Source: a virus (taxonomy: Duplodnaviria > Caudoviricetes). Taken from it: a stretch of 64,000 bases of DNA. Positions 1 through 64,000 of the stretch are shown in pieces. Below the pieces are notes generated by a model, which did no database searches, was not told the origin of the DNA, and worked only from the letters and a program-made list of their open reading frames with translations. The stretch is taken from the IMG/VR virus record IMGVR_UViG_3300026522_000028, positions 12,181-76,180 of that record; one strand, written 5' to 3'. Each line of letters opens with the position of its first letter. Position 1 is the stretch's first letter. Both the position numbers and the translations under genes were made by a program.

Positions 1-187
1 TTGCGATGCCGGAGACACCGATGTTCAACTCGAACTTCGTCCCGAAGATTCCATTGAGCCAGAAACCTGCGAGGATCGATGCCGTCCAGCAGGTCAGCAG
101 TAGAAGCACAATGGCCCCCGCGCCATACACGAGCGCCATGTGATGCACCTCCGACCACGATGCAAACTTCTGAATCCTTTCCTTCAT
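1..187 (-). CDS. Holin-like membrane protein (partial, runs off window)
   Basis: Hand-translated MKERIQKFASWSEVHHMALVYGAGAIVLLLLTCWTASILAGFWLNGIFGTKFEL; hydrophobic; ATG overlaps the upstream TGA. Confidence 0.6.
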   Translation of the reverse strand, partial: MKERIQKFASWSEVHHMALVYGAGAIVLLLLTCWTASILAGFWLNGIFGTKFELNIGVSGIA

Positions 188-426
188 TTCAACACCCCCC
201 AGATTGCGATGCCGACCGCGATACTCCACGCGAGAAATTCCTTGATCCCGAAGAACTTTGCCTTGTTCTCTTCAAGGGACACAATGCGCTCCTCATGTTC
301 GTCGAGGATCGACGTGATCCGCGTGTTCTCCTCTTCTCTCGCTTGCAGCATCGTTTCCATTCGCGCAATCCTCTCGGACATTTCCGAGAGCTTGTCGTAG
401 AATTTGATGACTTGCGATTCATCCAT
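184..426 (-). CDS. XhlA-like holin / coiled-coil protein with C-terminal TM helix
   Basis: MDESQVIKFY start; coiled coil followed by FLAWSIAVGIAIWGVLK. Confidence 0.6.
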   Translation of the reverse strand: MDESQVIKFYDKLSEMSERIARMETMLQAREEENTRITSILDEHEERIVSLEENKAKFFGIKEFLAWSIAVGIAIWGVLK

Positions 427-439
427 AGACCTCACCTCT

Positions 440-805
440 TTACGTCTTAGGTTTCGCCTTTTTATCGTAGACGAACTTGCACGTCGCTGGAGCACCGAAC
501 GGCGTCCTCTTCGTCATCGATGTACTCGGCTTCGAGCGACAGAGCGTAACGAGCTTCAGCGAAGGACAACCAGCGAAAGCCTTTGCCTCGATGATCGATA
601 CGTTCGACGGGATGTACAGTTCCTCCAATGCCGTGCAGCCATTGAACGTGTTGTTATAGATGGTGTCGAAGTCATCACTATGCGGGATAGCGAGGTACTT
701 TGCGCTACCCTCATAGAACCCGATGTCAGGTTTGTTCGCCGTCACGTTGCCGCCAGTATCTTCGCTGGCCGTATGGCAATCCTTGAGATAATTTATGAAA
801 ACCAT
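440..805 (-). CDS. BspA-type leucine-rich repeat (LRR_5) protein
   Basis: NNTFNGCTALEELYIPSNVSIIEAKAFAGCPSLKLV repeats. Confidence 0.75.
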   Translation of the reverse strand: MVFINYLKDCHTASEDTGGNVTANKPDIGFYEGSAKYLAIPHSDDFDTIYNNTFNGCTALEELYIPSNVSIIEAKAFAGCPSLKLVTLCRSKPSTSMTKRTPFGAPATCKFVYDKKAKPKT

Positions 806-809
806 ATCG

Positions 810-1214
810 TCACCCCCACTTGACTACGGGCTCATTGTCTGCGCCCCACGGGTATCCACCGATGGAGTTCGCAGGTTTGTGAATGACAATCGTCTCTGGC
901 GAAGTGTCCGTGAAGCAATCCGCTGGGAGCGACGTGATAGTCGATGGGAACGTCACCGTCCCGATGCTACAGTTGCAAAATGCCTTGGAATCTACCTGCG
1001 TCACGCCCTCGGGGACATTGATGACAAGCGGCGTGTTCGGCCAGACATCGTTGAAGATGTAGCCGCGTAGCTTCTTCGTTCCCTCGGGGATATTCACTAC
1101 GGAAAAATCGTCGGCATGATAGATGATTTTCGTTGCCATCTCGGAGAGCTCATTGCTCCCCGTCTCAATCTTCGTTACCGTACTGAAATCAAACGGTATT
1201 GTGTTGATTAACAT
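810..1214 (-). CDS. LRR_5-like accessory tail protein
   Basis: IPEGTKKL..IF, VPEGVTQVDSKAFCNCSIGTVTFPSTITSL. Confidence 0.7.
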   Translation of the reverse strand: MLINTIPFDFSTVTKIETGSNELSEMATKIIYHADDFSVVNIPEGTKKLRGYIFNDVWPNTPLVINVPEGVTQVDSKAFCNCSIGTVTFPSTITSLPADCFTDTSPETIVIHKPANSIGGYPWGADNEPVVKWG

Positions 1215-3967
1215 TACATCACCACCAGTTGCAATTTGATGTCAATGGTCGGAACCGTCTGCATCGCACAGAGCGTCATGTAGCCACCCTCCTGCCAAAC
1301 ACAGGAAATGCACGCTTGCGACACAGCTTTGAACATATCAATCTCGGTGTTCGTTGGGAGGCCGAGGAATACAATGGAGTCTGCTTTGATGAGATCATTA
1401 GAGAACGAGAACTCCTTGTTCTTCCACGAGGCTGCTGGGACGGTGAGGTCGATGACATTCTTCGTCACCGTTGCAGTTTTCGGGAATACGAAGTCGAGCA
1501 CGACGTTATCGTCCGTGCCAGAGTTCGTGACGCTCGGCGTATCTCCTGTCGTGACTGTGCCAATCTTCACATGGCTGCCACCACCGTCAGAACCCGGATC
1601 ACCTTTCTCGCCCTTCGCACCTTTCAATGATTCAAGCCATGCTTTCTCATCGCCTGTGAATCCGTTCTTCTTTGCAATCTCGTAGGCAGACATACCAGAA
1701 GCACCTGTCGAACCGTTGCGTCCGCGCAGACTTGCCAGCCATTCTTCCTGTGTCCCTCGGAATCCATCGTCTAACGCAACGTCGTATGCGCTCTTACCTT
1801 TCTCACCCCTCATGGATTCGAGCCACGCTTTCTCGTCACCCTTGAATCCATTGTCTACTGCGGTCTGATATGCGGATTTACCAGCAGCACCATCCTTGCC
1901 ATTCGCGCCGTCCTTGCCTTTGAGCGATTCGAGCCACGATGCTTCCGAGCCTTTATATCCATGGGCAACCGCGATCTCGAATGCGGACTTGCCGTCAGCA
2001 CCCGGCGTTCCCGGTGTTCCCTCTTTGGAAGTCCCGCCGCCAGCAGGGATCGTGAAGTCGAACACAGCATCGCGATCCGTGCCGACGTTGACAACGCTCG
2101 GAGTATCGCCCGTCTTCACCTTGCCAACTCTGATTGTCGCAGCTGTACCGTCTTTGCCCTGCATGGACGCCAGCCACTCTTTCTCTGTCCCTTTGTATCC
2201 ATTGTCTACTGCGGTCTGATATGCGGACTTACCTTGCATGGACGCCAGCCATTCCTTTTCGGTTCCCTTAAATCCATTGTCCAGCGCAGACTGATATGCC
2301 GACTTGCCTTTCATCGACGCCAGCCATTCATCCTCGGTTCCCTTGAAGCCTTTCTCCACCGCATAGCGATAGGCATCTTTGCCATGCAGGGAGGCCAGCC
2401 AATCGTCCAAGGTTCCCTTGAATCCCTTGTCCTCTACTGCGTGACGATATGCATCCTTGCCGTGCAGGGATTCGAGCCATTCCTCCTCGGTCTTGTCGTA
2501 GCCATGGATGGACGCGAGTTCGTATGCGCTGCGCCCGTCCTCACCATCGACACCATCGAGGCCGTTCTTGCCTTTCAAAGAATCAAGCCACGAGGACTGT
2601 GACCCGTGATAGCCATTCGCTACTGCAACATCGTATGCCGATACGCCATCCTTGCCGTCCTTGCCATCCTTGCCGTCTTTGCCCTGCAACGACTTCAGCC
2701 ATTCATCCTGCGTGCCTTTGTATCCGTTGTCTACTGCGACCTCGTAGGCATTGCGGCCATCTTTGCCGGGGACTGGAACATAGGTAGTGTTCGTGACCGT
2801 CGTAGTCTTCTCCCCAGTTTTCTCGTCGGTCTTCGTTTCGGAAGTCGTAGTAGTCTCCGTCTTCCCCTGCACGCTCCAGTCCTGCGGGAACGTGAAGTTG
2901 ATAACGGCATCGAGCTCCGTGCCTGTGTTGGTAATCGCGAGCTTATCGCCGACCTTCGCCTCGCCAATCTTGACGTGCGATGTCGTGCCATCGAGTCCGC
3001 GCAGAGAGTTCAGCCATGCTTTCTCGTCGCCTTTGAATCCGTTGTCCAGCGCAGACTGATATGCCGACTTACCTTCTGGGCCAACGAGAGACGCAAGCCA
3101 CGTCGATTCATCACCCCCGTACCCGTGTTGCACCGCAATGTCATACGCAGAATATCCGTTCTCGCCACGGGCAATATTATCGAACGACGGAACCTCGAAG
3201 TCCCAGACCGATGCATTCGGCGAACCACTATTGTGGATATCGAACTTGTCGCCGACCGTGATCGTGCCGATCTTGACCGTTGCGCCGCGACCGTCGAGGC
3301 CATTGTGTCCATCCTTGCCGTCCTTGCCATCCTTGCCATGCAGCGACGCAAGCCAGTTGACTTCCGAGGATGTGTACCCGTTCTTCACGGCAATATCATA
3401 GGCGCTCGCACCATCCTTGCCGTCTTTGCCATCCTTGCCATCGACACCGTTTCTGCCGGGCGCACCATCGGAACCTTTGAGCTGGTCGATCCATTCCTGT
3501 TCCGTTCCTTTGAAGCCATTCTTCACGGCGATCTGGTAGTTCGATTCACCCGGCGCACCCTTCATCGATGCCAGCCATTCATCCTGCGTACCTTTGAATC
3601 CTTTTTCAACGGCGTAAGCATAGGCATCTTTGCCGTCTTTGCCGTCCTTGCCATCGACACCAGCGCGGCCCGTGTCACCTTTGTCGCCCTTCAGCGTCTT
3701 CAGCCATTCGTATTCTGTGCCGACGAAACCATTCTTCTTCGCGATGTCATAGGCAGACATACCATCTTTACCAGCGGGGCCGACCTGTCCAGAGCCACCT
3801 TCCTTAGTTCTGTTATCGTAGAGCCAGCGCAGGTCTTCCGCGATGACATCATAGACACCATTGTTGTCGCCCGTCGTGAACGGGGACTCCTTCGATACGA
3901 CGCCGTTCTTTGCGATGAGCCCGTCCTTGTCGCGCTGCTCTAAATATTGGAATCCAGCGTTAAGCAT
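1214..3967 (-). CDS. Collagen-like tail fibre
   Basis: GxY runs (GKDGKDGKDG) alternate with SAYxxAxxxGFxGxExEWLxSLxG repeats; start MLNAG after GGAGGAG. Confidence 0.85.
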   Translation of the reverse strand: MLNAGFQYLEQRDKDGLIAKNGVVSKESPFTTGDNNGVYDVIAEDLRWLYDNRTKEGGSGQVGPAGKDGMSAYDIAKKNGFVGTEYEWLKTLKGDKGDTGRAGVDGKDGKDGKDAYAYAVEKGFKGTQDEWLASMKGAPGESNYQIAVKNGFKGTEQEWIDQLKGSDGAPGRNGVDGKDGKDGKDGASAYDIAVKNGYTSSEVNWLASLHGKDGKDGKDGHNGLDGRGATVKIGTITVGDKFDIHNSGSPNASVWDFEVPSFDNIARGENGYSAYDIAVQHGYGGDESTWLASLVGPEGKSAYQSALDNGFKGDEKAWLNSLRGLDGTTSHVKIGEAKVGDKLAITNTGTELDAVINFTFPQDWSVQGKTETTTTSETKTDEKTGEKTTTVTNTTYVPVPGKDGRNAYEVAVDNGYKGTQDEWLKSLQGKDGKDGKDGKDGVSAYDVAVANGYHGSQSSWLDSLKGKNGLDGVDGEDGRSAYELASIHGYDKTEEEWLESLHGKDAYRHAVEDKGFKGTLDDWLASLHGKDAYRYAVEKGFKGTEDEWLASMKGKSAYQSALDNGFKGTEKEWLASMQGKSAYQTAVDNGYKGTEKEWLASMQGKDGTAATIRVGKVKTGDTPSVVNVGTDRDAVFDFTIPAGGGTSKEGTPGTPGADGKSAFEIAVAHGYKGSEASWLESLKGKDGANGKDGAAGKSAYQTAVDNGFKGDEKAWLESMRGEKGKSAYDVALDDGFRGTQEEWLASLRGRNGSTGASGMSAYEIAKKNGFTGDEKAWLESLKGAKGEKGDPGSDGGGSHVKIGTVTTGDTPSVTNSGTDDNVVLDFVFPKTATVTKNVIDLTVPAASWKNKEFSFSNDLIKADSIVFLGLPTNTEIDMFKAVSQACISCVWQEGGYMTLCAMQTVPTIDIKLQLVVM

Positions 3968-5363
3968 TCGCATCTCCTCCTTTTTCTTTCTCTGCCTGCT
4001 TCTCCTCGAAATACTCATAGGCATCAATGACATCGAGGAACACGCCATCGAAGTTTGCACGGAGGATGAGGTCGAGGTACGAGTCATCCGTGCCGAACAA
4101 AATTTTCTTCCATTCGTCCGTCCAATATTTCACCTTGAAATCGCCGCCCCAGTCGAGGTTTGGCTCCGCAATCCAATCGCAGTACGACACCGCTTTCTTC
4201 CAATCCATGTGATTCGGGGACTGCGGGTCTTCGGAGTCGTGCTTGTAGTTCGACCAGCGGTCATCCCAGTATGGACGGTAGACCTCTGCCTCGCCGAGTG
4301 ACATGTAGCAGCATAGCATTCGACGAGAACCATTCGGCTTGTGCCGCATCCGCTCCACGTCATTTCGACTAAGGACTTCGCCGTTGTATTCGAGGTCGAT
4401 GATGAGGCAGTCATACCATGTATCTGCCATTTTCTCGATGTAGTCTTCCTTGCTGGAGAAAGGAGGATTCACGTCAGGCTGCGAGTTCAGCAGAACCATG
4501 AAGTTTTCTATGTCATCGATGTGGTAGCAGTCGTTAACGTTGTGCGGGAAGTCATACGTCGGCAGCGATGACAGTTCGCGATCCGTACATACGCAGTCAC
4601 CGAATCCATTGGCTTTCGTAATCTCGAACGAATGCTTTACCTTGTCAGGGCTCCAGCAGTAGTCGATGACGAGCGACCGCACGCCGACGTTCTCCGCGAT
4701 ATGCATGAGCCGATAGAACTCATCACGGTACTGCTGCGGAGTCTCGCGGTCATCCGCTGTATTCCAGTAGATGTCAGCGCCATAATTGACATCCTCGACC
4801 GTCACGGCATCGACCGTCTCGCCCATCTTCTTCGTGTCCTCGTATGTCCAATCGTGTGTCGCGTCAGGCTCGAAAATACCGACGCCACCATTGTTGATGA
4901 TGGTGAAGCCCGGGTAGTTGCGCTTGGTCGCGTAGCTTCGGATGTCCATGATGAGCTGGAGCATTGCCTTGTGATAGTTCGCTGGGTCTGGCGTGCTCGT
5001 CGTATGAGGAACGACAACATACGACGGGACGAACGTGAGGCCACGCGGCTTCGCATTGACATCGAAGATGACTTTGCAATCCGCAGGCGCACCCCACGGA
5101 GCACCGGGAATCGTACCGGGCTTTTTCGCAACGGTGATCTTCTTCAGCTTCGGGCAGTTCAGGAATGTATGCGGGTGGATCGTCTCTGTGGCCGAAGGGA
5201 AGAACACTTCTTCGAGATTCGGGAAATTGACGATGGAATATTCGCCCGTGCCGCTGTACTCCTCCGTGAGAGGAACCTGCAAATACGTTGCTTCTCCAGA
5301 AAGAACCTCCGCATCCAGCGGCGGTACTGGGTGATTGTTCACCCATGCAGTATTCAAAAACAT
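3960..5363 (-). CDS. LRR_5 N-terminus fused to a GH114/TM1410-like endo-alpha-1,4-polygalactosaminidase
   Basis: YDCLIID, CYMSLGEAEVYRPYW, KVKYWTDEWKKIL and FDGVFLDVIDAYEYFE motifs. Confidence 0.75.
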   Translation of the reverse strand: MFLNTAWVNNHPVPPLDAEVLSGEATYLQVPLTEEYSGTGEYSIVNFPNLEEVFFPSATETIHPHTFLNCPKLKKITVAKKPGTIPGAPWGAPADCKVIFDVNAKPRGLTFVPSYVVVPHTTSTPDPANYHKAMLQLIMDIRSYATKRNYPGFTIINNGGVGIFEPDATHDWTYEDTKKMGETVDAVTVEDVNYGADIYWNTADDRETPQQYRDEFYRLMHIAENVGVRSLVIDYCWSPDKVKHSFEITKANGFGDCVCTDRELSSLPTYDFPHNVNDCYHIDDIENFMVLLNSQPDVNPPFSSKEDYIEKMADTWYDCLIIDLEYNGEVLSRNDVERMRHKPNGSRRMLCCYMSLGEAEVYRPYWDDRWSNYKHDSEDPQSPNHMDWKKAVSYCDWIAEPNLDWGGDFKVKYWTDEWKKILFGTDDSYLDLILRANFDGVFLDVIDAYEYFEEKQAEKEKGGDANA

Positions 5364-6010
5364 TAGTCAACACCGTCCCATATCGCAGCGGGGTTCTCGA
5401 TTCGGCCACCGTACCATACGGCGTCGTGCCAGTCTCCGTTGTCATCAAAGTATCCATACGAACCATCTTGGAATGCACCGAACTTCCGATGGATTACCAT
5501 CGAACGAACATTGCAGTCGAACGCCCGATTCCCGATATGCTGGATGCCCTCACCGATTTCGACGATGGCTCCTTCCGTCGTATCCATGCCAGAGAACGCA
5601 TCGTCGCCAATGTACTCCACAGAATCAGGGAGGATCAGTCGAGTCAGCTGCGGGCCGTTCATGAACGCACGATTGCCAATCTTCTTGATTCCCTCGCCGA
5701 ATGTGCATTCCTTGATTGCCGATCCCTCAAAGGCATCGTCAGCGATCTCTTCTACGCTGCCGGGAATCGACACGGATTCCACTCCGCACTCTGCGAATGC
5801 ATGAGGCGAAATGTTTTTCAATGTCTTCGGTAGTACGATTCGCATGGGAACCTCGGGCCAGAAATTGTAGAAGCAGTAAGGTCGAATCGATGTGACGCCA
5901 TCGGGAATCTTGTAGTCAAAAAGGTCTTTCGTGAAATACGCCCGCATGTCATCCGAGACTCGCTGCTCGTGACCGCTGGCGTACACACCGAACATATTGA
6001 GGAAACTCAT
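5363..6010 (-). CDS. LRR_5 (BspA-like) protein
   Basis: IPDGVTSIRPYCF, LPKTLKNISPHAF, IPGSVEEIADDAF repeats; start MSFLN overlaps the upstream stop. Confidence 0.8.
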   Translation of the reverse strand: MSFLNMFGVYASGHEQRVSDDMRAYFTKDLFDYKIPDGVTSIRPYCFYNFWPEVPMRIVLPKTLKNISPHAFAECGVESVSIPGSVEEIADDAFEGSAIKECTFGEGIKKIGNRAFMNGPQLTRLILPDSVEYIGDDAFSGMDTTEGAIVEIGEGIQHIGNRAFDCNVRSMVIHRKFGAFQDGSYGYFDDNGDWHDAVWYGGRIENPAAIWDGVD

Positions 6011-6936
6011 AGCATCAACAGGTTCACGTTCACGTCTTGGTCTGGCGGCGTGCCGAGGGCTTTCAGAACGATGTACCCGTCCTCCTGTTCCGCACAGGTA
6101 ATGCACGCATCGGAAATCATGGAGTACACCGTCTGCGATGTGCCGACCTGCGGAATCATCAGAATGTCTGTGGTCTTCTTGATGAGCGGATGGGAAATTT
6201 TGTATGTTCTGTCGCCGCCCCAGTCCTTCGCGATGAGCGTCACGAGGAGATTCTTTTTGTCCATCAGCCCAGCGTCGATGCTGATGTCCGACGTTCCATC
6301 GAAGGGAACGCCGTTGATCTTCGGCGTCAGGTGCAGCTTTCCGGCTTCGTCAGCGTATTTCACGTTGCCAAACATGGAGCCATGAATCAGCCCAGAAATA
6401 TGAAATTCTCCCTTGTCATCAATGCGGATCGAGCCATTCGGTGAGCCATCGACCGCACCGTGGAATGTGATTGCGCTCCCGACTTCGCCACGGGAGATAA
6501 CTTCTTTCTTTCCCATAGCAACTTCGAGATTCGTGATTGTCTGGTTCACGGCTTCGATGACCGTCTTCATTTCCTGAATCTTGCCATCGGCAAGTTCATC
6601 GACCTTCACAACTTCATCGCGGTATTTCTTTGCGTCCTCCGCAGCGTCCTGTGCTCGCGCAGAATCAGCGTGAACCGATGATTCCACCTTCACAACATCG
6701 AGGTATGCTTTGTCGATCTGCTGCGAAATCTTTTTGATTGCCGTGACATCATCCTCGGAGATGTCTGGCTTCAAGTTGTCGATCATTTCTTTCAGCGCAC
6801 GAAGGTCTTCTGCGATGACATCATAGATGCCGTCGTTCTTCGCAGTCGTGAGCATCGAGTCTTTCGACACGACGCCTTTGTTCGTCACCTTGTTCTCATC
6901 ATCGCGCTGCTCTAAGTATTGAAATCCGTCACTCAT
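6007..6936 (-). CDS. Tail fibre-like protein, paralogue of the collagen fibre termini
   Basis: Shares N-terminal GFQYLEQRD...YDVIAEDLR and a similar C-terminal domain with 1214-3967; central coiled coil. Confidence 0.7.
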   Translation of the reverse strand: MSDGFQYLEQRDDENKVTNKGVVSKDSMLTTAKNDGIYDVIAEDLRALKEMIDNLKPDISEDDVTAIKKISQQIDKAYLDVVKVESSVHADSARAQDAAEDAKKYRDEVVKVDELADGKIQEMKTVIEAVNQTITNLEVAMGKKEVISRGEVGSAITFHGAVDGSPNGSIRIDDKGEFHISGLIHGSMFGNVKYADEAGKLHLTPKINGVPFDGTSDISIDAGLMDKKNLLVTLIAKDWGGDRTYKISHPLIKKTTDILMIPQVGTSQTVYSMISDACITCAEQEDGYIVLKALGTPPDQDVNVNLLML

Positions 6937-6947
6937 GTTGTCACCCC

Positions 6948-9368
6948 TTAGAATGTATCTACGATAAATACCAGCGACAGATCGCTGGACACACCATCAG
7001 TCATGCACGCAGGAACACGCTTGCGCGTCTTCGTCGGCGGCTTTATCCATTCGCTCGGAGGAGCTTCGACCGCATCGTAGGATTTGCCGCGATGCCATAC
7101 GCGATGGTATTTGTCGCCTGTGTAGTAACCGCTGTTCCCCGGGATGGCCTGCCATTCCTCGGCGCGTTTCAGCCAAGCGGTGTACTTCTTTTCGTAGTTC
7201 GGGTCTGGAACGCCATCCTTATTTACAACGTCGCCATCTCTGGTGTAGCTTAGAACGATGTGGTTCAACTGATCGAGGCTACCGCCGCCAGATAATTTCT
7301 TGAATTGCAGCTGCTCAATCTGCGTCTCCATTTTGATTCTGATGCCATCCTTCGTGCGTTTGAAGGAATAGCCATAGGCATAGCAGATGTTCTTCTCGGA
7401 AACATCGGCAATCAGCGCAGGCATCCAGATTGTCAGCGGACACATAATGGAACACGACGGGCTTACCGTCGTATACCAAGAGTTCGAGCAATCGACCTGC
7501 GACTTGTCACCAACGAGAGTCTTGAGACGGCCCGGTTTACGGTATCGTAAAAGAGGACCCACTTTTATTGTTCGTATTTGTTCTGCCTCCGCGAGACAGT
7601 CATCGTCAACCGTGCCATAAATGAGGTCTTCAACGTCTTTCTTCGATGCTGTTTCGCGCTTCGGGTACGTAATCCAGCGTAAGATTTTATAGCCGTTGTC
7701 CTCTAGATAGGAGAAATATGCTGCGTCTTTCTGTTCGATATGTCCCTTATCTACCATGGACATGACCTTGCCTTTGTTCCCGTGAAGATCGAGGTCGGGA
7801 TAGTCCATTTTCCCGAAGTGATACCCCGTTTCGCTCGCGTTGACGTAGGTGTGCTTGTGGTGCTTACTATGCGAAATCCGAATGGAATATATCTGATATG
7901 CACCGAAGACCGTAGCGGACAATGCGAGATAGAGATTTGCAAAACCCGGCAACGTCGTGGTGAACGTGGAGTTACCTTCGGCCTCTACCATTTCATCCAC
8001 GAGATCCCAGTAGGAGCTGCCGTCCTCTTCTTGTACTTTTTCCCATCTGGTGACTTCCGTCTCGCCCTTGTAATGCCAATGCGGGGCATCTGGAACGTCG
8101 ATGGTTCCCTGCGTCGTGATGACGTTAGAATAGAAGCTGTCCTTGAAACTTCCTAGGAGTCCCGTGTTGTTGAACACGACGTTTCCTTCGGCATCGCGCA
8201 GCTCTAGGCCAGCCCCGTGTTCCATCGGCGGGTAGTAGTTCTGCGACCAGTAGAAGATGCTGATCTTGCGATCCGTTGTGCATGACACATACTGTACCTG
8301 CTTGCCGTTGTATTCTGCGATGGGACTGATGTAAAGCGTGCCGTCCGTTGTCGAATACGAAACGCCGACAACGCCATCAGGGAACTCCACGCCGTACACC
8401 TGTCCCTCATCGACACAAGCAACAACGTCCTCCTGCTTTACGATGTGGAGCAGATGCGTGTTATCGCCGAACTGGAACACGCCCTCGTTGTTCACCGATT
8501 CAAAATATGTGGAGGGGTTCTCGTAGTATTTCGTGGATCGTTCAGTTCCTTTGCCTGAACCACCGCCAGTCCAAGGATTGCCACCGGGACTATGCCCAGA
8601 ACCAGAGCCAGAGTCATGACCTGCCCCAGAATCCTTTTTTTCTTTCGCTGCTTTTAGCGCTGCCTCTGCCTTGCGAATCGGAGATGCCATCGCAGACACC
8701 CAGAGTTCGCCAGCGCGTTCGTAGCCAGAGTCCGTAGGGTGTACGTAGTCAGAGTTGAGGTCATCCCATACGTCATCGTCTGGATTCGTGCAAGACCACC
8801 ACGGCTGCGCGAAGTCGCAGAAGACTAATCCTCGACGTTCACTGTAGGACTTGATTTTACTGTAGAGCTTCTTCATGTTCGACAGGACACCAGAGACGGC
8901 TTTATCGTGACCGCCCCACGAATCTTCGAGCCAATGGTTTGCCGATACAACCTTCTCGCACCAGAGTTTGCTCAAGCCGAAGTATGCACCGACAACAGGG
9001 ATGATGCCGAGACGCAAGCAGCCCTGCACCATGTTCTTAAACGCCGTTATTGCCTCGTTAAAGTTGTCCTTCCGTGGCGTCCAACAGTCATTGCCACCGC
9101 CCTCGATGATGCAGATGTCTGGGTATCTGCCTGCCGTTGATTTACAATAATTCAAAACGTCCTGTTCTGCACGAGCCACTTCGTTCTCCAGCGTATTGCC
9201 GCCGATAGCACGATTGAACACGCGGACATTATCGTATGCATTGCGAATGCTTTGCGTCCAACTGTGGGTGTCCTCGGCTTCACTCGGCATACTGTTTGTG
9301 TACGGTGAGCCCGATGCGACCGAATCGCCGATCATTGCAATAAGTACGGTGTTCTCGTCATCGTCCAT
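6948..9368 (-). CDS. SGNH/GDSL hydrolase fused to a tail-tip-like domain
   Basis: IGDSV, NRAIGGNT, GGGND and DYVHP blocks; Gly/Ser linker; GLELRDAEGNVVFN motif. Confidence 0.75.
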   Translation of the reverse strand: MDDDENTVLIAMIGDSVASGSPYTNSMPSEAEDTHSWTQSIRNAYDNVRVFNRAIGGNTLENEVARAEQDVLNYCKSTAGRYPDICIIEGGGNDCWTPRKDNFNEAITAFKNMVQGCLRLGIIPVVGAYFGLSKLWCEKVVSANHWLEDSWGGHDKAVSGVLSNMKKLYSKIKSYSERRGLVFCDFAQPWWSCTNPDDDVWDDLNSDYVHPTDSGYERAGELWVSAMASPIRKAEAALKAAKEKKDSGAGHDSGSGSGHSPGGNPWTGGGSGKGTERSTKYYENPSTYFESVNNEGVFQFGDNTHLLHIVKQEDVVACVDEGQVYGVEFPDGVVGVSYSTTDGTLYISPIAEYNGKQVQYVSCTTDRKISIFYWSQNYYPPMEHGAGLELRDAEGNVVFNNTGLLGSFKDSFYSNVITTQGTIDVPDAPHWHYKGETEVTRWEKVQEEDGSSYWDLVDEMVEAEGNSTFTTTLPGFANLYLALSATVFGAYQIYSIRISHSKHHKHTYVNASETGYHFGKMDYPDLDLHGNKGKVMSMVDKGHIEQKDAAYFSYLEDNGYKILRWITYPKRETASKKDVEDLIYGTVDDDCLAEAEQIRTIKVGPLLRYRKPGRLKTLVGDKSQVDCSNSWYTTVSPSCSIMCPLTIWMPALIADVSEKNICYAYGYSFKRTKDGIRIKMETQIEQLQFKKLSGGGSLDQLNHIVLSYTRDGDVVNKDGVPDPNYEKKYTAWLKRAEEWQAIPGNSGYYTGDKYHRVWHRGKSYDAVEAPPSEWIKPPTKTRKRVPACMTDGVSSDLSLVFIVDTF

Positions 9369-9383
9369 CCATCATCATCCTCC

Positions 9384-9764
9384 TTAGAAATATCCATACA
9401 CGAACTCTGTTTCATACAGAGAGTCCGTGCCATCTACGTTATCTATGAATCCATGAAACTCTGCCGTTGATTTCGTCGGCTTCAGCTTCGTATACGTCCA
9501 TTGAATCTGGTCGCCAGAGATCGCCATGCTCGATGGGAATCTGTACATACTATTCGAGCCAGAGGAGACGAGCTTATTGCTCATCGGAATCACGGCGATG
9601 TTCTTGCCGACGATGCGGCTGTCTGAAATGTGACCGCTGCCCCAGTCGGCCCGTGTCTTGAAGCTGCCGAGGAATTTGAATGGCCGCGTGCGGTCGAGCA
9701 CCGTCTGTACACCGAACTCATTTTTTACAACGAGTCCGCAGCGCATCTTTCGCTTCTCTGCCAT
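9384..9764 (-). CDS. Small tail-tip protein downstream of J
   Basis: CGLVVKNEFGVQTVLD..RPFKFLG resembles small proteins that follow J in lambda-like tails; synteny. Confidence 0.5.
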   Translation of the reverse strand: MAEKRKMRCGLVVKNEFGVQTVLDRTRPFKFLGSFKTRADWGSGHISDSRIVGKNIAVIPMSNKLVSSGSNSMYRFPSSMAISGDQIQWTYTKLKPTKSTAEFHGFIDNVDGTDSLYETEFVYGYF

Positions 9765-9765
9765 A

Positions 9766-12700
9766 TCACCACACCCCCAGCTTCACGCGGCAGATGTTGT
9801 TGTCATCGTAGACCTTGATGAGGTTGTCAGAGATTTCAACGCGAGCGCCGCTATCCTTTGTACGCAGCAGGCCGATCTTTGCCGTCAGCGCACTCAACTC
9901 ATCTACGCGGATGCGGCTGGCATCAATGGAACCAGCAGCGAGTTTGTCTGTGGAGATTGCCCCAGCCTGAATCATCTTGTCCGTGATGACATTATCATCG
10001 AACTTCGTCTTGCCTGTGACGTGCAGGTACTTGCCATCGATGGTCGTACCTGTGGATGTCATGTTAATCTGATTGATGACATCGCCCTTCTGAACACGAG
10101 CATTGATGCCATCTGCAAGCTGCGTGATCGATGAATACTTCGATGTCTTCGGGTCTTTGCCGAGCTCCGCGACAATCGACTGCACCATATCAGCGTTCTG
10201 CTTGACTTCCGACGCAAGGCCCTTGCGCGAATCCGTGACAGCGAAATCAATCTTGTTCGACAACTCCGTAATCTGCGATGCCGTCTGCGTTTTCACGTCG
10301 GCTACCTCGGAATGAATGGAGCTATCCGTCTTCGTGAGGTCGGCGATGTTCTGGTCGATCTTCGTGAATTTTGCCGCCGTATCTTGGACGCTCTTCAACG
10401 CATCCTTTGACAACGAATCGAACTTCGCCATGCTGATTGAGCCGTCCTCAATCCATTCTGGGTTGAACGTCGGCTTGATGACAACGCTGAAGATGTCCGA
10501 CAGATCGCCCTCGCCGAGCAGGTCGATGTATGCAGCGCGAACGTCGTAGATGTCTGGCTCCCCGTTGAACTGCAACACAGGATGCCGCAGCTCGAACCGC
10601 TGGGAGTACGATGCGCCCGTAAGATAGAACACGATGCGATGGACGCCAGATGGGAACGGAGGCGCGACAATGTTTACGCCGCGAGGTGTCTGCGAAACCG
10701 TGAGCTTATCGGGTGCTGGCGGCTTCGGATATTTGTATGCGACGATAGCAGGGAAGCTCGCTTTCTTGTGCCGATTGATTGCAAAGACATACACCTTGCC
10801 GACACGGGATGTCAGCGATACCGAGATGGACGTGTCAGGGGTTCGACCGAGAAGCCCATCGGAATTTCCGACCTGCTCATTGGTGCGAATCTCGTAGTAC
10901 AGAACGTCCGCGTCGGGAACGTCATCCCACTCAAAGTAGAAGCTGTTGCTGAAATCGTAACGGAGATTCTGTGGCTGCGACGGAACCGTGCTTCGTTCTG
11001 CGACGAGCACATAAATCGTAGGCGCGGTTGCGTCATCGGAAAGCATTCCTGAATCCGAGCGCGTCCGAACTTTGATTTCATATTCATCACCGAGGGAAAC
11101 GTTGCGAATCGTGAGGCGATGCGATGTTGTGCCAGCCTCTTTCCAAGGGACATAGAATCCCATCTTGTCCAACGCCACATCCGATGGGACATTGGAAACT
11201 TCCGCTGCACGAGCGTTGTTCTCGCGATAGTAGACGATGGCCTCGTTGATGTCGTAGCGTTCTGGGAGGTCGAAGGAAACAACGATGTCATAGCCTGTCT
11301 TGCCGTCTGCGTGGAGGCGGTACTGCGACCATGCTTCGAGGTTTTTGACCTGCGTCGGTTCGAGCTTCGCGAAGTTATCATCGCTATCCGTCGTGTAGTT
11401 GTACCAATGGATACCGCCGCCGAGGTCATCGTTATAGAGCTCGGGGTTGTACTGCCGACCTTCAATCTCGAAGTGTTCGTCCTCGGTTTCTTTGATTTGC
11501 GAGATGCGGATCGGCAGACCGTCGAACACGCCATGATAAGACACCGTAACCACATCGCCCGGCTCCAGATGCATTGCCTGAAGCCCCGTCTTGAATGAGA
11601 TGTTCAGCGGGCAGGCGAGGTTGTAGTCGCGGTAAAACCGTGCGAGGCGCAATGCCTGACTCTGCGACGTGACACCATTGAGCTGCACTTCCTTCGTCAC
11701 GATTTTCCCGCGCTGCTTCTGGTCGGCGAAGTCCTCACAGAGACACGAGACGCTTACCCAGTTGTTCAGCGGGTCGATGATTTTGATACTGTAGCGGTTC
11801 GGCGTCTCCGACAGTTTCAGCGGAGCAATCGAAATATCCGAGCAGTTGGAGTCATTGAATTTGTACGACACAGGCGTGCGCTGCTCCACCTTCAGCTTCA
11901 GCTTGCCATCGGACATCGTAAGATAGCCTGCGAAGTTCGCGAGGATTTCCTGAATCCAGTTGATGCCCGATGCCGACTGGTCGATTACCATGTTCAACTC
12001 ATAGCGCTTTGCTTTCACGACAACGTTATCGGAATTGTGGAACTCAATGACTTCATCGCAGTAGTCCGCAGATTCAATCCACGAGTCTTTGTCGATGTCA
12101 TCCATCGTAATCCACTTGCCGAGGCCGAAACGTTTGTTCGTGAGGAAATCGAGGAGGCACATCGCCGGGTTCGTCGAATACTCCGTCTTGCCCGTGCGGA
12201 GGTCGTAGACCTTTCTGCCTTTGACAATGGCAGAGACATTCGGATTGCCATTGAGCTCTTGGTTGACCGAGAAATGCATATCGAGCCATGCCAGCCCCGG
12301 ATAGCCGCCGACCTCCGTGTAGTTATCGGGAGCTTCGCAGTCGTGGAACTGGTAGGTCGTGCCGCCAGTCACCGTATCAGCCATGACCCTCAGCGGATTG
12401 TTATAGCAGTTGCCGCCGTCCATCCGAAGATCGCCTGGATACTTCGCGCTGGCGGCAGTCGGAAACGCTTCCCATCCATCGTGCATACGGTTGATGTACG
12501 AGATGAGTGACGTGGTATTGACCTGCCACTCATAGAAGCTCTCGTTCTTCTGCGCGTCATCCTTGTTGCAGAGATACACGTCGTGGTTGTTGCCGTTCGC
12601 CGACAGATGCAGATGCTTGTCCGTGATGTCAACGTGGGCGTTTTTATCGAGGCGGTTCTGAATGGTGAACACCGCACCCTCCGATTGATTACCTGTGGGA

Positions 12701-13182
12701 ACCATGAGATCGTTCGCCGTGACCGACGTGACACCTTCGATGCCACCTTCGCAGAGAACGACGTGCTTGTGGAGCTCATTGGCTTCCGCGTTCGTCCAAT
12801 GATATGTCTGGTTGCCAGAGATTTTTCTCATGCCGTACACGACAGGAATCTGCGCCGTCGTTGACATCGTTTCCTGTGCGCGGTCGAATCGCTGGACATC
12901 TGGTGAGCCGACGTTGCCCATATCCATATTGAAGCTCTTCTGATGCGTTGCCGTCCAGATGCTACCGCCGAGGGATGCACCGAGGATCGCACCAGCCCAG
13001 CAACCTACATGGAACAACGGAGCAGCCCAGATAAATCCGATAGCACCAAACAGGATGCTTGCAAAGATTTTTCCTCGGGACTTGCCACCGCCGCCACCGC
13101 CGAATCGTTGCAGGTCGAAGTCGAACCGCTGTTGCGACAGGACGCTTCTCGCGGCGAGTTCCTTCTGTAATTCTTCGTTCAT
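9766..13182 (-). CDS. Tail tip / host specificity protein J-like
   Basis: IPVVYGMRKISG, YPGLAWL, YSTNPAMCLLDFL, FN3-like segments, C-terminal LRTKDSGARVEISDNLIKVYD..RVKLGVW. Confidence 0.9.
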   Translation of the reverse strand: MNEELQKELAARSVLSQQRFDFDLQRFGGGGGGKSRGKIFASILFGAIGFIWAAPLFHVGCWAGAILGASLGGSIWTATHQKSFNMDMGNVGSPDVQRFDRAQETMSTTAQIPVVYGMRKISGNQTYHWTNAEANELHKHVVLCEGGIEGVTSVTANDLMVPTGNQSEGAVFTIQNRLDKNAHVDITDKHLHLSANGNNHDVYLCNKDDAQKNESFYEWQVNTTSLISYINRMHDGWEAFPTAASAKYPGDLRMDGGNCYNNPLRVMADTVTGGTTYQFHDCEAPDNYTEVGGYPGLAWLDMHFSVNQELNGNPNVSAIVKGRKVYDLRTGKTEYSTNPAMCLLDFLTNKRFGLGKWITMDDIDKDSWIESADYCDEVIEFHNSDNVVVKAKRYELNMVIDQSASGINWIQEILANFAGYLTMSDGKLKLKVEQRTPVSYKFNDSNCSDISIAPLKLSETPNRYSIKIIDPLNNWVSVSCLCEDFADQKQRGKIVTKEVQLNGVTSQSQALRLARFYRDYNLACPLNISFKTGLQAMHLEPGDVVTVSYHGVFDGLPIRISQIKETEDEHFEIEGRQYNPELYNDDLGGGIHWYNYTTDSDDNFAKLEPTQVKNLEAWSQYRLHADGKTGYDIVVSFDLPERYDINEAIVYYRENNARAAEVSNVPSDVALDKMGFYVPWKEAGTTSHRLTIRNVSLGDEYEIKVRTRSDSGMLSDDATAPTIYVLVAERSTVPSQPQNLRYDFSNSFYFEWDDVPDADVLYYEIRTNEQVGNSDGLLGRTPDTSISVSLTSRVGKVYVFAINRHKKASFPAIVAYKYPKPPAPDKLTVSQTPRGVNIVAPPFPSGVHRIVFYLTGASYSQRFELRHPVLQFNGEPDIYDVRAAYIDLLGEGDLSDIFSVVIKPTFNPEWIEDGSISMAKFDSLSKDALKSVQDTAAKFTKIDQNIADLTKTDSSIHSEVADVKTQTASQITELSNKIDFAVTDSRKGLASEVKQNADMVQSIVAELGKDPKTSKYSSITQLADGINARVQKGDVINQINMTSTGTTIDGKYLHVTGKTKFDDNVITDKMIQAGAISTDKLAAGSIDASRIRVDELSALTAKIGLLRTKDSGARVEISDNLIKVYDDNNICRVKLGVW

Positions 13183-13191
13183 ATCGTCACC

Positions 13192-13989
13192 TCATCTATA
13201 CACACTTTCAAACGGAATCGCAGGGAATCCGCCGTAATGCTCCATGTTGTTGTAGCTCTGACACATCTTCGCCGTCTTGTTGCAACCACGCACCAGCGTC
13301 GCCGAATGATTCGTGAGATTTTGCTGCGCGAACCCGACGATGACCGTCACGTACTGGCCGCTGGACTTCGAGATCACACGGGATTCACCGCCAATCGTGA
13401 TAACGCCGTCCTTCCAGTAATCCGTGCCATGCGATGTATTGAGCTTGATGTTTACGCCATCGCCGCCGAGCACCTGCGTGACTTCCTTTGCTAAATCCAT
13501 GCCACACTCTGCGTCACCGAACTCGCTATTGCAGGCGAGGCGGTAGTTGCGGTTCGGACAATCGACTTCCGGCAGACGCGACGTGAGCTTGCAGTTGAAC
13601 GTGCCATCGGAGAACGACGGCTCGTCAATGATGCCAGAGAAAATCCATTGTGCGATGTTCGGGTCTTCAAGGGAGTCAGGGTACTGGATGCGAACAATCG
13701 TTGCCGCGCACCCTCGGAAGTCGAAGCCGTTCAGCACGAACTTCAGCAGGTCGAACGAGCAATCGCCGAGGGAGATTTCGCAGGAGTCCACGATGTTGTC
13801 CGTGGTCTTCGTGATCTCCCCGCGCTGAAACGGTACGCCCGTGTATGTCTTGCCATCGTAGACAATGCTTTCATCGCAAGCGGCTAGGCGCATAACGCCC
13901 GTCCGCAGCGTAATCGTGTAGAGCTCGATGAAGAACGGGTTCATCGAATCCTTTGCATTCCGCATCGAGACTGGGAGTACAACACTCAT
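13192..13989 (-). CDS. Tail tip protein L-like (DUF2163 family)
   Basis: C-terminal Cys motif CNSEFGDAEC...RGCNKTAKMC..YNNMEHYGGFPAIP. Confidence 0.85.
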   Translation of the reverse strand: MSVVLPVSMRNAKDSMNPFFIELYTITLRTGVMRLAACDESIVYDGKTYTGVPFQRGEITKTTDNIVDSCEISLGDCSFDLLKFVLNGFDFRGCAATIVRIQYPDSLEDPNIAQWIFSGIIDEPSFSDGTFNCKLTSRLPEVDCPNRNYRLACNSEFGDAECGMDLAKEVTQVLGGDGVNIKLNTSHGTDYWKDGVITIGGESRVISKSSGQYVTVIVGFAQQNLTNHSATLVRGCNKTAKMCQSYNNMEHYGGFPAIPFESVYR

Positions 13990-14408
13990 TTCTCTTTCCT
14001 CCTAAACGCATACTTGAAAACCTTCGTCCACCACGGGCGCGTGTAGATCGTCGATTCACTCACGCCGTAGACCGTGGGAATCTCCATGCCGAGTACCTTG
14101 CCATAACCGACGTAGATGCCCATGTGCTCATGAAGATTGACCTCCATGATGATAATGTCTCCGAACTGCAAGTCATCGTAGTCAACGCGGTCGAAGTTCT
14201 TGAGCATGAATCGATAGAGCCGACGCCACATGCGCGGCTGCATGTAATTTTCTTCTGTGACAGGCTCGGTTTTGCCGTCGTCCCATACGGGCTTCCAGCC
14301 GTGTTCCCGATAGAACAACTGCACGAGCCCGAAGCAATCACACTTTTCAAAAGACGATTCGCCAAAGTAATGTTTGATTCCAACGTATTTGCTGATGTCT
14401 TCCATCAA
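13986..14408 (-). CDS. NlpC/P60 tail assembly protein K-like
   Basis: KCDCFGLVQLFY and HMGIYVGYGKVL. Confidence 0.85.
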   Translation of the reverse strand: MMEDISKYVGIKHYFGESSFEKCDCFGLVQLFYREHGWKPVWDDGKTEPVTEENYMQPRMWRRLYRFMLKNFDRVDYDDLQFGDIIIMEVNLHEHMGIYVGYGKVLGMEIPTVYGVSESTIYTRPWWTKVFKYAFRRKEK

Positions 14409-15106
14409 TCGACCACCTCCAAGTCAAGACTGCACTCGAAGCCGACCACGTTGCCAGCTTCGAGATGGTCTGTGATTTCCAATTTATCTGGCAGGGAGAC
14501 ATGCAGCGTCTCCCCATTGTTCTTGTATGTCAGCGGCGTCCGACAATGCGCGTTGAACATGCGGATAATTTTATCGCGGTCATCACGCAACCCTGCGAAC
14601 TTCGCTGCGATCTTCCGTGCTGGCTTCGCCCGCTTCTGGAAGTATCCCGTGTTCGCGCCGAGTTCCACCTTGCCAGTCTTCCAATCGTATGTTTCCTCCG
14701 TTTCCCCGAGGGGAACAGGGAGCGTGTCTTCGAGCTTCGGTGTGCCGTAGTCGTTCTTTGACTGATCGACCTCCAGCGTAATCTGACAGGTGAACGTCAC
14801 GATGCGACCGTTCTCTCGGTAGCACTTCGGGACAATCGCAGAACCGAAGCGAACCTCCTCGGCGTTCCCATCGTAGCGGAACAGGAACTTATTCTCGATG
14901 CCGCGATGGGCATTGTAAAAATCGAGGAACCGTTTGAAGTTCAAAGAATAATCTGCCATGCCGCCGATGTTGAACGAGTAGGTCTTCTTCGCATGGATAC
15001 GCTTGCGGACGTACTGCTTGCTGCCATCGTCGAACTCTGTTTCCTTGCTGCCCCAGTTATAGGAAATCTTTACGTCTCCAACGGGAGCAAAGGGAAATAT
15101 CTCCAT
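14405..15106 (-). CDS. Distal tail protein with internally duplicated domain
   Basis: Start MEIFPF after GGAGG; two similar ~115-aa halves. Confidence 0.7.
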   Translation of the reverse strand: MEIFPFAPVGDVKISYNWGSKETEFDDGSKQYVRKRIHAKKTYSFNIGGMADYSLNFKRFLDFYNAHRGIENKFLFRYDGNAEEVRFGSAIVPKCYRENGRIVTFTCQITLEVDQSKNDYGTPKLEDTLPVPLGETEETYDWKTGKVELGANTGYFQKRAKPARKIAAKFAGLRDDRDKIIRMFNAHCRTPLTYKNNGETLHVSLPDKLEITDHLEAGNVVGFECSLDLEVVD

Positions 15107-15255
15107 AGCCTTGCACCTCCATAGATATACAATGATAGTCTTTGGCCCCCTACCCCATAACTTAGCTATGCCAAGGTGTACTAAACCTTCCTCGGAAAAG
15201 GAAAAGGAGCATGGCTCCCAAAAGGAAAAGGACACAGGGAATTGCACCCCTCATG

Positions 15256-15310
15256 CGTAATGTAAAAAATCGGGGGTCTTTGCAACCCTATTGACACTAA
15301 GTTTAATCAA
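15256..15310 (-). promoter_or_regulatory. Putative late promoter, copy 1
   Basis: TTGCAA-N17-CATTAC with upstream TTGATTAAACTT; near-identical to 34952-35003. Confidence 0.65.
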
Positions 15311-15421
15311 AAAATAATCAGAGCTATGCACCGATGTCCATTTTTGGATACCAAACGCCGTGCAATGCTCCCAGCGTTCTCCCTGAACGCATTCGATGTT
15401 CAATGTGGAACATTTATCGCA

Positions 15422-15460
15422 GAAACAAAAATAGAGGCTCTAGGACGAACCTAGAGCCTC
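15422..15460 (-). terminator. Intrinsic terminator after the tape measure gene
   Basis: GAGGCTCTAGG-TTCGT-CCTAGAGCCTC followed by TATTTTTGTTTC. Confidence 0.85.
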
Positions 15461-15467
15461 ACAATCA

Positions 15468-18400
15468 TCATCTGAATCCATAGTGCCGCTGGCGTCCAAG
15501 GATGGCCTGCACCGCCCTCGGATTTTCGGCGAGCGCTTTCATAACATCGTCGCTCGATGCGTGCGTATTGAGGATAACGACACCGCCGCCATTGCCTCTA
15601 TCGCCGCCCATCTTCTTGATGGTATTCGTCTGGTCTACCATCAGTTCCTCCAAGCGTTTGTTGGAGTTCTCGTGGGTAAGACTCTGCGCTTTCTTCGTAG
15701 CAATCGGAGAGAGCTGCGGGACATACGGCGTCGGACTGATTGCCCCACCAGCGGCGTACTTGCCGTAGTTCATCTGGTCGAGCTGGTCTTTGCCAATGCG
15801 CTTCGTCGCCTCGGCAGTCATCACGTACTCACCATTGGAGAGGTACACGAACTTGTCCTTGTTCGCGAGGTATGCAAGGATGCTATCGGACGTACCCGTG
15901 CCAGCACCACGGATTGCACCGCCAGCCTGACCGCCGCCAGCGTATCCGATGATACCACCCGTTGCTTTCTTATCGACGGAGCCACCGTTTGCATGGTGGC
16001 CGAACAATCCGCCGATCCACGGATCGAGCCAGCGATTCATCAGGATATTCAATGCAAGCTGTCCGATGCTCTTCCACAGATTCTTGAACGAATCAGCGAA
16101 GGATTTTCCTTCGAGGAGCACATCGGAAAACATCGTATGGAACCCATTCGTAATCGTAGTCTGGAGCTGCCGAGCAGAATCGTTGATGACATCATCGCAC
16201 TTCTTCGTCTCCGTAGCTACATTGTGAAGCTCCGTGATGGTGTTGCGCATCGTGACATTACCAAGGTTCTTCGTCTGCTCAATGCTTTCGTCGATGTCTT
16301 GGAGATGTTCTTTCTCCGTGTTGAGCTGGTTATTGATTTCATCGCGCTTACGAATAACAGCGTTCAATTCCTCAATCTCAGCTGGATTTCCTTTGGCTTG
16401 CAACTCCTTGACCTTTGCGTCCTGTTTATCATACTCTGCCTGTACTGCATTTACGCTCTTCTGTGCGACAATCCTGTCGTTCCCCATCGTCACTAAGTCT
16501 TCGTCGGTCTGTTTCATCGCGGCCACAAGGTTCTCGTTGAGCTTCTTCTTGTAGTTATCGAGGATTTCCTTCTTCGCTTTCGCAGCCTCCTCATTGGCTT
16601 TGTACTGGGGCATACGGTTATCCATCGTCTGTTCGTTGTAGTAATTGTCAACCTCGGACATCTGCGTCTTTACGTAGTCGCTCTGCGTCATGTGGCCGAC
16701 AACATCAGCGTAATTCCCACGGGCTTTCAGAGAAGCGGTGAATGCCTCGTCGTATCCAGCTTTCGCCATCTGGTTATTTTTGACGGCCTGCTGCAAGTCC
16801 TTCGAGTTCTGCGCTTTCGACGCAAGCTCGTTCTGCGATTCGTCCGACAGTTTGCCAAAGTCCGTATTGCCGATAGCCGCAAGGACATCATTGTGCTTGC
16901 CATCGTGGAGCGTTGCCCACAGATCATTGTTCGTCTTCGTCTTCGCGGCTTTCCAAAAGTCCACGTTCTGCGTAGTCTGCGCGACCTGCACTCTGGCATC
17001 TTTGAATGCATCGGCATGCTGTTGCGGATCGAGGTTGCCACGAATCTTCTGCCCGAACTCAATGACGGCCTGCGTTGTCTCGTGGAGCTTCTTTGCCAAC
17101 TGGTCGAACTGACGCTTCAATTCGATGCCGCTCTTGTTCCACGAATACAATCCCTTCTGCGTTCCTTTCCATGCGTCAACAATCTGAACACCAGCGCCTT
17201 TGACAGAGATGCCAGCCGCGCTGAAATCAGCGGAAGCCGCCTTTGCTGTCTGCGAGAAATCAGCGGCAGCACCGCCAGCATCACTGACATGGTAGTTGTC
17301 ACCTGTGGTTTTACCCGTCCAGTTTGCGCGGTCGTATTCGTCGTAAACACGGAGCCCGTGAGCCTCGGCCCATTCTGTCATCTTTCCACGGAAATCTGCA
17401 TCGTAGAAAAGGTCGGATACAAGGTCAGCCGCCTTGCCAGCAGCATGGTTCGGGTCATCGTGACTGCCGCCAGTCGTTGACGTTACCTCGAAGTCCTTGT
17501 CGCTTCCAGCGAGAATCTGCGCGGCGCGAAGGAAGTGTTCATGGAACATCGCAAGCTTCGTAAGGAACTCTGGATCGAGAGCATCGGAGTCATCCCATTT
17601 GATGTCATAGTTCGCACCGAGAACTCCTGTCGGCGTAGCGTCGATGTCACCCGTGGTATTCACAGGAGCAGCAGCTTTCCTGTTTCCCTCATTGGCATAC
17701 ATGTCGATGTTGCGGGCATAATCGTCCTGATTGGCATCGTGGTTCCATCCATCGGATGCGATGTTACCATTGTCATCTAAGTCGATAAGGTTTACAAACT
17801 CTGTTGCCGTTGGTGCGCGGAGAGCCCGTGCTCTTTTACCATCGACACCATCGGCATAGTATTCGTAGGCATAGGCTTTTTCAAAGTCTTCATCCGACGC
17901 GTACTGATGCCATGGGCCGATGCCAGCATAGTTGTGGTACTGCTGCTGCTGTGCACCGTACCCACCTTCGGCCATCATCTGTCCATAGAGGAAGTCAGAG
18001 TTGACCTGCGCCCCGCCGAGATGTTCGGAGATGATGGCGGCGGTTTCGTCAGCAATCTTACGAAGCTCTGGCGATGTGTAGCCGCCGTTCTCGTAGTCAT
18101 GAGAGTTCGCAACGTAGCCGCTGCTTACCTTGTGATTGTTCTCGTCATCGAAGTCATCGCCGTTCTTCGGAGCGCGGGTGCTGAAATCATAGCCAGCAAA
18201 TGATGTTCCCTTGTCGCCCTTGGTGAGATGCGTGGTATATGCGTCGAGCTGCCCACGGATGTCTGCGTTCGGGTAGAGTGCCGCAAGGACATCAATCGCA
18301 GACATCCCCGGCTGCTTGCGGTCGTAGTATTTCTGCCCAAGGAGGAACGCAGAACGCATCGGATTCTCGCCGCCTGTCTGGAATGGGTCGGTGAGTCCTT

Positions 18401-21400
18401 CGAGGCTTCCCTTGTCAATACCACCGAGTCCATTGGCAATCTTCACGAGAGCCAGCATCGTCGCGGTGTCTACGCCTTCCTCGCTCAGATAGTGACCGAG
18501 GTTGAACGAAGCCTGCGCCGTCTCCGTGTCGTACTCGTAGATTTCCTTGTCATCCTTCGGAGTGTGCGGCGTCTTTCCCTTCGGCGTTCTGGAGTTTGTA
18601 TAGTTGTTCGGGTCTTGGTATCCGTTGTCGTGCGACGTTGCGATACCATCGGTTTCATCGTCGCCAGTGATGAGCGCAGCAGCAGCATCGGAGTCACCAG
18701 CCATTTTTTCGAGGTTAGCGGCTTCACCCTCTCTGTCATCGTTGACATCTTCAAGCGTAGCCGTGTAATCGCCAATAGCAGCAGCAGCTCCGTCAATAAT
18801 AGATTCAGCGTCATGCTGAGAACCACCGTGTTCACTAATCATGTGGACAGCGTTCTCGTTGTCCTCAAGACCTTCCTCACGAAGTCTCGCCGCTTCAGCC
18901 CTTGCTGCGTCTGGGCCACCAATGCCGTCGATACGACTATCGCGTGCAAATCCAAACCAACCAAGGAAACTCTTGTCGCCAGCCTTGTCTCCATAGGAGT
19001 TTGCAAGGTCTTCCAGTTCTGCGGCTTCTTTGATTTTGAAATTGCCGACGGCAGCTTTGAAGCCTGCGATGAGCGACCAGAGAGCACCATAGGCTGTAGC
19101 AACCTGTTTGCACGACTGCGCTTCTTTCTTCATGTTGTCGATGCGCGTCCTTGCATTCTTCACGGACTCATGGGTTGCCGATACATCAGCACGGATTTTC
19201 CGAGCTTCCGATCGCATCTGCTGCGCGTCCTGCTTCAGCTGCTCCGTAGACTTTCCACGGTTAGCAGCGGCAACAGCTTTGATAGTCTGGATATTCATCT
19301 TGCCGTTCTCATCGAACTGCACGGCGCTCCTACCAAGGATTTCGCTTACGGTCTGCTCAATCTCTCCCTGATGCTGCTTTGCTTTCGTTGCCTCCTCAGT
19401 GGTCAGCGTGCCGCTCTTGATTTTATCTTCGAGAGCATTGTACTGCTTCGCAAGTTTTTCAGCGGCCTGCCCCTGTCTATCAGCGAGTTCCGCTTCCTCC
19501 TGTGCAGAAGCAATGCGCTGATCCATCGCGTCCTTCAGTTCCTTCTCTGCATTCGCGGCTTCACCAGCGGCTTCAGCCGAGGAGAGATAGAGCGGAACGA
19601 GAACAGTCGCAGCTGTAATTACAAGACCAATCGGGCCACCGAATGCCGCGAGAGCAACATTGGCTACGCGCTGTGCCGTCGCAAGAGCAGAGACACCTGC
19701 CGCCGCAACTCTGGAACGCACACCGAGCGTTCCAGCGGCAAGACCTGCGGCTCTTTCGGAAGCCGCGTTCGCCGTGTTTGCTCCTGCCGCACTACGAGCC
19801 GCCGCAGCTTCAACGGTTTCTGCCGCCGCAGCACTACGGCTGGCCGCTGCATTCCCAGCTTTAGTCGCCGTGTCCCTTGCAGTAGCCGATGCATTCGCAT
19901 TCTCGGCAGCGGTTTCACGGGTCTTCGATGCAGTCTCGTTGTTCGTCGCGCCAGATGCCGCAGTTGTAGCCGCAGTATTCCCGCGCTTCTGATTCGAGTT
20001 GTTCGCCGTAGCACCAGAGTTTGCGTTCTCTGCGGCAGTCTCCCTAGCTTTCGATGCGGACTCGCCGTTCGTAACGTCGATAATCGCCTGATCCGTTGCG
20101 GCCTTGCCAGCACCATAGACAGACCCACGAGCACGCTGGGCTTTGCGATAGTTGTCCCAGACGGTCATCCCAGAGCCACCTGCGGCTTGCGCGTTCTCCG
20201 ATGCATGATAAGCACCAACGGCACGCTCGTAAGCACCAACGGCCCTACGCAGTACAAGGTATGCCGTGCCGAGTCCCATGATAACGTCGATGTATTTCTT
20301 GACGTGGTTCTGACCGTCAGCGAAGGATTCATTGAGTTTGTTGATACCGACGATTACATTGTCAATCGTGTTCAACAGATATTTGATTTCATTGAGTCCG
20401 CCACCTTGCCCGATTGCCGCAACGGATTGCGTCATGTCTTCTTTGATCTTCTGGAACTTACGGCTGATGGTATCCATCTGGACTGCGACCTGCTGATCGG
20501 TGAACCCCTTCGTGTTGCCGTCGTTGAGCAATCCCTGCATACGAAGGAGTTCCTTATAGTTCTTCAGAATTGCGGACACCTTCGAATACTGATAGCGACC
20601 ACCAGAGAGGACGGAGATCAATTTCTGCGTGTCTGTGGTTGTCGTGGATACCAACAAGGAGACATCCATGATGACATCTTCCATCGAGCGCATGTGCTTC
20701 TTGCCATCTTCGCCGACCTCGGTCAACTCAATGCCCCATTGCTTCAATGCTTTCGCCGCTTTATCGGACTGCATAGAAACCATCATCGATTTAATCGACT
20801 GACCGATTTCATTACCACTGCGTGCCGTTGCACGAACGCCAGTTTCAACGAGTGCGTTGAAGAAGTCGAAGGAGACGCCAGCCTGTGCCGCAGCAGTACC
20901 AGCGTTCTCGATAGCTTCGCCGATGTCCTGTGCCGATGCAGCACCGTTATGTGCTGTGCGTGTCCAGATGTCAAGGATGTACTGCGAGTTACGCATAAGT
21001 TTCGTCGAATCGTTCGTCTGCAAGTTCCACTGGGACATCGCTGCCTCCAAACCTTTGACGGCGTTCAGCATCGGGAATGCATCGGCAACAGACATCTTCG
21101 CTGCTTGCGCCGTGAAAATCTCCGTGTTCTTTACGCCGTTCTCGCCCTGACCATACATACGACCAATGCTTCTCGCAGCGTCCATGACTTCGTTGGTAGC
21201 GACACCGTACTTCGATGCAATACCGATGAAGTCCGTCATGGCTTGGTTCATACGCTTCTGTTCCTCAGCAAACTTCGCCGTTCCAGCTTCGTTCGGGTTG
21301 GCTTCCATCTGCGGGATGACCTGACGAATCGAAGCCATCTGCTGATCGAGCTCTGCAATCTGCGAAAGGATACCAGCGGGAATCGTGAGCGTTGCACCAA

Positions 21401-23183
21401 CCAACATGCCAGAGCCAATCCATGATGCGTGCGATCTGATGCGCTGTCCAAGGCTGTACACTTTACGCTCTGCACCTTCGACACCCTTCTGGAAATTCTC
21501 GTACTCCTTGCGCGTCGAAATGAGAGCGTTGCGGGTAGCGGCGAAGTTCGCAAGGTTCTTCGGCGATGGGTCTTTGAGGTACGTCGCATACAGATTTTCC
21601 GTAGCGTTCTGCAAACGATTGATTTCCTGACGGTATGACATCAGAGGAGCACTGTAGGATTTTGCATTGAGATCACCCATGCTCTTCGCATAGTTCTCAA
21701 ACGTGTTGAACCGCTCGTCATCCTTCAGCGGGTTCGCCGAAATCTTCGCCTGCAAGCCGTACTTTTCACGGAGCGCTGCGATTTCCTTTTCGAGATCGGC
21801 GAGAGCCTGTCTGCGACCATCGTATTCATCCTTTACCAGCGTCTTGCCCTTTTCGAGATCGATGTTTATCTTACGAACCAGTGCTTCATACTGCTCCGTC
21901 TTCGCAACCAAGTCAGCCTGTGCTTTTTCGAGGTCGCGGGTAGCTTTGTATTCCTGCGGAGTCTGCTGGTAGGCATTGAACTGGTAGTGGCCGTTGTCGT
22001 GAATCTTGTTCTCCAGCTCTTTTGCCTTTGGATAATTCTTCGCATACTGCAACGGAGACATCGGGGAACCCATCTCTTTTGCCATGCGGAGTTCGTAGTT
22101 CATCTTCTGCAACTGAGCGATGTAGCCAGCCGTGGCTTTCTCTTTGGCTTCGATGTCTGCCAGCTCTTGCCGACGTGCCTCTGCCTGTTCACGCATAGCT
22201 TTCTGCTGCTCCTCGAAAGCCCGCTTGTCTTCAGCGTGAGCGGTGCGTGCCTTTGCCTCAGCCTCAGCTTTCGCCAATGCCTCCGCTTCCTTCTGTGCGG
22301 CTTTCGCGGCACGCTCGGCTTCATCAGCGGCTTTCTTCTGGTTCTGTGCGATTGCCTTGGAACGAGCCTCGATGCCCTCCTGAATCTCCCTGATATTCCC
22401 GCGAACTCTACGGTTCTGCGAACCATCGTTGTCGATACCTTTGAGATAATCCGTCCAACTCTTCTCGGTCAGCAGAGACTTCTTCGTGAAGTCGGCGTCT
22501 TTCCCAAACTCTGCGAGGGCTTTCCGCGCTGCTTCGATGTCGGCAATCTGCTGCTTCCATGCGGACTGCGAAAGTTTGATGCCCTGCTCCCGCTGGCGGT
22601 TCGACGATTCCACGAGCTTGTCGTAGTTCTTCTGTGCCTCCGCGAGTCTGCCAAAGTATTCTTTCTCCTGCGATTCGAGGGAACCAGCTTTGAGTCCCTT
22701 CTTCATATCCTTGTAATAGGATTCGAGAGCACGCAGGCGAGACATTGTATATTCGATGCCGTTGACTTCAATCTTCGTAGACAGCCCATTCTTCATCATC
22801 TGCGAAAGGTTGTCAATGGCTTTCTCCGTAATACGGAGTTTTTCAGCGTAGGTCTGCAACGCAGCATTCGCACCCTTCGTTGCCACCTGAATACCCTCGA
22901 TGCCCTTCGCACCTTCCGATGCTTCCTTCGCAAGATTGCCATCGGTAATTTTCAGATTGCCCTTCGAGATTTCGCCGAGACTACTCTTCATGCCATCGAG
23001 TTCCTTACGAATCTCTCCGACTTCCTGCTTCAGCCCTGTGCTATCAAGGGAAATCTTTTCGTTCCTGATTTCCCCGATGGACTTCCGCAGACCGTCAACG
23101 TCTTTCGCGAGGGACTGAATGGTTTCCTGTGCATTCCCCTTGTTGACCTCTACGGTGTAAACAAGTTTTCTATTCTCTGCCAA
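15468..23183 (-). CDS. Tape measure protein (2571 aa) with embedded peptidoglycan-hydrolase-like segments
   Basis: Long Ala-rich helical protein with a TP901-type core; YGQMMAEGG..HNYAGI and SHDDPNHAAGKAADL segments. Confidence 0.92.
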   Translation of the reverse strand: MAENRKLVYTVEVNKGNAQETIQSLAKDVDGLRKSIGEIRNEKISLDSTGLKQEVGEIRKELDGMKSSLGEISKGNLKITDGNLAKEASEGAKGIEGIQVATKGANAALQTYAEKLRITEKAIDNLSQMMKNGLSTKIEVNGIEYTMSRLRALESYYKDMKKGLKAGSLESQEKEYFGRLAEAQKNYDKLVESSNRQREQGIKLSQSAWKQQIADIEAARKALAEFGKDADFTKKSLLTEKSWTDYLKGIDNDGSQNRRVRGNIREIQEGIEARSKAIAQNQKKAADEAERAAKAAQKEAEALAKAEAEAKARTAHAEDKRAFEEQQKAMREQAEARRQELADIEAKEKATAGYIAQLQKMNYELRMAKEMGSPMSPLQYAKNYPKAKELENKIHDNGHYQFNAYQQTPQEYKATRDLEKAQADLVAKTEQYEALVRKINIDLEKGKTLVKDEYDGRRQALADLEKEIAALREKYGLQAKISANPLKDDERFNTFENYAKSMGDLNAKSYSAPLMSYRQEINRLQNATENLYATYLKDPSPKNLANFAATRNALISTRKEYENFQKGVEGAERKVYSLGQRIRSHASWIGSGMLVGATLTIPAGILSQIAELDQQMASIRQVIPQMEANPNEAGTAKFAEEQKRMNQAMTDFIGIASKYGVATNEVMDAARSIGRMYGQGENGVKNTEIFTAQAAKMSVADAFPMLNAVKGLEAAMSQWNLQTNDSTKLMRNSQYILDIWTRTAHNGAASAQDIGEAIENAGTAAAQAGVSFDFFNALVETGVRATARSGNEIGQSIKSMMVSMQSDKAAKALKQWGIELTEVGEDGKKHMRSMEDVIMDVSLLVSTTTTDTQKLISVLSGGRYQYSKVSAILKNYKELLRMQGLLNDGNTKGFTDQQVAVQMDTISRKFQKIKEDMTQSVAAIGQGGGLNEIKYLLNTIDNVIVGINKLNESFADGQNHVKKYIDVIMGLGTAYLVLRRAVGAYERAVGAYHASENAQAAGGSGMTVWDNYRKAQRARGSVYGAGKAATDQAIIDVTNGESASKARETAAENANSGATANNSNQKRGNTAATTAASGATNNETASKTRETAAENANASATARDTATKAGNAAASRSAAAAETVEAAAARSAAGANTANAASERAAGLAAGTLGVRSRVAAAGVSALATAQRVANVALAAFGGPIGLVITAATVLVPLYLSSAEAAGEAANAEKELKDAMDQRIASAQEEAELADRQGQAAEKLAKQYNALEDKIKSGTLTTEEATKAKQHQGEIEQTVSEILGRSAVQFDENGKMNIQTIKAVAAANRGKSTEQLKQDAQQMRSEARKIRADVSATHESVKNARTRIDNMKKEAQSCKQVATAYGALWSLIAGFKAAVGNFKIKEAAELEDLANSYGDKAGDKSFLGWFGFARDSRIDGIGGPDAARAEAARLREEGLEDNENAVHMISEHGGSQHDAESIIDGAAAAIGDYTATLEDVNDDREGEAANLEKMAGDSDAAAALITGDDETDGIATSHDNGYQDPNNYTNSRTPKGKTPHTPKDDKEIYEYDTETAQASFNLGHYLSEEGVDTATMLALVKIANGLGGIDKGSLEGLTDPFQTGGENPMRSAFLLGQKYYDRKQPGMSAIDVLAALYPNADIRGQLDAYTTHLTKGDKGTSFAGYDFSTRAPKNGDDFDDENNHKVSSGYVANSHDYENGGYTSPELRKIADETAAIISEHLGGAQVNSDFLYGQMMAEGGYGAQQQQYHNYAGIGPWHQYASDEDFEKAYAYEYYADGVDGKRARALRAPTATEFVNLIDLDDNGNIASDGWNHDANQDDYARNIDMYANEGNRKAAAPVNTTGDIDATPTGVLGANYDIKWDDSDALDPEFLTKLAMFHEHFLRAAQILAGSDKDFEVTSTTGGSHDDPNHAAGKAADLVSDLFYDADFRGKMTEWAEAHGLRVYDEYDRANWTGKTTGDNYHVSDAGGAAADFSQTAKAASADFSAAGISVKGAGVQIVDAWKGTQKGLYSWNKSGIELKRQFDQLAKKLHETTQAVIEFGQKIRGNLDPQQHADAFKDARVQVAQTTQNVDFWKAAKTKTNNDLWATLHDGKHNDVLAAIGNTDFGKLSDESQNELASKAQNSKDLQQAVKNNQMAKAGYDEAFTASLKARGNYADVVGHMTQSDYVKTQMSEVDNYYNEQTMDNRMPQYKANEEAAKAKKEILDNYKKKLNENLVAAMKQTDEDLVTMGNDRIVAQKSVNAVQAEYDKQDAKVKELQAKGNPAEIEELNAVIRKRDEINNQLNTEKEHLQDIDESIEQTKNLGNVTMRNTITELHNVATETKKCDDVINDSARQLQTTITNGFHTMFSDVLLEGKSFADSFKNLWKSIGQLALNILMNRWLDPWIGGLFGHHANGGSVDKKATGGIIGYAGGGQAGGAIRGAGTGTSDSILAYLANKDKFVYLSNGEYVMTAEATKRIGKDQLDQMNYGKYAAGGAISPTPYVPQLSPIATKKAQSLTHENSNKRLEELMVDQTNTIKKMGGDRGNGGGVVILNTHASSDDVMKALAENPRAVQAILGRQRHYGFR

Positions 23184-23200
23184 AATTCATCACACTCCCA

Positions 23201-23445
23201 TCATTGATCTCCGAGGAGCGCATGAATGGCATCGTCGCCCTCCAGCACTTCTCCGCTACCAGATTCACCTTCGATATACTTGCGCTCTTCTTCCGCGTTC
23301 TCGCCGAGCCCGATGAGCAGGTCTTCAAGCTGATTGATCCGCAGCTCCTCGATGTCATGCATCGTCATGCTCGTGTTCTTCACGATGGACGCGAAGAGGT
23401 TGCGCCAATGGGTTTCCTCACCCTTCTTTACATCTGTTTTTTTTT
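23201..23445 (-). CDS. Tail assembly chaperone GT extension, reached by -1 frameshift
   Basis: Minus-strand A9 slippery run at 23437-23445 links to the -1 frame KTDVKKGEETHWRNLF. Confidence 0.75.
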
Positions 23446-23817
23446 GAAAGAGGAAAGACCAAGGAACATCAGCACGATTTCCTTTGCAATATCGAGGTCG
23501 AGCCATTCCTCAATCTGCTCCCGCGTTTCACGATGGTCGAGCGCGAGTTCGACGATTTCCATCAGGTCATCGACGAAACCGTTGTTGTAATTGATGTTGC
23601 CATCGGCATCGCGCTCCACCTCGCCATCTTCATCGAGGACAGGGGCCAGCATGTAGAGCCCGAAGGTGTCCGCGTTGTATTTCTCCGTGAAGTCCGTGAT
23701 GGTCTGCAAGTCTTTGAAGCATGCGCTGTAGATGCGATGCTTCTTACCGTTGCGGTCGCGGATAGTCTCGTAGAGTGTCAGCGTATTCTCGTTGTTATCA
23801 TCAGTTTTCTTTGCCAT
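23428..23817 (-). CDS. Tail assembly chaperone G
   Basis: Lies between major tail and TMP; ends FKKKQM over the slippery site. Confidence 0.8.
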   Translation of the reverse strand: MAKKTDDNNENTLTLYETIRDRNGKKHRIYSACFKDLQTITDFTEKYNADTFGLYMLAPVLDEDGEVERDADGNINYNNGFVDDLMEIVELALDHRETREQIEEWLDLDIAKEIVLMFLGLSSFKKKQM

Positions 23818-23838
23818 GTTATCGTACCTCCAATTCTG

Positions 23839-23915
23839 TACCGTTATACCTCTATACCTCTATAACGTCATACCTCTATGGAGGTATGGAGGTATAACGG
23901 TATAAACCGTTATAC
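23839..23915. repeat. 8-bp-period ATAGAGGT/ATAACGGT array in direct and inverted orientation
   Basis: taccgttatacctctatacctctataacgtcatacctctatggaggtatggaggtataacggtataaaccgttatac. Confidence 0.85.
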
Positions 23916-23943
23916 TAAAAAAAGAGGGAGCCGCAGCCCCCTC
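23916..23943 (-). terminator. Intrinsic terminator after the major tail gene
   Basis: GC-rich GAGGG...CCCTC hairpin followed by T7 on the minus strand. Confidence 0.75.
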
Positions 23944-23955
23944 AGTTTTCAAATG

Positions 23956-24699
23956 TCAGTCAGCAAGGCGCGTGATCGTGATAACCGCGAAATCGTCCTT
24001 GCCATCGCCCGGGTCGAGAATGTTGACCGTGAGCTCCGGCGTCGATGCCTTGTCACGAGCCGTGTCGATGGAGAACTTACCATCGCTGCGGACGCGGCGT
24101 GCATAGAGGTCAATCTGGTACTTGTGACCTTCGCTGTCCTCCGTGATGAAGAACCAGTTGAACGTAGCAACCTCCGGCATAGCGTTCTTCAGCATCGATG
24201 CCTGAACCGCGTTCGTATCGTCAGCCTTGTACCAGACACGATACTCACCATCGGCAGCATCCGTAGCAAACGTGAGCTTGCCCGTAGCATCGACCGTGAG
24301 CTTGCCCGTAGCCTGACCATCCGGGCCAACGACCGTGATGACTTCGACGCCCGTCATCGTTGCGCCAGCGATGAGCTCCGTGTCCGTCTTCTTGACGATG
24401 ACGCGACCCGTGCGCTTGTTACCCGTGAAGGAGAGGTTCGTACCCTGCGAAACCGCAAGCTGCGAGAGCTTGAACTCTGCATTCGTAATCTTCACAGAGC
24501 CCTCCTTCTTGGAGATGTAGGTGTAGAGCGGGAACAGGGAGTCACCACCGTACTGCTCCTCGGACGTAGCGTTGACCTCCATCTTCATGGACTGGGACGT
24601 TTCCATTTCAAGAATCTTGCCAGACACAGTTTCGAGCACACCCTTGCCGATGCCGTGCAGGAGAAGACCCTTGTTGACAATGTTGTCTGCGATTGCCAT
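23956..24699 (-). CDS. Major tail protein
   Basis: Position between tail terminator and chaperones; beta-rich, 247 aa. Confidence 0.8.
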   Translation of the reverse strand: MAIADNIVNKGLLLHGIGKGVLETVSGKILEMETSQSMKMEVNATSEEQYGGDSLFPLYTYISKKEGSVKITNAEFKLSQLAVSQGTNLSFTGNKRTGRVIVKKTDTELIAGATMTGVEVITVVGPDGQATGKLTVDATGKLTFATDAADGEYRVWYKADDTNAVQASMLKNAMPEVATFNWFFITEDSEGHKYQIDLYARRVRSDGKFSIDTARDKASTPELTVNILDPGDGKDDFAVITITRLAD

Positions 24700-24717
24700 T
24701 TCACATCATTCCTTTCT

Positions 24718-25119
24718 TTACGATAAAATCAGCGGAGTGAACTCCAGCCGATATTTGTAAACATCTTTGATACCGCTGATCCGCTGACCCTCGGCGCGAA
24801 TGCGTTCATCGAAGGTGTCATGAATCAGCTCTACGATTCTTCGACGGATAGCCGTCGTATTATCACGGGAGTCCGCGTAGATGTCAATCCGCAGAATCCC
24901 GAGGTTCATAAAATCATTCTTCGTTGTGTTAGCGTCCGCGAAGTAGAACGCGATGCACGGGAGGTTGTCTGCATCGAACTCGTCGGCATCACGGTCACGT
25001 TCGCGGAACTTGTCAGCGTATGACGCATCGTCCGTCGTGTCTACGCCGAGCAACGTCGTAAGTTCCGAGTCATTCGTGAAGATGTCCCAGAGCTTATCGA
25101 TGAACTCATAAGAAGTCAT
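24718..25119 (-). CDS. Tail terminator/completion protein
   Basis: LRIDIYA and YKYRLEF motifs; synteny. Confidence 0.6.
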   Translation of the reverse strand: MTSYEFIDKLWDIFTNDSELTTLLGVDTTDDASYADKFRERDRDADEFDADNLPCIAFYFADANTTKNDFMNLGILRIDIYADSRDNTTAIRRRIVELIHDTFDERIRAEGQRISGIKDVYKYRLEFTPLILS

Positions 25120-25676
25120 AGCATCGCCCCCGTCATTGCGCGGTCAATCTCTGCGTCAACAGAATCGAGAATCGCGTCTTCCATCATCTTGTTTATCGCC
25201 GTGTCTCCCATGATAATCTGTTTCATCACATGCAGCGGCTCGATAGCTTTGTAGTCCTTATGGAAGTGCCATTGTGATTCCTCGATGTTGATACCATGCG
25301 GCATCCCGACACCAGAACCGTGATGCGGAACGTTGTCGAGGTCTTTGTACATCGGCAACTTCGGGCGCGTTCGAATCTCTGTTCCTTCGCGTTCGTTGTT
25401 CCAATACTCGCTATGCTTATACGCAGGGAGGTCTGGGTTCTCGTTTGCGTCATCCATCTTGGAGCCAGAACCATGCTCCAGCAGCCATGCTTTCTGCCCA
25501 GATGCCTCATAGGTAGCAACGCTCTTGTCATTGTCATACGACAGGTGCGTCTCCAACTTTGCTTTGCCATCTACGTCATTGGCATTCCATTCATTTCGAA
25601 TGTCTTTACTATTGAGCTGCATCGCTTTCCGAAGGACACCGTTGATGTCTCCATTGAAATTCCGAAGGAAACTCAT
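25116..25676 (-). CDS. Neck / tail completion protein
   Basis: AWLLEHGSGS motif (HK97 gp10-like); synteny. Confidence 0.55.
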   Translation of the reverse strand: MSFLRNFNGDINGVLRKAMQLNSKDIRNEWNANDVDGKAKLETHLSYDNDKSVATYEASGQKAWLLEHGSGSKMDDANENPDLPAYKHSEYWNNEREGTEIRTRPKLPMYKDLDNVPHHGSGVGMPHGINIEESQWHFHKDYKAIEPLHVMKQIIMGDTAINKMMEDAILDSVDAEIDRAMTGAML

Positions 25677-26233
25677 TTCCGATTGTCCTCCGATACCTGC
25701 ACGTCGAGGAGATCGACGTACTTCGCCGTGTCAATGTTGGTGACTTTGTAGTTCCTGCCATTGAGCACGATGCGGTCGAGCAGGTCGATGGGGATGCTCG
25801 GCTGGACGATGAACTTCTTCACAGTGGTCTGGAGCAGGCCAGCGTCGTACTGGCGCATCGCTGCATTGATGTCCTCGAAATACGTAGGGACACCAGAGGC
25901 AACTGTCTGCGTGGTGACGCCGACCTTCTTGTGATTCACATAGTTATCGACGAACTTCACCACATCGATGCTGCCATTGATGCGCTTGCCCTGCATCTGC
26001 GTGCAATCCGCAGAATGCTGCTTCGCGATGATGACGAACTTCTCGCCAGTCGCAGAGCGCTCAATGATTTCACCGTTCTGGATGTCCGTGTCGTTCTCCG
26101 TCACAATGACCTTGCCATCGGCAATCGTCTTCGGGGACATCGACTTGCCGCGACGGAGCAGCAGGCACTTCTCTGTCTTATCGCGGAACTTGATGTCTTC
26201 CATGCGATCCGCGTAGAATCCGAGGACATTCAT
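25673..26233 (-). CDS. Head closure / head-tail adaptor
   Basis: LDRIVLNGRNYKVTNID; synteny. Confidence 0.6.
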   Translation of the reverse strand: MNVLGFYADRMEDIKFRDKTEKCLLLRRGKSMSPKTIADGKVIVTENDTDIQNGEIIERSATGEKFVIIAKQHSADCTQMQGKRINGSIDVVKFVDNYVNHKKVGVTTQTVASGVPTYFEDINAAMRQYDAGLLQTTVKKFIVQPSIPIDLLDRIVLNGRNYKVTNIDTAKYVDLLDVQVSEDNRK

Positions 26234-26796
26234 TGTACCCGTACCCCGTCGAGAATCTGCTTCACTTCGCTCGTCATGACGCCCTCGTTGCCGAGCGTGA
26301 CCTTGATGTCATAGTCATCGCGGGACTTCCAGCGAAGCACGCCACCCATTTCTTTGATGTTGCACGCGAGGATTCCGCAGGCCCTCTTGACGGCCTCTGG
26401 AATTACATCGTACCCACTCTTGTATGTTACCGTGAGCACCTTCGGAATCTCGCGAAACATCATCTTCGTCGGCATGTAGAAGCTGAAGTACACCGAATCG
26501 GGACTATCGAACTCCAAGCAGTCAGCGTCGAACTTCGATTCCATCTTCCCAAACGGTGTCAAGGTTTTTGCCTTGACATCCGTAACCTCGATGCGAGGCA
26601 AATGAATGAGCTTGCCGCGCACCTCCGTGTCACGACGCTTGCACCGCAGCTCCACGCGCTCGGTGTGTTCGCGAGGTTCGAGGCTGCATCCCTTGTACGC
26701 ATCAATGAGTGCGCTGGCTGCTTCCACCTGCGTCATCGTCACATCTGCTGCGAGTCCACAGTATTCTGGGATTTCAGCTGCGGTCAGATATATCAT
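26230..26796 (-). CDS. Head-tail connector
   Basis: ASALIDAYKG and VTYKSGY..IPEAVKRAC motifs. Confidence 0.75.
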   Translation of the reverse strand: MIYLTAAEIPEYCGLAADVTMTQVEAASALIDAYKGCSLEPREHTERVELRCKRRDTEVRGKLIHLPRIEVTDVKAKTLTPFGKMESKFDADCLEFDSPDSVYFSFYMPTKMMFREIPKVLTVTYKSGYDVIPEAVKRACGILACNIKEMGGVLRWKSRDDYDIKVTLGNEGVMTSEVKQILDGVRVQ

Positions 26797-26984
26797 TTCA
26801 GATACCCGTTCTCCTTCAGGTACTTCGCCGTTTCAGGGGAAACCTTGACCTTGCTATCGGTAATCTTCAATTCCACACCACCGATGAGGAACGAACGACA
26901 GTTCTTAAATTCATCTGCGACTGCCACCTCTGCAATAGCAGAGGCAGCACCGCCGCTATCAGTCTGTGCTTTGCGTGCTGCCAT
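26793..26984 (-). CDS. Small head-associated protein
   Basis: 63-aa ORF after capsid with RBS GGAGG. Confidence 0.55.
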   Translation of the reverse strand: MAARKAQTDSGGAASAIAEVAVADEFKNCRSFLIGGVELKITDSKVKVSPETAKYLKENGYLK

Positions 26985-26999
26985 AGTTATTACCTCCTA

Positions 27000-28082
27000 T
27001 CAGCCCTTTGCTGCCTTTGCACCAGACGGCGTAACCTTCTTCGTGAGGATGAAGTGTGCGCCCGTCTGTGCGCCGTGAACGATGTAGTTGCTGAAGTCCA
27101 TAACGAACTTGTCCGTGAGGAGACGGTCGTTAGCCAGCGGCGTATCCGGGTTCGCGATCTCGAAGACCTTCGGGCCATCGTCAAACATCCAGATACGGTC
27201 GATCATCGAGGAGTTGAGTGCGACGATCTTGTGCGTGACAGAACCATCATCAGCGACCTCGGGCTTGATGAACGGCGTGAGCATGATCGGGAGAACACCC
27301 ATCGGCGTGTAGAAACCCGTGACCTTGACGCCCGGAAGAATCTCTGCGTCAATCGGACGGACATAGAGCTTGCGCTCCTGCTCCTCTTTGACGAGCACGT
27401 CATACGTTGCCGGGTTCATCGCGAGGACATCAGGATATGCGGAGTAATCGAGGCGGGCCATCATGTTCGCGATCTTCGTGTTGAGGGCATCGGAGATCGT
27501 CGTGCCGTCAGCGATGGCCGTGACATCCGTGATCTGCGAAAGAACGCCGCTGTACTCGAAGGAAGTCGTATCATTGAGCTTGCTCTTGCCGTTCCAGAAG
27601 TCGTTGCACGTCTTGCGCGTGAAGTCCGTGAACATATCGTTGTAGTCCTTAGCCGTGAGGTCTTCGAACGTACCATAGTTCTCTTCCACGCGGCGCGTGA
27701 AGTAGTCGTAGCGGATACCCGTGATGTAGCAACGGACGAACGCCTGCTTCCAGTTGTCGCGCTTGTAGTCGTTGTTCAGCGTCTTCGGGCGATAGGACGG
27801 AGCGTCAGCCGTACCGAAGCCAACACGCGGGTCAACGGCCTTCGTGTTCTCCGGGATTGCAAGCTGCTCGTTCCATGTATGCGGATAACCCGATGCACGA
27901 ACGCTGTTGACCTTCAGGCCGATAGCGAAGTCGCGCTTCAGATAATCGTGGAGGATATGGTCGTAGTCACCAACAACGAGCATGTGGTCTTCATTGTAGA
28001 CCGTAACGGGGTTTCCTGCTGCCGCGAGGGGCATACCATTCTGACCTGTCTGAAGTGCAGCGCTAAATTTCTGTCTTGCCAT
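27000..28082 (-). CDS. Major capsid protein
   Basis: 360 aa after the scaffold; DVLAMNPATYDVL...FYTPMGVLPI is consistent with an HK97 fold. Confidence 0.8.
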   Translation of the reverse strand: MARQKFSAALQTGQNGMPLAAAGNPVTVYNEDHMLVVGDYDHILHDYLKRDFAIGLKVNSVRASGYPHTWNEQLAIPENTKAVDPRVGFGTADAPSYRPKTLNNDYKRDNWKQAFVRCYITGIRYDYFTRRVEENYGTFEDLTAKDYNDMFTDFTRKTCNDFWNGKSKLNDTTSFEYSGVLSQITDVTAIADGTTISDALNTKIANMMARLDYSAYPDVLAMNPATYDVLVKEEQERKLYVRPIDAEILPGVKVTGFYTPMGVLPIMLTPFIKPEVADDGSVTHKIVALNSSMIDRIWMFDDGPKVFEIANPDTPLANDRLLTDKFVMDFSNYIVHGAQTGAHFILTKKVTPSGAKAAKG

Positions 28083-28104
28083 GATTCACATCATCCTTTC
28101 AAAA

Positions 28105-29142
28105 TTAGTCCGCGTAGCGAACCTTCGTGATTTCCTTGATCTTCTCTGCGAGGCTCATGTTCGTCGATGCCTTGATCTCGTCGAGCTTCTTCTGCTTCTC
28201 GTCACCAGCGGAAAGAACCGGGTTCTCTTCGACGTGCTGGCCTGCTTTCGGCATCGGAATCTCCTCGGCCTCAGCCTCAACCTTTTCCTCGGCTTTCGCA
28301 GCTTCAACAACCTGCTCCTCAGCTTCAGCCTCGGCCTCAGCCTTTGCAGACTCCTGCGCAGCCTTGACTTCCTCGATGGAAGCCTTGACCTCACCAATCG
28401 TTTCATCGACGGCCTTGCCAGCTTCCTCAGCAGAAGCCTTGACCTCTTTGACACTCTTCACGATTTCTTCCTGTGCCGCCTCGATCTTGCTGATACGCTC
28501 ATCGATGCCAGCCTGAACCGTCTCCTGCACCTTCGTGCAAATTTCTTTGATGAATGCTTCTTTCTCTTCGTTCGTCATATCATTACCACTCCGTTTCTCC
28601 TTTGCTGCCGCAAGGCTTTCAATGAACGTATCGCTGAAAGCCGCGCAGTTCTGCCAGAGGATTGCACAACCGCAACCCTCAAACTCATCCATGTAAATGT
28701 TCTGCTCATCCTCGTGGGTCTTTGTCGGATACCATTCGACAGAGAAGCCAAGCGCATCCATGCCATTCATAATCATGAACGCCTCATCGGGGAACTTCTC
28801 TTTCCACACAACCATCTCGGCCATCAGGTTTTCGCCCTCGGCTTTCACGCTGCGGATATAGCCGATGTTCGTGTCGCCGTGATTCGTGAACATCTCCGTG
28901 CCGTCAGCGAACAAGCCCTCGGGGTACGTGCAGTTCAGCGGCATGCCAACGAAACTATCAGCGCACGCCTCGATAGACTCCGGCGTGAACACCGCAAGCT
29001 TTCCATCGGCTCCGCACGGTGCGCCCGTGGACGGCTGTCCAATCTTCGTAATGCACCCGCGAATCACCATCTTGTGAGCCTCGGTAGACATCGAAATGTC
29101 AGAGAGAGCGCATTCGATTTTCTGTTTATCCATCGTCCTCAC
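28105..29142 (-). CDS. Prohead protease fused to scaffold
   Basis: N-terminal IGYI..V and LGFSVE; C-terminal acidic coiled coil. Confidence 0.75.
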   Translation of the reverse strand: MRTMDKQKIECALSDISMSTEAHKMVIRGCITKIGQPSTGAPCGADGKLAVFTPESIEACADSFVGMPLNCTYPEGLFADGTEMFTNHGDTNIGYIRSVKAEGENLMAEMVVWKEKFPDEAFMIMNGMDALGFSVEWYPTKTHEDEQNIYMDEFEGCGCAILWQNCAAFSDTFIESLAAAKEKRSGNDMTNEEKEAFIKEICTKVQETVQAGIDERISKIEAAQEEIVKSVKEVKASAEEAGKAVDETIGEVKASIEEVKAAQESAKAEAEAEAEEQVVEAAKAEEKVEAEAEEIPMPKAGQHVEENPVLSAGDEKQKKLDEIKASTNMSLAEKIKEITKVRYAD

Positions 29143-30442
29143 CTCCCTCTTTCGATGTGTCCTTCATATTGCCGTTCCCATTGAAGCCCCCAGCGATGCC
29201 GAGGTCGGTGTTAATTCGAGCCGTCTTCTCTGGGTACGTCATATTGGCATACGGCGAATCGCTCAAGTTGTATCCCATCTCGTTCCTCACTTCGTTCTCC
29301 GTAATCGCGCCTTTGTAGTATTCGTTCATCACACGAGACGATTTCTTAGACTTCTGCGCTTCGGAGTCTTCGAGGAGATAGTGGAATTTCAGAACGCCGC
29401 CGAGTCCCATATTGGCAATCACGTAGTTATTCACGAGGTCTTCGAGCATACCCGCGTATGGCTTGATAAGCTCCTGCACCATCGCGTTCTCCTGATCTTC
29501 ACCCGTGCTGCGGTCGTTAGACATGACGAGGCCGAGCTTTTCATGAGGAAGACCAAAGGCAACACCGACAATCTGCGTGAGCTTGTCGAGCCAGTTGATG
29601 TACAGGCCATCGCTATTGATAGCTTTGATCTGCTTCGTCTCCACCGACTTGCTGCCAGCGGCAACAGGGATATGCCCAGTACCTTCGATTTCTTCTTCCA
29701 TGTACTCGCAGAACTTCTGACGCTGCTCCTCGGTCACACCTTCGCCGAGGGAAATCAGGAACTCTGCCGTGGCATTCGTCGCACGGTCATTCGCCTGCTC
29801 CACACCTTCGAGGTAGTAGCGCACGTACTGGTAAGCCATCATAATCGGCGATAAGCCGTAGGGCTGATACGTGAAATAGTTCCGCTGGAGATACGCAACG
29901 TCTTTCGCCGTGAAGTAGTGCATGCCATCGCTCTGCATCTGCATGTACCGTGCAGCATCGGGATCGGTGTAGTCATAGGGAACCACCATCTGAATCGTCG
30001 AGCCATCGACGGGATACAGATAAATCGAGCGGTTCTTCGAGCGCGTCGTTGCTACCTCGCAGCACATCGCGTCGAGCACCATCGCATCATCGATGAGTCG
30101 CTTCGTGAAACTCTCGCGGCTATCCACGAGGTTCGGATTCTCGATGACACGCTGGATTGCATTGATTTCCCGCGTGTACTTCTTGCGTCCCGTGCCGATG
30201 ACTTCGATGACATAGTTCTGCCGAGCAAGCGCATCCTGCACGATGGTAATCGCACGACGCACAATCGGGTCACGCGAGAAGTTGCGGAGCTGTTTCACAG
30301 TCGGAGTCTTCGGAAGTACCGACTTCTTCTTCTTGCCACCCTTCGGAATCCAGTACGTATACGACTGGTTCGGAAGTAGTTTATTGAGAGGGCTTTTCGC
30401 AGCCATGAATTTCTTTACTGATTCAAACACTTTCGTTGTCAC
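29126..30442 (-). CDS. Portal protein
   Basis: LYPVDGSTI, YGLSPI, IVGVAFGLP..LG motifs. Confidence 0.88.
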   Translation of the reverse strand: MTTKVFESVKKFMAAKSPLNKLLPNQSYTYWIPKGGKKKKSVLPKTPTVKQLRNFSRDPIVRRAITIVQDALARQNYVIEVIGTGRKKYTREINAIQRVIENPNLVDSRESFTKRLIDDAMVLDAMCCEVATTRSKNRSIYLYPVDGSTIQMVVPYDYTDPDAARYMQMQSDGMHYFTAKDVAYLQRNYFTYQPYGLSPIMMAYQYVRYYLEGVEQANDRATNATAEFLISLGEGVTEEQRQKFCEYMEEEIEGTGHIPVAAGSKSVETKQIKAINSDGLYINWLDKLTQIVGVAFGLPHEKLGLVMSNDRSTGEDQENAMVQELIKPYAGMLEDLVNNYVIANMGLGGVLKFHYLLEDSEAQKSKKSSRVMNEYYKGAITENEVRNEMGYNLSDSPYANMTYPEKTARINTDLGIAGGFNGNGNMKDTSKEGGEDDG

Positions 30443-30451
30443 CCCCTGTCA

Positions 30452-32059
30452 TCACAGGAAAGGATTCAGCATCTTCCTGCTATCTTTCTTCGGGTCTGTC
30501 CCGATGGAACCGAAGGAGAACGACGCGACCGACGTAGCGAGGAGCGGATGCAATGCCATTTCCAATGCGTCCGGCCCATCGTCGTGTCCCTTCGGGTAAT
30601 TTCGTAACTGACTAAGCAGGACATGTTGTCCCTGCTTGAATTTGATATGCCCCTGCCGAATATGCGGCACAAGGCTTTCGATGCGTGCAGCTTTGCTATC
30701 GCGGCCAGCATGGAAGACATCGAGCCAGTCGAGGTAGATGCCTGACTGAACCAAGTCTCGCTGCAAAGTGTTCGCGAAGAACTGCTGGAACTGATTGGTT
30801 TCACAGACAATCTTCGGATTGTCGGTGTAGTACCGAGCAATGATGTGCTTCGCATCGTCGAGCAATGATTCTGCTCTGCGCTTCTCCAAGCTGGCTTCGA
30901 GGACATAGAAGTAGTTGTCCTCGCATTGCGCCACCGCAATAATCGCCGAGAAGTCATTCGACCGCTTCCCTGCAATCGCAGGGTCAATCGCAATCGTCAT
31001 CTGCTTAATCGGCGGATGCTCGGTGTAGTAGTTGTTCTCCAGCCAGTCCGTTTTGAAGATACGAGTGGATTCCGTCTGCGGATCGTTCTGGAACTCCGAG
31101 GCAAACCCTTCCTCCGATGCAAGCCGACGCTCCATCAGATGCTCGTACATGTCAGGCCGCTGGTCGGGCCACAGGACTTCCGTGCCTGCCAGCATTTCCT
31201 CTTTGTGCTCCCGATAAAAATCCATCGCGTCAGCATAGGCATGATCGCCTCGCGTGAGATCGACCATGATGTCCTCCCACTCTTTCCAGAGGGGACTGTC
31301 GGAGAACTTGATGACCGCCTTGAATGTCTTGCGAACCCAGTTGGAATACTCGCCGTCGTTCAACATGTGGTAGAGCAGCGCATCGTAGGAGAGCACCGTG
31401 CCGATGTAGAAGAACGAGCAGTTCACGGAACCCATCGGCATCACGTCGCTATTGAACCATTGCTGGAGCGCTGCGTTCTGCGACGGGCTCGATACCTCGT
31501 CGGCTGTCTCCAAGTCATCGAGGATAACGAGGTCTGGTCGCGTAGAGTTGAACTTCATGCCGCGCATCTGTGCACCAGCGCCTTTCGACGAGATGAACGT
31601 TTTCGTCTGCGTGAAAATCTCGTTGCTATTCCAGATGTCATCATTCCGCATCCGTCCGAAGTCGCGAATGATTTTGTCGTTGAACTCCAGCTCGTTTCGG
31701 ATGTCAATGATGAACTGCTTCGCAACAGGGCCAGTCGCAGAGATGATGACGATGAACTTCTTATAGCCGTAGCACGCGCACCAGATTGGGAACGCGAAGC
31801 TCGTAATCGTAGACTTCGCATGACCGCGAGGTGCTGCAACGACGTTCCGCGTTTCCTCGTCGCTATGACGGAGAACAACGTCTTCAATCTTCTCGATGAG
31901 CCAGAGGTGGAATGGACTCCACGGGGAGGGAAAGGATTCTGCGAGGTAATATTCACAGAACCTCTTGAAGTCCGTCGCGCAAACATCGCGCATGCTCTGT
32001 GCTTCACCATCGTTCTTCCGCAGCCTGCCGCCGAAGATTTGCTTCATTGCATTTGCCAC
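30452..32059 (-). CDS. terL: Terminase large subunit
   Basis: APRGHAKST Walker A, VILDDLE Walker B, IAIDPA..DFSA and HDDGPDAL nuclease motifs; GTG start after RBS. Confidence 0.93.
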   Translation of the reverse strand: MANAMKQIFGGRLRKNDGEAQSMRDVCATDFKRFCEYYLAESFPSPWSPFHLWLIEKIEDVVLRHSDEETRNVVAAPRGHAKSTITSFAFPIWCACYGYKKFIVIISATGPVAKQFIIDIRNELEFNDKIIRDFGRMRNDDIWNSNEIFTQTKTFISSKGAGAQMRGMKFNSTRPDLVILDDLETADEVSSPSQNAALQQWFNSDVMPMGSVNCSFFYIGTVLSYDALLYHMLNDGEYSNWVRKTFKAVIKFSDSPLWKEWEDIMVDLTRGDHAYADAMDFYREHKEEMLAGTEVLWPDQRPDMYEHLMERRLASEEGFASEFQNDPQTESTRIFKTDWLENNYYTEHPPIKQMTIAIDPAIAGKRSNDFSAIIAVAQCEDNYFYVLEASLEKRRAESLLDDAKHIIARYYTDNPKIVCETNQFQQFFANTLQRDLVQSGIYLDWLDVFHAGRDSKAARIESLVPHIRQGHIKFKQGQHVLLSQLRNYPKGHDDGPDALEMALHPLLATSVASFSFGSIGTDPKKDSRKMLNPFL

Positions 32060-32061
32060 GG

Positions 32062-33018
32062 TTATCTCTTCCCTTCGATGTGATACTTGTTGATGTGATT
32101 CTCGATACGATGGAGCCGCTTGTTGTCGAAGAACTTCTGCTTCTTGTACCACGGCCTCCACGGGTTCGTCTCCTTGCTCCCGTTGCACCGCGCACAGGTC
32201 GGCACGATGTTCTCAACGAGATCGACGCGCCCCGGAGCTTTCTTGCTAAGTTCCGATTTCGCAATGACATGCTCGGCAATCAGCGGCGTATCCTTCGCAC
32301 CGCAGTACGCGCAGGCATCATCGAACTCATGCTTCGTCCGCTCCCATTCCGTGTCATTCGTGAACACGCCATTGAGCGATACCCAGTAACCAGCGCGGCT
32401 ACGCACAATCGTATGCGTCTCCACGCCGACCACGAACTCCTGCATGACTTCCAGCGGGATATGCTGGAGCAGCCAGTCTTTGACCGTGATATGCAAGTTG
32501 CGTGCGTAGGGAACGCAGATGCCATACCATTCGCCGAGCGCATCGTAGAAGTCCCGAGCACGACTGCCGGGGACGGCTGCGATGAACCGCGTCTTCAAGT
32601 TCTCGAAGGTGTAGCTCGGATTGATGTACGGTTTCACGATGCCAGATTCTTTGAGCATCCGTTCGAGCCCGTCGATCCGTTCGTTCAGCCGCAGCTCGTA
32701 CCGACCGTCCCGAGAGATTGTCGGGAGTACGTCGTGAGCAATCCACCGCTGATACTTCTGGGAGAACTCCTTGCGACTGCCGAGGATCAATCGATAGACC
32801 CCAGCCTCGCTTACCGCGTTCACTTTCTGCTTGCCACCCGATGTCTCTACGGTGACTGTTGTATGCTCGTCATCGTCGAGCCGCGCCATAGCATTCCTGC
32901 CGCGCTTGATACCGAGGGCATCGCAGATGTCATTCGCTACATACCATTTGCATCCACCATCTTTCACGATGCGGACGTTGCTGAACACGCCGCCATCGAA
33001 AGTCAGAAGTTCGTTCAA
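32062..33018 (-). CDS. Bro-N domain fused to an HNH endonuclease
   Basis: WYVANDICDALG...VSEAGVYRLILGSRK (Bro-N); CAYCG...EHVIA...NIVPTCARCNGSK (HNH); TTG start. Confidence 0.85.
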   Translation of the reverse strand: MNELLTFDGGVFSNVRIVKDGGCKWYVANDICDALGIKRGRNAMARLDDDEHTTVTVETSGGKQKVNAVSEAGVYRLILGSRKEFSQKYQRWIAHDVLPTISRDGRYELRLNERIDGLERMLKESGIVKPYINPSYTFENLKTRFIAAVPGSRARDFYDALGEWYGICVPYARNLHITVKDWLLQHIPLEVMQEFVVGVETHTIVRSRAGYWVSLNGVFTNDTEWERTKHEFDDACAYCGAKDTPLIAEHVIAKSELSKKAPGRVDLVENIVPTCARCNGSKETNPWRPWYKKQKFFDNKRLHRIENHINKYHIEGKR

Positions 33019-33022
33019 ATAA

Positions 33023-33151
33023 TTACCTCGTCTTGTACTCGAAAATTTCCTTGTCTGCCCAGCGCTTGTCATCGCGGGACTTCACATGCTTCCGCAGGTC
33101 TTTCCCCTTCTTCACATGACGGGGTTTGCGGTCGCGTTCTTCCATGCTCAT
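33023..33151 (-). CDS. Small basic protein (42 aa)
   Basis: AAGGAG RBS; MSMEERDRKPRHVKKGKDLRKHVKSRDDKRWADKEIFEYKTR. Confidence 0.5.
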   Translation of the reverse strand: MSMEERDRKPRHVKKGKDLRKHVKSRDDKRWADKEIFEYKTR

Positions 33152-33163
33152 ACGTCGTTCTCC

Positions 33164-33802
33164 TTATACGTTCGGCGGCGCAATCTTCCGCAACGCTTCG
33201 ATGAGTGCAGGGTTATCCCTGAACGCATCCATGACTGCGTTGTAGTCATCTTCGTTGAGCCGCACCTTCAGAATGTCATTGATGATGTTCATCGCCCTCG
33301 CGACGGTGGAATACGTGTAGACCTTCTCCTGAATCTCACCGATGTCCGTCGATAACGTCTGCTGGCGCAGCGTCATTCGGTCGAGCATATCGATGGTCTG
33401 CTTCAGTTCCTTGATGTCACAGGTTCCGTCGCCGAGCTTCTTGTTCAATTCATCGAGGGCAACGGTGATGATGTCAATCGCGCTCGTCACAAGATTCAAT
33501 GCCTGAACCTTCGTGCCGTAGACGTTCACCATCTTGTTCTCGGTGGGAACCTCGATGTCCCCGCCGAGGCCGTTGCTTCTGCACCACCGCGCAATCGTGT
33601 TGTGCGAAATCTTGTACCCTCCGGGGATGACACCCGAATCATTGATTTCCTTCGTGATTAGGCGGTAGCTTTCGCCCTTCATCCGTTTGTCGCGGATGAG
33701 CGGTGCGATGTTGTACGCTTCGATGAGCGTCTTGTTGTTGCCCGTGATGAAAGCCTTGTCATTTCCCGGAGGCGGTGGAGCCGATGGTCTTTTCTTTACC
33801 AT
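33164..33802 (-). CDS. Terminase small subunit (putative)
   Basis: N-terminal HTH-like region (ISHNTIARWC) plus helical region; first gene of the packaging operon. Confidence 0.65.
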   Translation of the reverse strand: MVKKRPSAPPPPGNDKAFITGNNKTLIEAYNIAPLIRDKRMKGESYRLITKEINDSGVIPGGYKISHNTIARWCRSNGLGGDIEVPTENKMVNVYGTKVQALNLVTSAIDIITVALDELNKKLGDGTCDIKELKQTIDMLDRMTLRQQTLSTDIGEIQEKVYTYSTVARAMNIINDILKVRLNEDDYNAVMDAFRDNPALIEALRKIAPPNV

Positions 33803-33857
33803 ACCTCTATACCTCCATACCTCTATAACGTCATACCTCTATACCTCTATGGAGGTA
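33800..33857. repeat. 8-bp-period ATAGAGGT array fused to the terS start codon
   Basis: catacctctatacctccatacctctataacgtcatacctctatacctctatggaggta. Confidence 0.85.
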
Positions 33858-33861
33858 CGCA

Positions 33862-34050
33862 AAATAAAAGCGCGGCTCAGGAGTGTTCCCCATTGCCACG
33901 CATAAGAGGGCTTGCGCCCTTTAACTGTTTACGCCACAGTCAGAACGTCATCGGCGAACCTCATCCCTAGTCCGATGAACCGTATTCGTCACGGCTTTTT
34001 CCAACGAGTCCGCACGCGGGCCCTGCAAGGTACGGCTATAGCAACTCAAA
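33862..34050 (-). ncRNA. Candidate structured RNA downstream of the tRNAs
   Basis: Hairpins GGGC-GCAA-GCCC, ACTGT..ACAGT, CATCGG..CCGATG, CCGTAC..GTGCGG; ends in a stem followed by TTTTATTTT. Confidence 0.4.
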
Positions 34051-34052
34051 GT

Positions 34053-34128
34053 TGGTCGCTCGGGGAGGCATCGAACCCCCGACGTAAAGATTATGATTCT
34101 CCTGTTCTTCCAACTGAACTACCGAGCG
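34053..34128 (-). tRNA. tRNA with CAT anticodon (elongator Met or Ile2)
   Basis: Full 76-nt cloverleaf with encoded CCA; C1:G72 is paired, so not initiator-type. Confidence 0.9.
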
Positions 34129-34131
34129 ATA

Positions 34132-34218
34132 TGGTCGGTGGGGTAGGGTTCGAACCTACGATGTATCTTGCGTCTCGGATTTACAGTCCGATGCTTTCAC
34201 CACTCAGCTCACCCACCG
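34132..34218 (-). tRNA. tRNA-Tyr(GTA)
   Basis: TCGGA-CTGTAAA-TCCGA anticodon arm, long variable arm, GGTTCGAAC T-loop, CCA end. Confidence 0.92.
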
Positions 34219-34219
34219 A

Positions 34220-34700
34220 TGAAATCGCGGATGCTGCGTCTGCATCCACTTGCTGATTCTACGTCAGCCAACGTGTCTGTGTGTCCGCGCCGATCCGCCG
34301 ATGCAGCGCTCGGGTCTTTTTCGGTTGCCCCTGTTCTAGAATTGACAACAACCCGGCAATATCGGGACGAAACCTTTACTCCCCGATGTCCTCCACCTAA
34401 CGTCTGTCGAGGTAGCAACGTTCTCGTTGCCTGCGCGGGTAACCATGCCGCGCCATCGTTTCTGTCGCCAGCTTTGTTTACCGTCGTGCTGGAGCGACGC
34501 TTCTCCCGCGAGGTTTCTCACATCGACCTCACCGATGCCTCGGCGCGGTACTCGCTTCGGAAGAACATGGTCGCACAAAGGCAATCCTGCTTATGCGCGG
34601 GTATACCAATGTATTCCAAGGATCGCTTCGAGGGAACCAAGCATCTCGATATACAATCATGGAGCGTAGCGACATGTTGCCGCAAGGCAACCAATTGTAG
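34220..34700 (-). ncRNA. Candidate large structured ncRNA upstream of the tRNAs
   Basis: About 10 hairpins in 480 nt and no ORF with a convincing RBS. Confidence 0.45.
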
Positions 34701-34951
34701 GATTCAAAGGTCTTCATTGAATTCAATGGATACCAATGATTCAATCACCATTGTTCATCATTGATTACCAATGGATAGACCTTTGCCCCCCTACCCCCCA
34801 TTGAAGTCCTCAGTTCGGTTCTCGCTCCGCTCGAACACTCCGCTTCGCTTCGTGCTTCTATCGCAGTACCTTGTTCCGTCCTTCGTCCCCCGCAGCCACC
34901 ATCGAACTTCTATGTTATCCTATGGTATACTCCGAAGCAACCCTTCACACA

Positions 34952-35003
34952 TAATGTTGAAAATCGGGGTTTTTTGCAACCCTATTTTACAAAGTTTAAT
35001 CAA
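34952..35003 (-). promoter_or_regulatory. Putative late promoter, copy 2
   Basis: TTGCAA-N17-CATTAT with upstream TTGATTAAACTT; matches 15256-15310. Confidence 0.65.
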
Positions 35004-35671
35004 CATATAATCTATGTTATCTATGTCCGTCCGTGTTTTTACCCCGAATCGACGCTGATGCCCCTAGCGTTCGTTCTGAGCGCGTTGGAGTACCTACGCT
35101 ACCAAGTTATCCTATGAAGCCTCCGAAGGGGCTTAGACGCGAAGCCAGAGCGGTCAGAGAGCCTGCAATTAACATCAATGTTATTCAATGATTGTCAATG
35201 GTGTCGATGTTATTTTTTTTGTTGCGGAGAAATTTTCATGGATGTTGCCGATGGATTCTATGATAACCTATGGCTATTCATTTCCGCACCCCATGTATCA
35301 TGCACGCGATCACCCGCGAACCCGCATGGTTCCTACGTTCCCAGCATTTTCCTGCGCTGCGCTGCGCAGATCGAACTTTGTTTTCGGTGTAACAATCCGC
35401 GCTGAAGCCGCGTAATTACTGGGGTTGTGCGGTGTTACGGATGACAGGGGTATTGCTGCGGATGGCTATGAAATAATTTTGGACGGCGCGGGTACGGAGC
35501 TGAGACTATGCCGGGCGCGCGCTGCGGGGCGTTCCGCGTCGGGCACGGCGTTTCACACCCTCCCAAATACATACATGCGGAAACGCTGTGAGGCTAGGAA
35601 TGGCGCGGCTTGACGGCATGCATGCATAACATTATGGCTATAACGTTGCCTACTAAGAAAGGCTTTTGCAG

Positions 35672-35714
35672 GCGCGTATGCGTATACGTGCGCGCGCGCG
35701 CGCGTGCGCGTGTG
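35672..35714. repeat. 43-bp perfect purine-pyrimidine alternation (Z-DNA prone)
   Basis: gcgcgtatgcgtatacgtgcgcgcgcgcgcgcgtgcgcgtgtg. Confidence 0.8.
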
Positions 35715-35954
35715 GTGGCCGTCCGCAGCCGACAACGCTGTCAAGGTAAAATACTTGACAGGCCGTTGGTACATCTGCGAACGATAACTTTTGGCTATAC
35801 AATCCATAGCCTCATCCTATGGCATCCCTATTAATCCCTAGATAGAAGGAAAAACTTTTTTTCAGCTCCGGAAAACCGCCGCGAAGCCAATAACGACGCG
35901 GGCTGACAGCGTTTCAGATCGATCCGTTCGGCATCTGCTGCGCGAAATTCCCTG

Positions 35955-35983
35955 TTGACAACGAACCGATAAAGCGCTATACT
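35955..35983 (+). promoter_or_regulatory. Early sigma-A promoter P1
   Basis: TTGACA-acgaaccgataaagcgc-TATACT. Confidence 0.9.
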
Positions 35984-36073
35984 GTGAAGCGTCCAAAGGG
36001 AACAGGGACAACGCAAGACAGCGACCCTGCGCCCGTCGCGAATCGTCGAAATTCGACAGGACGAAAAAAGTCC

Positions 36074-36102
36074 TTGACAACGAACCGATAAAGCGATATA
36101 AT
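36074..36102 (+). promoter_or_regulatory. Early sigma-A promoter P2
   Basis: A-tract then TTGACA-acgaaccgataaagcga-TATAAT. Confidence 0.92.
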
Positions 36103-36265
36103 GGGGGCACCGAAAGGCAAAGAGGTCCATCCTACGAGACGACTCGGCTACGTGCATTGATTTGACACGCGAGTACGTCGTGGGGGGCGACGCTAAAACT
36201 CTATGCTTTTCATAGCTGCCATTGTACGCTCGTAGTCTGTCCATTGTCGCCGACGAAAAAAGTCC

Positions 36266-36294
36266 TTGACAACGAACCGATAAAGCGATATAAT
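36266..36294 (+). promoter_or_regulatory. Early sigma-A promoter P3
   Basis: Identical to P2. Confidence 0.92.
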
Positions 36295-36500
36295 GGGGAC
36301 ACAAGGTTGAAGGCCGCGAGGCCAATGACCTAACATTACACCGACGTTGGTAGCATCCCGAACAAGATTGCTACATGCCGTATTACTCTCTATGTAGAGG
36401 TCAGACTCTACCATCCAAACACGCGAGAAGCAACGCGTTATAACTCCCTGTCGCTATGTAACAGATGGCGCTCGTCATTGATGGCATAGGCAGACACGTA

Positions 36501-36517
36501 GTCCTTTGAAAACTGAA
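36501..36517 (+). promoter_or_regulatory. Firmicute rrn-type boxA-like element
   Basis: GTCCTTTGAAAACTGAA compared with rrn leader GTTCTTTGAAAACT. Confidence 0.6.
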
Positions 36518-36742
36518 GAAGTGTGTCCCAAAGCCTCCCCATAGCAGGCCCGCAAGAATCCTCTGTTTTGAACGGATACCACTATGGAAGACATGAAACA
36601 ATGCAAGCGCCGTGGGAAGGTGCGTAGCAGACGAAGGTCTGTGAGGTATACCGCACGATGTAGATGCTTTGGGTAGTGAGCACAAAATTCCTCTCCTGTA
36701 AAAAATTCCGTGACGAGCGCGGGCAACACCGTGCTCATCATG

Positions 36743-36781
36743 GGAGGAACTAGGTAGCACCTAGGGACTTCCAATTTTTTT
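36743..36781 (+). terminator. Intrinsic terminator ending the early leader
   Basis: GGAGG-aa-CTAGG-tagca-CCTAG-gga-CTTCC followed by aaTTTTTTT. Confidence 0.6.
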
Positions 36782-36837
36782 GCAAGTGTGATAACATATT
36801 TGTTATTGCAGTAACGGAATTACTAGGAGGAATAACT

Positions 36838-37068
36838 ATGAACGCCAGTATTGAAAGACTGCACCGCATCGAACGCGAAGTAACATTGGCAGGTAAAGAA
36901 ATCCTGTCGATTCGCTGCGACGCCCTCGGGTATCGTGTGCTGGAGTACGACGAGAAGAACGTCTGCACCCCCTACGTGGTTCACGCGTGGCTCCCGGGGA
37001 CTGGGCTCTTCGCAGGTCGATACTTCGAACGCAAAGAAGGCGCGGTGGCCGAGTTCGACCGTCATTGA
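36838..37068 (+). CDS. Early hypothetical protein
   Basis: AGGAGG RBS; 76 aa. Confidence 0.75.
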   Translation: MNASIERLHRIEREVTLAGKEILSIRCDALGYRVLEYDEKNVCTPYVVHAWLPGTGLFAGRYFERKEGAVAEFDRH

Positions 37069-37127
37069 CAGTAACGGCGGCATGATGATTCCCATCGTGT
37101 CGCTGGTAGTGGCAATGACGCCACAGG
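37069..37127 (+). repeat. Two-hairpin intergenic motif, copy A
   Basis: CAGTAA-CGGCGGCATGATG/CATCGTGTCGCTG-GTA-GTGGC-aatgac-GCCAC-AGG. Confidence 0.8.
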
Positions 37128-37147
37128 AACAACAGGAGGAATAAGCT

Positions 37148-37438
37148 ATGATGACATCTGTAATCGTCGATTATCGCGGAATGAACCATGAAACGGCTAT
37201 CGAATACAAATGGGTGTTGCGCGATATCGAAGCGGAGCAAGTGGAAATCCCGCATCTAATCCGCGAGGACAAAGAGCAGGGCATGACCTACGACGAGACG
37301 CTGGAAGACCTGCGGACCGCTCTCGTGCTTGACATGAATGACTGTGTTGAGAGCGACTACATCCGCGAGCTTCTGGGATGCCTTGACATCGACTTCCATG
37401 CCATCGCCGAAAGACTGATGGAAAACTATTGGAATTGA
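37148..37438 (+). CDS. Early acidic hypothetical protein
   Basis: AGGAGG RBS; 96 aa, D/E rich. Confidence 0.75.
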   Translation: MMTSVIVDYRGMNHETAIEYKWVLRDIEAEQVEIPHLIREDKEQGMTYDETLEDLRTALVLDMNDCVESDYIRELLGCLDIDFHAIAERLMENYWN

Positions 37439-37493
37439 TAGTGGCAGCGGCAAGGCAACGTCTTGCCGTTGGTAGTGTCAATCCCGACACAGG
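37439..37493 (+). repeat. Two-hairpin intergenic motif, copy B
   Basis: TAGTGG-CAGCGGCAAGGC/GTCTTGCCGTTG-GTA-GTGTC-aatccc-GACAC-AGG. Confidence 0.8.
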
Positions 37494-37512
37494 ATTAACA
37501 GGAGGAATTACC

Positions 37513-37731
37513 ATGACAGTACAGGGAATCGTTGCAACGTCCGCATTCGGCGGGCTCGAAGTTCTTGACATCGAGTACGGCCCGGAGGATCGCGTCGTGT
37601 ACCGCTGGTGCATCGACGGCAAAGAGGGGCGCATCTGCCGCGCAAAAATCCGTGATGATGTCGGTGGCCTTCCGTATTTCAAAACGCGGGGGCAGACGGT
37701 TTTCATGGATGACGTTCTCGCAGCACTCTGA
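37513..37731 (+). CDS. Early hypothetical protein
   Basis: AGGAGG RBS; MTVQGIVATSAFGGLEVLDIEYG. Confidence 0.75.
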   Translation: MTVQGIVATSAFGGLEVLDIEYGPEDRVVYRWCIDGKEGRICRAKIRDDVGGLPYFKTRGQTVFMDDVLAAL

Positions 37732-37738
37732 AAATCCG

Positions 37739-37796
37739 CAGTAATCTAGGCACGACAAGGAAGTCGTGTCTAGGGTAGTGGGGATTTTCCCACAGG
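37739..37796 (+). repeat. Two-hairpin intergenic motif, copy C
   Basis: CAGTAAT-CTAGGCACGAC/GTCGTGTCTAG-GGTA-GTGGG-gatttt-CCCAC-AGG. Confidence 0.85.
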
Positions 37797-37817
37797 AAAA
37801 GACAGGAGGAATTTACT

Positions 37818-37859
37818 ATGAGGCATCTAGAACGTCCCCCGCCGCCGCCTACATATTAA
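37818..37859 (+). CDS. Polyproline sORF MRHLERPPPPPTY
   Basis: CAGGAG RBS identical in type to those of neighbouring genes. Confidence 0.45.
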   Translation: MRHLERPPPPPTY

Positions 37860-37933
37860 TTTACGTATTATTGTAGGTGTACATGGAGGAAATGGAAATG
37901 CATTGGCGATAGTAGAGAATACGTAGTCGAATA

Positions 37934-38006
37934 GCCGAAACGACCGTTGGATGCATACAACGGTTGTCTGTCGGGAATGACCCCCCGGCACCGATGAGGC
38001 AGGTCA
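37934..38006 (+). ncRNA. Type II hammerhead ribozyme (U4C core variant)
   Basis: GCC-GAAA-C, stem III GACCGTTG/CAACGGTT, GUC site, stem I TGTCGGG/CCCGGCA, CCGATGA-GGC, loop I TGACC pairs with the 3' GGTCA. Confidence 0.88.
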
Positions 38007-38034
38007 GCCTAGGGAAAAGACAGGAGGAATTACC

Positions 38035-38346
38035 ATGAGACTGAAAACCGTTGAAAAGCTCATCAAGTACGCCGACATTCGCAAGGGTAGCGGCACGACA
38101 CTCGGGAACCATTGGGTATCGGTCGGTTCCCTGAAGTTGAGCGTAACCTTCGGATACCATTCGACGGCAATCGCCCGGGTCTTGTTCAATCACAAGACCA
38201 TCGAGTTCGACAATGGAGGCTGGGACACTTCGAGCACCAACACGGCTCTTCGCGACTACTTCGGCGAATACGTCGTAAAGCGCGGCTACAAAGACGTGAC
38301 GGACTACACGAAGCATGCAGACATTCGTCGTCGGCTCTATCGGTGA
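38035..38346 (+). CDS. Early hypothetical protein
   Basis: RBS; GYHSTAIA..DNGGWDTSST. Confidence 0.75.
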   Translation: MRLKTVEKLIKYADIRKGSGTTLGNHWVSVGSLKLSVTFGYHSTAIARVLFNHKTIEFDNGGWDTSSTNTALRDYFGEYVVKRGYKDVTDYTKHADIRRRLYR

Positions 38347-38383
38347 GGGACATTTTCCCACAGGAACAACAGGAGGAATAACC

Positions 38384-38794
38384 ATGAAAAACGCAACGGT
38401 CACATTCAAGAACGGCAAGACGCTGGGTATCTACGACGGCAAATTCTTCGGCGTCGAGGTATCGACGGAGCCGTGCATGAAAGGGCAGCTGGACTACTAC
38501 GCCATGATTCACGGATTCTGCGACGCAATGATTTTGAACAATGAAATCATTCGCCATGCCGATGACTGGGAGGTGGTAAACGGCAGCGACTACGATGAGG
38601 AAACGGGGGAGTATTTCGAGGTATTCCAGTATTTCATCATCGACGGCAATGGCGCGGAGTATCTGGAGGAATACACGGATCAACTCGTGTACTATAGCGA
38701 ATCGCTGGACATGTATCTGCTCGGGGTGACGCACTGCGGAACCGCGTGGGACTGCGTAAACTCTGGGTACGAGGTAACGGCAGAAGCCGAATGA
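38384..38794 (+). CDS. Early acidic protein (possible DNA mimic)
   Basis: RBS; EVFQYFII...LDMYLLGVTHCGTAWD; very D/E rich. Confidence 0.75.
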   Translation: MKNATVTFKNGKTLGIYDGKFFGVEVSTEPCMKGQLDYYAMIHGFCDAMILNNEIIRHADDWEVVNGSDYDEETGEYFEVFQYFIIDGNGAEYLEEYTDQLVYYSESLDMYLLGVTHCGTAWDCVNSGYEVTAEAE

Positions 38795-38819
38795 CACTAG
38801 GGACACAGGAGGAATTACA

Positions 38820-39137
38820 ATGAGATTCTATGGACATTGCATGGAGGAAAACGGCTTCGATGTAATCCGTGATTTCCGCATGGGCAAATGGGAGATTGCC
38901 GTGTCGGAGCCGTACAAGAATTACAAGGGTGAACCGAAAATCACGGTGCTTGTCGGTGACGATTTCGGCGGTGACTACGTGCATTGGTGGCTCTTCAAGG
39001 ATTCCGATGGTATCCAGAAACAGCACATCAACTACACGCAGGCGTCCGACGCATACATGCCGCCGCCGTACATCTGCAGGAAAATCGCAGAAGTCTTCCA
39101 GCGCACCGCTGAGGAGTATGGGATTTTGGAGGGATAA
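38820..39137 (+). CDS. Early hypothetical protein
   Basis: ACAGGAGG RBS. Confidence 0.75.
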   Translation: MRFYGHCMEENGFDVIRDFRMGKWEIAVSEPYKNYKGEPKITVLVGDDFGGDYVHWWLFKDSDGIQKQHINYTQASDAYMPPPYICRKIAEVFQRTAEEYGILEG

Positions 39138-39139
39138 CA

Positions 39140-39397
39140 ATGGAGGCACGCATTTATGGACTGCTGGAAAATCGTATCTACGATTCGGCCATGAGTTACT
39201 TTGGCAAACTGATGGAGGCACGAGAACACCACACGGAGGTGAATGTGTATTGCTCTGGGAGAGCACAAGGAAAAGTGTTTGCACTCATTGATTTTGCGGT
39301 AGCCGCTGGGATGACCGAGGATTACGCCGCATTGCTTTACAGAAAAGCACGGAAATCATTCGCGGTTCAGCACAATATGAGCGAGGAGGATTTGTAA
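39140..39397 (+). CDS. Early hypothetical protein
   Basis: GGAGG RBS; coupled to the upstream gene. Confidence 0.7.
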   Translation: MEARIYGLLENRIYDSAMSYFGKLMEAREHHTEVNVYCSGRAQGKVFALIDFAVAAGMTEDYAALLYRKARKSFAVQHNMSEEDL

Positions 39398-39588
39398 TGG
39401 AAAATCTGAAAACAATCGCCGCATTCATCGTAGCCACCGCAGCGCGTCCATTCGTGTCGCGACGGTTCCCCGTGTACGACGAGGGAGGCGTGATGGTATC
39501 GACGTATTCGATAACGCCCCGATTCGTCTGGGTGAATCGGGGGATTGCGCTGGTGATGCTCGGCGTATTCGTCGGGATGCACATCTGA
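39397..39588 (+). CDS. Small membrane protein
   Basis: TAATG overlap; hydrophobic C-terminus. Confidence 0.6.
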   Translation: MENLKTIAAFIVATAARPFVSRRFPVYDEGGVMVSTYSITPRFVWVNRGIALVMLGVFVGMHI

Positions 39589-39595
39589 AAATCCG

Positions 39596-39650
39596 CAGTA
39601 ATCTGGGCGCGTCAAGGGACGTGCCTAGGCTAGTGGGGATTTTCCCACAG
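39596..39650 (+). repeat. Two-hairpin intergenic motif, copy D
   Basis: CAGTAAT-CTGGGCGCGTC/GACGTGCCTAG-GCTA-GTGGG-gatttt-CCCAC-AG. Confidence 0.85.
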
Positions 39651-39668
39651 AAATAGGGAGGTATATCC

Positions 39669-39845
39669 ATGAAATACAAAATGAATGTCAAAGAAATCCT
39701 GTCTCGCACCGTGGAAATCGAGGCCGATTCGTTGGAGGACGCGAATCGAAAGGTCCACCAGCTCTATGATGCAGAGGAAATCGTGCTGGACTCTTCGGAC
39801 TGGCAGGAGACAATCATCGATGAGGCAGAAGAAGCGGAGGAATAA
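39669..39845 (+). CDS. DpnD/PcfM-like protein (58 aa)
   Basis: MKYKMNVKEILSRTVEIEADSLEDANRKVHQLYDAEEIVLDSSDW. Confidence 0.7.
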   Translation: MKYKMNVKEILSRTVEIEADSLEDANRKVHQLYDAEEIVLDSSDWQETIIDEAEEAEE

Positions 39846-39848
39846 ACC

Positions 39849-40109
39849 ATGAAGCGCTATGATAACTGGTATGGTATCAAGGAGTTCGATTTCATCTACT
39901 ACAACGAATGGGAGGACCCGACGCTTGTATTCGATGGGACGTCAATTAACGTCCATGACATCGAAGACTATTTCTGGGAGGAATACCTAGAGGACGGCGG
40001 TGAAGACCAGAATTTCGATGCATTCGGCGAATACCTGCGGGATAATGCCGATGAAGTTCTGGAGGAAGCGCGGAGAATTGCCGCAATCACAAGGGAAGAG
40101 GAGGCATAA
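39849..40109 (+). CDS. Early acidic hypothetical protein
   Basis: RBS; strongly acidic, 86 aa. Confidence 0.75.
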   Translation: MKRYDNWYGIKEFDFIYYNEWEDPTLVFDGTSINVHDIEDYFWEEYLEDGGEDQNFDAFGEYLRDNADEVLEEARRIAAITREEEA

Positions 40110-40111
40110 CG

Positions 40112-40306
40112 ATGGAGATCATCGGAACTAGGGAAACGTCAGAGGGATTCTACACACTTGTGCGAGGCGCGTATGGAATCGTCGTGTTGTTCAAGCGCAC
40201 ATCCAATCTGCTTCACCGATATGTTTTGAAATACGGTCAGAATCCATGCAAGGTGAAGACCATTGATGATGCATTGAAATGTGCATGGGATGAAACGGGG
40301 TGCTGA
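40112..40306 (+). CDS. Early hypothetical protein
   Basis: GAGGAGG RBS. Confidence 0.65.
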   Translation: MEIIGTRETSEGFYTLVRGAYGIVVLFKRTSNLLHRYVLKYGQNPCKVKTIDDALKCAWDETGC

Positions 40307-40587
40307 CAATGGAACCATTGAGAACTACTGTGGTGTTCCGCAAGTTTAGGGACGGCGATGTCATCGCATTGTTCCCAGAGGACGGGGAGTTTTCCAGCGG
40401 TCGCATCATGACCTACATGCACGACGGGCAGCACTGTTCTGCGCCGTATCCAGAAATCGTGCAAGGGACAATCCCAGCGATGCCGGAGGAATACGCCGAC
40501 CTGTTGGAGGAACTGAAATACGTTGGTTACATTCCGGTTGTGCGGAAGAAATGCCATGTAAAGTGGAGCTGCCAGTATCGGTATTGA
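40300..40587 (+). CDS. Early hypothetical protein
   Basis: VVFRKFRDGDVIALFP..YMHDGQH. Confidence 0.7.
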   Translation: MLTMEPLRTTVVFRKFRDGDVIALFPEDGEFSSGRIMTYMHDGQHCSAPYPEIVQGTIPAMPEEYADLLEELKYVGYIPVVRKKCHVKWSCQYRY

Positions 40588-40603
40588 ATGGAGGACTGAA
40601 ATC

Positions 40604-40951
40604 ATGAAGAACGAACAGAATTACAAGGGATTCGCGGCCATCCGTGACAAGGCGGTGGAGATTGGAATGCCGAAGTATTGGGCAACAGACCTAGGGATCG
40701 ACGCGATGTCCCTGTGGGAACACAAGGACACACCGTTCATCTGGATTCCTCGTGAGTGCGGCACGGCTCTCGTGCTGCTCGACGAAACGAACAAGACAAT
40801 ACAGGATTGCGGGCTGGGTATCGTAGACTACTATCGGACGCAGGAGGAGACAGCACGGTTCTTCTATTGGGACGGCGATAGGCTAACCGAGAAAACTGGA
40901 GATGAAGCCTACGATATAACCGCAACCGCATTCTCTGCAATCGCAGGATAA
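40604..40951 (+). CDS. Early hypothetical protein
   Basis: GGAGG RBS; 115 aa. Confidence 0.7.
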   Translation: MKNEQNYKGFAAIRDKAVEIGMPKYWATDLGIDAMSLWEHKDTPFIWIPRECGTALVLLDETNKTIQDCGLGIVDYYRTQEETARFFYWDGDRLTEKTGDEAYDITATAFSAIAG

Positions 40952-40968
40952 CATTTTGCAAAAACTAC

Positions 40969-40997
40969 TTGACAATGACACGATAATCGTCTATAAT
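40969..40997 (+). promoter_or_regulatory. Early sigma-A promoter P4
   Basis: TTGACA-atgacacgataatcgtc-TATAAT; ACGAT-A-ATCGT palindrome in the spacer. Confidence 0.88.
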
Positions 40998-41073
40998 GAA
41001 ACCATCGAGAGGCGATAGGGACAACAAAGATATACGCAGACGATAACATCTATGTGAACGGAGGAACGGAACA

Positions 41074-41421
41074 ATGAAATCCTATGACGAAATCGTTGAA
41101 GAAATCTACAACATGAACGATGAGGAAATCGTGAACATCTGGAATGAGTATTGCGACTACGCAAACAACGATGACCGCATCTATCCGATGGACGAGTTTG
41201 AGTCCATCGCAGAGCCGCCGTCGAAATGCTGGGACGAGTTCTGGGAAATGTTCGATGACCTGAAGGACTTCGACCGTAATGCCGCGTGGTTCTACAAAGA
41301 TGACCGCTGGGATTGCTGGACTTCCCTTGACAATCCTTGGGATGTAGTCAGTCCAGAGGATATGGCTAGGGCCATCGCCGATGGAGACTTCGATCCGAGC
41401 TGGGATTTTGAGGAGGAATGA
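41074..41421 (+). CDS. Highly acidic protein (possible DNA mimic / antirestriction)
   Basis: 115 aa, very D/E and W rich. Confidence 0.7.
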   Translation: MKSYDEIVEEIYNMNDEEIVNIWNEYCDYANNDDRIYPMDEFESIAEPPSKCWDEFWEMFDDLKDFDRNAAWFYKDDRWDCWTSLDNPWDVVSPEDMARAIADGDFDPSWDFEEE

Positions 41422-41425
41422 ACCA

Positions 41426-41734
41426 ATGGAAGTCACAGAACTTTCCCGTGACCAGCTCACGGAGCTCAAAGGGAATTACCTTGACGAACGAATGGACGGC
41501 AGCGCAAGCTGGGGAGAAATTGCCGACGCCGACGAAATCATCAGCGACGCCGAAATCTTTGAGGCATACGCGGGATACGAGTTCGGCAACGATGACTTCT
41601 TCTGCACCGCTGGAATTTCAGAGGACTTATTCGACGCCGACGAGCGGACTGTCCTAAGAAGCGTCCGCCAATGCGCCGACAGGATTACTTTGGAAGACAT
41701 CGAGCGCAACGCAAGCATAGTTTGCGCCGTGTGA
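41426..41734 (+). CDS. Early acidic hypothetical protein
   Basis: GAGGAGG RBS; MEVTELSRDQLTELK. Confidence 0.7.
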   Translation: MEVTELSRDQLTELKGNYLDERMDGSASWGEIADADEIISDAEIFEAYAGYEFGNDDFFCTAGISEDLFDADERTVLRSVRQCADRITLEDIERNASIVCAV

Positions 41735-41750
41735 TTGGAGGAATTGAACG

Positions 41751-42392
41751 ATGAAAGAGCAGAAAATCAGAGTGTATGTTCCGTCGATTCAGATGGTGAA
41801 GACCTACAGATACGACGAGCTGCCGGAGGAATCCAAGGGAAGCATTCGGGATGAATGGAGAGATGGCGATGATTACGATTGGTCGGAGGAGATTGCTTCG
41901 ATGAAAGCTATCGCGAAAGCATTGAACTGTGACCTGCGATACGAGCAGGACCCGTGGGGTTGGACTGTGAGACTGTCTCCGAACTTCGAGTACATAGACG
42001 AGGAGAAAATCAGCGGTGTGCGTGCTCTGGCGTACATCGAAAACAAATTCATCACGCCGAACGAGAAAGGGAAGTTCTATGGATACTTCTACAACTACGG
42101 AAAGCGCGAATACAGGGGAATCACGAAGAGTTTGGATTGTCCGTTCACAGGGTTCTGGCTGGACGATGACCTGCGGGTTGCCTATGAAATCTGGAAGGAT
42201 CACCTGCGTGGAAATCCGCAGATAACCGTCGAAGATTTCCTGATGTTTGTCGAGGACACGCTGAAGAAAGACTTGGATTCCATCGTCGAAGACCATCAGA
42301 CCGACGAGTATGTTGACGAAGAAATCGAAGCGAACTGGGATGACCGCTGGTATACCATCGACGGTAGGGATGTGACCGATGATATTGCATGA
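41751..42392 (+). CDS. Early hypothetical protein (213 aa)
   Basis: GGAGG RBS. Confidence 0.75.
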   Translation: MKEQKIRVYVPSIQMVKTYRYDELPEESKGSIRDEWRDGDDYDWSEEIASMKAIAKALNCDLRYEQDPWGWTVRLSPNFEYIDEEKISGVRALAYIENKFITPNEKGKFYGYFYNYGKREYRGITKSLDCPFTGFWLDDDLRVAYEIWKDHLRGNPQITVEDFLMFVEDTLKKDLDSIVEDHQTDEYVDEEIEANWDDRWYTIDGRDVTDDIA

Positions 42393-42399
42393 GTGTCCG

Positions 42400-42454
42400 C
42401 AGTAATCTGGGCGCATCCGATGATGTGCCTAGGCTAGTGGGGATTCTCCCATAG
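42400..42454 (+). repeat. Two-hairpin intergenic motif, copy E
   Basis: CAGTAAT-CTGGGCGCATC/GATGTGCCTAG-GCTA-GTGGG-gattct-CCCAT-AG. Confidence 0.85.
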
Positions 42455-42501
42455 AGGTATAGAGGTATAACGCTATAGAGGTATGGAGGTATAGAGGTAT
42501 G
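42451..42501. repeat. 51-bp octamer array; inverted near-copy (49/51) of 33800-33850
   Basis: atagaggtatagaggtataacgctatagaggtatggaggtatagaggtatg. Confidence 0.88.
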
Positions 42502-42759
42502 AAAATGTATCTGATTCTCGTAGATGATTCGTCGAATTGCACGACAATGCAGGCCGCGTTTTCCACTAGGGAAAAGGCGCAGGAGTTCTTCGCGAAAGAG
42601 ATGGAAGACTACTGGCCGAAAGCAGAGTGGAACAACGGCAGCTATGACATCGACGGAAAGACCGCCGAGGAATGCATTGAGAAGCTGGAGTTCTATGACG
42701 CTGGGGACAATCATCTGTACGGCATGGAACTCGAAGTTGACTCTGGTAAATGGATGTAA
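42499..42759 (+). CDS. Early hypothetical protein
   Basis: ATG lies at the end of the octamer array. Confidence 0.7.
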   Translation: MKMYLILVDDSSNCTTMQAAFSTREKAQEFFAKEMEDYWPKAEWNNGSYDIDGKTAEECIEKLEFYDAGDNHLYGMELEVDSGKWM

Positions 42760-42772
42760 GGAGGAACTAGCG

Positions 42773-43210
42773 ATGATTGACTATGAAAACAAAAAGATTG
42801 CCGTGGAGTGGAACGTCGATGACGTGCAGGATGTTATCAATGGGATGCGGTCGAACAATAAACGGTTCGTCCCTGCGCTGACCGAGGAAGAAAAGTTCCG
42901 GGTGCTGGTGTACTGCGAGGAAAACCACAATGCAGCCTATGGCATCAGTTGGGATTCCATCACGGATGCCTTGCACCGTCTCTATGGGGACAGAGAGAAA
43001 CGCTGTGCCTACGTCTATGACATCAATGAAACCATCGAAGACTGGGAGCGCAATCTCAAAACACGGTTCGTCCCTGCGCTGACCGAGGAGGAAAAGCAGC
43101 GTGCCGTTGACTACTTCGACGAGCACGATGACGGGAAGAAGTTCTTCTGGGATGGCATCGAGGAAGCATTGGACACACTCTATGGAGACAGGGAGGTCGA
43201 GGGAAAATGA
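42773..43210 (+). CDS. Hypothetical protein with internal tandem duplication
   Basis: RFVPALTEEEK...L..LYGDRE occurs twice. Confidence 0.7.
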   Translation: MIDYENKKIAVEWNVDDVQDVINGMRSNNKRFVPALTEEEKFRVLVYCEENHNAAYGISWDSITDALHRLYGDREKRCAYVYDINETIEDWERNLKTRFVPALTEEEKQRAVDYFDEHDDGKKFFWDGIEEALDTLYGDREVEGK

Positions 43211-43470
43211 GAGTCATACTGACCTATTGTGAAACAGAACATCCCGTGTCTTGTAACTGGATGCTGGAGCCGAACAAATACCCTGTATGCACGGAGGAGT
43301 TCGACATCCCGCAAGTCGATGGGCGCATCGTATTGAAGGATGGATGCAGATGCTTCGACGATGTACTCGTCGAATCCCCCTACGGCAGATACATAGATAC
43401 TGAAACAGGGAAACGCTACCACGTTTGCACCGGACACCCTGAAACTATGAAACTCGTGAAGGAGAACTGA
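43207..43470 (+). CDS. Early hypothetical protein
   Basis: ATGA overlap with the upstream gene; RBS. Confidence 0.65.
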   Translation: MRVILTYCETEHPVSCNWMLEPNKYPVCTEEFDIPQVDGRIVLKDGCRCFDDVLVESPYGRYIDTETGKRYHVCTGHPETMKLVKEN

Positions 43471-43476
43471 TTAACC

Positions 43477-43848
43477 ATGTTGAATATCAACGCATATACA
43501 GAGCCGCTTCGTAGCTTCCTTGCGGCAGCCATGAAGGACGCCGATTACAACTGGAGGGACAGTGAACACGAATCGTGGGAGAGCGATGAAGCGCCAGAAT
43601 CGTCGTGCATCGACGAGAACACCTTGGAAAATGCCTACGAAATCTTCGATAGATTCCATGAACAGCATCGCTGGGTTCCCTTTGATTTCCTTGACGGCGG
43701 TCAGGTCTACATGGAGATTGTCTATGGAGACAGCGACCTGAACGAAGATGACAAGGCATGGATTCACAAGGAATATCCGAACGGAATGCCGTCGGCAGAG
43801 ATTGCCAGAACAATTTATGGTGACTATCGTCTTTTCATGGAGGGATAA
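43477..43848 (+). CDS. Early hypothetical protein
   Basis: AAGGAG RBS. Confidence 0.7.
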   Translation: MLNINAYTEPLRSFLAAAMKDADYNWRDSEHESWESDEAPESSCIDENTLENAYEIFDRFHEQHRWVPFDFLDGGQVYMEIVYGDSDLNEDDKAWIHKEYPNGMPSAEIARTIYGDYRLFMEG

Positions 43849-43851
43849 ACA

Positions 43852-44061
43852 ATGCTGATTGATATTACGTCGAAGCCATGGAATTGGCCGACCGATTATC
43901 CTACGATGGACGCCATCATTGATGGACATAGGGATCGGCTGGTTCAGCGGCATCCAGACGGCAGCCTGTGGATGGATCACATGTATTACGATGGAGAGCG
44001 CGGGACGGTTCTGGAGTACGTGCCTGTTCCCGATGACGCAACCGCGAAGGAGGTCGAATGA
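43852..44061 (+). CDS. Early hypothetical protein
   Basis: GGAGG RBS. Confidence 0.65.
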   Translation: MLIDITSKPWNWPTDYPTMDAIIDGHRDRLVQRHPDGSLWMDHMYYDGERGTVLEYVPVPDDATAKEVE

Positions 44062-44856
44062 CAATGGACTACAGCGAATTTCTGGCAGAGGTGAAGGTTC
44101 TGCGCTCCAAGGCAACCTACGAGGGATACAAGGCAGCGCTGAAGCACTTCCCGAATCCGACGAAGGAAAACATCATGAAGTACATCGAGAATCCGAAGTT
44201 CTCATCGAGCACAAAAAAAAGAACGCCTCCGTATTCTCGGAACTGCCCTCAGATGGTACAATAAGATGGACAGAGGAATCGAGCGAATCATCAAGGGATA
44301 CCGTGAGAACAAGACGGTCGAGCCCTGCCCTACCAATGAGCAGGTGGAGCTGGCATGGAACCAGCTCGGGAACAACAGAGACAGAGCGATGTTCGCGCTG
44401 ATGGCCTACAATGGTTTGCGTATCGGCGAAGTTCATGCATTGGATAGAGCCGACGTAGACATTGAGCATAACATTTTGACCGTTCGCGGAACCAAAGGTA
44501 AGCACGATGCAATCATCCCGCTCATCCATCCGAGAGTCCAGAAATACCTGTATGCATGGATGACCGAGCGCCACGATAACTACAAGGCATTGTTCATCGG
44601 GCCGAACGGTCGGCTGTCCTATGGATTTCTCAAGGTGAAATTCCATGAGTTGTTCCGCGATCTCGGCATGGAGTTCCATGCACATTCCCTCCGGCGCTAC
44701 TATGCCAATTCCATGTACAACGCAGGAGTTCCGTTGCAGGACATGTCAGTTGCCATGCGTCACGCCAATGTTTCCACGACGATGCGCTACCTGAACATTG
44801 GGCAGCAGAACGTTGTGGCTGCGCTCCAGCGCACATTCGCTGGAGCTACGGCGTAA
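44058..44856 (+). pseudogene. Xer-like tyrosine recombinase with a +1 frameshift in an A8 run (44213-44220)
   Basis: GLRIGE, TKGK, HSLRR, RHAN and TMRYL catalytic residues; removing one A fuses STKK to ERLRILG..MDRG. Confidence 0.85.
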
Positions 44857-44869
44857 GGGAGGGATGCGC

Positions 44870-44926
44870 ATGGTACATTTCATCGCATTCCTGTTCTTCA
44901 TTTTCTTCTTGCTTTTCGATGACTGA
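44870..44926 (+). CDS. Phe-rich 18-aa hydrophobic peptide
   Basis: GGGAGG RBS; MVHFIAFLFFIFFLLFDD. Confidence 0.45.
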   Translation: MVHFIAFLFFIFFLLFDD

Positions 44927-44940
44927 CGGAGGTAATTACA

Positions 44941-45153
44941 ATGGAAAAGAAATATCCAACTGTTGAAAACGAGTACGGCGTTGCCATTGATTTCGAGGAG
45001 GCCGTGAATCTCATGGATGATGGCATCCGCGAATCGTTGAATGCCGAGCTTGCGCCGTGCAGCCCGCAGGAGTTCTTCGATGCATACTGCAAGTCGCATG
45101 AGCGGAAGTTCGGCGAACCGTTTGAATTTGCAAAGGAAAATCCTGTGGCATAA
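44941..45153 (+). CDS. AcrIC5-like anti-CRISPR protein
   Basis: IDFEEAVNLMDDGIRESL...QEFFDAYCKSHERKFG matches the AcrIC5 pattern as recalled from memory. Confidence 0.7.
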   Translation: MEKKYPTVENEYGVAIDFEEAVNLMDDGIRESLNAELAPCSPQEFFDAYCKSHERKFGEPFEFAKENPVA

Positions 45154-45168
45154 GAGGAGGGATGAGCG

Positions 45169-45450
45169 ATGACGTTCGATGAATACTATGAGGCAACAGA
45201 TAAAAAGCTCATGGAACTAAGTTACACAGAACCCGACGATTTCAAGAGGAGGCATTGGATAGAGCAGCGCAGCTTCCTTGGCCGCATCAAAGTCGGCAAG
45301 GATAAAATTTATGATGAAGCGAGGGAACGCATCATACGCTACCTTGAGGAGCATCACGGAGAGAACGCGAATGTCTATGCGCTCGAAGATGTAGATCAAT
45401 GGATGTGCGGTTTAGCCATGAAGAAAATCTATGGGAACAAGGGGGAATGA
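45169..45450 (+). CDS. Early hypothetical protein
   Basis: GAGGAGG RBS. Confidence 0.7.
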   Translation: MTFDEYYEATDKKLMELSYTEPDDFKRRHWIEQRSFLGRIKVGKDKIYDEARERIIRYLEEHHGENANVYALEDVDQWMCGLAMKKIYGNKGE

Positions 45451-45453
45451 ATC

Positions 45454-45609
45454 ATGATAAAAATCAGAACACCTTTCGCAATCGCAGCGGCAGTAATTAC
45501 TGTCATAGCTATCATTGCAAACCCAGAGAAAATGGCAGCGTTGCCGTGGTTTGCAGGGGTATCGACTGGGATTCTTGTAACGTATGTGGCATCGAAAGTC
45601 GAGGGATAA
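45454..45609 (+). CDS. Small two-TM membrane protein
   Basis: MIKIRTPFAIAAAVITVIAIIANPEKMAALPWFAGVSTGILVTYV. Confidence 0.55.
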   Translation: MIKIRTPFAIAAAVITVIAIIANPEKMAALPWFAGVSTGILVTYVASKVEG

Positions 45610-45610
45610 C

Positions 45611-46792
45611 ATGGAAAGTTCATTGAAATTCATCGATCTATTTTCTGGAGCAGGTGGTCTGTCCGAAGGACTTACGAACGCAGGCTTCCACAGTCTATTT
45701 GCATCAGAGATTGTACCTGTGTATGCTCAGACCTATCAGAAAAACCACGCAGATACAGAGGTATGCGTGGATGATATTCGAGGAGTTGACGCAGAGAAAA
45801 TCAGGGACGGCCTCGGACTAGCACGAGGAGAACTAGACCTGATTGCAGGTGGGCCACCGTGTCAGGGATTCTCCATCAATGCCCCGATCCGCAGTACCTC
45901 CGACAAACGAAACCATTTATTCAAAGAGTTCCTTCGCTTCGTCGATGCCTTTGCTCCGAGAGCAATCCTCATCGAGAATGTGCCGGGGCTGGTATCGTTC
46001 GAGCATGGTGCTACGCTGCATGCAATCCTAGATTCATTGGGAGCGCTGGGCTACGGAGCTGGGGTGCAGATTCTCGGCGCTGCATACTACGGAGTTCCGC
46101 AGATGCGCTGGAGAACCATCGTACTCGGCGTAAGGGAACGAGAGCTGCCAGTTGAGGCATATCCAGTTCCAATTTGCCACGCTCCGATAAGACCGAACTT
46201 CGCATCGACATTCGATGGAAAGACCATCGTCCGCACGCCGTCATCGGAATCGAGCGCAAACTTCACAACGGTAAAAGATGCTATCGGCGATCTCCCACCG
46301 TTGAAGAGTGGTGAACGCGGAGAGGAGTTCAAGGCATATCCAGTCGAGCCGCAATGCGATTATCAAAGACGCATGCGCCGTGGATGCGCTGGGGTTTACA
46401 ATCATGAAGCTCCGATGCTTTCAAAGATTAACATGGAACGTCTGAAATACATCAAGCCCGGCGGCAACTGGACAGACATTCCGTTCGACCTGCTTCCGAA
46501 GGGAATGCAAAAAGCCAGACGTTCCGACCATACGAAACGCTATGGCCGCGTTACTCCCGATGGTTTGGCTTCGACAATAATGACGAAGTGCGACCCGCAT
46601 TGGGGAGCTTTCTTCCACTACGAACAGGATAGGTCATTCACCGTGAGAGAGGCTGCGAGAATCCAGTCTTTCCCAGACCACTTCGTATTCACGGGAAATC
46701 AGGCAGAGCAATTCGCGCAGGTTGGCAATGCCGTACCACCGCTACTCGCTGAGTCAGTTGGTCTTTCCTTGCGTTCCGTGCTGGAGGCATGA
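45611..46792 (+). CDS. dcm: DNA (cytosine-5) methyltransferase
   Basis: DLFSGAGG, GGPPCQGFS, IENV, QMRWR, VREAARIQSFPD, QVGNAVPP. Confidence 0.95.
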   Translation: MESSLKFIDLFSGAGGLSEGLTNAGFHSLFASEIVPVYAQTYQKNHADTEVCVDDIRGVDAEKIRDGLGLARGELDLIAGGPPCQGFSINAPIRSTSDKRNHLFKEFLRFVDAFAPRAILIENVPGLVSFEHGATLHAILDSLGALGYGAGVQILGAAYYGVPQMRWRTIVLGVRERELPVEAYPVPICHAPIRPNFASTFDGKTIVRTPSSESSANFTTVKDAIGDLPPLKSGERGEEFKAYPVEPQCDYQRRMRRGCAGVYNHEAPMLSKINMERLKYIKPGGNWTDIPFDLLPKGMQKARRSDHTKRYGRVTPDGLASTIMTKCDPHWGAFFHYEQDRSFTVREAARIQSFPDHFVFTGNQAEQFAQVGNAVPPLLAESVGLSLRSVLEA

Positions 46793-46793
46793 C

Positions 46794-47699
46794 ATGTCAG
46801 GATATATCTATGAAATATTTGGCTACCGTGTCAACGACGAATCCGATGTAGCTCGGTCGTATGCGGCGAAAAAAGTATGCCCATTCCTAGGAACACAATG
46901 CACCAAGGTTTTGTCGAGAGATCGCACAATAGCCGGCGTTTGTTCTGTGCATCAAAAAAAGGACAAGACTCCTGTCATCTGCTGTCCTATTCGGATGTAC
47001 GCAGATGACTATGCTATGCTTCGTCGCATTGCAAACATCGCTTTTCGCCGTGATCTTCCGCTATTCTCTGGCCGTCTCGCAGTTTCAGAAGCGCGGAAGA
47101 ACAACGGAGCTATCGCCGTGTTCGGTCACGGATGGGGAGGAGAACTTCGGCTGCCGAACAGAAACGGTGCTGGGTCATATTTCGTTGATTGGATTCTGGC
47201 ACGCCTTGACGAACGAGGTCGGCTCGAAGACTTCACAGCAATCGAGGTGCAGACCGTAGATACAACGGGGAGTTATCGAAGAGCACGCGAGGAAGCTATC
47301 GAGCATCGACAATCCATCCCTGACACCCTCGGACTGAACTGGGAGAACGTGTCGAAACGAATCCTCCCGCAGCTCATCTATAAAGGACAGGTTCTACAGC
47401 GGGAGGAACTATGTCGCACGGGGCTTTTCTTTGTATGCCCATCGCCTGTCTTTGCTCGTGTCCTGAATCGACTGGGAGGCAAAGACAACCTTCCTATTTT
47501 CCCGATGCAGCCAGCTTCGATCAACTTCGTTAACTATGATTATCTTAGAGAGCCGACGAAGGATGGCTGTGTTCTTCCTCTTGGAATCATCGAGCAGCAT
47601 TCGACCACCGTTTATAAAATACAAGAGGCATTTTCTTCGGTTAGTCTACCAAATGGCAATGTATATCGCGACGCCATCATGAAAGCCCTCTATGAATAA
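46794..47699 (+). CDS. NotI-family restriction endonuclease
   Basis: Cys4 pattern CPF..C..GVCS..CCP.R; AIEVQTVDTTGSY; NWENVSKRILPQLIYKG. Confidence 0.8.
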   Translation: MSGYIYEIFGYRVNDESDVARSYAAKKVCPFLGTQCTKVLSRDRTIAGVCSVHQKKDKTPVICCPIRMYADDYAMLRRIANIAFRRDLPLFSGRLAVSEARKNNGAIAVFGHGWGGELRLPNRNGAGSYFVDWILARLDERGRLEDFTAIEVQTVDTTGSYRRAREEAIEHRQSIPDTLGLNWENVSKRILPQLIYKGQVLQREELCRTGLFFVCPSPVFARVLNRLGGKDNLPIFPMQPASINFVNYDYLREPTKDGCVLPLGIIEQHSTTVYKIQEAFSSVSLPNGNVYRDAIMKALYE

Positions 47700-47741
47700 A
47701 AAACGACCCTCTCAGATTCGCTCTGAGGGGGTTCATTGTTG
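47696..47741. terminator. Bidirectional terminator between convergent genes
   Basis: ACCCTCTCAGA-ttcgc-TCTGAGGGGGT with an upstream A-tract. Confidence 0.7.
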
Positions 47742-47753
47742 TTGCGCGATAAC

Positions 47754-48080
47754 TTATACCTGTGGCTTTTTGATGGGAGAACACAGCCAGCTCTTTCCAC
47801 CCTTGGTAGCAATGATCTGGTCGTTGCTCCACATGATTTCATAGCCTGCTGCGCTGAGAAGTTCATCGAGGGAATCATTGGAAGTTACAATGAGGTTCAC
47901 ACCGAGCACATCGGCCAGCTTGTCAATCACAGTATTGTCTTTTGGTAGTACCCCGTTTTCGTATCCGCTGATAGCACGCTGTCGGGTATCCAGCTTCTTC
48001 GCCAAGTCTCTTTGCGACAGTCCAAGCTCGGTTCGTTTTACTCGGATTGCATTTGCAAATTCAGTAAGAAAGTCTGACAT
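47754..48080 (-). CDS. XRE-family HTH regulator
   Basis: IRVKRTELGLSQRDLAKKLDTRQRAISGYENG. Confidence 0.88.
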   Translation of the reverse strand: MSDFLTEFANAIRVKRTELGLSQRDLAKKLDTRQRAISGYENGVLPKDNTVIDKLADVLGVNLIVTSNDSLDELLSAAGYEIMWSNDQIIATKGGKSWLCSPIKKPQV

Positions 48081-48294
48081 GGTTATCCTTTGCCTCCACT
48101 ATTAGATTGAATCCCAGAATATCACAGATGGCGATGAACTCATCGAGCTTCAATGTACCGTGCTTTATCTTGTAGGAAAACGCCTGACGTGTATAGCTCG
48201 TCCCAGCTCTTTCGTTGTAGTCATTGACTAGTTTGACGATGGTATATTTACGGGTCGAAAGCATTACCTTTATCGTCTTCTCGATGTCCTTCAT
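48061..48294 (-). CDS. Small HTH regulator
   Basis: TRQAFSYKIKHGTLKLDEFIAICDILGF; preceded by a TGTATAAT extended -10. Confidence 0.7.
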   Translation of the reverse strand: MKDIEKTIKVMLSTRKYTIVKLVNDYNERAGTSYTRQAFSYKIKHGTLKLDEFIAICDILGFNLIVEAKDNHVRLSY

Positions 48295-48322
48295 GATATT
48301 CCCTCCTGATACCATTATACAC

Positions 48323-48352
48323 TAAAAAAGCCACGGCGTAAACCGTAGCTTT
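48323..48352 (-). terminator. Intrinsic terminator
   Basis: AGCTACGG-tttacg-CCGTGGCT followed by a T-run. Confidence 0.75.
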
Positions 48353-48357
48353 TCTTT

Positions 48358-48903
48358 TTAGTTGTTCATCGACTTCCTCTGACATTTATTACAGAGGCAG
48401 CAGACTACATGGCAGTCTGGGAAACGCTCGTCGAGGTATTCAGGGATGCGGCAATGCTTTCCGTTCTTCTTCATCGCGTCCATCGGGTATTCCACTTTGA
48501 CCGCTGGCGTCCCAGCATCGTACTGCGGAGGCGTCTGGTGGAGGGCATCGTAGATTCCCTCGGCATATCGACGGATAGTCCCGATTCTTTTTCCGATAGC
48601 CTGATGGGAGATGCCGAATCGTTCGCCGATTTCCTCCTGCGTTCTTCCATCGGCAATCATCACGAGGATTTCCCAGTTGTCCGACGAGAGATGCATGCGG
48701 AGTTCCTTGAGCGCAGCCGTGAGTTCGTCGTGGCGCTCGGCTTCTACGATGATGTCCAGCGGATCGCGAGGGAGCTTCGCATAATCCTCGGGCATCGGCT
48801 TCGAGTTCTCTTTCCAATCCAAGAAGTCCAGTCGATTCAACGTGTTCGTGAGGTCTACGAGGCCGTCATTGTAATCATCAATGAGCTGCTTCAAGTAATC
48901 CAT
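48358..48903 (-). CDS. Sigma-70 region 4-like HTH protein (candidate late activator)
   Basis: GRTQEEIGERFGISHQAIGKRI. Confidence 0.75.
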   Translation of the reverse strand: MDYLKQLIDDYNDGLVDLTNTLNRLDFLDWKENSKPMPEDYAKLPRDPLDIIVEAERHDELTAALKELRMHLSSDNWEILVMIADGRTQEEIGERFGISHQAIGKRIGTIRRYAEGIYDALHQTPPQYDAGTPAVKVEYPMDAMKKNGKHCRIPEYLDERFPDCHVVCCLCNKCQRKSMNN

Positions 48904-49193
48904 CAGACCATCACCGCTTTCTGGATGGTTTCGAGCTTGTACCTCGATGTCTCGAAGCGCATGATGTAGCCAATCTTGCTGCCGAAGAACTTACAGTTCA
49001 AAATCGTAGAGCCATCGGGAAGCCGACGTTTCCCCACGTCTTTTCTCCCCGGCTCATCCTTGTCCTCGATGTAGCGCACGTCGCGTGAATACTGGGAGAG
49101 CGTTCGGAATAACCGTGCCTTGTCCTCTGTCTCGATGGTGAGGCGATAGAAATCGCCATCGTCATTGAGATCGACGAGCATGGTTACGATCAA
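48903..49193 (-). CDS. Hypothetical protein
   Basis: Translationally coupled ORF. Confidence 0.65.
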   Translation of the reverse strand: MIVTMLVDLNDDGDFYRLTIETEDKARLFRTLSQYSRDVRYIEDKDEPGRKDVGKRRLPDGSTILNCKFFGSKIGYIMRFETSRYKLETIQKAVMV

Positions 49194-49612
49194 TCGCCTG
49201 TGCTCCCGAAGCCGCCACGGGATAACTCATGGAGCTTTTCGACGGTATGCGTGATAACATCATCGTCCATCGTCGGGACAATACGGAACTGTGCAATGCG
49301 TGCCCCACGACGAATCATCACATCGCGGGTAGCGTAGACGGGCATTGCCCATTCGTCGTCATCGCCGGAGTAGCCGTTGTCGATGATTCCGACACCGTTC
49401 GTCTGGATGATTCCGTACTTGCGGAACGTACTGCTGCGGGGAACGAGGTGCGCTTCGTAATCTGCTGGCAGTTTCATCGCAACACCGAGAGGAATCTGCG
49501 TGTAGTCCCCAGCACGCAGCGACACATCCTCGGCTGCTTTGAGATCGATCCAGTCGCCGTGGCGCTCCACCTTGCAATTGTCATTGAAATATTTTACCTT
49601 GATAACTTTCAT
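49190..49612 (-). CDS. dut: Trimeric dUTPase
   Basis: DWIDL, PRSS, GIIDNGYSG, RIAQ, RGGFGSTG. Confidence 0.95.
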   Translation of the reverse strand: MKVIKVKYFNDNCKVERHGDWIDLKAAEDVSLRAGDYTQIPLGVAMKLPADYEAHLVPRSSTFRKYGIIQTNGVGIIDNGYSGDDDEWAMPVYATRDVMIRRGARIAQFRIVPTMDDDVITHTVEKLHELSRGGFGSTGD

Positions 49613-49615
49613 TTA

Positions 49616-50203
49616 TTACTCCTCCGTGATTCCGAGGGCATCAGCATACGGGAGCTGCTTGATGAACTCGCCGCAGAACTGACGCCACTCGATGAGTCGA
49701 TGGCTGTGCCGCTGATAATACATCGTCTTGAGCTGCGCGTAGTTCGTCGCAATACCAGCAGCGATGCACATGCCCTCTGGCAGATTCGCTTTGGCACGCT
49801 GGAGATTTTCGAGCGACGGGTCTGCCCTGTACTTATCGACGTACTCCGAGAAGACTTCGACAATGCGCGGGTCAACGTACTCATTCATGAGGTCTTTGTA
49901 CGGCAGCGACTTCGCCTTGTGCATCGTGGACTGGCTGTCTTTGACAGTGAATCCGTAGGTATCGAACTCCGTCCACCAGTAGCGCGGGGCCAGTACATCG
50001 AACGACACGAAAATCTGACGGAGGAACTTGTCATCCCCGTGTCCGTGCGGCGTATGGCCGAGGGTATTCCCCAGCTTCAGCAGGTCATCGACGCTGCGCG
50101 TGTCCAAGTCCATCCGCTGATTCACCACATCCATCATCGGATAGCGTGCGCGGATCAGCGCCTCTTTGATACCGTAGACATTCACATTGAAAACCTTAAT
50201 CAT
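49616..50203 (-). CDS. ThyX-like fold protein
   Basis: KFLRQIFVSFDVLAPRYWW.EFDTY..SQSTMH; lies in the nucleotide-metabolism cluster. Confidence 0.55.
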   Translation of the reverse strand: MIKVFNVNVYGIKEALIRARYPMMDVVNQRMDLDTRSVDDLLKLGNTLGHTPHGHGDDKFLRQIFVSFDVLAPRYWWTEFDTYGFTVKDSQSTMHKAKSLPYKDLMNEYVDPRIVEVFSEYVDKYRADPSLENLQRAKANLPEGMCIAAGIATNYAQLKTMYYQRHSHRLIEWRQFCGEFIKQLPYADALGITEE

Positions 50204-50493
50204 TTACTTCGTCCTTTCCTCCGTGTTGCGAGGAGGTACTTCGCTTTCCCCCACGCTGCCGCATCCGCACCCTTCGCCAGATCGAATCCCGTGTCCCCTT
50301 TGAATCCACGGTACAGATCGGCGAACACCACCGTCTCTGCGATGTCAGGATGCTGCTCCTGTAACTCCACAAGTTCCTTCGCCCGCTTCGACCACTCGGC
50401 GTCGCTGATGATGTTGTCATTGAGCTCGTAGTAGATGATGCTATGAACCATCAGCGAGAGCCGCAGCTGCTTGATTCTATCAGCGATTACCAT
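50200..50493 (-). CDS. Stand-alone NAD-ligase N-terminal (domain Ia)-like protein
   Basis: HSIIYYELNDNIISDAEW...LQEQHPD. Confidence 0.7.
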   Translation of the reverse strand: MVIADRIKQLRLSLMVHSIIYYELNDNIISDAEWSKRAKELVELQEQHPDIAETVVFADLYRGFKGDTGFDLAKGADAAAWGKAKYLLATRRKGRSK

Positions 50494-50713
50494 TGACTTT
50501 CACGACGCGGTTTGCCTCGTACCAATGGTTGTCCTCATCGTACACGCCGAAGTCAACGCACACGCGAGAGCGAACCCGGCCATCGTCATCGTAGAACTGA
50601 CGGAGCGCGACGATGGTTCCTCTAGCATGCGCCTCGTATTTGTCGAGGTAACGGCTAAGAGCAATCACCGTATCGCAAATGTCCAATGTATTCCCTGCAA
50701 GGTCGGTAATCAT
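50480..50713 (-). CDS. Hypothetical protein
   Basis: Coupled ORF with RBS. Confidence 0.6.
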   Translation of the reverse strand: MITDLAGNTLDICDTVIALSRYLDKYEAHARGTIVALRQFYDDDGRVRSRVCVDFGVYDEDNHWYEANRVVKVNGNR

Positions 50714-51055
50714 TCCTCGTCCTCCTTCATCCAGTCCATGAAATACTTGAACGTCTTGTACTCACCATCGGAGCGGCCCCAGCTATACATTGTGATGCCA
50801 ATGATAGCCGCTGCAAAAACCATCAAAAAATCATTCATATCGATAATACCCACCCTGACCCACGGCTGACCGCCGTACACACGTTGTTCACTTAGATTCT
50901 CGGATCGTTCGGATCGTACTCTTGGCACTCGGCCTCATCGTAGTCGATCTCTGCCCATCCATTGTCGATTTCTTCTTCGGCTTTCTCGAATGCGTCCCAC
51001 TCGTCGCATGCAGAAACAACGACGGTTCCGTGGAAACTTACGACGTATGGCTTCG

Positions 51056-51247
51056 TCACAGGAACAACGCCCCCACCATGACGCCGATGAGCGCAACGAG
51101 AACGAGGATGTATGCACCGAAGAACATCTTCGTCACGCGGATTCCTTCTTTGTCATTGGGGTCATCCGTGATCTTGCCCCCGACGTGACTCGCGATGAAT
51201 CCCCAGACGGCCATCGCAAACAGAATACCAGCTAAGAAATTCACCAC
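51056..51247 (-). CDS. Small membrane protein
   Basis: Two hydrophobic segments. Confidence 0.6.
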   Translation of the reverse strand: MVNFLAGILFAMAVWGFIASHVGGKITDDPNDKEGIRVTKMFFGAYILVLVALIGVMVGALFL

Positions 51248-51378
51248 TTACTCTTCCTCCACTTTATCTACGGTGATCGTTGCCAGACCTTTTTCGATAG
51301 CGTCGGCGAGGAGACTGACTGCCTCCTCTTTGCTATCGGCGTCGATCAGCGTGTCACCATGAAATTCGATGTAAAACA

Positions 51379-51843
51379 TCAGTCGATTGCCTCCCATAAA
51401 CCATCGTCCATCCTCTTGAACATTCCCTGATTCAACGAACCACGGAAGGGAAGCTCCGTCGTATGCTGTCCATCAACATAAACATCATCAATGATATAAT
51501 CGAAGTTCGATAAATCGTAGGAGTCGAGCAATTCGTCGATGATGTACCCCGTATACATCGTAGTTGTAAGCCCGTGATTCTTTGCCCACGCTGCAATCTC
51601 ATCGACTGCATTGAATTGCATCGCCGGATCGCCGCCAGAGAACGTGACGCCATTGATGAATCCGAGGTACGGCTCAATCATCTTTTCAACGTCTTCGACG
51701 GAAACCTCTTTGCCACCATCAGGATTCCACGTCGAGGGATTCTGGCAGTTCACGCAATGATGCGGACACCCTTGCGTGAAAACCACAGCATTTATGCCGA
51801 CACCATCGAAGAGAGACGTTGGACGGAACCCTGCAATCCTCAT
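51379..51843 (-). CDS. nrdG: Anaerobic RNR activase
   Basis: GCPHHCVNCQNP radical-SAM motif; GVTFSGGDP; FRGSLNQ. Confidence 0.93.
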   Translation of the reverse strand: MRIAGFRPTSLFDGVGINAVVFTQGCPHHCVNCQNPSTWNPDGGKEVSVEDVEKMIEPYLGFINGVTFSGGDPAMQFNAVDEIAAWAKNHGLTTTMYTGYIIDELLDSYDLSNFDYIIDDVYVDGQHTTELPFRGSLNQGMFKRMDDGLWEAID

Positions 51844-53891
51844 AATGCGCCGCCTCCTGCATGGGAAACACGGTCGGCTGCTTCGGCCTGCTTGCCGAGA
51901 TTGAAGCGATCGATAGTTGAGAGATACCCTGTGATGATTTTCACGACGCGAATGTTTTTACTTCCGCATTTCGGGCAAGCGCCATCGAACGTTCCCATGT
52001 AGCCGCAGTCTTTACAGAAGTCGTTCTCATAGTTCAAACCGCCGTATACAATGCCACTCTTCGCCATATAGCGAAGCACCTTCAGTACACCATCGGGATT
52101 GAACTTCGGAGAAGACGGGAGCTCGATGTAAAAAATCGCGCCCGCATTGCAGAGCAGGTGGTACGGCGCTTCCACGTCGATCTTCTTCTTCATATCGCAA
52201 TGGAACGACACGGGCAGATGGAAGGAGTTCGTGAGATATTCCTTGTCCGTGATACCCTTGATGATACCGAAGCGTTTCACAATAGCATTCCGCAGCGTGT
52301 AACAAGCGGATTCTGCTGGAGTTGCGAACGTCGAGAAATTCAGATGGTACTTCTTCGTTGCTTCATCGGTAGCCTGACGGATGCTCTTGATGATTTCAAG
52401 GCCGAGCTCCTGTGATTCTTCTCGTTCGCCGTGGTGGTGGCCCGTGAGAACCATGAGAGTTTCCGCAAGGCCAATGAAGCCAACCGACAGAGAGCCGTTA
52501 CGAATCATCGGTTCAATGCAATCCTCGTCCTTCAGGTTTTCGCTGCCCTGATACCACGAAGCAACAAACGGCACATCCTTCTTCCGCAGGTGTGCGATGA
52601 CCTCGTAGCGATTGTACAGCTCCTCGATAGCATCTTGTGTAGCCTGGCGCAGAATTTCGTAGAACTTGTCAACGTCACCGTCTGCCTCCAGCGCGAACAT
52701 CGGAAGATTCATCGTGACGAATGCAAGATTGCCGCGAGCTTCAGGTGTAGCATCGCCGTTGACATTCGTGCGAACCGCCGTGCGGCAGCCCATCGTTCCC
52801 GCATTCCATTTGTCGGGATACGCAGGGCTATCACAGAACACGAAACGCGGCTGGATGCGATGGCCCATGCATTTGACAGCTGCCTGTGTGATGTCAAAGT
52901 TCGGTTCGCCGGGATGCAGGTTGATGCCGTCCTGCAAACGATAGCAGAGGTTCGGGAAAATCGGGTTTTCGCCGTGACCGAGGCCCGCATCGTAAGCCTT
53001 GAACAGATTCAGCGAAATCATCCGCGCTTCTTTCGACGTATCCGTGCCGAAATTCAGAGAGGTAAACGGAACCTGTGCGCCGCTGCGGGAGCGCATGGTA
53101 TTCAGGTTGTAGACCAGCGCCTCCATCGCCTGATACGTCGCTTCGTCTGTGAGTTTCCATGCGAGAGCATCGGCTTCCTCAAAGGTCAGGCTCGGATTCA
53201 CACGATGAATCTGCTGGAATTGCCATTCATTTTCCTTCGTGACATACGGCGCAAGGTCGGTGTCAAAATGGAGGATTCCCTGCCCACCGAACATGTCGTT
53301 CTGCATGGACTGGAGGATGATGCAAGTGAGTGCCGCTGCCGTGCCAATGCGTCTCGGCGAACGAATCGTGCCAACCCCATTGTCGAAACCATGCTTCAGC
53401 ATTTTGCCGAGCGGCGAGAAGAAGCAGTTGAACGTAAGGTTGCGATACCCAAGATCGTGAATGTAGATACGTCCGAGCTTATGATTCCTTGCCGCCGTTG
53501 CGTCAATGTTCTTCAGATAAAAATCCTTCGACGCAGCCTCGGCGATACCATACATCTTCGATGCTGGGCTGTTGCCCGTATTGGCATTGTCGTGGTTCAT
53601 CTCATGGATCAGCGATGCCGTCTTCTTCATCAGCGTACTGTTGGCCTCACGAACCTCCGTGCGCTTCTGGCGATAGAGAATATAGGCTTTCGCAACGACT
53701 GGCGCTGCTTTCATCAGATGGCGTTCGACCTCATCATGAATCTCATCGACCGTCACCATATCTTTTCCCTTGAAAGAAACCTTGATCGTCGGCGGGTTTA
53801 CGCCGACCTCATCGGCAGCACCTTTGACCGCTACTTTGATTTTCTCGTAGTCGTACTCCTCGATACGACCATCGCGCTTCAGTACCTTCAA
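51840..53891 (-). CDS. nrdD: Anaerobic ribonucleoside-triphosphate reductase
   Basis: ATP cone, IFPNL, MGCR, GNLAFVTMN, ATPAES, C-terminal Zn finger and ITGYL. Confidence 0.95.
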   Translation of the reverse strand: MKVLKRDGRIEEYDYEKIKVAVKGAADEVGVNPPTIKVSFKGKDMVTVDEIHDEVERHLMKAAPVVAKAYILYRQKRTEVREANSTLMKKTASLIHEMNHDNANTGNSPASKMYGIAEAASKDFYLKNIDATAARNHKLGRIYIHDLGYRNLTFNCFFSPLGKMLKHGFDNGVGTIRSPRRIGTAAALTCIILQSMQNDMFGGQGILHFDTDLAPYVTKENEWQFQQIHRVNPSLTFEEADALAWKLTDEATYQAMEALVYNLNTMRSRSGAQVPFTSLNFGTDTSKEARMISLNLFKAYDAGLGHGENPIFPNLCYRLQDGINLHPGEPNFDITQAAVKCMGHRIQPRFVFCDSPAYPDKWNAGTMGCRTAVRTNVNGDATPEARGNLAFVTMNLPMFALEADGDVDKFYEILRQATQDAIEELYNRYEVIAHLRKKDVPFVASWYQGSENLKDEDCIEPMIRNGSLSVGFIGLAETLMVLTGHHHGEREESQELGLEIIKSIRQATDEATKKYHLNFSTFATPAESACYTLRNAIVKRFGIIKGITDKEYLTNSFHLPVSFHCDMKKKIDVEAPYHLLCNAGAIFYIELPSSPKFNPDGVLKVLRYMAKSGIVYGGLNYENDFCKDCGYMGTFDGACPKCGSKNIRVVKIITGYLSTIDRFNLGKQAEAADRVSHAGGGAL

Positions 53892-53933
53892 TGAATCACT
53901 CCTTATATTTCCGGCGTTGTAAAAAATTAAAAA

Positions 53934-54719
53934 TTATTCCGCCCAAGTTGCAAAAATAGTGTGGATAGATATTTCATCGACTTCTTCTTTTGGAAACAGA
54001 TAATTAAGGAGAGCGCGGATATTTTCGTCCATTTGCTCTTGTGTATATTTCGGCTTCTCATACGGCATCATCACCGAATAACCGATATATACCATGTCCT
54101 CTGGTCCAGAGATAATCTCAACGTCTTTTGCTTTCTCGGGGAAACCATCGGGAAGTTCGTCAAAACGGCCATCTTTAACCAGTTCTGCGACCTCATAGAC
54201 ATTCAAATCAAATTCATCTACGCCGAATTCATGACGCATTAACATATAGTCAAGATCGACCTCTGTACCATACAGATGTACAAGATGTGCAGCATACCAA
54301 TCCATACTCTTGACACTCCCATATTTCCAGCCGTCCGACGATTCATCGAAGTGCCGAACAACAACGTCTACACGCGGATTCTCACGGTCTACATCGTAGT
54401 CAATGTATCGCAGGAGAGCTTTGCAATCGTCAAGATATGCGCCGCCATGCTCCAAAGCATCAGCCAGCGCTTTCGACAGATTATTTGTGTCCCTCCTGCG
54501 CTTGTCCCGCCAGAACGTGTTGACCTCCACGACTACTTTGCAGTCCGTCGTTTCCCAATGCTGCTTCGCAATCTCGTCACGGATAATCGCCTCGGCTTCA
54601 GCGAACCACTCTCGGCCACGCTTAGTGCGTATCTGTTTTCCCCATCGTGTCCGCAGGTAAAGAGCATTGACAGACACAGGGACAGGCAGGGAAAGCCGCA
54701 GCATGTCAGTCGTTTTCAA
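53934..54719 (-). CDS. rusA: RusA Holliday junction resolvase with an in-frame acidic C-terminal extension
   Basis: PVSVN, RDTNN..KALADAL, DD, NPRV motifs in the first ~130 aa. Confidence 0.8.
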   Translation of the reverse strand: MKTTDMLRLSLPVPVSVNALYLRTRWGKQIRTKRGREWFAEAEAIIRDEIAKQHWETTDCKVVVEVNTFWRDKRRRDTNNLSKALADALEHGGAYLDDCKALLRYIDYDVDRENPRVDVVVRHFDESSDGWKYGSVKSMDWYAAHLVHLYGTEVDLDYMLMRHEFGVDEFDLNVYEVAELVKDGRFDELPDGFPEKAKDVEIISGPEDMVYIGYSVMMPYEKPKYTQEQMDENIRALLNYLFPKEEVDEISIHTIFATWAE

Positions 54720-54881
54720 TGACCTCCGTGATTTCGCTCATGCATTCGGCGGCGAAATTGATGCGGTCTTTGTTCTCCGACGTAAGGCTATCATCGTACA
54801 GGATGTCCGCAAGCATCTGTGCTTCCTCCACCGTGAGAGCGATGCGTACTTCGCGCTCCTTCGGCTTCGATGCCGTCACCT

Positions 54882-55427
54882 TCAATGGGCCAGCACCTCG
54901 CGGAACGACGCAGCTTTCTTCTCTGCCTCTTCCTTAGTCTTGAAGCAGTTACCCGCTGCGACCAGCTTCTTTTCGTAGGTGTAGTCATCGTATGTTTCAG
55001 CGCACACAGTACCGTCTGTGTCCACGCTGTAGTACGTATCGCCGACCTGCGGGAACTTCTTCTTCGCGAGGTAACGCTGGAGTGCCAGCGATGCACCCTT
55101 GACGAGATCGAAGTCATCCTCGGGAGAACACTTCGCAATGCCGCTTTTTTTGCCATCGGTAACTTTCACTGTTCTGCCGTCGATAACGAGCGCAAGGGTT
55201 TTGTACGCGGTGTTCTTCGCAAGCATCGAGAGTGCCGTGTCATCGTCGGACTCAATCTTCTCGATGTCTTTGTCCGCGACAAGCTGCGGAATGTTATCGT
55301 CCTCCATCAGGATTACGATATTGTCGAACACCGAACCAGCAACGAATCCCGTGTCACCGACCTTGTACGAACCGAGGACGGATTCATCGTCAACAATTTT
55401 CACATGATCGCCAATCTTGAATTTCAA
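54882..55427 (-). CDS. Hypothetical protein
   Basis: GIAKCSPEDDFDLVKG; RBS. Confidence 0.65.
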   Translation of the reverse strand: MKFKIGDHVKIVDDESVLGSYKVGDTGFVAGSVFDNIVILMEDDNIPQLVADKDIEKIESDDDTALSMLAKNTAYKTLALVIDGRTVKVTDGKKSGIAKCSPEDDFDLVKGASLALQRYLAKKKFPQVGDTYYSVDTDGTVCAETYDDYTYEKKLVAAGNCFKTKEEAEKKAASFREVLAH

Positions 55428-55441
55428 ATAGCAACACTCCT

Positions 55442-55930
55442 TTAGTCTTTGCGAGGGTCAATGACTTTGCCCGCACGGGCCTGCATTAGCCAATCCGCGT
55501 ACCGTTCAAACTTTACCTTGTCCTTCTCTGTGGACTCGCCTTGCTTTCTTCCTGCGCGATACCCATACTTGATGCAGTTGCCTGCGAGGAATCCACAGAA
55601 CTCCTCCCGGGTCATCACCGCCTGCATGATTTCCAGCGGTTGAATCGCACCAGCATAGTGCTCCGCGAAGTATTTGTCTGGCGCTGGCGGCGTTTCATCC
55701 GCTGGCGTCAATGCCACTCCATGACTCCTATCCAAGAATCCTCTGCATACCTCCTCGATTTCTCGGCGGTGATATTCCATGTCATATCCGCAGTCAAACG
55801 ATACCAGCGGACATCCATCGCATCTATCGCCGTAATGAACGCAGATGCCATCACGGGCTCTGCTGATGTCACAGTCACTCAAAGGTGTGGACGCTGGCTG
55901 CGTCGGTCGCGGCGGTCGTTTGCTACTCAT
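55442..55930 (-). CDS. DUF3310-like protein
   Basis: HYAGAIQPLEIM...GFLAGNCIKYGYRAGRK. Confidence 0.75.
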   Translation of the reverse strand: MSSKRPPRPTQPASTPLSDCDISRARDGICVHYGDRCDGCPLVSFDCGYDMEYHRREIEEVCRGFLDRSHGVALTPADETPPAPDKYFAEHYAGAIQPLEIMQAVMTREEFCGFLAGNCIKYGYRAGRKQGESTEKDKVKFERYADWLMQARAGKVIDPRKD

Positions 55931-56112
55931 TGATCCTCCAATGCCTCGCGACAAACCGCTTCGACCTCCTCCGTACAATCAGCGTGACCGCAGTTGAATT
56001 TCTCCAGCGGGCATTCGAGGCACTTGCCACGATACCGCTGGCATACTTTGTCTAAATCCTTTTTCGTCAACGTTACTCCTTCAACATTTTTGTTACCGTC
56101 AGGGCATACTAT
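55927..56112 (-). CDS. Small Cys-rich protein
   Basis: Cys-rich VCQRYRGKCLECPL..CGHADC resembles the segment in the downstream ORF; start uncertain. Confidence 0.45.
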   Translation of the reverse strand: MVCPDGNKNVEGVTLTKKDLDKVCQRYRGKCLECPLEKFNCGHADCTEEVEAVCREALEDQ

Positions 56113-56966
56113 TTCCCATAGTGCTTGATGTAGTACGGGCAATTCTCGTTGACCTCGCAGTATTCCTTGCACCGCCTATCGGGATTGCTCTTGCTACCCC
56201 AGCGATCCTTGCAGATCGGAGGCATCTCCTTTTTTTCCAGCGCGTGCATCAAGCGGTCGTACTTCGTTTTGAAATACAGGCGCACCCAATGGTCGCTGAT
56301 GCGGTTCACCGGGATGAGATATGCAGCCTGCGTGATGCCGTAGCTTTTCGCCGTCTTGTCGAGGCCACCACGGACGAAGCATTGCACCGCCATGTGCTTT
56401 ACAGGGATGCCGTGCTTCTCCATCAGCAGCCGATAGTAGTTCAGCTGAAACGCAACGTCATGCAGGTGCCTCACGCCACCCGGCTCGAACCTCTGCCGCC
56501 ACTTCTCTTTCCCCTTGTCCCTGCCACGGGTCACGATGTATTTCTCCCAGCGCGGCTTGAAGCCGAGGCATTGAGAAACCTTGTATGCACCGTAGCATTT
56601 GAAATCGTAGAGCGTCTGCGTCTCCGTGTCGTAGGCATCAAACGCACCCGAGGTGATGTCATCGTTCAGCCGAACTTCTGATAACCAGTTCTGCGGTGTG
56701 TTGCCCTCCATGATGGAGTGCATCGACGTGCCAATCATTGCCGCGATGCTGCCCATCGGATTCACGTAGAAGTCGCTCGTGATCTTCAGGTAAGTCTGTC
56801 TGGTATCCGTGAGGAGCGTCGTGACGCTCGGCTTACCGAACCAATGATGCGTAGCATTTTCCGCGCTCTTCAACGCTGGCAATGCCATGCACCGATGATC
56901 GCATTTCTCGCAAGCACCGAACTTCACGGCGTTCCCATCGGGACACCGAAATCCAATCGCTGCCAT
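56109..56966 (-). CDS. Cas4/RecB-like PD-(D/E)xK exonuclease
   Basis: GTSMH, SGAFD, YDFK and QLNYY motifs with C-terminal C..C..C. Confidence 0.8.
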   Translation of the reverse strand: MAAIGFRCPDGNAVKFGACEKCDHRCMALPALKSAENATHHWFGKPSVTTLLTDTRQTYLKITSDFYVNPMGSIAAMIGTSMHSIMEGNTPQNWLSEVRLNDDITSGAFDAYDTETQTLYDFKCYGAYKVSQCLGFKPRWEKYIVTRGRDKGKEKWRQRFEPGGVRHLHDVAFQLNYYRLLMEKHGIPVKHMAVQCFVRGGLDKTAKSYGITQAAYLIPVNRISDHWVRLYFKTKYDRLMHALEKKEMPPICKDRWGSKSNPDRRCKEYCEVNENCPYYIKHYGK

Positions 56967-56991
56967 CTATCCGCTCCCTTCAACAACAATA

Positions 56992-57020
56992 AGTATACCA
57001 CTATTAACAAATTTGTGCAA
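56992..57020 (-). promoter_or_regulatory. Sigma-A promoter
   Basis: TTGCAC-N17-TATACT. Confidence 0.75.
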
Positions 57021-57028
57021 GCATTATT

Positions 57029-57433
57029 TTAGTCGTTAACGTCAGGGCATACTTCATCGACAATCCGCTGGATAACGAAGTCCGCGCACGGCTGCGCCAT
57101 GCCATTTCCGATAGCTTTGTACCTCCGCGTATCAGGTGCTGGCTTTCCATGGAACTCGATGTCCGTCCAACCATCGGGATAGCCTTGCAGTCGTTCGCAT
57201 TCCAGCGGAGTGAGGCGGCGAACCGTGTTATTCTGTACCTGACACTTATTCTCCTGCACATATTCATTTCCGACACCTTTGTAATCCCGTGCCACCAATG
57301 CTCCGATAACTGTATGAACAACTGGAACTTGGTTGCCGCCTGTCCCCATACGACTATTCAACGTATTCACTCGTCCCCCTGTCATCCTACGCATCACTTC
57401 GCTGGCGTGCGTCATATCGTAGATGTCAATCAT
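57029..57433 (-). CDS. C5-MTase C-terminal subunit (TRD plus motifs IX-X)
   Basis: RRLTPLECERLQGYPDGWT...RYKAIGNGM; has its own RBS. Confidence 0.85.
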   Translation of the reverse strand: MIDIYDMTHASEVMRRMTGGRVNTLNSRMGTGGNQVPVVHTVIGALVARDYKGVGNEYVQENKCQVQNNTVRRLTPLECERLQGYPDGWTDIEFHGKPAPDTRRYKAIGNGMAQPCADFVIQRIVDEVCPDVND

Positions 57434-58399
57434 TGAATCCCCTCTCGAAGATCGTCATATCCTGATGGGCGACCAGCGTGTACGCTTGGTCTTCCTTCCA
57501 CATCGCACCGCTGCCACCGCCTTTCTTCTTTGGCTGACGAATCTTCAGCACGACGGGAGGAGCAGCGTTCTGGAGCACAGGGTCATTCTTCGTTCCACCT
57601 GCGCTGTTCGCGCTGAGTGTAGCCGATGTTCCATCCGGTGACTGTACACGGCTGCCCTGCTGCATGTACGGAGTCAGAGAGCCATCGCCATCTGGCGTTC
57701 CAACGCCGACCGCAGTTCCATCGGCAGTTCCTTCCCGTGCTCCTTCGCTCTCCGCAGAATCCCCGCGCACGCTTTCGCACTCAAAAAGTATTTCTCCGGC
57801 ACATCTGTGATCGGCTGCAAAATCTGCGACAAGGAAGACTCTTTTGCGACGCTGGGGGACTCCCCAATACTGAGCATCGAGGACTCTCCATGCGATTTCA
57901 CAGCGTTCGCATTGAACCAGCCCCGCGTATGCCCATTTTCCATTGTCAGGCATTGGAACTTTGGTCGCTCCGATTTCCGAGAGCACAGCCTTAAAGTCCA
58001 TCCCTTTGTTGGAACTGAAAGCTCCTGTGACGTTCTCGAAAACAAAGAAGCGCGGGTACTTTCCATTGGTTGCTTCTCGCATTTCATTGACAATCCTCAT
58101 CCCCTCATAGAATAGTCCAGATTCACCATTGAGTCCCGTGCGATTACCAGCGATTGACAACGAGGTACACGGAGACCCTGCCGTGATAATATCGACGGGT
58201 TCGATCTTTGCGCCGTCGATCTTCGTGATGTCCCCGAGCTGCTTCATGTGCAGGAAATGAACCGCCGTCACCGCAGCGGGGAACTCATCGACCTCCGATG
58301 CCCACACGGGAACCACCGCACCGCTATGTAATGCTGCCATCGGCCAGCCGCCTATATTCCGTCGAACAAACTACCGAGCGTAAGGTAGGATTTCTTCAA
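57426..58399 (-). pseudogene. C5-MTase N-terminal subunit with a 2-nt insertion in motif I
   Basis: LTLGSLFDGI-[TA]-GGWP; then GSPC, FENV, QRRKRVF. Confidence 0.8.
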
Positions 58400-60399
58400 C
58401 GGGCATCAACTCCTTCCACTTTCTCCGACAACCTCGATGTCTCGGGGTTGTATACCAACGTGAACACCTCGTTCTCGTTGCGACGTTCACGAGCCTTGAC
58501 GATTTTCACCCGCGTGTCGTACTTGTACTTCTCTTTGTCAATCGGAGAGAGCGTCGAATCCAATGCACGACGCCAGATCAGGAACACATAGTCACCGCTA
58601 TCGCCGATAGCGCCAGAACCACGCAGGTCTTTTTGCTCTGGTTCATGCCACTTGCCAGACCCATCCTTCCCTTGTCCAGCTTTGGAGAGCTGCGAGAGGA
58701 TGACGAACAGGACATTGAGTTCCTTCGCGAAATCCTTCGTCCGTTCCGCGACAAGCTCCTCGTCTCCGATGGTGTCACGCCCGCGCATCTTTTGAAAATA
58801 ATCGACCGCAACGATGTCCACCGTTTTTACGCGGGCATCCATCAGCTTCACGTACTCGGCCATCGCTTCCAGCGAAAGGCCGGGCTTATCGACGATGTAC
58901 AGGTACTTGTCGAGGCGGTCTTTGATGAGACTGTAGGTTTCGCCGTGTTCGCGGATGTACTGCGGCACATTGTACCGTCGAATCTGACAGATTTTCGCGA
59001 TGAGGATTTTGATGATGTCTTCCTTCGGCATCTCCAAGCTGAAGAACAACACCGTCTTCCGCAGCTTCACCGTCCAGTACAGAATCCATTCAAGGAGGTT
59101 TTCGGTCTTACCGGAGTTCGACGCCGCGCCGAGGATTACGACGTTTTTCTTCTTGAACTTCGCTGCCTCGTCGATGTTAGGAAAGCCGATGCCAAAGTAT
59201 TCCTCGTCCTTCAGCGCCTCCAGCGCAACGTAGGAATCTGTCGCGGACGCAATGTCCTTCAGCTTTTCCTCCGACGTGTCCTCCTTGATTGACAGGAGTT
59301 CCCTCACGACCTCGATGTCACGCTGCCAAACATCAGCGAGGTATTCTGCGATGTCCGCACGCACCATCGGATTGCTGACGGTTCGGATGAACTCTACGAT
59401 ATTACGCTCCTGCACTTCGCGGTCATCGGATTCGTCGATGATCTGCTTCGCAACGTAGAAGTCGATAGATTCGTATGTGCAATCGTCGGCAATGCTGCGA
59501 CCAGCCACCAGCATATCGTTGAAGTCCTTGCATCCATCTGGGATGCGTGCGACCTTCACAACGATCTTCGGAGCGAATCGACGGAACAGATCGCGGGCGC
59601 GACGGACGAACTTCGATGCTTTGCCGTCGTTGTCAGGACAAAGGACAACCCTGCTATTCGCCACAGGCTGAAGGACTTCCTTGATGAGTTCGACGTGGCT
59701 GCGGGTGACAGAGATGCCGCAGTATGCAACGCAACACAACCCCTGCTGCACCGCAGACATGCAGTCGAACGATCCCTCGGCCAGCATCAGCGTCTTCGTG
59801 TTCCGCAGATTCTTCTGCGCCTGCGGAAGTCCGAAGAGAAATTCGCCCTTCGTGAATAATCCTTTGACGTTCTTCGAATTCTTGTACTTCGGCTTGCCCT
59901 CGAAGAAACGGTAGAGGAAAGCGACGGGACGTTTCCACGAGTCGTACATCGGAATCGACAACGCTTTGAGCTTCGGAGAGTACCCGAGGCCGTAGGCTGC
60001 GATGGTTTCATCGGTCAGCCCGCGCTTGTGCAGGTAGTCGATGACGGTATCGAGATGCTTCTGCATCCCGCGCACCCACACCTCGTTCTTCTCCGTGATG
60101 CTGCGGTGCTGGCGGTAATCATCGGAGTCATCGATGGTGAGTCCGAAGTCATCGCAGAGAGTATGCACCGCCTGATCGAACGTGCAACCATCGCGCTCCA
60201 TGACGAGGTTGATGATGTTGCCGTGCGCTCCGCAGGCGAAACAGTAGAAACGATTAGTGTCCGGGAAAAACGCGAGAGACTGCGGATTATCGCCGCCGTG
60301 GATGAAGCACTTGCAGCGGTACGTGCCATCGGGACGCGCCTGTGCATCGCTGACGTATTCGACGATACTCTTCGACAAAATCGTATCAACAACACTCAT
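58396..60399 (-). CDS. Primase-helicase (CHC2 zinc finger, TOPRIM, DnaB-like)
   Basis: CFIH..CFAC, EGSFD, PDNDG, GAASNSGKT, VDYFQ, ILSQL, LRGSG. Confidence 0.93.
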   Translation of the reverse strand: MSVVDTILSKSIVEYVSDAQARPDGTYRCKCFIHGGDNPQSLAFFPDTNRFYCFACGAHGNIINLVMERDGCTFDQAVHTLCDDFGLTIDDSDDYRQHRSITEKNEVWVRGMQKHLDTVIDYLHKRGLTDETIAAYGLGYSPKLKALSIPMYDSWKRPVAFLYRFFEGKPKYKNSKNVKGLFTKGEFLFGLPQAQKNLRNTKTLMLAEGSFDCMSAVQQGLCCVAYCGISVTRSHVELIKEVLQPVANSRVVLCPDNDGKASKFVRRARDLFRRFAPKIVVKVARIPDGCKDFNDMLVAGRSIADDCTYESIDFYVAKQIIDESDDREVQERNIVEFIRTVSNPMVRADIAEYLADVWQRDIEVVRELLSIKEDTSEEKLKDIASATDSYVALEALKDEEYFGIGFPNIDEAAKFKKKNVVILGAASNSGKTENLLEWILYWTVKLRKTVLFFSLEMPKEDIIKILIAKICQIRRYNVPQYIREHGETYSLIKDRLDKYLYIVDKPGLSLEAMAEYVKLMDARVKTVDIVAVDYFQKMRGRDTIGDEELVAERTKDFAKELNVLFVILSQLSKAGQGKDGSGKWHEPEQKDLRGSGAIGDSGDYVFLIWRRALDSTLSPIDKEKYKYDTRVKIVKARERRNENEVFTLVYNPETSRLSEKVEGVDAR

Positions 60400-60402
60400 G
60401 CC

Positions 60403-60690
60403 TCATCGTCTCCCGATTGCGTCTTCGCGGTCATGGCATTGCTCCCTGACCTTCAAAATCTGTTCGAGGTAGCTGCGGAAGTCATCGGCTTCACGCTGAT
60501 CTAAGCCTCCGAACGCATCGGAGGGATAGTAGTCCTCGATGTCCCGGAGCATCCCTGATACCTCCCAGTCCTCGAACGAATTGATATTGAGCTTGATGTA
60601 GTCCGACACTAACTGCAATGCGTATGTGTGGCGCGGCAACGCATATCGCAGAGCAAACACTAGTACCGTCCTTGCATCCTTCGATAGCAT
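60403..60690 (-). CDS. Hypothetical protein
   Basis: ALRYALPRHTY. Confidence 0.6.
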   Translation of the reverse strand: MLSKDARTVLVFALRYALPRHTYALQLVSDYIKLNINSFEDWEVSGMLRDIEDYYPSDAFGGLDQREADDFRSYLEQILKVREQCHDREDAIGRR

Positions 60691-60881
60691 TGAATCACTC
60701 CCCGATAACGAATGCGATAACAATGGCTGCGACGCAAACCACGAGCATCATCCAATCTCCCGGCTCTGCATCATTCATGAAATCACGGATGAAAAAATTC
60801 ATTTGTCCACCTTCCATACAAAAACCAGCGGGGCAACTATCATCACGACCCCGAGGATTGTCAACGAAATACAGATTGCCG

Positions 60882-61538
60882 TCATACGAACTCCTCGGCA
60901 AGCTGCGAAAAGCGCCCACGGAAATTCTTTGTAAGCTCTACCTTCTGGCCGATGTGCTCGGCGAGGTAATTTCCGTAGCCTACGAAGTCGAGATTGTGAT
61001 TCCCGTGATTGTCCTTCTGCAAACTATCACCGATCAATGCAACATGGCAGTTGTCGTGGACACGGGTGAAGATGAGCTTCAGTGTTTCCGTGTCGCAGTT
61101 CTCGGCTTCGTCGATAATGACCCCAGCATCCTCGAAGTTTACACCACGGAGGGTACTGTCAGTCACGAGAACCAGTCTGTTTGTGCGCCGCAGTTCGTCA
61201 ACCTCGCTCGGGAGATACCCGAGGCGGAGCATTGCGTCATACACGGGAGTCCACAGGCCGTTCGTCTTTTCGTCAATGCTGCCCGGCAGAAAGCCGTTCT
61301 GCAAAAACCGCTGGGACACCTTCTGGATGTACACGACTTTTGCAATAGTACCATTGGCAAGCATATCGACCATAGCTGCCATCGCGACGATGGTTTTGCC
61401 GGAGCCAGCGCGGGCCTCGCAGAATGTAAAGATACCACCCTCGATGCTCTGGAATAGCACCTGCTGTTCCAGCGTCATCTCACCGTAGAATCGGTCGCGG
61501 TCTTTGTTGTTCTTCAATCTGACTTCTCTAGTCTTCAT
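60882..61538 (-). CDS. phoH: PhoH family ATPase
   Basis: ARAGSGKT, GFLPG, LRGVNF, IIDEAEN, IGDSLQKD. Confidence 0.92.
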   Translation of the reverse strand: MKTREVRLKNNKDRDRFYGEMTLEQQVLFQSIEGGIFTFCEARAGSGKTIVAMAAMVDMLANGTIAKVVYIQKVSQRFLQNGFLPGSIDEKTNGLWTPVYDAMLRLGYLPSEVDELRRTNRLVLVTDSTLRGVNFEDAGVIIDEAENCDTETLKLIFTRVHDNCHVALIGDSLQKDNHGNHNLDFVGYGNYLAEHIGQKVELTKNFRGRFSQLAEEFV

Positions 61539-61542
61539 AGCA

Positions 61543-61917
61543 TCACTCCAATATCTCCACGTCGATGTACTGGCGTCCGAAGGAAAAGCATTGCTCCTTC
61601 GTCTCCATCATCAGATCAAGACGGTTTGAATAGCCGCCGCCGAACCTGTCCATTACTTCATAGATGCGACCGTTGATTTTCAGCAGCGTCCCGAAGGGAA
61701 GGTCATCGCAGGCGACGGAATAGAACGGGATTCCATAGCGTCCACTCGCGGTAACGTTGTCTCCCTTGCCGCACTCATCGCTGTCCTTCGTATACGCCGA
61801 AACATTCATACGAATTATGCGTGGCTGCTTCTTCGGCTGAATCTCTGGGGTCGCATAGATTTCTGTGTTGTCAATGTGGAAGTGTCCAGAACTCGTCGTA
61901 GGATTCCACATCAACAT
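61543..61917 (-). CDS. 3D-domain protein
   Basis: SAYT, VACDDLPFGT, VMDRFGG..RLDL. Confidence 0.8.
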   Translation of the reverse strand: MLMWNPTTSSGHFHIDNTEIYATPEIQPKKQPRIIRMNVSAYTKDSDECGKGDNVTASGRYGIPFYSVACDDLPFGTLLKINGRIYEVMDRFGGGYSNRLDLMMETKEQCFSFGRQYIDVEILE

Positions 61918-61942
61918 TATCGCTGCTACTGTAGCTAATGTT

Positions 61943-62176
61943 TTACTCTGTAAGTTCGAGACTCTTCACCTCCGTGTCAATTTTGAAATAGCCATCGGCA
62001 ATCTCATCATTGAAGCGCTCGTTCGCCATGTCTCGAACGTACCCGGCGAAACGCTGCTTGATGTCATCGGCATTCTTCTGGAACTTCGCAAGGATTTCCT
62101 TGTCATCTTCGTCCGTCTCCTGCTCATCGTGGACATGGATGCGGAGAACAACGTCGGCGTCAATTTTCATTGGCAA
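61943..62176 (-). CDS. Hypothetical protein
   Basis: Coupled ORF with RBS. Confidence 0.6.
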   Translation of the reverse strand: MPMKIDADVVLRIHVHDEQETDEDDKEILAKFQKNADDIKQRFAGYVRDMANERFNDEIADGYFKIDTEVKSLELTE

Positions 62177-62369
62177 CCTGCTCCTTCCGATGACGGCGAT
62201 GCAGCTCCATCTCTTTGCGTGCCTCGGCCTCGACGATCTTCATGTGATCCTTGTGGCGATTGATGTCCATCATCGGAGCTTTCGCCGCTGCATAGTGGTG
62301 GCTCTTGTTGAAATGCTTTGCGAGCTCCACGAGTTTTCCTCTTGCTACCATAGATTCCTCCGTTCTCAT
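62160..62369 (-). CDS. Hypothetical protein
   Basis: Start lies at the octamer array. Confidence 0.55.
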   Translation of the reverse strand: MRTEESMVARGKLVELAKHFNKSHHYAAAKAPMMDINRHKDHMKIVEAEARKEMELHRRHRKEQVANEN

Positions 62370-62403
62370 ACCGTTATACCGTTATAGAGGTATACCGTTA
62401 TAG
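62367..62403. repeat. Octamer array ATACCGTT/ATAGAGGT
   Basis: cataccgttataccgttatagaggtataccgttatag. Confidence 0.8.
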
Positions 62404-62710
62404 CCCCTTCAACAATGCAAGGTAATCTTCGACGTGCGTCTCCGTGATCTTCGTCGTGCGCTTCTCACGGTTCCACGCCGCTGCCTTGTAAAACAGATCG
62501 CTCATCGAGAGGCCCGGCTGATTCCCCGTCTCGTCCATGTACTCATGGAACAGGTCGAGGACTTCCACGTCGAGCTTCTTGAAGAAATTGTAGACGCCAA
62601 AGAAATGCTTCGTCGGCTTCGGGCCAGCAAAGGCTTTCACATTGGCCGTCTGTAGGAACTGCAACGTCAGCACGTATGGCTTATTGCATTGCTCCCAAGG
62701 CTTCTTCATG
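62398..62710 (-). CDS. Hypothetical protein
   Basis: MKKPWEQCNKPY start inferred. Confidence 0.55.
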
Positions 62711-63196
62711 ATATCTATCGAACACCTCCCGCAGTTTTTCCGCGTTGACACCAGCGATGCCATTGATGCCGCTCGGATAGTAGACCAGATGATTCCGATA
62801 CTTCTCCGCGACCATCTGCTGCGCTTTCTCATCGGGGACGTAGGAGCAGATCGCGAAGATGTACGATGCGCCAGCGATGACTGGTACAACATCCTCGATG
62901 CGCCCAGTCACCATCGTAGTGTTCCACGTCGAGAAGCGCTGCGTTCCCTGCGCCCACCAATCGTCGAAGTCATCGATGCCGATGTAGCCTCGGTGCTCCT
63001 GAAAGAAATATGCCTGCGCTCCCATGTAGCAGCCGAAGTCCACGATGATGAAGTCCTTCGGGATGACATCGGCCACCGCTCCATACACATCGGCGAAGCA
63101 CAGGAAGTCATAGTCCAATTCGCAGAGGTCTTGGTCGAGCAACGGGTCTAAGACCTCCTGCGGAATCATACGACGCAACCTCTCATTCTGGGTCAT
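62681..63196 (-). CDS. SAM-dependent methyltransferase-like protein
   Basis: IIVDFGCYMGAQ...YIGID resembles class I MTase motif I. Confidence 0.5.
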   Translation of the reverse strand: MTQNERLRRMIPQEVLDPLLDQDLCELDYDFLCFADVYGAVADVIPKDFIIVDFGCYMGAQAYFFQEHRGYIGIDDFDDWWAQGTQRFSTWNTTMVTGRIEDVVPVIAGASYIFAICSYVPDEKAQQMVAEKYRNHLVYYPSGINGIAGVNAEKLREVFDRYHEEALGAMQ

Positions 63197-63286
63197 TCAC
63201 ACCGCCTCCGTCCATTTTTGAGGGGTAAATCCATTCTAGGGTATCCAGCGTTCGTCCTAAGCGATTCTCTGCATCCACGCAGTAAG

Positions 63287-63493
63287 TTAATCACAGGATT
63301 CAGCAGACGCGATTCTGCGAGGCGTCAGAGGGGCACAATAGGCTGATTCTTTGTTCAGTCCATCGAAGACTCTAAGCAGCCCCTTGTACACTACATAGAG
63401 CGCTTCATCGGACGGCTCTACGCCAGCACCAACCATCGAGCCGAGAAGATCGGCGTAACCCTTCACAATCATTGACGCATCATGTTTGCTCAA
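63287..63493 (-). CDS. Hypothetical protein
   Basis: GGAGG RBS. Confidence 0.5.
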   Translation of the reverse strand: MSKHDASMIVKGYADLLGSMVGAGVEPSDEALYVVYKGLLRVFDGLNKESAYCAPLTPRRIASAESCD

Positions 63494-63575
63494 ATTGTAT
63501 TCCTCCGAAAAAAATCAATGGTTATCTGCGGACAGCCCTCCCGGGCCGTCACGCGAAAACTTTCTGTAGGCCAAA

Positions 63576-64000
63576 TCAGATAGGAACCTCTTCGTCATCA
63601 TCGATTGCGTTGACGATACCGTCGCTTTCCTCGGACTCTTCATCGAGCGTGATGCCGAAGACGCTGAAGTCATCGCCGCTACCGTACTTCACCAGATCAT
63701 CGACCGCGATGCTTTCGAGGTAGAGGTTGAGGCCGTTGGATGATGCCGTAGACCAGTAGACACCCGGCTTGAACGCGATGCGAACCTTCGAGCCATTGCC
63801 GATCGCAGTCTTCACATCGAGACGCTTATTCTTCTTAACGTCCACCACGGGGATGACCTTCTTCACATCCTCGCCCGTCGTGCGATCCTTGACGAACGCT
63901 GCGGTTTTGAACTTGAACAGCGTCTGGCCATCATCGTTCGTGTGGTACGGCATGTACGGTTCGTTGCGCCACTTCTTGCCGTCGACTCTGGCATTGCCTT
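63576..64000 (-). CDS. ssb: T7 gp2.5-like ssDNA-binding protein (5' partial)
   Basis: FKFKT, IGNGSKV and an acidic tail DDDEEVPI; frame is open to the window edge. Confidence 0.8.
   Translation of the reverse strand, partial: GNARVDGKKWRNEPYMPYHTNDDGQTLFKFKTAAFVKDRTTGEDVKKVIPVVDVKKNKRLDVKTAIGNGSKVRIAFKPGVYWSTASSNGLNLYLESIAVDDLVKYGSGDDFSVFGITLDEESEESDGIVNAIDDDEEVPI

Follow-up and report, generated by a model that had tools for sequence, protein, structure and literature searches.

Some early phage transcripts are divided into shorter messages at intergenic hairpins cut by RNase III, an enzyme that accommodates approximately 22 bp of duplex and prefers intergenic regions within transcripts (PMC6212723). 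Its substrates are near-continuous double-stranded RNAs of about 20–22 bp or more in which small mismatches are tolerated (PMC6212723, PMC4838370); in Bacillus subtilis the classic sites are stem-loops of high stability interrupted by small internal bulges, and the early mRNA of phage SP82 is a known target (PMC4838370). The signals of T7 and T3 (R0.3–R1.3) and of SP82 are irregular hairpins, each about two helical turns long, that recur between early genes with related sequences at several sites, and their processing is thought to yield individually stable messages. For SP82, the purine-rich RBS just downstream adds to 5' stability (PMC7509114, citing Hue 1995; PMC4838370). For clusters of hammerhead ribozymes that flank single prophage genes, a role in cutting long phage transcripts has likewise been proposed (Perreault et al. 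2011, PMC3088659). In these, the downstream product begins with a hairpin. At the DNA level, the attC sites of integrons and the PeSL elements of T4 are imperfect hairpin repeats that border small, shuffled accessory cassettes. Synthetic insulators separate cistrons by the RiboJ ribozyme with its hairpin or by Csy4 or RNase III sites.

The element described here is a previously uncatalogued RNA hairpin of about 60 nt that resembles the early RNase III signals in its layout. It was found in a 64,000-nt stretch (the window) of a rumen phage genome of 76,180 nt, an IMG/VR record, where every copy lies on the plus strand and fills the gap between a stop codon and the next RBS in the early array of small genes. 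The 5' start of the motif falls 1–7 nt past a TGA stop and its 3' end 20–30 nt ahead of the next ATG in every copy. An earlier note, made from the sequence by eye, had listed five full copies (Table 1); a pattern search and a covariance model both recovered them, and the whole genome holds these five only. Their number exceeds chance, the 20-nt 3' part being seen three times against 0.01 expected, and the model scores the plus strand of the five at 75–88 bits versus 18–27 bits for the minus strand. The partial copy noted at about 38343 is also real, the stop codon of ORF D falling within it, but that list was incomplete and lacked a second remnant. In relatives L165 (5474–5548), L171 (1397–1469) and L135 (3412–3484), a full copy stands ahead of the ORF E homologue. 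An 8-mer tandem array is present 3' of c5.

Table 1. Copies of the element and neighbouring features of the early array (window coordinates; all on the plus strand)
Feature	Position	Strand	(C/T)AGT start	P1	Core	P2	Alternative P3	Score	Remarks
c1	37060..37124	+	37069	37060-37067/37113-37120	CAGTAA 37069-37074 vs TAGTG 37107-37111	37075-37086/37094-37105	37109-37124	77 bits	P1 includes the final two codons of ORF 36838-37068 and TG of its TGA stop
c2	37430..37490	+	37439	37430-37437/37479-37486	TAGTGG vs TAGTG	37445-37456/37460-37471	37475-37490	75 bits	P1 overlaps TGA stop 37436-37438
c3	37730..37793	+	37739	GAAAATCC 37730-37737 / GGATTTTC 37782-37789	CAGTAA vs TAGTG	37745-37756/37763-37774	37778-37793	86 bits	
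c4	39587..39648	+	39596	39587-39594/39637-39644		39602-39613/39618-39629	39633-39648	88 bits	preceded by ORF H (39397-39588)
c5	42391..42452	+	42400	GAGTGTCC 42391-42398 / GGATTCTC 42441-42448		42406-42417/42422-42433	42437-42452	78 bits	one U.U mismatch in P1
Copy remnant	38343..38361	+						–	3' module only: P3-like hairpin GTGAGGGACATTTTCCCAC, ahead of ORF E RBS
Second remnant	38793..38803	+						–	3' end of a copy, GACACTAGGGA; complete in relative L143 (1826-1901)
Type II hammerhead ribozyme (Hammerhead_II)	37933..38008	+						40 bits (gathering score 37)	equivalent intergenic slot
13-codon mini-ORF MRHLERPPPPPTY	37818..37859	+							served by the RBS after c3; upstream of the hammerhead
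Three near-perfect sigma-70-type promoters	35955..36294	+							head of the early array
Fourth promoter, perfect TTGACA-17-TATAAT	40969..40997	+							within the array

The motif had been read as two consecutive hairpins. All of the components of that reading are present (a stem of 12–13 bp, a (G/C)TAG linker, a 5-bp stem with a 6-nt loop and an AG(G/A) tail), but an outer stem, P1, had been missed, and the second hairpin, P3, is only an alternative to it. The loop and flanks of P3 are complementary to an 8-nt stretch located at the upstream stop codon or immediately behind it, so a single long, irregular hairpin is favoured. In all five copies the minimum-energy fold is a single 24-bp hairpin with three 1x1 mismatches and a free energy of −32 to −37 kcal/mol, composed of P1 (8 bp), the core CAGUA/UAGUG and P2 (12–13 bp); these are the most stable plus-strand structures of the array. 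P3 (GUGNN-6 nt-NNCAC) has a free energy of −6.5 to −8.8 kcal/mol, keeps its pairing in 44 of 45 cells, includes two pairs that covary, and persists alone in the remnant at 38343–38361.

The covarying character of the motif holds in homologues. In a set of 16 distinct copies, drawn from this phage and its rumen relatives, pairing is kept in 96.4% of the cells, with double-sided changes in 14 of the 24 pairs; the observed covariation score was not attained in any of 500 shuffles, and controls with slid partners pair at just 34–50%. The plus strand folds 6–15 kcal/mol better than the minus strand in 15 of the 16 variants because of its G-U pairs, and all copies are oriented along the direction of transcription. 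The stem geometry is constant in every variant (P1 of 8 bp, P2 of 12–13 bp), while the loops range from 3 to 8 nt, and this constancy despite sequence turnover fits an enzyme that measures helices. The 24 pairs with three 1x1 mismatches found in all copies have the length of an RNase III substrate.

The element was also compared with described RNA and DNA classes. Neither a scan of the whole window against Rfam 15 at gathering scores nor a scan of positions 36500–43000 at E ≤ 10 placed any of the five copies in a family. The models covered RAGATH, twister, twister-sister, pistol, hatchet, HDV, hairpin and CRISPR-DR, and the sole match was the type II hammerhead that the earlier note had seen ahead of ORF 38035. 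The copies themselves are not hammerheads, lacking the catalytic core (CUGAUGA, GAAA, GUH) around a three-stem junction, which the ribozyme at 37933–38008 does possess. Assignment to integron attC was rejected, as the 16 variants contain no RYYYAAC/GTTRRRY boxes, and the recombinase of the array is not an integron integrase (31 bits on TIGR02249 versus a cut-off of 265). The T4 PeSL class was rejected with no plus-strand promoter-like site at any copy, and so was an RNA anti-CRISPR (solitary repeat mimic), with no CRISPR-DR family match in the Rfam scan and, instead of one fixed short stem, a 12-bp stem whose sequence differs between copies.

The array that carries the element also carries a ribozyme in an equivalent position. 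The hammerhead is predicted to cleave after C37968, which would place the 7-bp stem I hairpin flush at the 5' end of the downstream RNA and leave the RBS free. In relative L171 the mini-ORF and the hammerhead travel as one module. The promoter scan placed plus-strand promoters at 35955, 36074, 36266 and 40969 only, and the polycistronic transcript bearing the elements presumably originates from the three at the head of the array. Relatives L130/L135 hold five type II hammerheads and one copy of the motif in the same kind of slots. The two types of element are, moreover, interchanged next to homologous genes: the ORF H homologue in L130 (45% identity, E 4e-11) is followed by a hammerhead, whereas ORF H here is followed by c4, and the ORF C homologue in L171 is preceded by a hammerhead, whereas ORF C here is preceded by c2. 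The motif was found neither in relatives with terminases 75–81% identical nor in more distant arrays with tight gene spacing, and it is therefore dispensable. The terminases of the closest cultured phages are 34–35% identical.

We see about an even chance that the element serves as a processing or insulator site of the RNase III type in the early polycistronic mRNA. It would be a cis-acting mRNA structure marking the cut points between genes. The uncut RNA would form the long irregular hairpin, with P1 built from the upstream stop-codon sequence, and the core would be cut by an endoribonuclease that acts on double strands, most probably the RNase III of the host; no RNase III domain (PF14622) was found among the proteins encoded by the phage. 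RNase III leaves 5'-phosphate and 3'-OH ends with 3' overhangs of about 2 nt. The cut is predicted between UA and GUG of the core, giving 5'-phosphate ends at 37109, 37475, 37778, 39633 and 42437, and would start the downstream RNA flush with P3 and with a free RBS, by the same logic as the hammerhead product. The new 5' end would refold into P3 directly ahead of the unstructured, purine-rich RBS, and the upstream mRNA would end in or beside P2, although a protective 3' hairpin there requires single-strand cleavage, because double-strand cleavage would remove P2. Each gene would thus be placed on a separately stabilised, context-insulated message with P3 as the putative stabiliser, an outcome that would match that of the hammerhead in neighbouring and orthologous slots. 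Cleavage of the element itself we infer solely from the hammerhead analogy.

The proposal that the motif serves to divide the early mRNA into units of one gene each, by cutting or by stabilising it, is strengthened by comparison, in that hammerheads occupy the same slots beside homologous genes in the relatives. Among the three mechanisms suggested for it, processing of the T7/SP82 type fits best because the element is an irregular duplex of about 24 bp and of constant length. The likeness to the T7, T3 and SP82 sites is one of layout and proposed outcome, since the sequences are unrelated and cleavage of the motif is putative; unlike those sites, the element uses the upstream stop region for its lower stem, has an overlapping alternative P3 and is interchanged with hammerheads in relatives. 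With the clustered hammerheads of prophages it shares the slot, the array and the presumed job, but it has no CUGAUGA/GAAA and no three-way junction, and a protein nuclease would be needed.

The same structure could act without being cut. As an uncleaved spacer or insulator, it would block 3' exonucleases and keep neighbouring cistrons from interfering structurally with one another, and terminating ribosomes would melt P1 and toggle the RNA to P3. Several features agree with such a role: the upstream stop codon lies within or adjoins the 5' strand of P1 in every copy, P1 and P3 share nucleotides and are mutually exclusive and yet both are maintained, and the RBS is unpaired in either state. 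We nevertheless consider it unlikely, since the element is swapped at orthologous slots with a ribozyme whose defining activity is cleavage, and a plain barrier needs neither the constant 8 + 12 bp geometry nor an invariant UAGUG.

This invariance bears on the identity of the putative enzyme as well. UAGUG is identical in 16 of 16 copies, GGC/GCC in P2 and AU/AU in P1 stand at fixed distances from the core in all or nearly all 16, and the core is dyad-like (AGU/AGU). Such conservation of UAGUG is more than RNase III usually needs and counts against the RNase III reading. The site could instead be bound at its core, and cut or regulated, by a dedicated RNA-binding protein or endoribonuclease, either one of the unannotated early phage proteins or some host factor that is not RNase III; for most of the early proteins, Pfam and NCBIfam give no match. 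This is rather unlikely in our estimate. No candidate protein was found, the 5' strand of the core varies (CAGUA, UAGUG, AACUA, UGCUA), and the conserved positions, UAGUG included, could equally reflect recent common ancestry with gene conversion in a narrow clade.

A primary role in DNA recombination, in which the copies would supply homology or a hairpin-forming site for the shuffling of accessory cassettes, much as T4 PeSL or integron attC do, is quite improbable. Very close relatives have copies that are 97–100% identical but, in the intervals, genes that are unrelated or permuted, so that the elements form islands of homology amid shuffled genes; the apical 9 nt are inverted in the L168 variant, which is typical of a DNA hairpin event, and a tyrosine recombinase gene is present in the array. 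The mosaic junctions do fall in the elements, as the suggestion of a cassette boundary had implied, but at varying positions (immediately before TAGTG, inside P3, or at the RBS/ATG), which fits homologous recombination of the ordinary kind rather than a site-specific reaction. Junctions are provided just as well by hammerheads and by the shared RBS, the recombinase is generic and Xer-like, and the strand-specific G-U pairing and compensatory changes show selection on the single-stranded fold of the sense strand. Unlike attC and PeSL, the element has no attC consensus, integron integrase or promoter, and folds in the mRNA-sense strand. That recombination at the elements is a DNA-level side effect is partly supported.

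New ribozyme classes were reportedly found in hammerhead-rich contexts by Weinberg and colleagues in 2015, and the element shares both such surroundings and the slot itself with hammerheads. As a new self-cleaving class, it would act in the P2 + P3 form, its active site being made up of the CAGUAA and SUAG joining strands. This suggestion of the earlier note has weakened and is now very unlikely: the P2 + P3 form has much lower stability than the long hairpin, in which the conserved nucleotides lie inside a near-continuous helix; a complex junction or pseudoknot is sterically impossible because P1 and P3 share nucleotides and the linkers have zero length; two variants have a C-G pair in place of the G.G mismatch and also carry an altered 5' core; and no ribozyme family matches at E up to 10. 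A terminator or attenuator read through by an antitermination complex loading at the boxA-like CCTTTGAAAACTG of the leader would account for strong hairpins straight after stop codons but is extremely unlikely, as no copy is followed by a U-tract (the hairpins precede CCCACAGGAA or CCCATAGAGG), the terminator scan lists none of them and exchange for a hammerhead is not expected of a terminator.

Returning to the processing reading, the arrangement may be likened to synthetic insulators, in which a cleavage element, a small hairpin and a free RBS for each gene give exchangeable, context-independent cassettes, although here the element is natural and its function putative. One further possibility, which we hold to be unlikely, is that the hairpin is the substrate of a dedicated endoribonuclease or a self-cleaver whose P1/P3 switch is set by ribosomes terminating at the upstream stop. 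If true, cutting and the stability of the downstream message would be coupled to translation of the preceding gene, and the element would form, together with the hammerheads, a natural plug-and-play insulator system in which anti-defence cassettes could be shuffled without loss of expression.

The source record, of which the window is bases 12181–76180, comprises 76,180 nt, is rated complete by CheckV and belongs to a tailed phage of an anaerobe, with genes including terminase, portal, NrdD and DnaB/primase. Its terminase is only 34–35% identical to those of the nearest cultured relatives, and contigs near-identical to the window originate from rumen metagenomes. Small + strand genes form a long array, which runs from three near-perfect sigma-70-type promoters (35955–36294) to ~47.7 kb and has a fourth promoter inside it at 40969; no canonical terminator was found between the promoters at the head and the end of the array. 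The three tandem promoters are followed by a ~540-nt leader with a boxA-like CCTTTGAAAACTG at ~36503–36516, and upstream of them an alternating purine-pyrimidine (GC/GT)n run (35685–35712) lies inside a strong hairpin. The array includes homologues of AcrIC5 and DpnD/PcfM and a Xer-like recombinase. The longest ATG ORF of this recombinase is only 196 aa in the window, against 263 aa in relatives (e.g., contig L166, 7373–8164), so that its start may differ or be disrupted relative to the longer form.

All five motif copies described in the earlier note (c1–c5) are present and lie on the + strand; searched by pattern and by covariance model, the whole genome yields these five and no others. Each fills the interval that separates a stop codon from the following ribosome-binding site (RBS), and every array spacer longer than ~40 nt holds either a motif copy or a hammerhead, except for the spacer carrying the internal promoter. 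The hammerhead that had been placed in the array is the only one in the genome. The suggested scan against Rfam 15 matched no known family to any of the five copies, even at E ≤ 10. Just 5' of the RBS that serves the first early gene, GCAGTAACGG (36808–36817) resembles the 5' core of c1: it agrees at 9 of its 10 nt with CAGTAACGG (37069–37077), with ~0.5 such matches expected by chance. A vestigial motif copy or coincidence may account for it. A pattern search of IMG/VR returned no relative of the 213-aa protein encoded upstream of c5. Directly 3' of c5, tandem 8-bp units of the ATAGAGGT and ATACCGTT types (42451–42510, + strand) overlap the start region of the gene that follows; in inverted form, this array recurs at 33800–33860, near the terS-side gene, and it is also listed at 62368–62403.

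Coordinates and structure of the motif copies and of associated features (window positions unless a contig is named)
Feature	Location	Details
Motif copies c1–c5, start of (C/T)AGT	37069, 37439, 37739, 39596, 42400	
Long hairpin, order of elements		P1 8 bp; 1x1 mismatch; CA/UG; G.G; UA/UA; 1x1 mismatch; P2 12–13 bp; loop 3–8 nt
P1 pairing, c1	37060–37067 / 37113–37120	CGTCATTG with CAATGACG
P1 pairing, c3 and c4	37730–37737 / 37782–37789, 39587–39594 / 39637–39644	GAAAATCC with GGATTTTC
P1 pairing, c5	42391–42398 / 42441–42448	GAGTGTCC with GGATTCTC
Promoter repeats (n = 4, each ~50 nt)	35941–36302 (three in tandem), 40955–41005	design TTGACAACGAACCGATAAAGCG(A/C)TATAAT
13-codon mini-ORF, strong RBS	37818–37859; L171 960–1001	MRHLERPPPPPTY (PPPSP in L171)
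Five type II hammerheads	L130 10487–7446 (− strand) = L135 1834–4875	successive intergenic slots of early array
Degenerate hairpin	L130 8427–8370	14-bp stem, 11.6 bits
Degenerate hairpin	L135 ~1400–1450	below threshold
DpnD/PcfM-like protein	39669–39845	early array
Small Xer-like tyrosine recombinase	44266–44856	inside early array
AcrIC5 anti-CRISPR homologue	44941–45153	85 bits
C5 cytosine methylase, then NotI-like restriction endonuclease	45584–47699	phage-borne restriction-modification pair

The two-hairpin structure proposed earlier requires a correction: both hairpins can pair, but the second, 3' one (P3) does not make up a domain of its own and represents an alternative fold. Folding showed that its 6-nt loop and the neighbouring nucleotides are complementary to an 8-nt stretch at the upstream stop codon, forming an outer stem (P1) around the inner stem P2, and the minimum-energy fold is therefore one long hairpin in all five copies (24 pairs, −32 to −37 kcal/mol). 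P3 has the form GUGNN-6 nt-NNCAC and is built from nucleotides common to P1; a pseudoknot with both helices at once is ruled out because they share nucleotides and the linkers would have zero length.

Conservation of this structure was evaluated on relatives gathered by pattern scans and exact-protein look-up: L143 (a contig from a metagenome, carrying five copies), ten contigs from the rumen with very high similarity to the window (L164–L173) and a more distant relative (L130 = L135 = L150), whose ORF E protein is 57% identical. Together they gave 43 copies, 16 of them distinct. Across the distinct copies, 96.4% of cells in the long hairpin are paired, and both partners have changed in 14 of the 24 pairs; the observed covariation was not reached in any of 500 shuffles, and control structures with slid partners paired at 34–50%. 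Orthologous copies carry single substitutions that keep pairing (G-U to G-C, C-G to U-G), and P2 of the copy at L172:1686 is largely rewritten yet still paired. The + strand folds better than its complement by 6–15 kcal/mol in 15 of 16 variants, and the structure is therefore a single-stranded one of the sense strand, as had been favoured. The 3' strand sequence UAGUG is invariant (16/16 copies), as are GGC/GCC in mid-P2 and AU/AU in P1; the 5' core strand varies, the G.G mismatch being a C-G pair in two variants (L135:3412 and L143:384). P3 pairs in 44 of 45 cells over nine distinct copies, with two covarying pairs; with ~4 independent 3' modules (the P3-like 3' part of a copy), a rough estimate of the chance of this pairing is ~0.01. 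These data lend modest support to the conservation of P3 pairing, strengthened by the fact that P3 alone persists in the remnant at 38343–38361.

Comparison with hammerheads bears on the function. The L130/L135 lineage carries type II hammerheads in equivalent slots, just 3' of the stop codon and ~25 nt 5' of AGGAGG; three of the five score above the Rfam gathering score and two below it, at 29–31 bits. One motif copy occurs in the same lineage, together with two degenerate hairpins resembling kin of the motif, which fell below threshold and were left out of the copy count. Two exchanges beside homologous genes were observed: 3' of the homologue of ORF H (45% identical, E 4e-11), L130 has a hammerhead and the window has c4, and 5' of the ORF C homologue, L171 has a module of mini-ORF plus hammerhead and the window has c2. 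The mini-ORF upstream of the hammerhead is conserved and travels with it as one module; its polyproline run suggests ribosome stalling, which might control folding or cleavage of the ribozyme. Since the motif is exchanged for a self-cleaving ribozyme beside the same genes, it most plausibly serves the same purpose, namely, the cutting of the transcript between cistrons, which Perreault et al. put forward for clustered prophage hammerheads (PMC3088659). Predicted cleavage of the array's hammerhead after C37968 would leave a downstream RNA that starts directly with the 7-bp hairpin of stem I and whose RBS is free. If the motif were cut at UA|GUG, the product would match, being flush with P3 and having its RBS free.

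We thus consider the motif to be probably a processing site of some kind, and give an even chance to host RNase III being the enzyme that cuts it. The ~24-bp helix with small mismatches, stem lengths that stay constant while the sequence turns over, no dependence on the loop, a core resembling a dyad and the intergenic position inside a transcript are features of RNase III substrates (PMC6212723; PMC4838370). No RNase III gene was found in the phage, which implies the host enzyme. The early mRNA sites of SP82, to which the earlier note likened the motif, are also cited in PMC4838370. The step to a host nuclease is inferred.

Among the other explanations, it is unlikely that the hairpin is an uncut insulator with a switch set by translation, and rather doubtful that it is the target of a dedicated binding protein. 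A primarily DNA-level role, to which the proposal of a recombination cassette boundary belongs, seems improbable. Junctions do fall in the elements: between the window and its very close relatives the elements are 97–100% identical and the genes between them are unrelated or permuted. For example, L143 436–471 equals 37107–37142 at 100% identity with unrelated flanking genes; in L165 the interval from the RBS/ATG at 38038 to the P3 remnant at 38352 holds, instead of ORF D, a different gene of 103 aa, and a full motif copy stands where the window retains only a remnant; L171 has the order copy, mini-ORF plus hammerhead, ORF C, copy, ORF E. Both window remnants (38343–38361 and 38793–38803) are 3' modules of copies intact in relatives. 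A DNA-level role is also favoured by a variant of c2 in L168 (1719–1790), in which the apical 9 nt are exactly inverted, from GGCAACGTC to GACGTTGCC; the tip of the hairpin has flipped at the DNA level, an event typical of DNA hairpins. However, the junction positions differ within the elements and the recombinase of the array is a generic Xer-like enzyme and not an integron integrase, so that the elements, hammerheads and shared RBS provide homology for ordinary recombination. Shuffling looks like a consequence of element conservation and not its purpose.

A new self-cleaving ribozyme, as the earlier note had envisaged, is very improbable: the conserved nucleotides belong to a helix that is nearly unbroken, the mismatch in the core is dispensable, a junction or pseudoknot cannot form, and none of the ribozyme models gave a match. 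The lack of a U-tract excludes a terminator, and mimicry of a type I-C CRISPR repeat, to which c3–c5 show a GUGG..AUU resemblance, was rejected, as c1 and c2 have none and the stems vary.

Within the limits of the pattern scans, the motif was found only in the clade of this phage and in the L130 lineage, and all of the samples were of rumen type. Four phages with 75–81% identical terminases gave no match to our covariance models R1 and R2 in loci or whole records, nor did two more distant arrays with ORF E homologues, where genes are tightly spaced and hammerheads were not found. GenBank phages had no match to the region by blastn; loose pattern scans and an exact 3'-module scan of IMG/VR returned only chance matches apart from L130, as did GTDB genomes for the 3' module. 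The motif is a new, narrowly distributed RNA motif and, as a candidate new RNA family, is well supported. Its function is best filed under phage early-mRNA processing hairpins, among which it is unusual for a lower stem linked to the stop codon, an in-built alternative 5' hairpin and its exchange for hammerheads.

If the processing reading holds, one phage lineage uses in one operon two unrelated devices for one job, a ribozyme and a protein-dependent hairpin, and interchanges them. This would be direct natural evidence on the purpose of clustered phage hammerheads, open since their description (PMC3088659), and the reading makes a prediction that is cheap to test, RNase III-dependent ends at UA|GUG. 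In the synthetic biology of Gram-positive bacteria or anaerobes, the motif could serve as a compact natural insulator in which a cut site, a 5' hairpin and an RBS are combined. Finally, conserved non-coding punctuation can double as homology for the mosaic shuffling of early and anti-defence genes, with the AcrIC5 and DpnD/PcfM genes sitting in the motif-bearing array.

Follow-up and report, generated by a model that had tools for sequence, protein, structure and literature searches.

What does a hammerhead ribozyme do just ahead of an early phage gene, and is it still a ribozyme when position 4 of its catalytic core holds C in place of the consensus U? These questions arise at one site in the window, by which we mean the whole 64,000-nt stretch of DNA analysed here, part of a 76,180-bp virus record that is rated complete. 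A sequence-only reading of this site had proposed a type II hammerhead with a U4C core and predicted its cleavage position, and had taken its placement to suggest systematic processing of early mRNA.

Hammerheads in phage DNA have been described before. Perreault et al. (2011) found that they flank genes in prophages and proposed that they process long phage transcripts into gene-length mRNAs, and intercistronic phage hammerhead arrays have already been published (PMC3088659). A 2019 review still treats the role of phage hammerheads as formally open and mRNA processing as unproven (PMC6765202). Because Perreault et al. left every core mutant out of their final alignments (PMC3088659), copies with C at position 4 (C4) are under-represented in the family model.

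A type II hammerhead with a U4C core

The Rfam cmscan with Hammerhead_II (RF02276) matches the site over model positions 1-66 of 66, with 40.0 bits against a gathering score of 37 and an E-value of 1.2e-4 for the window. This bears out the sequence-only reading, all of whose listed features lie where it had placed them, as do its predicted cleavage position, after 37968, and the distance of 66 nt from there to the ATG at 38035 (Table 1). The sequence, the CM alignment and the minimum free energy (MFE) fold agree on the type II permutation, in which stems I and III are closed by loops and stem II is open. Stem III opens with the A15.1-U16.1 pair (A37940-U37967), GUC occupies 37966-37968, and the tertiary contact between loop I and the 3′ tail is a 5-bp pseudoknot, UGACC:GGUCA. 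All catalytic core bases other than position 4 are present (C37991, G37993, A37994, U37995, G37996, A37997, G37937, A37938, A37939, the A37940-U37967 pair and C37968), and the change from U4 to C is the sole blank within the core of the RF02276 alignment. The strict acceptance consensus of Perreault et al. (2011) has U at this position; the window has C37992.

When the 76 nt are folded in isolation, the MFE structure reproduces all three stems (−29.5 kcal/mol, z −2.1), and stems I and III are retained in a context of 321 nt. This is the lone hammerhead in the whole virus record, where an own-genome search finds it with an E-value of 3.2e-8. The hammerhead search of 14 control genomes gave no match, and when 20000-64000 was scanned with Rfam at a permissive cutoff (E up to 5), weak chance matches to other families appeared and no second hammerhead.

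Table 1. Positions of the ribozyme and its parts, of its surroundings in the window and of related elements in the phage contig L048 (positions are those of the window unless L048 is named)
Feature	Positions	Strand	Basis or remark
Whole type II hammerhead ribozyme	37933-38008	+	Rfam RF02276, full-length model match
Stem II 5′ strand, GCC, positions 11.3-11.1	37934-37936	+	pairs with 37998-38000
Core G12 A13 A14 (GAA)	37937-37939	+	invariant among 22 relatives
Stem III hairpin, 10 bp, loop GAUGCAUA	37940-37967	+	37940-37949 paired with 37958-37967
C17, predicted cleavage between 37968 and 37969	37968	+	place in CM alignment
Stem I hairpin, 7 bp, loop I AAUGACCC	37969-37990	+	37969-37975 paired with 37984-37990
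Pseudoknot 5′ strand UGACC, loop I	37978-37982	+	pairs with 38002-38006
Core CCGAUGA (C3 C4 G5 A6 U7 G8 A9)	37991-37997	+	C37992 in place of consensus U4
Stem II 3′ strand, GGC, positions 10.1-10.3	37998-38000	+	sequence, covariation
Pseudoknot 3′ strand GGUCA, 3′ tail	38002-38006	+	sequence, covariation
RBS AGGAGGA of downstream gene	38022-38028	+	sequence
Downstream small early gene, 103 aa	38035-38346	+	ORF; L048 homologue 58.7% aa identical
13-codon mini-ORF MRHLERPPPPPTY, full RBS	37819-37860	+	sequence
Three tandem sigma-70-type promoters	35955-36294 (at 35955, 36074, 36266)	+	TTGACA-17-TATAAT, 12/12, 12/12 and 11/12 matches
Terminase large subunit	30455-32188	-	window
Hairpin motif, copy next to ribozyme	37727-37811	+	repeat families D2, D5, D19; fold
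Hairpin motif, further full copies	39584-39665, 42396-42469		repeat families D2, D5, D19
Hairpin motif, partial copies	37095-37142, 37461-37508, 38332-38379		
Hairpin motif, copy in L048	L048 8895-8840	-	
Near-identical ribozyme 3′ halves	37965-38013 vs L048 10451-10403, 8235-8190, 9861-9820		
Canonical U4 type II hammerhead, well formed	L048 9238-9161	-	pattern and by eye; unreported at Rfam gathering threshold

Relatives preserve the pairing while changing the bases

We aligned 22 viral-contig sequences that share the tail CAGGUC, that is, the same pseudoknot between loop I and the 3′ tail (alignment A2). Hammerhead pair cells are paired in 96.1% of cases in these sequences, as opposed to 32-40% in controls with the partners shifted by one, two or three columns. 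Changes on both sides are seen in 13 of the 22 pairs, an extent of covariation reached by 0 of 500 shuffles. Double changes affect every one of the seven pairs of stem I and five of the seven counted pairs of stem III, where 99.3% of cells are paired; the middle pair of stem II is C-G in 10 sequences and U-A in the other 12. The pseudoknot that the sequence-only reading had described is conserved in 22 of 22 relatives: its 3′ strand was fixed by the search pattern and its 5′ strand left free, and 95.5% of the cells of this helix are paired. Nearly all of the sequences keep GACC in loop I, and the one with GGCC retains G-U pairing. All 22 relatives also show the same layout of stop codon, ribozyme, ribosome-binding site (RBS) and start codon.

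Because the relatives covary, the match exceeds chance. On this comparative sequence evidence, the element is a genuine type II hammerhead, belonging to the phage subclass with pairing between loop I and the 3′ tail and carrying a natural U4C core.

The ribozyme lies in an early operon

The window comes from a tailed phage whose structural genes are oriented leftwards. The three tandem promoters, which have the −35 and −10 sequences listed in Table 1, most likely drive the transcript that contains the ribozyme, and we found no terminator-like site on the + strand within 35500-40000, hence none between promoters and ribozyme. After the promoters follows a rightward array of small genes, each with an AGGAGGA ribosome-binding site, and the RBS block recurs throughout the operon (repeat families D3, D9 and D10). 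The site is a clear case, with just one ribozyme in an early operon that is well defined and preceded by consensus promoters. The product of the gene downstream of the ribozyme has no PHROG match, no viral-contig loci related to this protein were found, and blastn ('distant' mode) of 36500-39500 against phage records gave no match.

Upstream of the ribozyme the arrangement is unusual. The place that a complete upstream gene takes in other phages is occupied by the mini-ORF, which has a full-strength RBS, encodes five prolines in a row and is separated from the ribozyme by a 72-nt spacer. Neither tblastx nor blastn found relatives of the spacer and mini-ORF (37812-37935) among all collected loci and the rest of the window. 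The mini-ORF could be what is left of a deleted gene, which is conjecture, or it could encode a leader peptide that causes stalling. The RBS block at 37795-37822 is repeated at 38013-38039, so that direct repeats flank the segment of mini-ORF and ribozyme. We considered that this segment might be a mobile cassette and rejected the idea: the same block precedes many genes of the operon, and the repeat is therefore not specific to such a cassette.

Several other elements lie in this region. A fourth copy of the early-promoter block (TTGACA ... TATAAT; family D1) is found at 40955-41005, 63% identical to the reference copy, and its position inside the early array suggests that transcription restarts there. 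A run of the (CG)n type, alternating CG/CA, of about 25 nt (35680-35711; palindromes I17 and I18) precedes the early promoters. Five to six tandem 8-nt units, ATAGAGGT and variants, occupy 42451-42506 directly before the ORF start at 42499 (family D4) and resemble stacked SD-like GAGG repeats. Two adjacent tRNA genes (34056-34217, minus strand), which score 52.4 and 51.9 bits and of which one has a long variable arm, sit between the packaging genes and the promoter hub.

A related phage carries four hammerheads of which three share the window's cassette

Related contigs were reached via the terminase, and one, L048, via DNA patterns built on the ribozyme. L048 is a 30.9-kb related phage contig, and the metagenome it comes from also yielded one of the terminase relatives. 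Its early operon holds four hammerheads, three with C4 and one with U4, each of which starts at the stop codon of a gene (TAAGCCGAAAC or TAGCCGAAAC) and stops roughly 10 nt short of the RBS that follows. The three C4 copies share the stem I, loop, core and tail of the window copy, with 95-98% identity over 42-49 nt. By comparison, the flanking homologous genes of the two phages are 62-67% identical in DNA and 45-59% in protein, and the 5′ halves of the ribozymes are 56-64% identical, with stem III rewritten in each copy and its pairing kept. In one L048 C4 copy, stem II is GUC/GAC in place of GCC/GGC, a double compensatory change. Because their 3′ halves are 95-98% identical, the four C4 copies of the window and L048 represent one cassette by descent, not four independent retentions of C4.

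The fourth L048 copy has U4, a different stem I, and a stem III like that of one of the C4 copies; judged from this patchwork, it looks like the product of recombination within the ribozyme. One L048 copy joins the stem III of one lineage to the 3′ half of another. The conserved 3′ halves suggest gene conversion, or that the ribozymes act as recombination linkers between early genes. It is the 3′ half of the ribozyme with which, once the RNA is cut, the downstream mRNA would begin as its 5′ leader.

In more distant relatives, whose terminases are 75-81% identical (L004, L005, L006 and L008), no hammerhead up to 10 kb from the terminase gene scores above the gathering score. This type of phage can therefore do without the element, which is not fixed in the group.

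Hammerheads and a repeated hairpin occupy the same intergenic slots

Most intergenic gaps of the window's early array contain a repeated hairpin motif, and one such gap contains the hammerhead instead. One possible fold of the motif is a single long, irregular hairpin, with GAAAAUCC and GGGAUUUUC paired around an 11-bp inner stem; this fold is incompatible with the motif's small second hairpin. No Rfam family matches the motif at E up to 5.

The sequence-only reading had placed the hammerhead in the same slot as this motif, and L048 confirms it, since the two phages differ at homologous positions. Gene 38035-38346 is followed in the window by a partial copy of the motif and its homologue in L048 by a hammerhead; gene 39397-39588 is followed by a full copy (39584-39665) and its L048 homologue again by a hammerhead. 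This positional swap suggests that both elements serve the same job, and the comparison of the two phage sequences directly supports a putative role as 'punctuation' between early genes. The further step that the reading had taken, to systematic processing of early mRNA, goes beyond this evidence. The motif's long hairpin would resemble the structures at which host double-strand RNases cleave the early transcripts of other phages.

C at position 4 is a recurrent minority state

We then asked how often C occurs at position 4 elsewhere, using a stem-blind pattern in which only stem II and the core are fixed and stems I and III are free. With CCGAUGA as the core, this pattern gave 51 raw matches in IMG/VR. 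In 31 of them stems I and III each contain five or more contiguous pairs, a number far above the chance expectation. The CUGAUGA version of the pattern matches at least 120 loci, so U4 is much commoner than C4. Metagenome contigs add about ten further independent C4 copies, which show the same layout, and an uncultured Ruminiclostridium MAG adds two. The whole collection comprises 49 distinct, well-formed type II hammerheads with C4, which fall into about 15 groups by a crude sorting of their sequences. As members of this set were selected for at least five pairs, its stem statistics are circular for the first five pairs, and we drew on it solely to count sequences and to see how diverse the pair types are. 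Among 76 distinct hammerheads that were neighbours in loci chosen regardless of position 4, 72 have U, four have C (about 5%) and none has A or G. In nature, then, position 4 tolerates C and apparently neither A nor G.

Most C4 copies score below the Rfam gathering threshold, in keeping with the omission of core mutants by Perreault et al. (PMC3088659). Since the threshold misses them, surveys that demand a perfect core undercount phage hammerheads.

In many uncultivated phages, 4 to 10 type II hammerheads form an array that spans a few kb (10 in L010, 9 in L186, and others including L022, L025 and L192). These arrays mix U4 and C4 copies and also include U7, C7 and A7 variants.

We treat U4 as conserved rather than defining, because a natural U4C hammerhead is reported to be biologically active and because C4 occurs in 49 otherwise intact copies. 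The former is a viroid hammerhead (Ambros and Flores 1998), which, as summarised in PMC3088659, is much less active in vitro and supports infectivity. Read from these sequences, C4 would be a minority state that recurs and that the core tolerates, rather than the mark of a dead element.

Two other meanings of C4 have to be weighed. It may be a selected tuning variant, a slower, partial or condition-dependent cutter (responding, for example, to metal ions or pH) that would give fractional or timed processing of the transcript. C4 and U4 copies do lie side by side in 14 loci, the spread of the C4 cassette has reached no fewer than four sites across two phages, and another natural core variant, A6C in phage Bcep176 and its relatives, cleaves slowly and shifts the metal preference towards Mn2+ (PMC3088659; PMC7151607). 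Yet nothing outside position 4 separates C4 from U4 copies, in which pairs 1.1-2.1 and 1.2-2.2, stem lengths, loop size and tail nucleotide are distributed alike, and a frequency of about 5% over many scattered lineages is also expected of a mildly deleterious or nearly neutral polymorphism. We regard tuning as rather unlikely. Equally doubtful, in our judgement, is a fuller version in which C4 copies form a selected subclass, attenuated or condition-dependent in rate, metal-ion or pH response, that is mixed with fast U4 copies to set junction-specific processing ratios, the conserved 3′ halves perhaps serving also as recombination linkers that shuffle early genes.

Alternatively, the element could be a true hammerhead by descent in which C4 disables, or nearly disables, catalysis, and which survives either as a structured, uncleaved RNA spacer, for instance one that insulates folding ahead of the RBS, or as a relic in decay. 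This would fit the prevalence of U4 in the unbiased sample, the considerable loss of activity in vitro that PMC3088659 gives for U4C, the low scores of most C4 copies and the loss of the upstream gene partner at the window site. A relic should decay at random, yet position 4 is only ever U or C, the C4 copies of all the roughly 15 groups retain perfect stems, the pseudoknot and every other core base, and in the cassette shared by the window and L048 stem II acquired its double compensatory change in a copy with C4; in addition, the viroid with U4C is, by the same account, still infectious. We think a disabled ribozyme unlikely.

Last, a chance resemblance in a GC-rich intergenic stretch, to which a score merely 3 bits above the gathering threshold and one deviating core position might lend some colour, is vanishingly improbable and is refuted computationally by the comparative data, namely the homologous copies with compensatory changes in a related phage, the strong covariation and the identical layout in dozens of phages, besides the low E-value in its own genome.

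A model for processing of the early transcript

The explanation that we consider likely is that the element is a genuine U4C type II hammerhead that cuts the early polycistronic mRNA co-transcriptionally. According to this model, the ribozyme would be part of an early polycistronic transcript from the promoters at 35955-36294. Stems III and I would form during transcription, after which the 3-bp stem II and the pseudoknot would close the core and the chain would be cut after C37968. The upstream fragment would end in a 2′,3′-cyclic phosphate just past the 10-bp stem III hairpin, which would cap its 3′ end; the downstream mRNA would begin with a 5′-OH that lies in the hairpin of stem I and precedes the ATG at 38035 by 66 nt, and its RBS would be single-stranded. 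The downstream cistron would likely be uncoupled from the upstream one and gain a defined, protected 5′ end, with a possible effect on the stability and translation of the mRNA. The placement of the family at large is of the same kind, with an SD sequence and a start codon no more than 50 nt downstream in 208 of 276 well-formed copies.

Two features of the window copy bear on this model. As U4 is conserved and a considerable drop of in vitro activity is reported for U4C, the copy could be slow. And since no real upstream gene abuts it, the mini-ORF and the 72-nt spacer taking that place unlike in most relatives, there may be little to uncouple.

Comparison with known systems

The closest counterparts are the type II hammerheads of phages and prophages (RF02276; PMC3088659), which share with the window copy the topology, a stem II of 2-3 bp, the pseudoknot between loop I and the 3′ tail, and a location between small phage genes, often with several copies per operon, and for which cutting of polycistronic mRNA was likewise proposed; the window copy differs in having C for U at position 4. 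Of the examples validated by experiment, the nearest are three type II hammerheads of Desulfovibrio vulgaris, near hypothetical or phage-like genes, for which the cyPhyRNA-seq report gives cleavage in vivo and in vitro (PMC8782182). These are described with consensus cores, whereas the window copy has C4. The viroid U4C hammerhead has, as described in PMC3088659, the identical single core substitution, but it belongs to a circular RNA replicon and processes multimeric genomes, while the window copy is a type II element in the mRNA of a DNA phage. The A6C variant of Bcep176 resembles the window copy as a natural single-base core variant of an intergenic phage hammerhead and differs in the position affected, 6 rather than 4.

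The kind of element, its topology, the pseudoknot and the arrangement between genes are thus already known from 2011, and U4C from the viroid. New are a member in a new phage lineage, the recurrence of C4 in about 5% of type II hammerheads without A4 or G4, and the interchange with a hairpin motif. This is an incremental addition that leaves the understanding of hammerheads unchanged.

At the level of the transcript, the proposed cutting is like the processing by host RNases at hairpins in other phage early transcripts, with the difference that here no host enzyme would be needed. A parallel also exists among engineered parts. In synthetic insulators of the RiboJ type, derived from a plant satellite RNA hammerhead, the ribozyme sits just upstream of the RBS, and its cleavage gives a uniform, short, hairpin-capped 5′ leader. 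The likeness of the window ribozyme to this part is an analogy of mechanism and not a relationship by descent.
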